From NCBI GenBank assembly GCA_037442605.1, contig JBBIPY010000002.1:1-38809 (forward strand): a DNA stretch of 38,809 bases, written 5' to 3'. Every line of letters starts with the position of its first letter. Positions within the stretch are counted from its first letter, which is position 1. Positions 1 through 38,809 of the stretch are shown one piece after another. This DNA comes from Candidatus Omnitrophota bacterium (GTDB lineage: Bacteria > Omnitrophota > Gorgyraeia > DTHP01). Position numbers and translations under genes: made by a program. The notes under the pieces are model-generated. The model worked only from the letters and a program-made list of their open reading frames with translations. It was not told the origin of the DNA and made no database searches.

Positions 1-62
1 TCACCATCATAAGGATTCGGTTAGGCTTTTTCAATAGCTAATTTGGACATGAGTGGTTCTCA

Positions 63-283
63 CTGAAAAAGTATTTTTTGTCTGTGTTAACCCCGTTAGA
101 AATTGAAGCTCCACGGGCTTACACCCGTGGAATCTTTCTTTTCGCTTCGGCTCGGCACAGCGAAAACCTCGCCGAAGCGGAATTCCTCTCGCTATCCATC
201 CCCACCCTTACAGGTGGGGAATTCCGCGAAGGCGGGTTAAATTTCTAACAGGGCTAATCTGTGCGAACATAGGGTTTTTTCAG
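63..283. repeat. Composite palindromic intergenic word element carrying the 138-bp insert
   Basis: Outer arms ctgaaaaagtat / agggttttttcag. Inner 14-nt arms ccccgttagaaatt (91..104) and aatttctaacaggg (240..253). Same architecture as the uninterrupted element at 5746..5912. Confidence 0.7.
101..238. repeat. 138-bp structured repeat element, copy 1
   Basis: Base-for-base identical to 11518..11655. Hairpins: ccacggg-cttaca-cccgtgg (111..130), cgcttcggc/gccgaagcg (143..179), and gcggaatt/aattccgc enclosing ccccacc-cttaca-ggtgggg (177..227). Confidence 0.9.
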
Positions 284-416
284 GGTTAACTATATATATT
301 ATAATATAATACATCGCCTTATTCATCAAGGATAAAATTTTATGCCGGCGGGAATGGGCCTTCTGGACTAAAGATACGGAAAGATGGGAAAGCGTATTTT
401 CCGGATAGGGCAATTC

Positions 417-1367
417 TTATTCAATGGGCAGGAGTATTTTCTGACCGGTCTTGAGACGGTTGGGGTCCTTCAGTCTATCCCGGTTAAAATTATAAATGCG
501 TTTCCACTGATTGCCATCACCGTATTCCCTGACGGCAATCTTCCAGAGGGTATCGTTTTGCTGTACAACATATTCCTTGGTGGATACCTTTATGGACGAT
601 TCCAACTTCTCTTCCTTTTCTTTCAGGAATTTGCCTTCATCAATAACTTTTACTTCGGCTGATACCTCACCCATGTAAGGAAGCATTACCTCCTGGACCT
701 CGGCAATCATAAACTGGGCATTGCGGTCTTTCTGCATCCCTACCAGGTCTGTAAGGGGGGCAACCGCGTCCAGTTTCCCGCGACTCAGTATCCGTATACG
801 GCTCTCGGCAATGCCGTTTTCCCGCATAAAATTTCTTACCGCCTCCGCCCGTCGACGTCCGAGTTTCAGATTATACTCCTCGGGCCCGCGGACATCGCAG
901 TTACCCGTGATTAGGATATCCGCCTGAGGATTTCTCTGCAGGATCCTCACTGCCTGTTCTAAGATTAGTTTAGCATCTTCTCTTAAATCCGCCTTGTCAA
1001 AGTCAAAATATATTTTTACATTCCTGATTATCTTCTTGATTAGAAGCGACGGCCTCAATTCCTCTTTCTTAGGAGGAGGAAGTTCCTCGGCTTTATAATC
1101 AAAGATAATCTTATAAACATAAATATATCCGCGGTTACCCCACGGCACGGCTTTCCCCGGCACAGTTGGCCACCACCAGTATCCCCCGCGCGCCTCGTCT
1201 TTTACCGGTCCCGGATGGGCGTCTGTAGGCCACCAGACAAACTGCTCCTGCAATCTCTTTTTTTCTTCCTCTCTCCTTGCCTCTCTTACTTCAGGAGAAA
1301 CAAAAGCCAGAACGGAAGCCGTTAAACAAAACCAAAATAGGAAAAAAGCGCATGTTTTCTTTATCAT
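417..1367 (-). CDS. OmpA-family peptidoglycan-binding protein with C-terminal LysM domain
   Basis: N-terminal signal peptide. OmpA_C-like block (ILITGNCDVRGPEEYNLKLGRRRAEAV). LysM block (YVVQQNDTLWKIA...GQKILLP). Confidence 0.85.
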   Translation of the reverse strand: MIKKTCAFFLFWFCLTASVLAFVSPEVREARREEEKKRLQEQFVWWPTDAHPGPVKDEARGGYWWWPTVPGKAVPWGNRGYIYVYKIIFDYKAEELPPPKKEELRPSLLIKKIIRNVKIYFDFDKADLREDAKLILEQAVRILQRNPQADILITGNCDVRGPEEYNLKLGRRRAEAVRNFMRENGIAESRIRILSRGKLDAVAPLTDLVGMQKDRNAQFMIAEVQEVMLPYMGEVSAEVKVIDEGKFLKEKEEKLESSIKVSTKEYVVQQNDTLWKIAVREYGDGNQWKRIYNFNRDRLKDPNRLKTGQKILLPIE

Positions 1368-1377
1368 TTTTCACCTA

Positions 1378-1851
1378 TTATTTTGTGCCCGGGGCCTCTG
1401 ATAAATAGCGCGCCAATACCTGCCAGGTTGCCTTCCCTACTATTCCATCCGCCTTCAATCCGTTTGATTTTTGAAATGCCCTTATTGCCTCTTTGGTCTG
1501 GGGTCCCAATTTCCCATCAACAGCCCCCTTATAAAAACCCGCCTTTCTAAGCGCCGTCTGTATCTTCCTAATTGACGCCTGGGGCGTTTTCCTCCCTGTA
1601 TTCTGCAACTGTGTCTTCTTCAGCCCCAGCTGTTTCTCGCAACCCCGACGCATCTGTTTCTCTTTTTCCAATTGCCATTCTAAGTCTTCAATCTCCTTCT
1701 CGCTCTGTTTAAGCTGCTGCTCCATTGTCCCGAGTTGTGTGCGTAATTTCTGCGTCTCCATCTCTGTATGCCTGGAACCCGTGGTAGCGCAACCTGATAG
1801 AAGAAGAATAGAAACAATGATTATCCCTCTCCCCCAGATGGTCTTATCCAT
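1378..1851 (-). CDS. Lipoprotein with coiled-coil and PG_binding_1 domain
   Basis: Lipobox LLSGC. C-terminal GFYKGAVDGKLGPQTKEAIRAFQKSNGLKADGIVG..TW matches the peptidoglycan-binding repeat. Confidence 0.8.
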   Translation of the reverse strand: MDKTIWGRGIIIVSILLLSGCATTGSRHTEMETQKLRTQLGTMEQQLKQSEKEIEDLEWQLEKEKQMRRGCEKQLGLKKTQLQNTGRKTPQASIRKIQTALRKAGFYKGAVDGKLGPQTKEAIRAFQKSNGLKADGIVGKATWQVLARYLSEAPGTK

Positions 1852-1925
1852 CTATCTCTCCTTTCTTTGATTATTACAGCCTTCTGCGAAATTGAACTCT
1901 GAGGCTGAACAGATCTTGTGAAGAG

Positions 1926-2219
1926 CTATTGTTTGAATTTAAGCTCAGCGCCATCTTTAGGACAATATTGCGTCCCGGCAGTATAAGAGGCTCCGCAGAC
2001 CGGACAAAACTTCCTTGCTGCCTGTTCTCCCACGAGCGCTCCACCCAATCCGCCTACCGCTGCTCCGACGGCGGCCCCCTCGGCAGTTTTACCTTTCTGA
2101 TGTCCGATGATTGCCCCGGCGCCTGCTCCTACTGCCGCACCGATACCAGCACCTTTTTGAGTAGTTGTGCAACCGCTCAGGATTAATGCTGCGAGAATTA
2201 AACCATTCGCACCTTTCAT
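1926..2219 (-). CDS. Small glycine-zipper lipoprotein with C-terminal zinc-ribbon-like motif
   Basis: Lipobox LILSGC. Gly/Ala zipper stretches. CPVCG...YCPKDG near the C-terminus. Confidence 0.7.
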   Translation of the reverse strand: MKGANGLILAALILSGCTTTQKGAGIGAAVGAGAGAIIGHQKGKTAEGAAVGAAVGGLGGALVGEQAARKFCPVCGASYTAGTQYCPKDGAELKFKQ

Positions 2220-2278
2220 CTTGATGCACCTCCCTTCGTTCTAAAAAATGACTCTGACCCCTTTTTTAGACCCCTTTT

Positions 2279-3040
2279 TTACCTTTTCTGCAAATATCTA
2301 TCCAATGCCTTCCAGGTTTTCGTCCCTACCACTCCATCGGGGGTCAAACCCCTGCTTTTCTGAAAAGCCGTCACTGCCTGTTTGGTTTTTTCGCCCATTT
2401 TTCCGTCAACCGGACCGGGGTCAAAACCAGCATTCTTTAAAGCCGTCTGTACAGCCTTTACGCGGTCTTTATTTCTTAACCGGTGTTCCATAATCTCGGT
2501 CTGCAAATCTTCTTTTCTCGGATAATCCTTTTTTATCTCCTCCGTCTTCGTATCTCTATCCATCAGAGAAGCCAGTTTAGCAGGCTCGCCTAATTTAAAC
2601 CAGGTTGTTTTATTCAAGAAACCGCTAGGCCTCTCGCCCACCGCCACCTGGAATTCTCTTATTGCCCGGCGTGTAAACTTACCCATCTTGCCGTCAATAC
2701 TGCCTGGCTCAAATCCCTTCTCCTTAAGTTGCCTCTGTATCTCTGCTACGCGAAAATTGTAGACATTGATGTTTCCCAGGATTTCCTGCTCTTCCCCTAA
2801 TGTCTGTTTTAGATTTTTCTCTTCCCGCAGTCTTCTGACAAAATGGCCGTGCAGGGGTCTAAATAAAACAAAGAAGAAGAAAATAGCCAGAATGCCAAAA
2901 CCAATTCTTTTCCCGGTCTCCATTGCAACAATTATATCAGCAAATACTATGCCAAGAATTTTGCCAGACAGGACTTTTGTTCTCGAATCTGGCAACTTCT
3001 TCAATGCCAGTGAGTTGCGATAGGCAGCGCTATTATACAT
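2279..3040 (-). CDS. Membrane-anchored protein with two PG_binding_1 repeats
   Basis: One TM segment (GFGILAIFFFFVLF). Two copies of the GF.PG..DGK.G..T..A...FQ motif. The start may be the internal METGKR at ~2923. Confidence 0.75.
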   Translation of the reverse strand: MYNSAAYRNSLALKKLPDSRTKVLSGKILGIVFADIIVAMETGKRIGFGILAIFFFFVLFRPLHGHFVRRLREEKNLKQTLGEEQEILGNINVYNFRVAEIQRQLKEKGFEPGSIDGKMGKFTRRAIREFQVAVGERPSGFLNKTTWFKLGEPAKLASLMDRDTKTEEIKKDYPRKEDLQTEIMEHRLRNKDRVKAVQTALKNAGFDPGPVDGKMGEKTKQAVTAFQKSRGLTPDGVVGTKTWKALDRYLQKR

Positions 3041-3105
3041 CTGAAATAGGAAATCTCAACTCCTAAGTCGGTTGTAAAATTATTTTCCATGGCGCAAATA
3101 TTCTT

Positions 3106-4350
3106 TCATTGCTGGTTCAAAGGCAACATGGTCAGCAACCTGCAGGCGATATCGGGGTACCTTGCAATAAATCTCAATTCTTCTTCTACAAGCGGCTTTT
3201 GATTATGGACGTTAGCATATCTTGCCAGTTCCAGAATTCTCGTTGCCTCCTTCTCATTCTTAAATTCAAGCTCCAATTTTTCGTAGACATTTCTGAAACC
3301 CTTTATCCCCGAATATTCGCCAACCGTTATCTGCCTCCCCGTCTCGATAACCTCGGGCTCGCCCCGGCCTAATTCTTCAAAGTCATAGAGCTCGTAATTG
3401 CGCCTGTCTTTAAGGGCCCCGTCCGCATGAATCCCGGATTCGTGCGCAAAGGCATTGGCTCCCACGCCGGGCTGATTAATCGGAATGGGTATGCCAAATG
3501 CATAAGAGGCGTATTTGCAGATTTTCCAGGACATCTTTAAATCTATCCTTTCATCTAAAACATATTTACCCTGCAGGCCGCTTCCGTATTTTATTGCCAA
3601 TATTACCGCTACCAGATCCGCGTTACCGGCACGCTCGCCCATTCCGTTAACACAGGTATTAATAAAGGCATCCGCTCCGGCATCATTGGCTGCCACCGCA
3701 CCGGCTACAGAATTTGCCACCACCATTCCCAGGTCATTATGACAGTGCAGTTCAATTGGTATCCTTATCTTTTCGGCAATCTGTTTAACGCGTTCATAAA
3801 TGGTAAATGGGCTATCGTAACCCAGGGTATCGCAGTAACGAAATCTATCCGCCCCTGCGTCCTTTGCCGCTTTCGCAAAAGAGATCAGATAATCCATTTC
3901 TGTCCTGGAGGCATCTTCGGCATTAACCCCGATAGACTCGGCTCCTAAACTGCGCGCCAGCTTCACCGCCTCGCTCATTTCCTTGATTACCGAGGCATGG
4001 TCCAGTTTCCCCTTGAACTTATGCATAATCATCTGATCAGAAGTAGAAATGGAAAGATTTAAGTGTTTTATCTTTGGGCAGTTCTTGAATGCCTCCTGGA
4101 CATCTTCATCTATTGCCCTGACCCACCCTCCCAGGCGCATAGGAGATAACTCCCCTTTTTCGGCCAATTCCAGATTAGCATTGAGGTAATTGGTTTCGTG
4201 GTGGGTGGTGGGAAAACCAAACTCACTCTGAAAGACACCTGTCTGATTAAGATACATATTGAGGATGGTCTTCTGAAGCTTGGAAAGACATATACGGGAA
4301 GTCTGAACCCCATCCCGGTTGGTTACATCAATAATGCAAATCTTTGCCAT
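3106..4350 (-). CDS. Homocitrate / citramalate / isopropylmalate synthase family enzyme (HMGL-like DRE-TIM), no LeuA regulatory domain
   Basis: N-terminal IIDVTNRDGVQ and HCHNDLGM..AN..AG metal-site motifs. At 414 aa it lacks the C-terminal LeuA_dimer domain. Confidence 0.8.
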   Translation of the reverse strand: MAKICIIDVTNRDGVQTSRICLSKLQKTILNMYLNQTGVFQSEFGFPTTHHETNYLNANLELAEKGELSPMRLGGWVRAIDEDVQEAFKNCPKIKHLNLSISTSDQMIMHKFKGKLDHASVIKEMSEAVKLARSLGAESIGVNAEDASRTEMDYLISFAKAAKDAGADRFRYCDTLGYDSPFTIYERVKQIAEKIRIPIELHCHNDLGMVVANSVAGAVAANDAGADAFINTCVNGMGERAGNADLVAVILAIKYGSGLQGKYVLDERIDLKMSWKICKYASYAFGIPIPINQPGVGANAFAHESGIHADGALKDRRNYELYDFEELGRGEPEVIETGRQITVGEYSGIKGFRNVYEKLELEFKNEKEATRILELARYANVHNQKPLVEEELRFIARYPDIACRLLTMLPLNQQ

Positions 4351-4362
4351 GACTACCTCCCT

Positions 4363-5553
4363 TCATCTGAGTTTTTTCACAAACCGCTCGATTCTATCGA
4401 GGCCTTCGATGATGTTCTCCATTGACGTCGCATACGAAAGCCTGATGTGGTTATCGTCTCCGAATACACATCCGGGCACAACTGCCACATGCTCGCCGCT
4501 AAGCAGTAAATCGGTTAATCCCAGAGAGTCCCTGATTTTCTTGTCCTCCACCCCTTTACCTAAAATACCCGAGATATCCACCCAGCAATAAAAGGCCCCC
4601 TGCGGATTGATTGTGCCAAGCCCGGGAATGGAATTTACCCTCTCAACCATATAATCGCGCCGCTTCCTGAATTCCGCAACCATCTTCTTTAAATCCTCCT
4701 GGCTGCCCGTCAAGGCCTCCACAGTTGCTGCCTGGGCAATTGATGCGGGATTTGACGTGGAATGGTCCTGCAGGTTAGACATAACCTGTATAATCTCTTT
4801 AGGGCCCGCTGTATAGCCGATGCGCCAGCCGGTCATAGAATATGCCTTGGAAACCCCGTTTACGACGAGCACGCGTTTTTTGATTTCGTCTCCCAATGCC
4901 GCGACGCTGATATGGCGCATATCGTAGATAACCTTTTCGTAAATCTCATCCGAGATGCAATAAATGCCTGCCTTGACAACTACATCGCTCAGTTCCTTCA
5001 GTTCATTCTCGCTGTAGACCATACCCGTGGGGTTGGAGGGAGAATTGAGTATGAAAAGTTTGGTATTCGGCCTAATTGCCTCCTTGAGTTGACGTGGGGT
5101 TATTTTAAAATCATTCTCTGCTGTTGTCTCAAGGATAACCGCCTCTGCCCCGGTCAGCTTAATCATCTCCGGATAGCTCACCCAGTAAGGCGAAGGCAGA
5201 ATCACCTCGTCTTCTTCGTTACACAAGGCAATAATTGCATTGAATATGGAGTGCTTTGCCCCGCAGGAAACAAGTATTTCTTCCGGCGAATATTCCAATT
5301 TATTATCAAGCCTGAACTTTGCGCAGATTGCCTCTCTTAATTCCTTTATTCCTGCGGTAGGGGTATATTTGGTAAATCCCCGGTCTATTGCACGTTTTGC
5401 CGCCTCTTTGATATTAACGGGCGTATCAAAGTCCGGCTCGCCTGCACCGAAACCAATGACATTAATTCCCTCCGCCTGCATCTTTTTTGCCTTTGCCGTA
5501 ATACCCAAGGTCGGCGATGGACTGATCTGGGCCGTCTTTCTGGATACTGACAT
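4363..5553 (-). CDS. Class I pyridoxal-phosphate aminotransferase (aspartate aminotransferase type)
   Basis: SKAYSMTGWRIGY PLP-lysine motif, NPSNPTG, full-length 396 aa. Strong RBS aaggaggg upstream. Confidence 0.9.
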   Translation of the reverse strand: MSVSRKTAQISPSPTLGITAKAKKMQAEGINVIGFGAGEPDFDTPVNIKEAAKRAIDRGFTKYTPTAGIKELREAICAKFRLDNKLEYSPEEILVSCGAKHSIFNAIIALCNEEDEVILPSPYWVSYPEMIKLTGAEAVILETTAENDFKITPRQLKEAIRPNTKLFILNSPSNPTGMVYSENELKELSDVVVKAGIYCISDEIYEKVIYDMRHISVAALGDEIKKRVLVVNGVSKAYSMTGWRIGYTAGPKEIIQVMSNLQDHSTSNPASIAQAATVEALTGSQEDLKKMVAEFRKRRDYMVERVNSIPGLGTINPQGAFYCWVDISGILGKGVEDKKIRDSLGLTDLLLSGEHVAVVPGCVFGDDNHIRLSYATSMENIIEGLDRIERFVKKLR

Positions 5554-5745
5554 CTTTAGCCCTCCTTTAATTTTCTATTCCTGGCCTCTACCTCACCCGC
5601 CATCTGCTCTTTATATGTCTTTACCCTGCCCATAATCACTGCGGTCGGGTCGATATAGGAACCCTTATTCTTTATCCGGGGAAAATCTCCTTCGGGATTC
5701 TTTCTCAATATAAGGTATCAATACAATTAAATCCGCAGCTGAGAC

Positions 5746-5912
5746 CGTTGAAAAAGTATCTTTACGCAGATTAGCCCCGTTAGAAATTTAATTTCTAACG
5801 GGGTTAGCACAGATTAGAAGAGGCAAGATTAACGCAGATATCGACGATAATCTGCGATCATCTGTTGTTTTTAATCTGTGATTCATCTGTGCATCATAAG
5901 GGTTTTTCAACG
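5746..5912. repeat. Long imperfect palindromic word element with a perfect 29-nt palindrome at its core
   Basis: cgttgaaaaag ... tttttcaacg outer arms. Perfect palindrome ccccgttagaaatt-t-aatttctaacgggg at 5775..5803. Internal cagatta/taatctg and atctgtg words. Confidence 0.85.
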
Positions 5913-5928
5913 CTCTCTATTTCGGCAT

Positions 5929-6648
5929 TCATTCGACTCTCGTGATTACAATCCTGCCCAAGAAAGCAGGTATTTCTACGCGCCAAGGCAGTCTTTCTGT
6001 TTTTTTGAGCCATACCTCAAATCGGCGCGGTGAACCCTCCAGGATATAAAATTCTTCTATTTTCTCAGGCGCAGAAATTCTTCTTGTTTCTTTTAATCTT
6101 ATACCTATTTTACGCACAGGTAAATTAAATTCGTAAGTCCTGCCGATTGCCTCATCTCTGATGTCTAAAGGATAGAGGAAATATAAGACGAGAACATTAT
6201 GAATAGGCGGACTCACCCGGAACAATCTTTCTTCGCTGGTTTTATCTTTTATCTGGATTATTCTTACCCGTCCTTCTTTTTGCTCATATTCCTCTAAAAT
6301 CGATTCTTCCCTTCCTAAAAATTTAACCTTTCTGTGGACCTTTAGAGGCAGGAATGTATCTCTGTCCATAAAAACCAGTTCTTCGCTTTCTATCTGAAAT
6401 AATTTTATAATTTTTACATCGGAGGTAAGCCTAATGATATCCTGCCATATTCCTCCGATTTCCTTTCTTCCTTGATACCCCAGCTCAATTTTACCTACCT
6501 TTATTCCATTGAAATGAACCTGATATAAAAACCTCTTGCCTGCCTCAAAAGGCAAAACGCGGCATTCCCGGCCTATCTCCTCTGACCAGGCAGTTTTATC
6601 TCGGATAAAAAAAACCCGCCAGGCAAAAGAGATAATCGAGAGCGTCAA
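5929..6648 (-). CDS. Hypothetical protein (possibly DUF3108-like)
   Basis: Long ORF in operon orientation with an N-terminal hydrophobic segment. The family call is from weak recall only. Confidence 0.55.
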   Translation of the reverse strand: MTLSIISFAWRVFFIRDKTAWSEEIGRECRVLPFEAGKRFLYQVHFNGIKVGKIELGYQGRKEIGGIWQDIIRLTSDVKIIKLFQIESEELVFMDRDTFLPLKVHRKVKFLGREESILEEYEQKEGRVRIIQIKDKTSEERLFRVSPPIHNVLVLYFLYPLDIRDEAIGRTYEFNLPVRKIGIRLKETRRISAPEKIEEFYILEGSPRRFEVWLKKTERLPWRVEIPAFLGRIVITRVE

Positions 6649-6682
6649 TACTATAGTTCTAATCTTGGGTTTAAATTTGAAT

Positions 6683-7969
6683 TTAATACGCCGTCCTTTC
6701 GTCTACGGAAAGAATCCCGGGAACACGCGAAAGAAAAACAAGACCCAATAATAGAAACAGATTCAGGCTAAAAAGCGCAATGCGGTATCTTATTATTCCC
6801 AGGGGTAAAAGCAGCAGCAGAATCAGTCCCCAAAAAAGAGAACCGGCAATGGCTGAAAGGTATACCGCCAGATTAAACAATCCGAATACCTCGCCCATTC
6901 TCTCAGCGGGGACTAAATGCACTGCCAAGGCACGCAAGACCGTCCATGTTGAACCCAGGGTCAATCCGACAAGACCTCCCGCCAACCAATAAAGCGGCAT
7001 ACTTCTTGCCATCGCAGCCAGCACAAGAGCCAGCATCCAGAGGACAAATATAGCCTTGAGGCTTTTCCCTGCGCCAATGTGGTCGCTAATGTATCCGGAG
7101 ACAACGCTGCCTAAAATAGCAAACAGCGTAGAAAAACTAACCAGATTAACAATCTGGGATTCATTTAGTTTAAAAACTATACTGGCATATACGGACATAA
7201 AGATAATTACCACATTAATTGCGCAAAGCCCCCAGAAAGATGCTTTCAAAAAATCCGCAAAGCCTTGGCTTTGGGGGTTAAAAAGAGCGGTCTTTAATTC
7301 TCCTAAAACCTCCAGGAGTTTTTCTTTCTTAAAAAAAGTAAATAGATTAATTCTAACTTCGGGTAGTTTTTTATCCTTGATAAAAATCATACAGGGCAAA
7401 GCAAATGTTAGAAATAACACTCCCGTCGGGAAAAATGCCTGCCGGTAGCCTCCTTTTAACACATACGGTTTAATCAGATACAGGGCGAGGAGCGCGCCGC
7501 CATAACCCAGCATCCTGCCCAATCCTGAGACAAGGCCAATTTTATCCTTTGAAACAATGCCTGGCAGTAAGGCATTATAAAAGACAACGGCTGCCTGACA
7601 GCCAAAATTCGCAATGGCAAAAAATGCAAGGCAAACAAAGATATTCTTGCTTATCCCTAAAATTAGGGTGAAGATAACCGATAATAAAGTAAGCATAATC
7701 AAAAAGGGCATCCGCCTATGCAGCGTATCAGAGGCTCTCCCTAAAACAGGCGCGGATACAGCCACAATAAATGTGGAGATACTTAAGGCAAGACTATAAA
7801 AGAGCTCCGGATATCCCAACTCAAGTGTTACCCAACGCACAAAATATAAAGAGACAATATTGAGGGCAAAGAATTGATTAGCTAAATCATAAAGGCCCCA
7901 AGATAAAATTAAAGCACCCTGTTTGATTCCCTTTGCAGAAATCATCTTTTCCCCGCCGGCATTATACAA
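6683..7969 (-). CDS. MFS transporter, UMF1/Atg22-like
   Basis: About 12 predicted TM segments. N-terminal WGLYDLANQFF motif typical of UMF1. Probable start MISAKG at 7945. Confidence 0.8.
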   Translation of the reverse strand: MYNAGGEKMISAKGIKQGALILSWGLYDLANQFFALNIVSLYFVRWVTLELGYPELFYSLALSISTFIVAVSAPVLGRASDTLHRRMPFLIMLTLLSVIFTLILGISKNIFVCLAFFAIANFGCQAAVVFYNALLPGIVSKDKIGLVSGLGRMLGYGGALLALYLIKPYVLKGGYRQAFFPTGVLFLTFALPCMIFIKDKKLPEVRINLFTFFKKEKLLEVLGELKTALFNPQSQGFADFLKASFWGLCAINVVIIFMSVYASIVFKLNESQIVNLVSFSTLFAILGSVVSGYISDHIGAGKSLKAIFVLWMLALVLAAMARSMPLYWLAGGLVGLTLGSTWTVLRALAVHLVPAERMGEVFGLFNLAVYLSAIAGSLFWGLILLLLLPLGIIRYRIALFSLNLFLLLGLVFLSRVPGILSVDERTAY

Positions 7970-8117
7970 AGAGGCCCCTTTTATTTCTCACCCTATCGAA
8001 TATTTTTTCTCGGCCCCAAAACACAGGTAACCCCGATAAAAGCCGCCATACCCAATTTCCCGCCTAAACCATAGAACAAATGATATATACGGTTATTAAC
8101 AAAACGGCAGTCCTTCC

Positions 8118-9161
8118 TTATTGACCCTGGTTTTTCGAGGATCTCCTTAATCTATCCATAATAGCTAAGCCCAGTCCTTGTTCTTTAATTCCCTCAACAA
8201 TAATGACGTCTACCCCTTCTTTATCAAAATCCCGCAGAATAGAAAAAAGATTAGCCGCACAGATGCTTAAATTTTCTTCCGGGCCAAGCACCTTGACGTT
8301 GTAACCTCCATATTTATCTTTATTCTCCTCTCTGACCATAATACCAAAAATATAGCCCTGACCGGCTAACTCGGAGGCGATGTCCCTTATCTTATCTGCC
8401 TGCACCTTACCATTTTTTTCCACAAGAATCACCTTTGCCTTGGGCGAATAATGGCGAATAGCCATCCCCGGAGAAAGAATCTTATTCCCCCGATAAAGTC
8501 TGACCTGAGGAACAAGTTTTCTCAAATCCTCCAGGCTAATTGCCCCCGGCCGCAATACGCAGAAAGGCTCTTGAGTAAGGTCTAAGATGGTTGACTCTAT
8601 GCCTATGTTAGTTTTTCCTCCGTCAAGAATAAAGTCCACTTTCCCCTTCAAATCATCTAAAACATGCTCTGCGCTTGTAGGAGAGGGTCTGCCAAAGAGA
8701 TTAGCGCTCGGCGCGGCAAGGGGCGTCTGCGCCTCTTTAATGAGCCTTAAGGCAACAGGGTGGTCGGGCATTCTTACCGCCACCGTATCTAAACCCGCTG
8801 TAACGATATACGGGACAATCTCTGATTTTCTCAATACCAGGGTTAACGGCCCGGGCCAAAATTCCTCAATAAGGTCTAAAGCAATTTCACGAACCTCGGT
8901 TGATAAATTGGACAAATCCTGCTTATCCGCAATATGCACAATCAAGGGATCATGCAGCGGTCTGTCTTTCATCTCAAATATCTTAGCCACCGCATAAGGA
9001 TTTAAGGCATCCGCCCCCAAACCATAAACCGTCTCGGTAGGAAAAGCCACCAAACCGCCTTTTTTAATAATCTCTGCCGCTCTTTTGATTCTGTCTGAGT
9101 CTATATTCTCTGAGTTAACTTCTGAGATTTCTGTTTTCATAAACCGTCCTCTATGCGTCAA
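8118..9161 (-). CDS. sua5: L-threonylcarbamoyladenylate synthase, long Sua5/YwlC form
   Basis: FPTETVYGLGADA and KDRP motifs plus a C-terminal Sua5 domain. Probable start at 9140. Confidence 0.9.
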   Translation of the reverse strand: MTHRGRFMKTEISEVNSENIDSDRIKRAAEIIKKGGLVAFPTETVYGLGADALNPYAVAKIFEMKDRPLHDPLIVHIADKQDLSNLSTEVREIALDLIEEFWPGPLTLVLRKSEIVPYIVTAGLDTVAVRMPDHPVALRLIKEAQTPLAAPSANLFGRPSPTSAEHVLDDLKGKVDFILDGGKTNIGIESTILDLTQEPFCVLRPGAISLEDLRKLVPQVRLYRGNKILSPGMAIRHYSPKAKVILVEKNGKVQADKIRDIASELAGQGYIFGIMVREENKDKYGGYNVKVLGPEENLSICAANLFSILRDFDKEGVDVIIVEGIKEQGLGLAIMDRLRRSSKNQGQ

Positions 9162-9170
9162 ATCAAAATT

Positions 9171-9641
9171 TTACCTCGATATCTTCAATACCTTATATCT
9201 CGTAACCCCCGCAGGAATCTTAATCTCCACTGTCTCTTTTTCCTTATGTCCTAATAAACCCCGGCCAATGGGAGAAGTAACGGAAATTTTTCCCTGCGAA
9301 TAATCTGCCTCTATTTCTGAAACTAAGGTATACCCTAACTCCTCTCCCGAATCCAGATCCTTAAGCCTGACTGTCGCACCTATGCGCACCTCGTCTTTAG
9401 GTATATCTTCGTCATCAATTATGCGCGCCCGGCTCAGCCTCTCTTCAAATTCTGCAATCCTTTTTTCATTTAATGCCTGGGCGTCTTTGGCCGCATCGTA
9501 TTCGGCATTCTCGGTGATATCGCCGTGGGCGATGGCGTCCCCTACGGCTTTGGATAATTCTCTGCGTTTAACCGTCTTTAAAAACTCCACCTCCTGCCTC
9601 AACTTCTCGTAGCCTTCCCGGCTTAGATGTATATACCGCAT
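9171..9641 (-). CDS. greA: Transcription elongation factor GreA
   Basis: Full-length match to the GreA pattern (ENAEYDAAK, KISVTSPIGRGLLG). Confidence 0.95.
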   Translation of the reverse strand: MRYIHLSREGYEKLRQEVEFLKTVKRRELSKAVGDAIAHGDITENAEYDAAKDAQALNEKRIAEFEERLSRARIIDDEDIPKDEVRIGATVRLKDLDSGEELGYTLVSEIEADYSQGKISVTSPIGRGLLGHKEKETVEIKIPAGVTRYKVLKISR

Positions 9642-9671
9642 ACCCCTTCCTCCTCTTCAGAATTGGCTGAA

Positions 9672-10057
9672 TTACTGTGTTTCCGATGACCTTTCCAGAA
9701 TTTTATTCAATGTAAAAATCTCGATACGCTCACCTGTCTCCGCATCAAAGCTGGAATGCATATCCACCACACCACATCGGCGGCGGTTAAATCCCTGATC
9801 AATGATTCCAGAAGAGGTTTTGTCTTTTCAATCAGTTTTTCCTTTAGTTCATTTATCAACCTCGCTCCCCCGGGGTCTTTGCTCAAGCGTATTTCTGCCG
9901 GAGGCAGCACCCCTTTAAACCTAACTATAATCGTATCGCCCAACACCCGCGCAATAACCGCCTCTGCCTGCTCACCCATCTGTTCCTTTAAAAACCTTGA
10001 CATCTCCCTGGTTATCCTGGACTCCAAATCCTTATTTGATTTATACTCCATCGCCAA
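9672..10057 (-). pseudogene. DUF2294-family gene with a frameshift near the 3' end
   Basis: The ORF frame ends in non-family sequence (VVWWICIPALMRRQ...). The adjacent frame from ~9775 reads VVDMHSSFDAETGERIEIFTLNK..., the canonical DUF2294 C-terminus, and stops at 9672. The shift lies in gtggtgtggtgg at 9764..9775. Confidence 0.7.
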
Positions 10058-10137
10058 TTACCTCCGCCTCTTTACCCCGTTAGAGGAACCTTTGTTAACG
10101 TGACTTGCCGGACGCAACCCCTGAGCCTATCCTGACA

Positions 10138-11055
10138 TTACCCGGACACAAGCATCCTCAGCGCCTGCAGATATTTTTCGCTCGTCTTACGAACTATCTC
10201 CTCGGGTAACTCCGGTGCAGGGGGGGTTTTATTCCAATCCAGCGTCTCCAGATAATCGCGCACAAACTGCTTGTCAAAGCTCGGCTGCGGCCCTCCTGGA
10301 TGATATTGGTCTTCTGGCCAGAAACGCGATGAATCGGGGGTAAGCACTTCGTCGATTAGAATAATTTCATTATCGTATAGCCCAAACTCAAATTTTGTAT
10401 CGGCGATGATGATGCCTTTTGATTCGGCATAGGCGCTGGCTTTTTTATAGAGGGCAAGGCTGGTTACCTTGAGCCTTTCGGTGATATCTTTTCCCAGCCC
10501 CTGCTCAACAAATTCCTGAGTTACATTTATGTCATGACCAACTTCCTCTTTGGTGGCGGGAGTAAAAATAGGTTCCGGGAGTTTATCCGATTCCCGTAAC
10601 CCTTTCGGCAGTTTTATCCCGCAGATAGATTGGCTTTCGCGGTATTCCTTCCATCCCGAACCCGAAAGATAACCTCTAACCACGCATTCAACAGGTATTG
10701 ATTTGGCTTTTTTTACTAACATCGAGCGGCCCTTTAAGATATCTTTATACCTTGATAGCGGGGCGGGAAATTCTTCCGCCTCCGCAGTAATCAAATGATT
10801 GGGAATGATATCCCGGGTAAACTCAAACCAGAATAAAGAAAGCTGGGTCAAGACCCTCCCTTTATGCGGGATACAGGTTGGCAAAACCACGTCAAAACAG
10901 GATATGCGGTCAGTGGAAACCACCAAGAGCCTATCCTTTAAATCATATACATCCCTGACCTTGCCTCTTTTGAACAACTCAATGTCCGTAAGACGCGTTA
11001 AACGCAGGACTTCGTTTTCCATCTTAACTCCTCGTATAATATGGGTTACGGTCAC
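10138..11055 (-). CDS. purC: SAICAR synthase
   Basis: [16 protein letters not shown] and [14 protein letters not shown] motifs. Probable start MENEV at 11022. Confidence 0.95.
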
Positions 11056-11078
11056 GTTAACTTTCGAATTTTCTCTTT

Positions 11079-11517
11079 CTATACCGCTGTGTTATTTGCA
11101 AAGCACTCCGGAGAAATGTAGTCACCAAAGCGCTTCTGCGTTTTGAGCAGGCGTTCCTTTTGCTGGCTGAGCACCGCAAAGAGGGCGCCGGGCGCATCCG
11201 CCACGTTATCGCGGTAGAATTTCTCCACGCGGTCAATCTTGGCTAAATTTTCTGGAATGCTGGTGCTAAACTGTTTAACATAATCTTCTTTCGCATATTC
11301 TTTCTGCAAGCATTTCTGAAAAAGCGGACGCAGGTCCTCATATCGAGGAATCCAGCCGGTAGGAGACTCTATCGGTTCCACATCATTATGCACGCGTAAT
11401 AGGCGACGTCTTCGGGATAATCGCTGCAGATAAAGATTGTCTCTGGCTGACAGAGCTCATCCGCTGCCGCGATGAATTGATGCACTTCGGGATTGATTAT
11501 GCGGGCTAACTTCTGAT
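11079..11517 (-). pseudogene. pckG: Relic of GTP-dependent PEP carboxykinase: N-terminal ~45 aa joined out of frame to C-terminal ~100 aa
   Basis: NYQKLARIINPEVHQFIAAADELCQPETIFICSDYPEDVAYY resembles the PEPCK-GTP N-terminus. PTGWIPRYEDLRPLF...KEDYVKQF...FGDYISPE resembles the extreme C-terminus. The ~450-aa catalytic core is absent. The 5' end is cut by the 138-bp repeat. Confidence 0.7.
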
Positions 11518-11655
11518 AATTGAAGCTCCACGGGCTTACACCCGTGGAATCTTTCTTTTCGCTTCGGCTCGGCACAGCGAAAACCTCGCCGAAGCGGAAT
11601 TCCTCTCGCTATCCATCCCCACCCTTACAGGTGGGGAATTCCGCGAAGGCGGGTT
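11518..11655. repeat. 138-bp structured repeat element, copy 2
   Basis: Identical to 101..238. Boundaries confirmed against the reading frames of track ORFs 11369..11575 and 11536..11718, which read through it. Confidence 0.9.
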
Positions 11656-11700
11656 TATTACTGCCTCGCTAATCTGCGCCTCAATCTGCCCCTTGGTCAT
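11656..11700 (-). pseudogene. 15-codon stub of a second DUF2294-like gene, cut by the 138-bp element
   Basis: ATG at 11700 overlaps the NtrC 3' end. MTKGQIEAQISEAVI matches the usual DUF2294 N-terminus. Homology ends exactly at the repeat boundary. Confidence 0.5.
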
Positions 11701-13129
11701 CAGAGAATCTCTCCTCACCTGTAATTTTTATTTCTTTCTTAATGTTTAATTTCTGTATCTTGTCTTTTAGAGTAGGGCGGCTTACGCCCAGGAGTTTAGC
11801 GGCTTCGCTCTGATTGCCATTTACCCGTTTCAATGTCTCAATAATGAGCGCCTTCTCCACCTCAGCGATGACATCATTATACAAAGAATCGGACCTAACA
11901 GCAAGGCTTTGTTTAACCAATTGAGCAAATGCCTCGCGAAGCCTGATATCCAGCCTTTTATCCTCTGAGATAATCTTATCTGTAAGGAATATGCATTCCG
12001 GCAGGAGCACATTGCCTTTCCCAAAAAGCATAGCCTTCTTGATAACATTCTCCAGTTCTCGGACATTGCCCGGCCAGTTGTAACGCTGTAACAACTGCAA
12101 TGCCTCCGGCGTAATCCGGGTAAATTCTTTCTTGAGTTCTCTATTGTACCTGCTTAAGAAATAGTCAACCAGAAGCGGGATGTCTTCTGTCCTTTCTCTC
12201 AACGGCGGAATATTTATAGGAACTACGTTCAGCCGAAAATAAAGGTCCTCGCGGAATTGTCCTTTCTTTACCATCTCTTCGAGATTCTTATTGGTAGCAG
12301 CGACTATACGCACATCCGCCTTTATCGTTTCATTTGAGCCCAGGCGTTCCAGGGTGCGCTGTTCAAGAAGGCGTAATATCTTTGACTGCGTGGCTAAAGC
12401 CATATCTCCTATTTCATCCAGAAATATTGTCCCGCCATTACACTGCTCAAACCTGCCGATCCTTCTTGTCTGGGCCCCGGTAAAGGCCCCTTTCTCATAG
12501 CCGAATAATTCGGATTCCAAAAGGGTCTCCGGAATTGCCGCACAGTTGACGGTCAAAAATGGCCTATCCCTTCTTAGGCTGTGTTGATATACTGCCCGCG
12601 CCACCAATTCTTTGCCCGTTCCACTTTCTCCTCTCAATAAAACCGTAACATCGCTTTGAGCAACCTGTCCGATTAATTTATAAATCCTCTGCATGGCCGG
12701 GCTATTGCCCACAATTATATCCGCCTCGGCCTTCTCCCTGGAAATACCATAAAGCACCTCTACCTGCATCGAACGGTTTATCTCTAATGCCTTTTTAAGC
12801 AGCCCGCGCATCTGGTTGATGTCAAATGGCTTCAAGACATATTCAAACGCCCCTGACTTCATGGCCTCGATTGCCGTGTCGGTTGTTCCGTATGCGGTCA
12901 TAATGATCACCGGTAACCTTGAATTTATTTCCTTAATTTTCTTAAAGACCTCCAGACCGTCCATCTCTGGCATTTTTATATCCATAACCACTACTTCCGG
13001 CAGCGCTTCTTTAAATCTCTCCAACGCCTTCCTGCCATTATCCGCGGTGATTATTTCATATTCTTTGAAGATCCTTTTGAATGAAGAGACGACATTCTTT
13101 TCATCATCGACTACTAAGATTCTATTCAT
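11681..13129 (-). CDS. Sigma-54-dependent response regulator (NtrC/AtoC family bEBP)
   Basis: REC domain (VVDDE...DIKMPEMDG), AAA+ Walker A GESGTGKE, GAFTGA loop, C-terminal Fis-type HTH (NQSEAAKLLGVSRPTL). Confidence 0.95.
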   Translation of the reverse strand: MNRILVVDDEKNVVSSFKRIFKEYEIITADNGRKALERFKEALPEVVVMDIKMPEMDGLEVFKKIKEINSRLPVIIMTAYGTTDTAIEAMKSGAFEYVLKPFDINQMRGLLKKALEINRSMQVEVLYGISREKAEADIIVGNSPAMQRIYKLIGQVAQSDVTVLLRGESGTGKELVARAVYQHSLRRDRPFLTVNCAAIPETLLESELFGYEKGAFTGAQTRRIGRFEQCNGGTIFLDEIGDMALATQSKILRLLEQRTLERLGSNETIKADVRIVAATNKNLEEMVKKGQFREDLYFRLNVVPINIPPLRERTEDIPLLVDYFLSRYNRELKKEFTRITPEALQLLQRYNWPGNVRELENVIKKAMLFGKGNVLLPECIFLTDKIISEDKRLDIRLREAFAQLVKQSLAVRSDSLYNDVIAEVEKALIIETLKRVNGNQSEAAKLLGVSRPTLKDKIQKLNIKKEIKITGEERFSDDQGAD

Positions 13130-13130
13130 T

Positions 13131-14435
13131 TCACGCCAAGTTTTTAATGGGTAGATTAATTGTGCAGGTAGTTCCTTTATGCGGTTCTGAAGTGAGCTTT
13201 ATCCTGCCCTTATGCATCTTGATTATATTCTGTACGATAGAAAGCCCCAAGCCAAATCCCTCTTTCTTCGTGGTAAAGAACGGCTCAAACATTTGCCCTT
13301 TGTCCTTTTCGGTTATACCGACGCCGGTATCTTGAATTCTTATCATCACACAATCTCTATTTAAGGCGGTGGAAATCTCCAGCCTTCCTCCGTCAGGCAT
13401 AGCCTCGAGGGCATTCATAAGAATATTCAAAATAACCTGTTTTATCTTTTCTCTATCCACCTTTATCTTAACGGACTGCCCCATCCGTTTTATGACCTCC
13501 ACCCCCTGGTTCTGGATTCTGGGATAAAGCAGGGCAACTGTATTATCGATAATGCTGTCGATATCCTCTGTGCTTAGATTCAATTTTAACGGTTTGGCTA
13601 AAGATATAAAGTCATCCACAATCCTCTCCAGACGCACAATCTCCTCATCTATTACCTCCAAGTCATCTTTCCAGTGCGGCGCATCCCGGACTTCTCCTTT
13701 TAAAACCTGGGTACGCATCTTGATTGCCGTAAGGGGATTCCTCACCTCATGGGCAACTACGGCGGACAACTTCCCCAGAGAAGCCATTTTTTCATTCTCC
13801 AGAACCTGTTTAGTGATGGTGCGGAAGATCATAAAGCCCAGAGATAAACCCAGGACAATGGCTATCACGATTGCCAACCAGACTGCCATGTGGATTTTAA
13901 AGACAGACCCCTCGCTTTTGCTCTGTGCCTGGGCAATCAATTCCTCGTTGATAAACAACAAATTTTCGCATTTATCGTGTAGCTGGTCAAGATAATTTCT
14001 CACTTCCGACAGCAATAATTTCTTTGCCTCGGTCATATTGCCCAGGCGATAGAAATTTATTACCTGGGCACGGAGCATATTATATCTGGCATAGAGTCTG
14101 TCTATATCCCGCAGTATCTGCTTCTCTTCTTCTGTAATGGCAACCTCTTTGGCTTTGCTAAACCACGCCCTAAAAGACTGCTTTTTCTCCTCTAAAAGCC
14201 TCAGCCATTTCTCATCACCGTCGAGCAGATAATTGGAAACAAATCCCTTTTCGTCAAGCAGTGCAAGCTTCAATTCCCCCGCCGCCTTTAGGCTGGAGAC
14301 ATTCTCTTTCAGTATTGACTGAGACATCCTCTGAAGACCCCTGGTAGAAACGAGCGTGAGATAGCCCACTAAGGCAAGTAACACAATGAGCATAAAAGAA
14401 CCAAATATCAGTTTGGTGCTAAACCTTATTTTCAT
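13131..14435 (-). CDS. Sensor histidine kinase, partner of the NtrC-type regulator
   Basis: Two TM segments flank a helical sensor region. H-box VAHEVRNPL. N, G1 and G2 boxes (DTGVGI, GFGLGLS). The stop is adjacent to the regulator start. Confidence 0.9.
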   Translation of the reverse strand: MKIRFSTKLIFGSFMLIVLLALVGYLTLVSTRGLQRMSQSILKENVSSLKAAGELKLALLDEKGFVSNYLLDGDEKWLRLLEEKKQSFRAWFSKAKEVAITEEEKQILRDIDRLYARYNMLRAQVINFYRLGNMTEAKKLLLSEVRNYLDQLHDKCENLLFINEELIAQAQSKSEGSVFKIHMAVWLAIVIAIVLGLSLGFMIFRTITKQVLENEKMASLGKLSAVVAHEVRNPLTAIKMRTQVLKGEVRDAPHWKDDLEVIDEEIVRLERIVDDFISLAKPLKLNLSTEDIDSIIDNTVALLYPRIQNQGVEVIKRMGQSVKIKVDREKIKQVILNILMNALEAMPDGGRLEISTALNRDCVMIRIQDTGVGITEKDKGQMFEPFFTTKKEGFGLGLSIVQNIIKMHKGRIKLTSEPHKGTTCTINLPIKNLA

Positions 14436-14444
14436 AGGAAAACA

Positions 14445-15318
14445 CTACCTTCCCCATACGAACCAGACAAAAAGGTATGCGGCAGTTACGGCAGCGAGGG
14501 TAAAGGGCAGGCCAATTCTCACAAAATCTCTGAACCCGACCGTAATTCCTTCTTTTTTTCAGCAGACCGCAGGCAACGATATTGGCTGAGGCGCCGATAG
14601 GGGTAATATTTCCTCCCAGACTGGCGCCGATAAGTAAACCGAAAAGAAAAAGCACGGGTTTTATCCCTAACTGCAGAGACATGGCGATGGATACGGGAAG
14701 CATCGCTGCTAAAAAAGGAACATTATCTACGAACGCAGAGAGGACAACCGAGATAAAGACAAGCAGGGTATAACCCAGGAATATATTCTCACCCACTAAA
14801 CCAGAGAGAGAGCCCGCAATTGTCTCAATCCAACCCCTGAGGGTAAGGCTCCCCACAATAACGAATATCCCTATCAGGAAGAAAGTTGTCTCCCAGTCTA
14901 AAGACCTTATCCCCTCTAAAACGGGACTTTTACTGAAAAATCTCTTCCAGAATACAGAAATAACCCCGAATACCATACAGATTATTCCCGCCATATAGGA
15001 AAACCCTGTATCAAAGAAAGAAGATACGGCTAACAAAAAGATTAGGCTTATCAGAATAATTGTAGGGACGCGGGATTTCACCTTTTCCACCTCCACCAGC
15101 TGGGTTTTTTCTTTATGCATCTTAAAAATGAGGAGCAGGACAAAAAAAGACACAATCGCTCCCAGTTCTACAGCAAAAAATATGCTGGGTTTACCTTTAT
15201 AGAAGAAGAAATCCATAAAATTCATCTTGGCAAAACCACCCAGGAGCATGCTGGGAGGGTCTCCAATCAAGGTGGCAGCTCCCTGTAAATTACTCGATAC
15301 GGCAATGGCAATCATCAT
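14445..15318 (-). pseudogene. ArsB/NhaD-superfamily permease, 5'-truncated and frameshifted in an A7 run
   Basis: Begins at the mid-protein motif NLQGAATLIGDPPS, with an in-frame stop 3 codons upstream. Removing one A from the A7 run at 14553..14559 restores LKKEGITVGFRDFVRIGLPFTLAAVTAAYLFVWFVWGR and a stop at 14445. Confidence 0.65.
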
Positions 15319-15351
15319 TTTAGCGGGTTAATAACGAAGCGTATTGGGGAT

Positions 15352-15861
15352 TTAACATGATTTTTCCGAAAGTCTTATTATCTGTTCAACCACATCATTC
15401 ACGCTCAATTCAGAGGTGTCGATAGAATAATCTGCTCTGGCGTAATAAGGCTCCCGTATCCTGAGAAGCTCATCGATTATCTTCTGGGGGGCGGGGACAT
15501 TCAGGAGGGGCCGCTCCGTGGTATGCCTGGTTCTGGCGAGGATTATTTTGGGGTTCGCTTTAAGACAGACGATAACTCCCTTCTTCTTCAAGTCTAAAAC
15601 ATTTTTTTCTCTGATTACCGCCCCGCCACCCGCATCAATAATCAGGTTCTCTTTATCAGAGATTTCCTTAACAGCTTCGCTTTCGACATCACGAAAATAT
15701 TTCTCCCCGCTCCGGGCAAAGATTTCTTTTATCGTGAGCTTCTCTTTCTCCTCAATCAAGGCATCAATGCTTACGTATTCTCTATTCAAGCGCTTCGCCA
15801 ATTCACGGGCAACCGAGGTCTTTCCCGTTCCCATAAATCCAACAAGTACTATATTTTTCAT
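15352..15861 (-). CDS. aroK: Shikimate kinase
   Basis: Walker A GFMGTGKT and a shikimate-binding DAGGG-type block; 169 aa. Confidence 0.95.
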   Translation of the reverse strand: MKNIVLVGFMGTGKTSVARELAKRLNREYVSIDALIEEKEKLTIKEIFARSGEKYFRDVESEAVKEISDKENLIIDAGGGAVIREKNVLDLKKKGVIVCLKANPKIILARTRHTTERPLLNVPAPQKIIDELLRIREPYYARADYSIDTSELSVNDVVEQIIRLSEKSC

Positions 15862-16004
15862 CTGTGTAATCCACGCTTTTAAATCTGTGGCATCTGTGGT
15901 TTTCCAAATTTTAACATGAAGAGATTAAGATGGCAAGGGATTTTGAAAACACAGATTGGCGCAGACGAAAAGAAACAGATGGGCACAGATAGGAAGAAAC
16001 AGAT
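15860..16004. repeat. Word hairpin: atctgtg x3 followed by (c/a)acagat x4
   Basis: atctgtg at ~15860, 15883 and 15892. Inverted words at ~15950, 15974, 15984 and 15998. Confidence 0.75.
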
Positions 16005-16069
16005 AGGCGCCGATATTTTTATAGAGTCGATTTTTTATTTCAATTTATGCAACCTTTGGGTAGCGGATA

Positions 16070-16600
16070 CTATTTTACTGGTTCTGGTAAACCCAAGAAA
16101 CTTAAGGGTAATTCATGGAAGAAACAATAACAACCAACCGATTCTACATATTTTAAGACATCTCGGTAGACATCTTTTTTAAACCAATCGCTTAGAATGT
16201 ATGCGTATTTAACAGAAACTCCTAACGGAGCTAGCAATTTCTTATATTGTTTATTCTTAAAATCGCAGGTTTGAAGCTTCTCATCAACCGAACCTGCTAC
16301 CTCTTGAAATTTAATTTCGATAATATAAAGTGTCTTGCCCGCCAAAATTAGAATTGCTTCGTCGGGTAACAATTTTTTAGAGATAAACGAAGAATAATCA
16401 ATGTTATTGGGCTCAAGTAAGTTTTTATATAATTTATTCTTTCCATAAAATTCGGCAACTTTTTCGCCCTTGAAATAAACAGTATCGTCTTTAACTTCAT
16501 AGCCAGCAAGCGAGTCTAAAAGATTTTTCATGGCTATTCTAGATTCAAATCTTAAACCAGAGAAAGTTGTCTTGGAACCCCCCTTGCCACCTCGAATCAT
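16070..16600 (-). CDS. Putative type II restriction endonuclease (PD-(D/E)xK)
   Basis: LLPDEAILILAGKTLYIIEIKFQ gives a PD...E-x-K arrangement. Start overlaps the methyltransferase stop by 4 nt (ATGA at 16597..16600). AT-rich relative to the flanks by eye. Confidence 0.6.
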   Translation of the reverse strand: MIRGGKGGSKTTFSGLRFESRIAMKNLLDSLAGYEVKDDTVYFKGEKVAEFYGKNKLYKNLLEPNNIDYSSFISKKLLPDEAILILAGKTLYIIEIKFQEVAGSVDEKLQTCDFKNKQYKKLLAPLGVSVKYAYILSDWFKKDVYRDVLKYVESVGCYCFFHELPLSFLGLPEPVK

Positions 16601-17442
16601 TGCCTCTTCTCCCGAAAGGCATCTTTTAGTCGCTTAACAGAAATATTAATATGGCGTTCCTCAAACTCAATCCCTATATATTGCCTGCCTTCTTTGAACG
16701 CTGCAATCCCAGTCGTCCCACTGCCATTAAAAGGATCTAAAACTATATCCCCGGTTCTCGTAGAGGCTAAAACAATCCTATCCAACAGCTCTATTGGTTT
16801 TTGAGTTGGATGTTTGCCATATATCTTCTCGGCTGGTCCTGGAGCTTTAATAGGCCAAAGACTTAACATCTGCTTATCATTATTTATTTTCTTCATTAAT
16901 TCATAGTTAAAATAATGCCTGCTGTTTTTATTTTTTGCGGCCCAGATAATTGTCTCGGTCGAATGAGTAAAATAGCGACAACTTAAGTTTGGTGGAGGAT
17001 TAACTTTAAACCAGGCTATATCGTTTAAAATCTTATATCCTAAAACTTGCATAGCAGAGCCAACAGTATAAATTATATGTGAAGTTCCCGAGACCCAAAT
17101 TGTACCATTTTGCGTCAAAACTCTCTGGCATTCCCTTAGCCACCTTTGAGTAAAAATATAATTTTCTTCTACCCCTTTAGATACATCCCACTTTCCCTTG
17201 TTAACCGAAACCATCCTGCCGGCGTGGCAAGTTATTCCGCCGTTTGAAAGAAAATAAGGAGGATCGGCAAAAATCATATCTATGGAGTTCTCGGTAATTT
17301 TAGGCAGGATGTCAAAGCAGTTCTCTTTATATAGAATTATCCTGCGATTCTTATCTTCAAAATAAGGCTTAGATGAGACGTTTTGAATGGATGCGAATAC
17401 ATCTTTCTTATGAATTATTTTTTCGTGAGTAACTGTAGTCAT
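16597..17442 (-). CDS. Beta-class N6-adenine (DPPY) DNA methyltransferase
   Basis: Motif IV IFADPPYFLSNGG lies N-terminal to motif I LDPFNGSGTTG. NLSCRYFTHSTETIIWA and GKHPTQKP blocks resemble the DpnA/HinfI-type family. Confidence 0.9.
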   Translation of the reverse strand: MTTVTHEKIIHKKDVFASIQNVSSKPYFEDKNRRIILYKENCFDILPKITENSIDMIFADPPYFLSNGGITCHAGRMVSVNKGKWDVSKGVEENYIFTQRWLRECQRVLTQNGTIWVSGTSHIIYTVGSAMQVLGYKILNDIAWFKVNPPPNLSCRYFTHSTETIIWAAKNKNSRHYFNYELMKKINNDKQMLSLWPIKAPGPAEKIYGKHPTQKPIELLDRIVLASTRTGDIVLDPFNGSGTTGIAAFKEGRQYIGIEFEERHINISVKRLKDAFREKRQ

Positions 17443-17718
17443 GGAACGTTTAATTGCCGGCTACTATTCCGCTGCCAAACCTTGAGCTATTTCAACCAGA
17501 AAATTTACTCCTACATTCCCAATTCAACCGCGTAGGTTGAATTGGTGTTTTGCATACTTTATCGGTATCCATTTTACACTCACATTTGTCTTAAGTCAAG
17601 TCTAAGGTTATCTTAGGACGGTTATCTTAGGAAAAAAGTCCCCAAAATGGCTCGTACACATTCTCAAAAAGAAGCAGACTCTTTTTCCTGATACAGATTT
17701 ATCTTACAGAATAAAACT

Positions 17719-17755
17719 GGGGTCTTGCGCTTTTCCGATAAAAGGACAAGACCCC
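17719..17755 (-). terminator. Rho-independent terminator candidate downstream of spoVG
   Basis: 9-bp stem ggggtcttg/caagacccc, followed on the minus strand by aGTTTTATT. Lies 14 nt after the spoVG stop. Confidence 0.6.
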
Positions 17756-17768
17756 TTTCGCGGAATCA

Positions 17769-18038
17769 CTAACCGTTGTAAGCGGCCAGGACGATTTCGT
17801 TCAACTGCTCTTGGTGCTCTTTGCTCAAGGGATAGACGCTGTTGAACCAGCGGCCGTCTTTGCCCTGCTGCCGGGGCATACCCACGAAAAGCCCTTTCTC
17901 GCCCTGGACAACGCGTATACCCTTGACGACAAAGCCAGCCAGGGCAACATCTACGAATGCCTTGAGCCGGCTCTCCCCTTCTACCCGATATAGGCGGGCC
18001 ACCTCGATGCTATTGTTAGTTTTACCCATGTTAATCAC
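17769..18038 (-). CDS. spoVG: SpoVG-family protein
   Basis: RLKAFVDVAL..FVVKGIRVVQGEKGLFVGMP matches the SpoVG core. Confidence 0.85.
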   Translation of the reverse strand: MINMGKTNNSIEVARLYRVEGESRLKAFVDVALAGFVVKGIRVVQGEKGLFVGMPRQQGKDGRWFNSVYPLSKEHQEQLNEIVLAAYNG

Positions 18039-18199
18039 CCCCTTCTACCTTATATGACGTAGAAAGAGGCAATTTTCGTTCATTATATCTGAGAAAAAAT
18101 TTAGGGACACGAATGACCACGAATAAAAATCGAATTGCCATCACGAATCAAGAATTTGTGGTAATTCGAACGAAATTCGTGGTAATTTGTGTAGGAAAA

Positions 18200-18646
18200 T
18201 TATTTCTTGCGGGTTTCAGTAAATTCGGAAGGCACTTCCTGGCCGCGCAGGGTGCGGATAACCATTACGAGATTGCGGGTTCCCTCTCCAGAGAAAACCC
18301 ACTTCAGGCCAAGGAGAAAGGCAACGAGCAGAAACTGGAGGAAATAACGGGGGAATATAAAGGAAAGGGTAAAACTGGCCAAACTCAAAATAAGCCATTT
18401 ATTTTTAAAGATTATGTCCTTCCAAAAACGACTTTTAACCGCGTGTTTATCGAGAATCTCTTTAGTGGTTATTAATAAGTTCTGGCAGAAGAAACACTTA
18501 GCGAGATGGGTTTCAATTCTATCCCTCTTCTCTCGTGATAATCTTGCCTCAATATAATCCGCCAGTTCTCTATCAGAGAGGCAATCCTTCGTACGGCTTA
18601 CTTCCTTAGCCTTATCCCTCAGATATTCCTGAATTAGTTTATCCAT
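18200..18646 (-). CDS. Anti-sigma factor (zf-HC2) with TM segments
   Basis: H-x3-C-x2-C motif (THLAKCFFCQ) with an upstream Cys, and hydrophobic C-terminal segments. Directly downstream of the ECF sigma gene. Confidence 0.75.
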   Translation of the reverse strand: MDKLIQEYLRDKAKEVSRTKDCLSDRELADYIEARLSREKRDRIETHLAKCFFCQNLLITTKEILDKHAVKSRFWKDIIFKNKWLILSLASFTLSFIFPRYFLQFLLVAFLLGLKWVFSGEGTRNLVMVIRTLRGQEVPSEFTETRKK

Positions 18647-18690
18647 AGCCTTCCTCTATTATTAAAGACGATGAATTAGGGCATTTTCGT

Positions 18691-19296
18691 TCAGAAATCC
18701 TTATATCCTTTCTTAATCAGTTCGTTTTTAATTTTTATCCTTGTCCGCCGGATAAGCGTAGAAACAGTATTAATTGACAGATGCATTATCCGGGCAATCT
18801 CGCGATGGGTTTTGCCGTGTAGATAATGTAGGCTCGTAACCAGTTTCTCTTTCACTGAAAGCGACTCGATTATGGTCTCTAAAATAGCCTTCAGCTCTGA
18901 ATTCAGCAGTTCTCCCCGTGCAGAAATTTCTTCGGATGGAATAGTCTCTAATAAATCTTTTGCTTCACCCGTATCATCAATGAATGTGGAGACCCGGCTC
19001 ATTTTGTAAACCTTCTGGCGCATATAGTCTATCGCTCTATTCTGGCTGATGATGGAAAGCCAGGCCTGGATTTTCTCCGCATCCCGCACCTGCGTGAGTT
19101 TATCCCTTTCCCAGAGGTCTAAAAATATCTCCTGCATAACATCCTCAACATCCTGGTGGGTGTAAGAAAAGTTGGAGCGAGAAAAACGCATTCTTACTGA
19201 CTGATAAATCAGATTACGGAATGTCCGCACAAACTCATTCCATGCCGCTTTATCCTTTGCCAAACACCGCTCGACTAAATTCCTGACATCATTCAT
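18691..19296 (-). CDS. ECF-type RNA polymerase sigma-70 factor
   Basis: Region 2 (DVMQEIFLDLW, AWLSIISQNRAIDYMR) and region 4 HTH (THREIARIMHLSINTVSTLIRR). Confidence 0.9.
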   Translation of the reverse strand: MNDVRNLVERCLAKDKAAWNEFVRTFRNLIYQSVRMRFSRSNFSYTHQDVEDVMQEIFLDLWERDKLTQVRDAEKIQAWLSIISQNRAIDYMRQKVYKMSRVSTFIDDTGEAKDLLETIPSEEISARGELLNSELKAILETIIESLSVKEKLVTSLHYLHGKTHREIARIMHLSINTVSTLIRRTRIKIKNELIKKGYKDF

Positions 19297-19434
19297 AAAT
19301 CAAAATAATGCAACAAACATACATTGAATGAATGTTGCACAGGCTAATAGCTTCCTATCTTATGATTTCTCAACCACTTGCCAACCTCGTAGGTTGGTAA
19401 TCTACGTATAGTTCCGCGTGGTTCCGCGATTAAC

Positions 19435-20562
19435 TCAGTAATTCTTCAGTTGTTTCTTATAGCATTCGTAGCTGCATTTCATATCGGAAAGCGTGTCGCC
19501 GCCGAACTTCTCGCGCATCGCGCGGGCAATCTCAAAGGCAGAAACCGCCTCGGCTACCACTCCGCCAGCCGGAACCACACAGACATCGGAACGTTCAGTA
19601 GCTGCCTTTTCGGGCTTTTTGGTGAGGATATTCACGCTATTTAGAGGAGACATCAGGGTAGAAATCGGCTTCATAAACCCGCGGATAATAATTGGCTCGC
19701 CGTTGGTAATGCCACCTTCAACCCCTCCGGCATTGTTGGTCTTTCTATAAAAACCTTTCCTCTTCTCAAAATATATCGCATCGTGCACCTGAGAACCGAA
19801 TGACTTCGCCATTCTTAAACCTTCGCCAATCTCTACAACCTTAACCGACTGAATTGCCATTATTGCCTGAGCCAATCGCCCGTCCAACCGCAAATCGTAT
19901 TGCATAAAACTCCCTAATCCCGGGGGAACCCCTGATATAACTACTTCAAATACTCCACCCAGAGTATCTCCTTTAAATTTTGCCTCTTCGATTTCCTCAA
20001 TCATTTTTCTCTCCGCATCCTTATCTATACATCTTAATACCGATTTCTCCAACCAAGATTTTAGGCGGCCATAAAAGAGCCCGCCGGTTTCTATTCTTAC
20101 CTTTCCAATGCCTATAACGTAACTGATAACTTCAATCCCGAATTCATCAAGCAGCATCTTGCAAATCGCTCCCACTGCCACCCTGCCGGCAGTCTCCCGC
20201 GCCGAAGCACGCTCTAAAATATTGCGCATATCTTTAGTATTATATTTCAAGGCGCCGGCTAAATCCGCATGTCCGGGTCGGGGACAGACAACCGCAGGCA
20301 ACTCTTCAATTTTATAATCCTTATTTTCTATGCTTAAGGCAATGGGGCTTCCCAGAGTAGTCTTTTTTCTTATCCCGGATAAAATCTCCACGCGGTCTCT
20401 TTCGATATCCATCCGCTTTCCCCGTCCGTATCCGGCCTGCCGGCGTTTTAAATCCGAATCAATTTTCCCCTTATCAAATTTTAATCCCGACGGCATGCCT
20501 TCAAGTATCGCCAGGATAGCCCTACCATGCGATTCACCTGCGGTCGTATAGCGTAACATCAT
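19435..20562 (-). CDS. aroC: Chorismate synthase
   Basis: TAGESHG, RPGHAD and GGRSSARETA-like blocks; full length. Confidence 0.95.
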   Translation of the reverse strand: MMLRYTTAGESHGRAILAILEGMPSGLKFDKGKIDSDLKRRQAGYGRGKRMDIERDRVEILSGIRKKTTLGSPIALSIENKDYKIEELPAVVCPRPGHADLAGALKYNTKDMRNILERASARETAGRVAVGAICKMLLDEFGIEVISYVIGIGKVRIETGGLFYGRLKSWLEKSVLRCIDKDAERKMIEEIEEAKFKGDTLGGVFEVVISGVPPGLGSFMQYDLRLDGRLAQAIMAIQSVKVVEIGEGLRMAKSFGSQVHDAIYFEKRKGFYRKTNNAGGVEGGITNGEPIIIRGFMKPISTLMSPLNSVNILTKKPEKAATERSDVCVVPAGGVVAEAVSAFEIARAMREKFGGDTLSDMKCSYECYKKQLKNY

Positions 20563-20584
20563 TTCCTCCCTTCGGTCGGAAAAG

Positions 20585-20612
20585 TTTACAGTTAACAGTT
20601 TACAGTGTACAG
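20585..20612. repeat. Four tandem heptamers (tttacag ttaacag tttacag tgtacag)
   Basis: Read directly. Inverted counterpart at 21089..21116. Confidence 0.85.
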
Positions 20613-20677
20613 TATTAGTTAAGCGAATCTATTAAACCACACAACATGCTGGTTATTTCTTTAGCATCTCGACGCAT

Positions 20678-21082
20678 TTATGGATAAAGCCTTGCCTCAA
20701 GAAATTTCTCCATTAACAAGACGTTAAAAACAGAAACACACTCCCGAGCTGAATCTAACGAAATCGAATAGAAACGCACCTTTTCCCTCTTAGATTTCTT
20801 CCCACTACCTTCAGCTATGTTATTTGCGACAGAGATGCTAGTGCCGTTCCAACTTTTTACTGCTAAATCCTTTTTTATCTTGTTGAAGGACAGACGATTA
20901 TACATTCATGTCATCTTATAGGCATATTAAGTTGTAACGGCACTAGCCCTTGCTAAGTTGTCTCCTATTGTGTGCTGGAATTCTCGGGGTAGCTTCTTAT
21001 ATATTTCCAGCACTTTATGAATAAATTCTAAAGCTTTCTGATAAACCTTTAGCCGTTCAAAATCAAATTCATCGCTTGCCAT
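20678..21082 (-). pseudogene. Four-helix-bundle (23S rRNA intervening-sequence type) protein gene, split by a MITE
   Basis: N-part MASDEFDFERLKVYQKALEFIHKVLEIYKKLPREFQHTIGDNLARAS (21082 down to 20927). C-part ISVANNIAEGSGKKSKREKVRFYSISLDSARE (to 20678). Removing 20842..20942 and one CTAG copy restores ..NLARASISVANNIAEGSG.. in frame. Confidence 0.8.
20842..20942. mobile_element. 101-bp MITE with 12-bp terminal inverted repeats and a CTAG target-site duplication
   Basis: TIRs tgccgttccaac / gttgtaacggca (11 of 12 complementary). CTAG at 20838..20841 and 20943..20946. No coding capacity. Confidence 0.75.
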
Positions 21083-21088
21083 CTTTCA

Positions 21089-21116
21089 CTGTAAACTGTA
21101 CACTGTTCACTGTAAA
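21089..21116. repeat. Four tandem heptamers (ctgtaaa ctgtaca ctgttca ctgtaaa), inverted relative to 20585..20612
   Basis: Read directly. Confidence 0.85.
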
Positions 21117-21133
21117 CTATTGTTGAGTGAGAC

Positions 21134-21880
21134 TTATCTAATAATCCAACACCCCGTCAACAATCCCCAGATTTTGTTCCCCCAGACCAAGGCCGCGAAA
21201 CTTGCTAAGGATAAAAACGGTCCGTAGGGAATATAGTGCGATTTGGTTTTAAGTAAGGAAATTATACCAAAAACCAATCCCAGAAAGGGAGCAATAAAAT
21301 AGGTCAAAATGACCGCTTTCCAACCCAAGAATGCCCCTAACATCGCCATCAGTTTCACATCCCCAAAACCCATCGCCTCTTTCTTGAAAACTAATTTCCC
21401 AAAAAATCCGGTCAGCCAAATCATCAACCCACCCACCAACAGCCCTGCAAGCGAGTCTTTAAGCGCAGCCAGGACAGACACTCTGCCGTGCAGTTGAGGA
21501 AAAACGAGACTTAAGAAAATACCCAAGATTATTCCTGAAACCGAGATTACATCAGGAATAATCTGATACTTAAAGTCAATAAATGTTGCCACAATCAGGG
21601 AAGAAAACAATGCGCTGTAGATAAAAAATTTGGGATTTATCCCGAATTTTTTATAAAAAAATAAAAAGAGACTTGCTGTAAGTAATTCAACTACAAAATA
21701 ACGAAAAGAAATTTTTGATTTGCAATAACGACACCTGCGGCGCAAAATAAAATAACTAACTAAAGGGATATTATCATACCAGGGAATAGTTTTCTGGCAA
21801 TTCGGACAATGCGAACGCGGGTGAACGATGGATTTTTCTTCGGGAAGGCGCCAGATGCAGACATTTAAAAAGCTGCCCAC
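21134..21880 (-). CDS. pilD: Prepilin peptidase (A24 family)
   Basis: GSFLNVCIWRLP, the CPNC...CRYC zinc motif, and catalytic GFGDVKLM. The track start is GTG. The frame stays open ~20 codons further upstream (FVFIFGSF) with no ATG. Confidence 0.9.
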   Translation of the reverse strand: MGSFLNVCIWRLPEEKSIVHPRSHCPNCQKTIPWYDNIPLVSYFILRRRCRYCKSKISFRYFVVELLTASLFLFFYKKFGINPKFFIYSALFSSLIVATFIDFKYQIIPDVISVSGIILGIFLSLVFPQLHGRVSVLAALKDSLAGLLVGGLMIWLTGFFGKLVFKKEAMGFGDVKLMAMLGAFLGWKAVILTYFIAPFLGLVFGIISLLKTKSHYIPYGPFLSLASFAALVWGNKIWGLLTGCWIIR

Positions 21881-21969
21881 GAAAGAGCCAAAGATGAAAA
21901 CAAAGTAATTGGTAAATGGTAATGGGTAATTCAGTAGAATATCCCCCTATTGGAAATAGCCTTATTTAA

Positions 21970-22221
21970 TCAGATTTCCCCGCGGCGGAATTTATCCCAG
22001 AGCCTGCGTTTTTCAAACGGAACTGCTTTTTGGGTAAATTGATTTATCTCTTCAAGCCAGGCAAGTCTTTCTTCCGGAGTGGCTTTAAGGCACTGGGTCA
22101 AATAATCTCTGGTCATATTATGCCTGAAATCCCTCGCTGCTATTTTATTTCTTGGACTTTGATTTCGCATGTTTTTCTTTCTTAACATCTTCAATAACTT
22201 CAAGGGCATTAATATCGGCAA
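21970..22221 (-). CDS. Small protein downstream of and overlapping the nucleotidyltransferase gene
   Basis: ORF with a TPEERLAWLEE helix. The true start is probably internal (22170 or 22116). No family recognised. Confidence 0.45.
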   Translation of the reverse strand: MPILMPLKLLKMLRKKNMRNQSPRNKIAARDFRHNMTRDYLTQCLKATPEERLAWLEEINQFTQKAVPFEKRRLWDKFRRGEI

Positions 22222-22669
22222 AATCCACGGGCCGGGCCGCTTTCAATTTCAGTTTCTTTAAATCCGCTATAGCCGCAATCGGAACATTAATCCTTTTCGC
22301 CTTGACAATTTCCTTGGCAATCTTGTTGTAATCCACTTCTTCATCTACAAAAACGTCAATCAATTTTAGATGGTCTTTGAGATGAAAAAAAGAGAACACC
22401 TTCATGTTTTTTTCTTTCACCCAAGTTCGCCGCTTCGTGGGGTTTTTAAAATCTTCTGCGCTTACCGGAACCTTGGACCGATAACCGAGTTCAGAAAGCG
22501 CCTCAAAAAACCTATCAATGTTCTCCGGCGACATATCAATGATAAGGTCCAAATCGATAGTCATGCGCATTACGCCGTGTAAAACTGCTGCCACGCCGCC
22601 GGCGACGCAATAGCGCACTTTCTTCTGTTTCAGTTTCTTGAAGACGTCTTCGTAAAATAATTTCGCCAT
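22145..22669 (-). CDS. Minimal nucleotidyltransferase-fold protein
   Basis: AGGVAAVLHGVMRMTIDLDL fits the G[GS]-x(9-13)-DxD pol-beta NTase signature. Lys-rich tail. Confidence 0.65.
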   Translation of the reverse strand: MAKLFYEDVFKKLKQKKVRYCVAGGVAAVLHGVMRMTIDLDLIIDMSPENIDRFFEALSELGYRSKVPVSAEDFKNPTKRRTWVKEKNMKVFSFFHLKDHLKLIDVFVDEEVDYNKIAKEIVKAKRINVPIAAIADLKKLKLKAARPVDFADINALEVIEDVKKEKHAKSKSKK

Positions 22670-22672
22670 AAA

Positions 22673-23551
22673 TTATCTGCTCTGCGAAACAGCCTTTTCT
22701 AACGCCTTTTTCATTACACCGACAGGCGCCTTTTTGCCGGTCCATATTTCCCAGGAAATCACGCCCTGGTATAAAAGCATACCCAGGCCATTCATCGCCT
22801 TAAGCCTCTTTTGCTTCGCTATTTTGATTAGTTTGGTTTGGGGAGGGTTGTAGATTAAATCGCAGACGGCAAACTTGGAATGGAATGCCTTGGGGTCGAT
22901 TACCGAAGGGTCGCCTTTTTTCATTCCTACGGGTGTGGCATTAACTAAACAATCAAAATCCCTGAGGCCTCCTTTGGGAATACTTGAGGCAAGTTCTATC
23001 CTGCAGTTGGGGAAATTAAGCCTTAAGTCAATTACTAAATTTTCCGCCTTAGAACGCACCACGTCGTAAAAGGTAACTGTTTCGGCTCCTTCCTTGATGA
23101 GATTAAATCCCACGGCACGAGCCGCTCCACCCGCACCGAGGATAAAAAATCTTTTACCCCTGGGCTTAATTTTGAGCATCTCTTTCAACGCCCGGATAAA
23201 ACCCCTGCCGTCGGTATTGTAGCCGATAAGTCTGCCATCTTTAAGATGAATGGTATTTACCGCCCCGATAATTCTGGATGTAGGATAGACCTCGTCAAGA
23301 AAAGGGATGCAGGTTTCCTTATGCGGGACGGTAACATTAAGTCCGGAGATACCCAGGGACTTCATGCCCAGAATGGCATCCCTTAAATTCTCGGGCGGGA
23401 CCTCAAAGGCTACGTAGAGCGCATTTAATCTGCACGCCTTGAATGCGGCGTTGTGCATCAAAGGAGAAAAACTGTGTCGGACGGGATAACCGATTATACC
23501 GTAAATTTGAGTATGGGAATCAATCTTTATAGCCATAAACTTCTGCTTCAA
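22673..23551 (-). CDS. aroE: Shikimate dehydrogenase
   Basis: YGIIGYPVRHSFSP, NVTVPHK and GAGGAARA motifs. The track start is TTG. Likely ATG at 23536 (MAIKID). Confidence 0.95.
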   Translation of the reverse strand: MKQKFMAIKIDSHTQIYGIIGYPVRHSFSPLMHNAAFKACRLNALYVAFEVPPENLRDAILGMKSLGISGLNVTVPHKETCIPFLDEVYPTSRIIGAVNTIHLKDGRLIGYNTDGRGFIRALKEMLKIKPRGKRFFILGAGGAARAVGFNLIKEGAETVTFYDVVRSKAENLVIDLRLNFPNCRIELASSIPKGGLRDFDCLVNATPVGMKKGDPSVIDPKAFHSKFAVCDLIYNPPQTKLIKIAKQKRLKAMNGLGMLLYQGVISWEIWTGKKAPVGVMKKALEKAVSQSR

Positions 23552-23574
23552 GCAGCATGCTGCAAGCTTCAGGC

Positions 23575-23664
23575 TTGTAGCCTGTTGCCTGTAGCCTGTA
23601 GCCTGTAGCCTGTTGCTGTAGCCTGTTGCCTGTAGCCTGTAGCCTGTTGCCTGTTGCCTGTCGC
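23575..23664. repeat. About 13 tandem heptamers, CTGT(A/T)GC
   Basis: ctgttgc/ctgtagc units run up to and overlap the leuA stop codon. Preceded by the palindrome gcagcatgctgc. Confidence 0.9.
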
Positions 23665-25172
23665 TATCTCTTATACACGATTTTATTTATCGCATTCACA
23701 TACGCCTTGGCAGAGGATTCAATTATATCGGTCGAGGCGCCCTTGCCGGTAAATATTTTGTCTTTATATTTTAGTTTGATGGTAACTTCTCCGATAGCGT
23801 CTTTGCCTCTGGTTACCGATTTTATCGCGTAATCTTCCAGCACCCCTTTTATACCCGTTATCTGCTCTATTGCCTTATAGCAGGCATCAACCGGACCGTC
23901 TCCGCGCGCTGCAGCCTCGAGCATTTTAGACCTGCATCTGAGTCTTATGGTTGCAGTGGGAACTGTGTCTGTCCCGCTGATTATATGAATATATTCCAGA
24001 TGCCAGGTCTCGGGAATCTGCATTATCTCATCCTCGATAATCGCGGCAATATCCTCATCAAAGACCTCTTTTTTCTTGTCGGCTAATTCCTTGAATCTGC
24101 CGAAGGCCGTATCTAATTCAGTCCTGTTTAACTTAAAACCGATTCTCTTAAGTCTTTCGCTAAAGGCATGGCGTCCTGAATGCTTTCCCAATACCAGCCC
24201 GCTAACGCGCAAGCCGATATCCTGTGCCCGCATAATTTCATAGGTGCTCGGTTCTTTGAGTATCCCGTCCTGATGAATGCCCGCTTCATGACGAAAGGCA
24301 TTTGCGCCTACAATTGCCTTATTGGGCTGCACCACAAAACCGGTAAGCCGCGAAACCAAACGGCTGGTCTGGGAGATCTCTGTCGTGCGGATATTAGTCG
24401 CGAAGGGCAGGAAATCTCGGCGCGTCTTAATCGCCATCACGATCTCTTCCATCGCCGCATTTCCTGCGCGCTCGCCCAGACCGTTAATCGTGCATTCTAC
24501 CTGCCTGGCGCCATTTTTTATTGCCGCGAGGGAATTAGCCACTGCCAGCCCCAAATCATTATGACAATGCACGCTGATTACCGCTTTATTTATGTTCGAT
24601 ACATTCTCTTTTATTAAACGAATCAAATCGCCAAACTGCTGGGGTATGGCATAACCCACGGTGTCGGGGATATTCACGGTTTTTGCTCCTGCATCAATTA
24701 CTTCAGCAATCACTTTAAATAAAAATCTCTTCTCGGTGCGTGAGGCATCCTCGGGAGAAAACTCAATATCGTCGGCAAACCGCCGGGCGTATTTAACTGA
24801 GTCTACGGCAATCTTTAAAATTTCTTCTTCCGGCTTTCTCAATTTATACTGCATATGTATCTTGGATGTCGCCAGAAATACGTGTATTCGCGGGCGTCGG
24901 GCATGCCTTATCGCCCGCGCTGCCGCGTCAATATCTCTTTTCAGTGAACGCGCCAGGCCGCAGATAATCGGCTTTCTTATCGCTTTTGCAATCAAAGAAA
25001 CCGCCTCAAAATCACCCGGCGAGGCAATGGGGAACCCTGCCTCAATAATATCCACATTGAGCCGCTCGAGTTGCCGGGCAATCTCCAGCTTCTGCTTGGT
25101 CTCCAGGCTTGCCCCCGGCGCCTGTTCACCGTCGCGCAAAGTGGTATCAAAGATTAAAATCTTCTCGGACAT
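23664..25172 (-). CDS. leuA: 2-isopropylmalate synthase with C-terminal regulatory domain
   Basis: [11 protein letters not shown] and [13 protein letters not shown] motifs; 502 aa including the LeuA_dimer region. Confidence 0.95.
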
Positions 25173-25279
25173 TTTTGCTCCTTTTATGAATGGGCTTATA
25201 TGATGATTATATTAACACAGGGTAGGGTCTTAAGGCAAGGGATTTTTGTAACCGCAAAGACGCAAGAATAACGGGGAAT

Positions 25280-25357
25280 TTATCCTCGGGCAAAGGCATC
25301 CGGGCCAATAGAGAAACATAGAATCAATATAGTCCAGAATATTTTTCTCTTATTCAT
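25280..25357 (-). pseudogene. Leader-only relic of an island paralog (MNKRKIFWTILILCFSIGPDAFARG*)
   Basis: The 25-codon ORF matches the signal/anchor region of the neighbouring gene (..LIAPDAFARRVK..) at protein and DNA level (cgggcaaaggcatc), then stops. Confidence 0.55.
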
Positions 25358-25393
25358 TCCTCTGACATAGTTTCCCTGCTTTTTCAGCGGAAA

Positions 25394-26782
25394 CTATTTC
25401 AGCCTCTCTCTGACTTCTTCGTTTATGCTTTCAATCAAGCCTTTTGTTTCTAAGAACTTGAGAATAGGATAAACACCATCAAAAGCCCTCACTAGAGCAA
25501 TGAGCGTCCTGCCCAGGCAGGGAACGGTTACATCGCGAAAATAGCGGGGGTTCCCGGACAAATCCCAGATATCTCTAAATGTTCCCTCTAACTGAGCGAT
25601 ATAAATCGCCAATTCCCTGACATAAAAGGCAATCTGACGAGGATTTTCTTCGGCAATCTTTCTCCACTGCCAGTCATTTAAACTCTTGGCTGAGTCCGCT
25701 ATCCATATTTTCTCTTCAGCGGTATAGTTATATGGGCCGGTTTTTCCCGTAACTAACAGATGAACATCTATACACATTGTGTCGGCTAACAGTTCTAAAA
25801 AACGTATTTCAGGATAATATTTCCCCTGTTCTAGGTCATAGATTACAGAAGCATCCTGTAAGCCTATTCTCTTCGCCAGTTCTTCTTGTGTAAGGCCAAT
25901 TCTATAACGATAAAGATGGATACGCTCTCCTATGCTACGTGTTACATAGTAAGGAAATCTTAATATTTTCCTCATAAATTGCATAGTATCTAAATCTCCG
26001 ATTTCCTGTTCGTTCACTCTGTTTTTGAATTTCTGAGACAAACTGTTGAAATCTTCCCGTGCCTCCATTAAAATTCTCCTATAATATTTATACATAACTT
26101 CGAGTGTATGATGTTTAAGAAAACTGAACTCCGTAAGAAAGTGGTGCGCCTCAAACATTGTTATGTCTATCCCCAATTCTCCTGCTGCCTTTACCAACAA
26201 TTGTTGCTGGACTTCAAATGGAACATAATCCCAGCGCATATGCCTTTCATCAGAAGAAAGTATATCTATTACCCCCTCAATAGTAAATTCAGCTCTCTCT
26301 GTTGAAATATCTAATATTTTAAACATAAATTGCATAGTATTTATAATACTAATATCCTCTAATGGTATTTTGGTTCTAATATCCGCAGGCAGAACATCGG
26401 GATCTTCTCGAGCTTTCTTTAATAAATTTGAGTAATACGTATAAATTCCACCTAAGGTTTTGCCCTTTATAAAGTTAAAGTGTTTTACCAAAGTATCCCT
26501 GGTAATTCTGGTTATATCAATATTCAATTCTCCCGCTACCCTCTCTAATAACTGCCTCTGGACAGACAGAGGCACATCTTTCCAGAAAACAATTTCCTCA
26601 TCAGAACTCAATTTCCTTATCACCTCAGTAAGTAAAGGGTCGTCTTTCACCCGCCGGGCAAAGGCATCGGGCGCAATAAGAGAGGTTAAGATAAATATAC
26701 CGATTACCGAAAAGATAATTCTTTTAATCATTTTACCTAAATCCTTCCAGCAACTGCTCCACGATAAACTCCGCCTGGTCAT
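25394..26782 (-). CDS. Anchor-RR-motif protein with an internal ~105-aa duplication, an XRE-type HTH and an unknown C-terminal domain
   Basis: Probable start MIKR at 26731. Hydrophobic segment then PDAFARRVK. Repeats at residues ~54-158 and ~171-275 (LSSDE..W..VP..VQ.QLL...AGEL.IDIT...ARED...TMQFM.KIL). HTH IGLTQEELAKRIGLQDASVIYDLEQG at ~25748..25933. Confidence 0.75.
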   Translation of the reverse strand: MTRRSLSWSSCWKDLGKMIKRIIFSVIGIFILTSLIAPDAFARRVKDDPLLTEVIRKLSSDEEIVFWKDVPLSVQRQLLERVAGELNIDITRITRDTLVKHFNFIKGKTLGGIYTYYSNLLKKAREDPDVLPADIRTKIPLEDISIINTMQFMFKILDISTERAEFTIEGVIDILSSDERHMRWDYVPFEVQQQLLVKAAGELGIDITMFEAHHFLTEFSFLKHHTLEVMYKYYRRILMEAREDFNSLSQKFKNRVNEQEIGDLDTMQFMRKILRFPYYVTRSIGERIHLYRYRIGLTQEELAKRIGLQDASVIYDLEQGKYYPEIRFLELLADTMCIDVHLLVTGKTGPYNYTAEEKIWIADSAKSLNDWQWRKIAEENPRQIAFYVRELAIYIAQLEGTFRDIWDLSGNPRYFRDVTVPCLGRTLIALVRAFDGVYPILKFLETKGLIESINEEVRERLK

Positions 26783-27488
26783 CGTAAGGATAATCCGGCG
26801 ACTCCACGATAATCAGCGCCTCAACAGCAACACTCTTATGCCTTAAAACGCCCATTATCTTACTTATCTGCCAGGCGATATCCTCTGCTGTTTGCGGTCT
26901 GTAGGAAGGAAGTTTGCTGTTTGAGAAAAACGCTAAATCAATTACAAGAACAACTGGCCCGAGTTCTTTACCAGGCGGTAATGCTTCCAAGGCATAAAGC
27001 AGCGTTATGGGATATCCGTAATCTTCCCGCATTTCCCTGGCAGTTGTCTGCAGGGAACTGCGCCAGGCAGGATAATTTTCCGTATAGGCAGGAAAAACCA
27101 CAAATATTTCCTGTATGAGTTCGTTATCGCAGAGATAATATAGCCAGTTTGAGGCCTGTAATTTCGGTAAAACCTCGGGATTGCAATCCAGATAGGGACT
27201 CAAAACCACTAAAGTCGGGTGCCTGCTGATTAAACCCCCGTGTAGTTTTTCTTTAATCCATAATGCCACACCCACAGGATAGTCTATAATCGCCACTCTC
27301 ATGGGGAATTTATAAGTCTCGAAAATATCCGGCCCTTTAAGTTCTTTACCTTCCACAGAATAAACTAATAACGGAAACCCCCTTGCTTCTTTCATTCTGC
27401 GCGCAAGGGCATCTCCGCTTATGACCAAGATAAATATGACCAGAATCAGAGGAATCTTTTTATTCATCTCTATGCCTGCCCGTTCCAC
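26733..27488 (-). CDS. Anchor-RR-motif protein, unknown function
   Basis: Probable start MNKKIPL at 27467. ILVIFILVISGDALARRMKE leader. Stop lies 1 nt from the next start. Confidence 0.7.
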   Translation of the reverse strand: MERAGIEMNKKIPLILVIFILVISGDALARRMKEARGFPLLVYSVEGKELKGPDIFETYKFPMRVAIIDYPVGVALWIKEKLHGGLISRHPTLVVLSPYLDCNPEVLPKLQASNWLYYLCDNELIQEIFVVFPAYTENYPAWRSSLQTTAREMREDYGYPITLLYALEALPPGKELGPVVLVIDLAFFSNSKLPSYRPQTAEDIAWQISKIMGVLRHKSVAVEALIIVESPDYPYDDQAEFIVEQLLEGFR

Positions 27489-35362: not shown

Positions 35363-35381
35363 AGAATATAGCTGTTTTATC

Positions 35382-36374
35382 TTACTTCTTCATCCAGGGC
35401 ATCATCTCACGCAGTCTCTTTCCCACTTCCTCTATCTGATGCCTGTCGCCTTCCTCAAGCAACTTATTAAATACCGGCCTGCCCGCTTCGTTTTCCTTAA
35501 TCCATTCCCGGGCGAATTTGCCGGATTTGATGTCCTTGAGGAGTTTCTGCATTGTCTTGCGGGTCTTTGCGCTGATAATTTTCGGACCGCGGGTGATATC
35601 GCCATAACAGGCGGTATTGGAAACCCTGCGCCGCATCCCGGAAATCCCCACTTCCTGAATTAAATCCGTAATCAGTTTTAACTCATGCAGAACTTCAAAA
35701 TAGGCAATCTCCGGCTGATATCCTGCCTCAATTAACGTGTCAAATCCCGCCTTGATGAGTTCGGTTACGCCTCCGCAGAGCACTGCCTGTTCGCCAAAGA
35801 GGTCGGTTTCGGTCTCCTCGTCAAAGGTCGTCTCAATTACACCGGCACGCGTAGCGCCGATTGCCCTGGCATAGGCTAAAGCCAATTTAAGCGCATTGCC
35901 GCCGGCGTCCTGAAACACCGCCACCAAAGAAGGAACGCCTTTGCCCTCTTCATACATACGCCTCACCAATGCCCCGGGTCCTTTGGGAGCGACCATAAAC
36001 ACATCCACTTTCTTCGGCGGCTTTATCTGCTTAAAGCGGATATTGAAACCGTGAGAAAAACAAAGGGCTTTGCCTTTTTTCAAATATGGCTTAATCGCTT
36101 CTTTATAAACCTTCGCCTGAACATGGTCCTGGGTTAGTATCTGAATAATATCAGCTGCCTTTGCCGCCTCGGCTGCGGGAACCGGCTCAAATCCGTCTTC
36201 TTTTGCCTGCTCAAAATTGGGCGTTCCTTCTAATTCTGAAACTATCACCCGGCACCCCGAATCACGCAGACATAATGCCTGGCCACGTCCCTGGATACCG
36301 TAACCGATAATCGCAATCGTCTTATCCTTTAAGAAACCTAAATCCGCATCGTTATCATAATAAATCTTCGCCAT
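35382..36374 (-). CDS. ilvC: Ketol-acid reductoisomerase
   Basis: [21 protein letters not shown] motif; class I length (330 aa). Confidence 0.95.
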
Positions 36375-36483
36375 TTTTGCCTCCCGTTAATCACGTTTAT
36401 CGCTGAACTACGCAGAACTCTACGCAGAACCACGCACAACCTGTATGGCGTAGTTCCGCGTTTTATTCCGCGTGGTTCCGCGA

Positions 36484-36963
36484 TTATTTTGACATCGCCA
36501 CCCTTCCCGTCCTCACCAATTCTTTAACCCCAAACGGCTCCAGGGCGGCTAATAATTCCCTGACCTGGTGTTGTTCGCCGACTGCCTCGATAATCGCTGT
36601 ATTCGTCTCGGGGCTGTGCTGGATTAATTTTGCCACGTATTTACTGAGAATAGTCTCTAATTTATCTTTATCCTTGGCAGGGCAATTCATCTTGGCTAAA
36701 ATGAGCTCCCTATCCACATGCTCTTTTTTGGTGAAATCCGTAACTTTAATCACGTCAATTAATTTATTCAGTTGTTTCTTTATCTGCTCAAGCACCCGCT
36801 CTTCCTCTGCCTCTACCACCATTGTCATATAGGAAATAGCCGGATCCAGCGTCTCGGATACTGCCAGAGAGGCGATATTATAACCCCGCGCGCTAAAAAG
36901 TCCGGCAATGCGCGCCAGTACCCCGGGTCTGTTTTCCACTAAGAGGGAAAGTGTGTGTCTCAT
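36484..36963 (-). CDS. ilvN: Acetolactate synthase small (regulatory) subunit
   Basis: N-terminal ACT domain (HTLSLLVENRPGVLARIAGLFSARGYNI) plus the ALS_ss_C region. Confidence 0.95.
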   Translation of the reverse strand: MRHTLSLLVENRPGVLARIAGLFSARGYNIASLAVSETLDPAISYMTMVVEAEEERVLEQIKKQLNKLIDVIKVTDFTKKEHVDRELILAKMNCPAKDKDKLETILSKYVAKLIQHSPETNTAIIEAVGEQHQVRELLAALEPFGVKELVRTGRVAMSK

Positions 36964-37077
36964 TCGTCGCTTCGCTCCTCATAACACAAATTTCCACAAA
37001 TCAAAAGCCAAATTATTTTATTCGTGATGGTAATTCGACCTGTCCGCCAAGTATTATGGCGGATAAAAATTCGTGTC

Positions 37078-38760
37078 TCAGGCCATAGACCCAATCATCT
37101 CGGAAATGGACTTTCCGGCGGGAACCATCGGGTAGACATTTTCTTCTTCTTCCACCGCAAAATCAATCATTACCACATTGTCAACGGCAATCGCCTTCTC
37201 TATCGCCGGTCTAACCTCTTCTTTTTTGGTCACCCGCATCCCCACCGCTCCGTAGGCCTCGGCTAATTTGACAAAATCGGGATTGTGCAGACAGGTATAA
37301 GCATAACGCTTCTTATAAAAAAGCTCCTGCCACTGCCGCACCATACCCAGGTAGCAGTTGTTTAAGATGGCAATCTTTACGGGTATCTTATTATGCACCG
37401 CCGTAGCCAGTTCCTGGATATTCATCTGGATTGAGCCGTCACCGGCAATGTCAAAAACGATTTTATCCGGCCGGCCCAATTTCGCACCAAGGGAGGCGGG
37501 AAAACCATAACCCATAGTTCCCAGACCGCCGCTGGAAATCAAGGTCCGCGGATAATCGTATTTATACCACTGCGCCGCCCACATCTGATTCTGCCCCACC
37601 TCGGTACAGATTATCGCCTCACCGCGCGTAGCCTCATAGATCTGTTCAATGACAAACTGCGGCTTTAATTTCCCGTCTTGTTTATAAGTCAAGGGGTGTT
37701 TGGCTTTCCATTCCTGGACCTGGTCCAGCCATTTTCCCGTATCAGGTTTTTCCAAAACTTTATTCAACTCCCTCAGAATATTTTTGGCATCGCCCACCAC
37801 GGGAATATCCACCTCCACATTCTTGCTGATGGATGTGGGGTCAATATCAATGTGGATAATCTTGGCATGGGGAGCAAAGGCATCCACTTTTCCGGTCACG
37901 CGGTCGTCAAAACGCGAACCGATGGCAATCAACAAATCCGCTGCCTGCACTGTATGATTGGCATAGGCAGTGCCGTGCATCCCCAGCATTCCCAGGGACA
38001 GCTCGTGCGTCGAGGGAAAGGCGCCCAGACCCAGAAGGGTGGTCGTAACCGGGGCCTCAATCTTCTCTGCCAACTCCTTTAATTCAGATGAGGCGCCGGA
38101 GATAATCACCCCTCCACCCGCATAAATTACCGGTTTCTTGGATTCTTTTATCGCCTTAGCCGCGCGTTTAATCTGTCCGGGATGCCCAAAATATGTGGGC
38201 TTATAACCCCGAATGTTTATCTCCGCGGGATAATTAAATTCCGCCTCCGCCATAGAGACATCCACCGGGACATCAATTAACACCGGCCCTGGCCTTCCTG
38301 TGGAGGCAATATGGAATGCCTCTTTCACGACACGGGCTAAATCCTCCACATTTTTGACTAAGTAATTATACTTGGTAATCGGCCGCGTAATTCCCACCAC
38401 ATCGGCTTCCTGAAAGGCATCGTTACCGATAAGGAAGGTCTTGACCTGTCCGGTGATTGCCACCAGAGGCACCGAATCCATATAGGCATTGGCAATGCCG
38501 GTGGTAAGATTGGCTGCTCCCGGACCGGAGGTGGCAATACAGACCCCCGTCTTTCCTGTGGCGCGGGCATAGCCGTCCGCTGCGTGCGCTGCACCCTGCT
38601 CATGCCGGGTCAAGATAAACCTCAAAGGGGTGTCATAAAGAACATCAAAAATCGGCAGCACCACCCCCCCGGGGTAGCCAAACATAACCTCTACCCCTTC
38701 CTTGAGTAAAGATTCGATTAAGATTTTTGCGCCGGTCAGTTTCATAACACGAATTCCCAC
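37078..38760 (-). CDS. ilvB: Acetolactate synthase large subunit
   Basis: ThDP-enzyme motifs ([17 protein letters not shown]); 560 aa. Likely ATG at 38745 (MKLTGAK). Confidence 0.95.
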
Positions 38761-38809
38761 GAATTCGCCTCTTCGTTCCTGGTTTGAACGAGGCTCACGC
38801 GAATTTCCA

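Follow-up and report, generated by a model that had tools for sequence, protein, structure and literature searches.

Among the questions raised by the genome of a Candidatus Omnitrophota bacterium, one relates to a short piece of DNA without genes that occurs twice, letter for letter, in two unrelated places: what is it, and what brought it there? The window analysed here is a stretch of 38,809 nt of contig JBBIPY010000002.1 (assembly GCA_037442605.1), a bacterial chromosomal contig of 44% G+C with housekeeping genes that lie nearly all on the minus strand. Within it, positions 101-238 recur at 11518-11655, 11.4 kb away, with 100% identity over 138 nt. This exact match had been reported by an earlier inspection of the letters (the sequence-only reading), and it holds: the identity goes 0 nt beyond the 138 nt on either side, and the flanks are unrelated from there on. 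The larger segmental duplication that the same reading had set against itself is not the case, since the identity of the copies stops exactly at the element ends. Judged by their letters, two identical copies argue for recent movement. The most probable answer, in our view, is that the element is a 134-nt non-autonomous palindrome-associated element (PATE) of an IS608-like lineage within the IS200/IS605 family.

The mobile unit is slightly shorter than the stretch of identity. It comprises 134 nt in each copy, at 103-236 and 11520-11653, or the same length shifted by the common TT (to 105-238 for copy 1), and the further bases of the 138-nt identity correspond to a chance match of the flanks together with this TT ambiguity. 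Two independent Logan assemblies made from other runs (SRR11582151 and SRR11582140) recover one flank-element junction per copy. Both of them break off after 25-30 nt of element sequence, the behaviour of a repeat that breaks de Bruijn graphs.

For copy 1, the window itself preserves an empty site. The sequence-only reading had noticed that this copy splits a palindrome, and we confirm that the uncut palindrome exists at 5775-5803, inside a repeat of about 55 nt (5757-5813). Once exactly 134 nt (103-236) are taken out of site 1, what remains is collinear with this paralogue and shows neither gaps nor duplicated bases. The comparison leaves at most a 2-nt TT ambiguity at the boundary, and the AAATT duplication suspected at copy 1 is thus not there. 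At site 2, the removal of 134 nt re-creates a continuous open reading frame (MTKGQIEAQISEAVINYQKLARIINPEV...), which together with a downstream out-of-frame fragment makes up the remains of a gene for a GTP-type PEP carboxykinase; the C-terminal fragment matches PF00821 (E = 1e-7), and the N-terminal part gives only a faint PEPCK_N match. Because the same removal restores a palindrome at one site and a reading frame at the other, the element is a discrete insert without target duplication.

The empty site also tells flank from element. The pentanucleotide TTTAA, directly 5' of the element on the strand of minus orientation, is present in the uninterrupted paralogue and therefore belongs to the flank. 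It occupies this position at ten of the eleven sites that we could compare in the whole family, with a background of about 0.26% of positions in the window, and the remaining site is copy 2, which has ATAAA. TTAAA, its plus-strand form, is all that the flanks of the eleven sites have in common, and beyond it they are unrelated. The sequence-only reading had pointed instead to the AATT that both copies follow, but the conserved flank lies on the other side. At site 1, TTTAA is exactly the loop of the host palindrome, whereas at several other sites it closes a hairpin followed by a T-run, and both kinds of position fit a single-stranded target. The coordinates of these features are collected in Table 1.

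Table 1. Features of the two copies, of their insertion sites and of the element ends (window coordinates; CL and CR, left and right cleavage sites; GL and GR, left and right guides; IPL and IPR, left-end and right-end hairpins).
Feature	Position	Strand	Remarks
Copy 1	103..236	-	Minus strand reads CCCGCC...GCTTCAA; delimited by empty-site reconstruction against the reverse complement of 5757-5813 and by the family alignment
Copy 2	11520..11653	-	Same sequence as copy 1 (100%); lies in a decayed pckG-like gene, close to its 5' end; delimited by removal of 134 nt
Intact paralogue of the palindromic repeat cut by copy 1 (empty site)	5757..5813		Reverse orientation with respect to site 1
Reconstructed empty site 1			Contains ...GAAATTAAATTTC...
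Reconstructed empty site 2			Contains ...GTAATAAATTATCAG...
Target and putative left cleavage site CL (TAM), TTTAA	237..241	-	Outside the element, 5' of its left end; also found in the uninterrupted paralogue
Off-consensus target ATAAA at copy 2	11654..11658	-
Left-end subterminal hairpin IPL, CCCCACC-TGTAAG-GGTGGGG	200..219; copy 2, 11617-11636	-
Putative left guide GL, AATT	220..223	-	4 nt 5' of the IPL foot; would pair with target TTAA; invariant in all copies
Mini-hairpin CCGC-CTTC-GCGG in the 16-nt spacer between CL and GL	224..235	-	From the DNA fold of the minus strand
AT dinucleotide directly 3' of IPL	198..199	-	Position of the triplet-forming A+42 T+43 of IS608; invariant columns
Right-end subterminal hairpin IPR, CCACGGG-TGTAAG-CCCGTGG	111..130; copy 2, 11528-11547	-	Three pairs with compensatory changes
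Putative right guide GR, GATT	131..134	-	5' of the IPR foot; invariant
Right-end tail AGCTTCAA	103..110	-	AG dinucleotide at the triplet position, then putative CR (TEM) TCAA as the last four bases
Interior arm GCGGAATT	177..184		Pairs with 220-227 (AATTCCGC) as an outer stem around IPL; one compensatory change
Central 9-bp stem CGCTTCGGC/GCCGAAGCG	143..179		3' arm invariant; 5' arm deleted in L007

Read on the minus strand, the element and its target have the layout 5'-TTTAA/CCCGCCTTCGCGG-AATT-(CCCCACC TGTAAG GGTGGGG)-AT…interior…GATT-(CCACGGG TGTAAG CCCGTGG)-AG-CT-TCAA/-3', where slashes mark the ends of the element and parentheses the hairpins. The left end starts with TTTAA/CCCGCCTTCGCGGAATT, followed by its hairpin, and the right end consists of the other hairpin followed by AGCTTCAA/. 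The left cleavage site lies 16-17 nt 5' of the left hairpin, and the right one ends 7-8 nt 3' of the right hairpin. Both hairpins with identical CTTACA loops (plus strand) on different stems, as described from the letters, are present: TCCACGGG/CCCGTGGA and TCCCCACC/GGTGGGGA, with 8-bp stems when the T-A closing pair is counted. The lack of terminal inverted repeats stood up as well, the two ends (CCCGCC… and …GCTTCAA) being unrelated. Moreover, the element bears no gene, and with net lengths of 120-134 nt across the family it is too short for a transposase.

The region folds strongly in both strands, with RNA fold z-scores of -7.2 and -8.3 against shuffles, and the DNA folds of the two strands are equally strong (-35.0 and -35.3 kcal/mol). 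The central 9-bp stem, which had been said to compete with a second stem, does exist, and part of it coincides with the 5' arm of the GCGGAATT/AATTCCGC stem. We discarded it as a selected structure, as it lacks covariation and its 5' arm is missing in L007, one of the copies found in other genomes. An attC-like reading (GTTRRRY) was also abandoned, the ends of the element not being complementary to one another.

As for the strand, target, guide and spacer layout point to the minus strand of the window, and not to the plus strand on which the element had been described, as the active “top” strand of the proposed mechanism. We rejected the plus strand as an IS200/IS605 top strand: it would place the guide directly against the cleavage site and leave the 5' flank unspecific, and it offers no explanation for the conserved 3' AAA.

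This organisation closely recalls that of IS608. There, the left cleavage site belongs to the flank, at 19 nt from the left hairpin on its 5' side, and the right one, TCAA, closes the element with its final four bases, at 10 nt from the right hairpin on its 3' side (PMC3201880). In IS608, the tetranucleotide directly 5' of each hairpin foot serves to recognise the cleavage site (PMC3201880, PMC5934647). Guide base 1 pairs with C-3, base 2 with C-4 and base 4 with C-1, base 3 is inserted into the protein, and the dinucleotide that follows each hairpin on its 3' side joins the guide pairs in base triplets (A+42T+43 and A-10G-9). When this pairing rule is applied to our element, AATT/TTAA and GATT/TCAA turn out to be Watson-Crick at G1:C-3, G2:C-4 and G4:C-1, a complementarity that holds only with the 7-bp definition of the stems. 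The guides differ from each other at one base only (A versus G), and the cleavage sites differ at the matching base (T versus C). The hairpins are followed on their 3' side by AT at the left end and AG at the right end, which equal A+42T+43 and A-10G-9 of IS608.

The likeness extends to the general plan, because both elements have subterminal hairpins on the same strand, without terminal inverted repeats or target duplication, a target outside the left end, TCAA as the last four nucleotides, a long spacer at the left end and a short one at the right end, and a right guide that starts with GA. The right guide of IS608 is GAAT, of which G-35 and A-34 are documented. On the other hand, IS608 is about 1.8 kb long and carries tnpA and tnpB, whereas our element has 134 nt and no gene. 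The target is TTAC in IS608 and TTTAA in the element, and the left guides are AAAG and AATT, respectively. The third guide base, an A that is inserted into the protein in IS608, is a T in the element; the spacers measure 19 and 10 nt in the former and 16-17 and 7-8 nt in the latter; and the hairpins of the element are perfect, the extrahelical T belonging to IS608.

We know now that the element is not restricted to this window. The sequence-only reading had two copies at hand, and there are more in several genomes: the family amounts to ten distinct sequences at eleven sites with unrelated genomic contexts, which are 81-99% identical and reside in hosts of 39-56% G+C. Its members come from the window, one Planctomycetia MAG, two Omnitrophota MAGs and three metagenome contigs, the carrier assemblies besides the MAG of the window being CAYHAE01, JAZDOX01 and MHFD01. 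A degenerate pattern of the two hairpins, run over GTDB representative genomes, gave six loci in one Planctomycetia and two Omnitrophota MAGs; a left-end pattern of 29 nt gave four contigs in JGI metagenomes, two of them duplicating MAG loci; and the plus-frame translation of the element, compared with protein databases, gave one JGI open reading frame that led to the copy L013. The Omnitrophota MAGs carry three (JAZDOX01) and two (MHFD01) copies and the window two, and the numbers observed are only 2-3 per genome. One of the copies, L007, is an in-frame insertion of 40 codons inside an otherwise intact protein-coding gene (gltD, RBG_13_46_9 lineage), and a 14-nt deletion may have brought it back into frame.

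Other searches gave no relatives. Rfam 15 returned 0 matches at the gathering threshold, and the best one below it, BSnc120, with 25.3 bits for a cutoff of 114 bits, is at chance level; no Rfam family is assigned, so the identification with a known RNA family that the sequence-only reading had counted against itself is absent. The element had no blastn match in plasmid and phage collections, and two pattern scans of viral contigs found no copy. Its minus-frame translation hit only the window's own open reading frame P0001 in protein databases, its translation had 0 matches in a representative library, and an nhmmer profile of the family detected no extra or partial copies over the window and the related loci.

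The diverged copies allow the structure to be tested by covariation, an idea that came with the sequence-only reading and that bore fruit: the hairpin stems covary, with a score reached by 0 of 500 shuffles. In the alignment, 99.6% of the cells in the hairpins and the outer stem are paired, and 4 pairs are changed on both sides; the outer stem GCGGAATT/AATTCCGC contributes one compensatory change, from G-C to A-T, in L006. Guide, cleavage and triplet positions are invariant or nearly so across the family, and the interior is nearly invariant too, an unusual degree of conservation. All 8 one-sided stem changes keep a G·T/G·U pair on the plus strand; read on the proposed top strand, they amount to A·C mismatches. 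They all fall in top-strand 3' arms, with the guide-adjacent arms invariant, which suggests an arm-specific constraint. Two of the affected copies, L007 and L011, may be decayed, and part of this wobble bias may come from ascertainment, as one search pattern fixed one arm.

Elements without terminal inverted repeats or target duplication, with palindromes near their termini and too short to encode a transposase, are known as PATEs (PMC3119063). TnpA acting in trans is presumed to move them (PMC3119063, PMC10055086), and they often encode ωRNAs (PMC10055086). Our element falls within this definition, together with the PATEs of Haloquadratum walsbyi and Geobacillus stearothermophilus (PMC3119063, PMC10055086). 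In these two organisms, a cognate IS605 with matching ends is known and the copies number tens to hundreds, whereas the element described here had no partner in the loci searched, occurs in 2-3 copies per genome and has Planctomycetia and Omnitrophota as hosts. The sequence-only reading had already proposed a non-autonomous element of PATE type in the IS200/IS605 family, and this proposal is reinforced by the presence in several genomes, the precise insertion, the 5-nt target, the hairpins on the same strand and the guide complementarity, together with a suggestive orientation bias.

Other known systems share single traits with the element. The IS605 of Sulfolobus islandicus, with TnpB7, has TTTAA as target and TAM and TTCAC as right-end motif (PMC11043419). 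The target is the same as ours and the right-end motif is similar (TTCAC versus TTCAA), but that IS605 is a full-length archaeal element that has tnpB and a reRNA, whereas our element has no genes. The repeats of the REP/BIME type (RAYT) and those of class 3 TnpA_Y1 are similar in their short hairpins and in a 4-nt guide 5' of the foot, are handled by Y1 HUH enzymes, and can be numerous and intergenic (PMC6006769). However, REP feet are GTAG and class 3 feet CnGA, while the element has the minus-strand feet AATT and GATT (plus-strand feet, AGCT and CCAT). The REP and class 3 repeats also consist of single or inverted hairpins without distinct ends, and do not form discrete units inserted beside one constant pentanucleotide. 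Rickettsia palindromic elements (RPE) constitute another sequence family, where in-frame insertion in coding sequence is the rule; the insertion of L007 is alike, and is a single case in our family. A MITE with terminal inverted repeats was discarded, as the element has neither such repeats nor a target-site duplication.

Under the PATE reading, a Y1 HUH transposase (TnpA) acting in trans would attach to the TGTAAG-loop hairpins near both ends of the element, on the top strand, and DNA-DNA pairing of the left guide AATT with TTAA of the TTTAA target, and of the right guide GATT with the terminal TCAA, would position the cleavage. TnpA would then cut after TTTAA and after TTCAA, freeing a single-stranded circle and resealing the donor. 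The circle would carry the junction between right and left ends, …GGAGCTTCAA/CCCGCCTTCGCGG…, and would be pasted 3' of another single-stranded TTTAA, likely on the lagging-strand template and frequently within the loop of a hairpin or where a terminator T-run ends. The transposase, the single-stranded circle and any present-day activity are inferred. Several observations count against this main reading: the outer stem GCGGAATT/AATTCCGC would hide the left guide, the one-sided stem changes favour the plus strand, the hairpins are perfect, the third guide base is a T, copy 2 lies at ATAAA, L013 has the reverse orientation, GC skew and gene direction are confounded, and the copies observed per genome are few (2-3).

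The tnpA(Y1) and tnpB genes, which the sequence-only reading had suggested looking for, were not found by tblastn or Pfam in either the window or the related loci, which total about 90 kb. The tblastn searches with IS608 TnpA and ISDra2 TnpB, for which approximate query sequences were used, gave nothing credible in the window and these loci, Pfam analysis of 40 open reading frames detected only housekeeping genes, and the scan of JGI metagenomes with the 29-nt left-end pattern recovered short elements only and no full-length IS.

Several other explanations deserve consideration. The near-invariant interior, the compensated outer stem that masks a guide and the wobble bias to the opposite strand could point to a second function beyond that of a transposase substrate. 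It is conceivable, if rather unlikely, that we are dealing with an orphan IS608-like mini-element, without a co-resident IS and present in at least two phyla (Planctomycetota and Omnitrophota), which either has such a second function or is mobilised by an atypical Y1 enzyme; the function could be that of a trans-acting guide or antisense RNA, and the enzyme may be a domesticated or atypical Y1, for example a class 3 TnpA_Y1. A REPtron-like system, where a single-copy domesticated or atypical Y1 (RAYT/TnpA_REP or class 3 TnpA_Y1) would exert the same single-strand HUH chemistry, appears unlikely. It would agree with the loci and the JGI scan, which hold no full-length IS with these ends, and with the occurrence of the element in a Planctomycetia MAG, as class 3 TnpA_Y1 are found mainly in Planctomycetes, Acidobacteria and Proteobacteria, with atypical flanking hairpins that sometimes reach a high copy number (PMC6006769). 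Nevertheless, the feet AATT/GATT are neither the CnGA of class 3 nor the GTAG of REP, and the element, instead of a single hairpin or an inverted REP pair, is a discrete insert with a defined target, whose distinct left and right ends show the asymmetry of IS608 and its TCAA terminus.

A structured small RNA gene of the plus strand, antisense to its neighbours, conserved for its RNA function and dispersed secondarily or by a mechanism of another kind, seems improbable to us. The G·U pairs kept on the plus strand by all 8 one-sided changes, the nearly invariant interior, the outer stem with one compensatory change, the strong fold (z-scores of -7.2 and -8.3) and a terminator-like hairpin with a T-rich tail on the plus strand at hairpin 1 all speak in its favour, but the minus strand folds equally well as DNA, and the wobble bias may partly be due to ascertainment, the search pattern having fixed one arm. 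Neither a conserved neighbour gene or promoter nor an Rfam family accompanies the element, one of whose copies lies within coding sequence, and an RNA gene would leave unexplained the duplication-free insertion 3' of TTTAA, the match between guides and cleavage sites and the AT/AG dinucleotides identical to those of IS608. The structured RNA that the sequence-only reading had offered as an alternative could persist as an additional layer, to which wobble bias and outer stem may belong, but it does not account for the precision of insertion, the target and the logic of the guides. Far less probable is a mini-element of IS110/IS1111 with a bridge RNA, or of an IS607 serine recombinase, with the TT of the junctions as a 2-nt core. 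Palindromic repeats are a favoured target of the IS110 family, and copy 1 does sit in one, with TT at both junctions of all copies and a single TT in the empty site; yet this TT is fully accounted for within TCAA and TTTAA, no recombinase gene is nearby, the hairpins have hexaloops in place of two large internal loops, and the flanks beyond TTAAA are unrelated where a fixed bridge-RNA target loop would need about 11-14 conserved bases. Finally, a segmental duplication, a gene conversion tract or an assembly artefact, for which the mere two copies of this contig could speak, has a negligible chance of being the explanation: identity ends at the element ends, the junctions recur in two other assemblies, and homologous elements occupy unrelated contexts in other phyla.

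Taken as a PATE, the element represents a sequence-defined family of IS200/IS605-type mini-elements for Planctomycetia and Omnitrophota, previously uncatalogued in Rfam and in the phage and plasmid collections checked. Its ends can be used to find the cognate TnpA/TnpB and to predict a TTTAA TAM, and the guide, cleavage and triplet rules of IS608 can be read straight from a 134-nt repeat. The element accounts for assembly breaks in these MAGs, and it documents both the disruption of a gene (the pckG remnant) and a tolerated in-frame insertion (gltD). The understanding of how IS200/IS605 elements work remains unchanged, since this kind of element was already known and it is the family that is newly described.

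The orientation of the copies deserves a separate comment. The proposed top strand is co-directional with the flanking genes at ten of the eleven sites and lies on the G-rich strand in nine of ten loci, the GC skew of the plus strand of the window being -0.10 to -0.25 throughout. For both insertion and excision, IS200/IS605 elements use the lagging-strand template, and an orientation bias of this sort results (PMC5027513). IS608 is oriented in this way; in our element GC skew and gene direction are confounded, and the bias is no more than suggestive of the use of that template. L013 is oriented opposite to its neighbouring genes.

Copy 1 of the 134-nt, gene-less element lies at a palindromic, REP-like repeat of about 55 nt, of which only two copies, in mutually opposite orientation, occur in the window (see table below). 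On the minus strand the hairpin loop of this repeat reads TTTAA, which is the target of the element. Copy 2 interrupts the N-terminal part (around 65 amino acids) of a decayed gene for a GTP-dependent PEP carboxykinase, an assignment that is weak for this part (PEPCK_N, E = 0.09). The C-terminal part, of about 105 amino acids, is found in a different frame (PF00821, E = 1e-7), and some 1.3 kb are absent between the two.

A copy outside the window, at locus L007, sits within a gltD homologue (glutamate synthase small subunit) that is otherwise intact, where it forms an in-frame insertion of 40 codons; the alignment of this homologue with PDB 7mfm_I covers residues 1-373 and 425-513. This copy carries a unique internal deletion of 14 nt, leaving a net length of 120 nt, which was possibly a frame-restoring event. 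The same Omnitrophota MAG, MHFD01, holds a second copy, L006, with just 81% identity to L007; the three copies of another MAG, JAZDOX01, share 97-99% identity among them. Distinct subfamilies of the element can thus coexist in a single host.

Features at the insertion sites and elsewhere in the window, with the element copy at L007
Feature	Location	Positions	Remarks
REP-like palindromic repeat	window	81-102 + 237-271; 5757-5813	opposite orientations
Palindrome AAAAGGGGTCTGACCCCTTTT	window	2245-2266; 31840-31888; 34226-34274; 35226-35248	between genes
PEP carboxykinase gene remnant	window	11079-11700	minus strand
N6/N4 DNA methyltransferase gene and small ORF beside it	window	16070-17442	
Imperfect inverted repeats, ~30 nt	window	20583-20613; 21087-21118	ACAGT(T/G)TA-like units
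Tandem array, 14-nt period	window	23548-23671	TGTAGCCTGTTGCC-like, ~7-9 units
159-nt segment	window	29482-29640; 31683-31841; 34081-34239	three dispersed copies
123-nt tandem repeats	window	32728-33100	n = 3; within ORF 32718-34214
Element copy	L007 (same as L009)	3436-3557	Omnitrophica RBG_13_46_9 MAG

Other repeats are present in the window. Between aroC and the gene for a prepilin peptidase, the imperfect inverted repeats bound a stretch of about 480 nt that is poor in ORFs, and the whole may represent a miniature element of the TIR type. The 14-nt-period array is located directly downstream of a leuA-like minus-strand ORF at 23664-25172, and a few bases are common to both. The recurrent intergenic palindrome resembles a bidirectional terminator. 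Copies of the 159-nt segment (79-88% identity) occur at the start of neighbouring minus-strand ORFs without Pfam match, and the ORFs with these and the 123-nt repeats look like a paralogous gene cluster. Finally, the small ORF adjoining the methyltransferase gene shows a faint match to PD-(D/E)XK nucleases, and both genes probably constitute a restriction-modification pair.

What the first reader, a model, noticed from the sequence alone, without database searches (positions are those of the whole stretch)
20837..20947. A 101-bp MITE with a CTAG target duplication has been inserted into the four-helix-bundle gene
Excising 20842..20942 and one CTAG copy rejoins ...GDNLARAS | ISVANNIAEGSGK... 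in frame, reconstituting the conserved R-A-x-x-S-I-x-x-N-I-A-E-G core of this family. The insert has 12-bp TIRs (one mismatch) and no ORF. A 4-bp CTAG/YTAR duplication is characteristic of IS5-group transposition. This is a clean, datable insertion event and implies that a cognate transposase exists or existed in this genome.
Basis: partly seen in the sequence, partly recalled or inferred. Interest (0 to 1): 0.65.

Follow-up and report, generated by a model that had tools for sequence, protein, structure and literature searches.

The report
Small transposon inserted in helix-bundle gene
A 101-base non-coding jumping element has recently landed in a small gene of an uncultured Omnitrophota bacterium; a sister strain still has the unbroken gene, so this is a well-proven but ordinary transposon insertion by a previously undescribed, widespread element family.

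Summary
Window 20842-20942 is a 101-bp insert with 14-bp terminal inverted repeats (one mismatch), flanked by CTAG on both sides. It sits in codons 46/47 of a TIGR02436/PF05635 four-helix-bundle gene (20615-21082, minus strand). A 97.9%-identical sister-strain contig has the exact empty site (one CTAG) and an intact 120-aa gene. The element is present in about 5-7 near-identical copies in the source metagenome, all next to CTAG.

It belongs to a large family of 90-117-bp elements ending in TGCCGTTCCAACTT, found in MAGs of at least seven phyla. Non-palindromic direct pairs (TTAG/TTAG, CTAA/CTAA, CTCG/CTCG and others) show a true 4-bp duplication with a YTAR-like preference. That fits IS5-type targeting and rules out IS630-type (TA) and IS481-type (6-bp) duplication.

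No transposase partner was found, so the IS5 attribution remains an inference; the TG...CA termini are not IS5-like.

- There is an in-frame TAA at codon 100. It is recent here but recurs at the same codon in other homologues.
- The host gene is itself a roughly 455-bp cassette with heptamer-repeat arms, found at operon junctions and absent from this junction in related species.

Verdict: a real MITE insertion, a new member of a known kind, of moderate to low interest.

The parts
20842..20942 (.). The 101-bp MITE. It has no ORF of its own, is AT-rich (35% GC), and folds into a hairpin closed by its TIRs.
   Evidence: DNA fold -15.9 kcal/mol, z = -4.95. An nhmmer profile built from 138 family members plus this copy itself hits only this site in the window, so there is no second copy (E 5e-8). 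It is absent from sister strain L119.
20842..20855 (+). Left terminal inverted repeat, TGCCGTTCCAACTT. It is identical to the family consensus.
20929..20942 (-). Right terminal inverted repeat, TGCCGTTACAACTT. It has one mismatch (A for C at position 8).
   Evidence: The same right end occurs in the other copies of the source metagenome (pieces with 0 differences).
20838..20841 (.). Left copy of the 4-bp target-site duplication, CTAG.
   Evidence: The sister strain has a single CTAG at this position.
20943..20946 (.). Right copy of the 4-bp target-site duplication, CTAG.
   Evidence: Other copies in runs X1 and X2 also match through this CTAG before diverging.
20615..21082 (-). Disrupted four-helix-bundle gene (TIGR02436/PF05635). 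It has 120 codons when the 105 bp are removed; the insertion lies between codons 46 and 47.
   Evidence: The intact orthologue P0001 is 120 aa and 98% identical.
20678..20680 (-). In-frame TAA at codon 100. The sister strain has GAA. An ATG follows directly, and the conserved C-terminal helix continues in frame.
   Evidence: (20680 A>C in X2, X3, X4). An in-frame TAG occurs at the same codon in homologues P0079 and P0044.
20563..21121 (-). The cassette that carries the host gene. It comprises an upstream heptamer arm, the four-helix-bundle gene, a downstream heptamer arm, and a conserved ribosome-binding region that ends at the aroC start codon.
   Evidence: A six-locus alignment defines the boundaries. 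The same flanks occur at five unrelated operon junctions. The cassette is absent from the pilD-aroC junction of related species L271 and L272.
21088..21121 (-). Upstream heptamer-repeat arm (NWACAGT units). It contains a sigma-70-like TTTACA-17-TACAGT motif.
   Evidence: (I3: 34 nt, 88% complementary), (0 matches expected by chance).
20580..20613 (-). Downstream heptamer-repeat arm, the inverted partner of 21088-21121.

Best explanation
The insert is a miniature inverted-repeat transposable element (MITE), a 101-bp non-autonomous DNA transposon.

Proposed mechanism:
- A transposase supplied in trans recognised its 14-bp termini, probably extended by a weaker subterminal box (family end consensus TGCCGTTCCAACTTnTTnnGCCnAA).
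- It made a 4-bp staggered cut at one of the very few CTAG sites of this genome and joined the element in.
- Gap repair then duplicated CTAG.

The event hit codons 46/47 of a four-helix-bundle gene and introduced two in-frame stops, so only a 51-residue N-terminal fragment can be made from the normal start codon. The insertion is recent and polymorphic: a strain of the same species from a sister sample has the unoccupied site and an intact gene, and the other copies in the source community are nearly identical. The target preference (CTAG much more often than TTAG/CTAA, plus some CNNG sites) is that of IS5-type transposases, so an IS5-like enzyme is the most likely driver.

Shown: the element, its TIRs, the 4-bp duplication, the empty site, the copy number, and the family and its target preference.
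Inferred: mobilisation in trans, the transposase family, and loss of gene function.
For: - Sequence anatomy.
- Exact empty site in L119: 97.9% identity, GATG-CTAG-CCCT.
- Copy number: interior depth is 44-64 against 8.8-9.5 for the flanks. At least 5 other right junctions in X1 and 3 junctions in X2 all run through CTAG, and their flanking contigs have depth similar to this genome, 10-12.
Lengths are 90-117 bp, most often 100 bp.
- Flanks: CTAG/CTAG in 70 of 117; 14 identical non-CTAG direct pairs.
- Outer base duplicated: among copies whose first right-flank base is T, 5 of 12 independent copies also have T as the outer left base, against 7 of 227 in the unbiased sample (Fisher p = 8e-5). No 5- or 6-bp duplication was seen.
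- CTAG occurs 12 times in 38.8 kb against 144 expected.
- The repaired gene is a full-length TIGR02436 member, and its orthologue is intact.
- Published precedent: IS5 duplicates 4 bp at YTAR (PMC5009759). MITEPsy1 is 100 nt, has a CTAG/YTAA 4-nt duplication, is attributed to the IS5-family element ISPsy2, and has been shown to transpose (PMC3189936).
Against: - No autonomous element with these ends was found. There are none in the window, in 858 kb around 117 copies, in 21 metagenome loci, in plasmids or in viral contigs.
- The termini are 5'-TG...CA-3'. To my knowledge that is typical of IS3, IS481 and IS21, not of IS5. They bear no resemblance to the IS5-type end GGAAGGTCTGAAAAAGCC of MITEPsy1 (PMC3189936).
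- About 17% of intact duplications are CNNG without a central TA. That is looser than the published YTAR.
- Copy number rests on assembler word depth in a mixed community, not on a closed genome.
Confidence: 0.9

Rival explanations
1. It is the same MITE, but mobilised by an integrase-type DDE transposase (IS3, IS481 or IS21 superfamily) or an IS701-like enzyme rather than an IS5-type one.
For: - The termini are exactly TG...CA. To my knowledge this is the hallmark of IS3, IS481 and IS21 ends.
- IS481-family elements target NCTAGN (PMC3053399, PMC2516522).
- The IS701 family makes duplications of exactly 4 bp (PMC2266710).
- No IS5-like end similarity is seen (PMC3189936).
Against: - IS481-type duplications are 6 bp (NCTAGN). 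Here there are 0 of 117 five- or six-bp duplications.
- The published IS701 end consensus ---YACT-Y--YR does not fit TGCCGTTCCAACTT.
- The YTAR-like preference, including TTAG/TTAG and CTAA/CTAA pairs, is the published IS5 signature (PMC5009759).
Confidence: 0.3
2. It is an IS630/Tc1-mariner-type element of 103 bp (GTGCC...GGCAC) that inserts at CTAG and duplicates only the central TA.
For: - CTAG is palindromic, so the window copy alone cannot distinguish a 2-bp from a 4-bp duplication.
- To my knowledge IS630 and IS870 target CTAG.
- In the unbiased sample the outermost flank bases vary more (16 deviations) than the bases next to the element (7).
Against: - 14 intact duplications have no central TA (CTCG, CCAG, CTGG, CTTG, CAAG, CGAG).
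- The outer base is co-duplicated: five TTAG/TT.. pairs and two CTAA/CTAA pairs, Fisher p = 8e-5.
Confidence: 0.03
3. It is not a transposon insertion. Instead it is an assembly artefact, or a functional intervening sequence or regulatory hairpin that belongs to the gene.
For: - The 105 bp keep the reading frame.
- The element folds into a stable hairpin.
- The host gene family was first named after intervening sequences of 23S rRNA (Pfam name).
Against: - The filled allele is seen in independent contigs of run X1 and the empty allele in run X2.
- There are two in-frame stops inside the insert.
- None of 120 listed homologues carries it; their lengths are about 117-127 aa.
- The same element occurs at unrelated loci in many phyla, with target duplications.
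- There is no Rfam match.
Confidence: 0.02

Closest known systems
MITEPsy1 of Pseudomonas syringae pv. phaseolicola (PMC3189936)
   Same: It is about 100 nt with terminal inverted repeats and no coding capacity. It makes a 4-nt duplication at CTAG (or YTAA), occurs in a handful of near-identical copies per genome, and inserts into coding genes and inactivates or alters them.
   Different: Its ends are unrelated: GGAAGGTCTGAAAAAGCC, matching ISPsy2 (IS5 family), against TGCCGTTCCAACTT here. MITEPsy1 has an identified candidate parent IS and experimentally observed transposition; this family has neither. MITEPsy1 has a narrow distribution, whereas this family spans many phyla.
IS5 (E. coli) and the IS5 group of the IS5 family
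   Same: It makes a 4-bp target duplication with a YTAR preference (PMC5009759). CTAG, TTAG and CTAA duplications are all seen here.
   Different: This element has no transposase gene. To my knowledge IS5-group ends begin with GG/GA, whereas these begin with TG and end with CA. CTAG is far more strongly preferred here, and CNNG sites without TA are also used.
IS481 family (IS481, ISLxc2)
   Same: It has TG-initiated ends and a CTAG-centred target (PMC3053399, PMC2516522).
   Different: The IS481 family duplicates 6 bp (NCTAGN); here the duplication is 4 bp. Its ends are TGTG..., not TGCC....
Correia, RUP and Nezha-type bacterial MITEs (IS630-related)
   Same: They are hairpin-forming non-autonomous elements of about 100-150 bp that are scattered in genomes and insert in or near genes (my own knowledge).
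   Different: Those elements duplicate TA; this family duplicates 4 bp.

Membership tests
MITE (miniature inverted-repeat transposable element) | Short (under about 600 bp) with no transposase coding capacity | tested here: met
   101 bp. The only ORF that touches it starts at an internal ATG and runs out into the host gene.
MITE (miniature inverted-repeat transposable element) | Terminal inverted repeats | tested here: met
   14 bp with 1 mismatch. The repeats are nearly invariant in 138 other copies, although those copies were retrieved by a search pattern that fixed 13 of the 14 TIR bases.
MITE (miniature inverted-repeat transposable element) | Target-site duplication, shown by comparison with an empty site | tested here: met
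   CTAG x2 in the window against a single CTAG in sister strain L119.
MITE (miniature inverted-repeat transposable element) | Multiple copies at unrelated loci | tested here: met
   Depth ratio of about 5-7 and several different junctions in X1 and X2. Only one copy lies in the window itself.
MITE (miniature inverted-repeat transposable element) | A cognate autonomous element with the same ends | tested here: not met
   None was found in the window, 138 loci, plasmids or viral contigs. The search was limited: MAG assemblies usually drop IS copies, and whole genomes could not be scanned for single ends.
IS5-group-derived element | 4-bp target duplication | tested here: met
   (p = 8e-5 for co-duplication of the outer base; no 5- or 6-bp duplications).
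IS5-group-derived element | YTAR target preference | tested here: inconclusive
   Of 84 intact pairs, CTAG accounts for 70. TTAG and CTAA pairs are present, but 12 pairs are CNNG without TA. The reference motif is in PMC5009759.
IS5-group-derived element | Ends resembling those of an IS5-group IS | tested here: not met
   TGCCGTTCCAACTT against GGAAGGTCTGAAAAAGCC (MITEPsy1/ISPsy2). To my knowledge the IS5 ends are GGAAGGTGCG....
IS5-group-derived element | DDE_Tnp_1-type transposase in the parent element | not testable with these tools
   The parent element was not found.
IS630 / Tc1-mariner-derived element | TA dinucleotide duplication | tested here: not met
IS481-family-derived element | 6-bp NCTAGN duplication | tested here: not met
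   0 of 117 six-bp duplications; PMC2516522 and PMC3053399 give the family feature.
TIGR02436 / PF05635 four-helix-bundle protein (host gene) | Full-length HMM match above the curated cutoff | tested here: met
DGR accessory protein Avd (NF033474) | Score above the equivalog cutoff, with a neighbouring reverse transcriptase | tested here: not met
   33.8 bits against a cutoff of 80. No RT domain appears among the window proteins scanned.

The most novel reading that the evidence does not exclude
Two nested selfish elements may both be undescribed.

(1) The MITE would belong to a pan-bacterial superfamily. Its 14-bp ends are conserved almost without change in Acidobacteriota, Methylomirabilota, Gemmatimonadota, Nitrospirota, Proteobacteria, Actinomycetota and Omnitrophota. 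Its transposase would be an unrecognised IS group that combines TG...CA ends with IS5-like CTAG/YTAR targeting.

(2) The gene it hit would be the cargo of a roughly 455-bp 'operon-invading' cassette. This cassette has arms made of heptamer repeats and carries its own ribosome-binding site for the downstream host gene. It also exists in gene-less hairpin form. It would be the mRNA-operon counterpart of the ORF-bearing intervening sequences of 23S rRNA, with the arms pairing in the transcript.
Probability: 0.25. Interest if true: 0.6.

Novelty: new member of a known kind. Interest (0 to 1): 0.35.

Why it matters
For the finding itself, this is a textbook-quality natural example of a MITE insertion. 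Filled and empty alleles occur in the same species, the copies are near-identical, and the target duplication is defined. That makes it useful as a strain marker and as evidence of recent transposase activity in an uncultured Omnitrophota population.

More broadly, the family (about 100 bp, TGCCGTTCCAACTT ends, CTAG duplication) is abundant in soil and groundwater lineages and, as far as the accessible literature shows, is unnamed. Knowing it helps annotation, because many 'broken' genes and intergenic hairpins in these MAGs will be this element. It also sets up a concrete search for its transposase. CTAG is roughly 12-fold under-represented in this window, so the element competes for a scarce target.

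The side observation may matter more. The four-helix-bundle genes of this clade travel as heptamer-armed cassettes into housekeeping operons. The function and spread of this very large protein family are unexplained, so this deserves its own study.

Tried and rejected
- Other copies in the window: none. A TIR search with up to 3 mismatches and an nhmmer family profile found nothing further.
- Autonomous partner, all negative:
  - TIR pairs 300-5000 bp apart in 117 genome loci were only neighbouring MITEs.
  - Three solo TIRs (L004:7131, L024:4268, L060:5054) have no transposase nearby.
  - ORF families shared between loci are housekeeping genes: ABC transporter, kinases, sigma-54 activators and so on.
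  - All large window ORFs were scanned with Pfam; none is a transposase.
  - The 21 metagenome loci hold no partner.
  - blastn of six MITEs against 72,556 plasmids gave only chance hits.
  - The viral-contig 18-mer scan found one more MITE, L118.
  - The viral-contig 14-mer scan gave 120 hits that are chance matches, for example in phage structural genes.
- A metagenome scan for the window's own subfamily left end gave 0 hits, so the source data are not in that collection.
- Literature: the TIR string occurs only in unrelated primers. No MITE is described for these phyla. The supplements of the IS4/IS701 paper contain no such end. The Siguier 2014 IS review could not be opened.
- Rfam found no family in the window, and there are no tRNA genes.
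- The IS630-type 2-bp model was considered seriously, because the outer flank bases vary more than the inner ones. It was rejected after the targeted scan.
- DGR/Avd reading of the host gene: rejected.
- Terminator or outward promoter in the MITE: none predicted.

Full report
**1. What is there**

On the minus strand, 20615-21082 encodes a small protein interrupted by extra DNA.
- The extra DNA is 20842-20942 (101 bp, 35% GC).
- Its ends are TGCCGTTCCAACTT and, on the other strand, TGCCGTTACAACTT.
- CTAG lies directly outside both ends (20838-20841 and 20943-20946).
- Deleting the element and one CTAG (105 bp) gives an open frame of 120 codons once a further in-frame TAA (20678-20680, codon 100) is read through.
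- The repaired protein matches TIGR02436 over 108 of 109 profile positions (E 2.7e-24) and PF05635 (E 2.5e-25).
- It does not reach the cutoff for the DGR protein Avd (33.8 bits against 80).
- Because 105 is a multiple of 3, the damage comes from two in-frame stops in the insert, not from a frameshift.

**2. Proof of insertion**

- Public runs from one subsurface-metagenome study hold this sequence.
- Laying their contigs on the region showed, in run X2, a 1664-bp contig that skips exactly 105 bp with a 4-bp ambiguity.
- I recovered that contig through its protein (P0001: 120 aa, 98% identical, intact) as locus L119 and aligned it.
- It is 97.9% identical over about 1.3 kb and reads ...GAGATG-CTAG-CCCTT..., so it is the unoccupied target. 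It has GAA where the window has TAA.
- The filled allele is supported in run X1 by contigs that enter the element from both sides.

**3. Copy number and age**

- Assembler depth inside the element is 44-64, against 8.8-9.5 on the flanks.
- At least five other right junctions in X1 and three junctions in X2 run through the CTAG and then diverge into different sequence. The contigs that carry them have depth 10-12, close to that of this genome.
- The other copies differ from the window copy by one substitution (20891) and one extra A (after 20864).
- There are therefore about 5-7 nearly identical copies, which indicates a recent burst. The window itself has only this copy.

**4. The family**

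A second, restricted scan of metagenomes gave 21 more.
- The elements are 90-117 bp long, most often 100 bp.
- They occur in MAGs labelled Terriglobia and other Acidobacteriota, Methylomirabilota, Gemmatimonadota, Nitrospirota, Beta-, Gamma- and 'Delta'-proteobacteria, an actinomycete and an Omnitrophota MAG.
- Beyond the 14 terminal bases, 13 of which the search pattern itself fixed, only a weak subterminal box is shared (TGCCGTTCCAACTTnTTnnGCCnAA). Interiors are unrelated between lineages: the window copy is at most 62% identical to any other.
- The Methylomirabilota 91-bp subfamily carries a second TIR-like site 25 bp inside one end.
- The TIR string is not in the searchable literature, and no MITE is described for these phyla.

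**5. How long is the duplication?**

CTAG is a palindrome. The window copy alone therefore fits a 4-bp duplication, a TA duplication with a 103-bp element (IS630-like), or no duplication at all.
- In the unbiased sample, 84 of 117 copies have identical 4-mers on both sides: 70 are CTAG and 14 are non-palindromic direct pairs (CCAG, CTCG, CTAA, CTGG, CTTG, CAAG, CGAG). This proves that at least the inner two bases are duplicated and need not be TA.
- To test the outer base, I scanned specifically for copies whose first right-flank base is not C.
- Among 12 independent copies with T there, 5 also have T as the outer left base (TTAG/TTAG type). That compares with 7 of 227 end-pairs in the unbiased sample (Fisher p = 8e-5).
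- With the two CTAA/CTAA pairs, which are the same thing on the other strand, this shows a true 4-bp duplication. The preference is CTAG much more often than TTAG/CTAA, plus some CNNG.
- There are no 5- or 6-bp duplications.
- This matches the published IS5 motif YTAR (PMC5009759) and MITEPsy1 (100 nt, CTAG/YTAA; PMC3189936). It excludes IS630-type and IS481-type (6-bp NCTAGN; PMC3053399, PMC2516522) duplication.
- CTAG is very rare in this window: 12 sites, two of them the duplication itself, against 144 expected.

**6. The transposase**

It was not found.
- It is not in the window. All sizeable ORFs are housekeeping genes, hypothetical proteins or a DNA methylase.
- It is not in about 1 Mb of DNA around 138 copies.
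- It is not in plasmids or viral contigs.
- MAG assemblies tend to lose multi-copy IS elements, and the tools could not scan whole genomes for single ends, so this absence is weak evidence.
- The ends are TG...CA. To my knowledge that is typical of IS3, IS481 and IS21 rather than IS5. IS701 elements also make exact 4-bp duplications (PMC2266710), but their end consensus does not fit.
- I therefore hold the IS5-type driver at roughly 0.45, integrase-type or IS701-type at about 0.3, and something undescribed for the rest.

**7. Consequence for the gene**

- From the normal start only 51 residues can be made.
- An ATG inside the element opens a 75-codon frame into the rest of the gene.
- The TAA at codon 100 is a recent G>T change, because the sister strain and runs X3 and X4 have GAA. 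It would fit decay after inactivation.
- However, two homologues from another operon context (P0079, P0044) have an in-frame TAG at the same codon, followed by a still-conserved C-terminal helix.
- A stop at this position is therefore recurrent and may be tolerated. I leave this unexplained.

**8. Context: organism and cassette**

- The organism is an Omnitrophota bacterium: the best AroC relatives, at 70-83% identity, are all from that phylum.
- The four-helix-bundle gene is flanked by inverted arrays of NWACAGT heptamers, 20580-20613 and 21088-21121 (34 nt, 88% complementary).
- Homologues sit with the same arms, and the same downstream ...CTGTAAACTTTTYCGACYGAAGGGAGRAAA-ATG segment, between unrelated operon genes: xseA|xseB, ruvC|ruvA, a hypothetical gene|pfk, and Aldedh|DeoC.
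- A six-locus alignment shows that similarity starts abruptly at the upstream arm and ends at the start codon of the next gene. In the window this unit is 20563-21121.
- The two closest species available have leuA-aroE-pilD-aroC without this unit. The host gene is therefore itself an acquired cassette.
- In run X2, some contigs join a left arm to a right arm with only 4-8 bases between them, which are gene-less hairpin versions. The arms are multi-copy: depth 233 against 9.5.
- In the predicted RNA fold the arms pair and enclose the whole gene.
- This resembles ORF-bearing intervening sequences of 23S rRNA, after which the Pfam family is named, but that is a resemblance only. I did not test processing or mobility.

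**9. Verdict**

The finding is real and its interpretation is essentially right: a recent, polymorphic MITE insertion with a 4-bp CTAG duplication. It is a new member of a known kind. Interest is moderate to low for the event itself and somewhat higher for the unnamed cross-phylum family and for the cassette it landed in.

Noticed in passing
window 20563-21121; loci L141-L151, L119, L271, L272: The four-helix-bundle gene is the cargo of a roughly 455-bp cassette. The cassette is bounded by inverted NWACAGT heptamer arrays and ends in a conserved ribosome-binding segment that abuts the next gene's ATG. The same unit sits co-oriented at five unrelated operon junctions (pilD|aroC, xseA|xseB, ruvC|ruvA, hyp|pfk, Aldedh|DeoC). 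It is absent from pilD|aroC in the two nearest species. Gene-less arm-to-arm hairpins exist in run X2.
   Followed up: partly
window 20678-20680; L149 1498-1500; L151 1498-1500: An in-frame stop at codon 100 of the four-helix-bundle gene recurs in independent lineages (TAA here, TAG in P0079 and P0044). The conserved C-terminal helix continues in frame after it. In the window and in L149 an ATG follows the stop directly. This could be a tolerated truncation, re-initiation or read-through.
   Followed up: partly
window 23548-23671; L271 1159-1258 and 2905-3000; L272 1201-1314: Operon junctions in these Omnitrophota genomes are filled with heptamer-repeat arrays, often arranged as inverted halves. 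The heptamer sequence differs between species at the same junction: (GGCWACA)n between leuA and aroE here, CGGTTNT/AACCGAA in L271, and GTNTAAT/ATTACAC in L272.
   Followed up: partly
window 101-238 and 11518-11655; palindrome 5779-5806: There is a 138-nt exact repeat with three internal hairpins and no terminal inverted repeats. Copy 1 splits the palindrome CCCCGTTAGAAATT|AATTTCTAACAGGG, and an intact version of that palindrome lies at 5779-5806. Copy 2 lies next to an ORF that is only the C-terminal fragment of a PEPCK gene (11079-11393). It looks like a second kind of non-autonomous element, possibly resembling an IS200/IS605 derivative.
   Followed up: no
window 21970-22669: A DUF6036 nucleotidyltransferase gene (22145-22669) and an overlapping 83-codon ORF (21970-22221) lie between aroE and pilD. 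Both are missing from the syntenic leuA-aroE-pilD-aroC region of L271 and L272. This is a second lineage-specific insertion, possibly a toxin-antitoxin-like pair.
   Followed up: no
whole window: CTAG is about 12-fold under-represented (12 sites against 144 expected from base composition), while TTAA (266) and CTAA (180) are common. An N6/N4 DNA methyltransferase gene lies at 16597-17442.
   Followed up: no
L036, L044, L046, L060, L072, L079, L087, L102, L109: The 91-bp Methylomirabilota subfamily of the MITE carries a second TIR-like sequence 25 bp inside one end, giving two putative transposase-binding sites. L087 holds about five elements within 4.3 kb, so it is an insertion hotspot.
   Followed up: no
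window 29482-35248: This is a cluster of paralogous hypothetical genes: 159-nt repeats at 29482, 31683 and 34081, and identical 49-nt terminator-like hairpins at 31840 and 34226. Three tandem 123-bp repeats lie inside ORF 32718-34214 (32728-33100).
   Followed up: no
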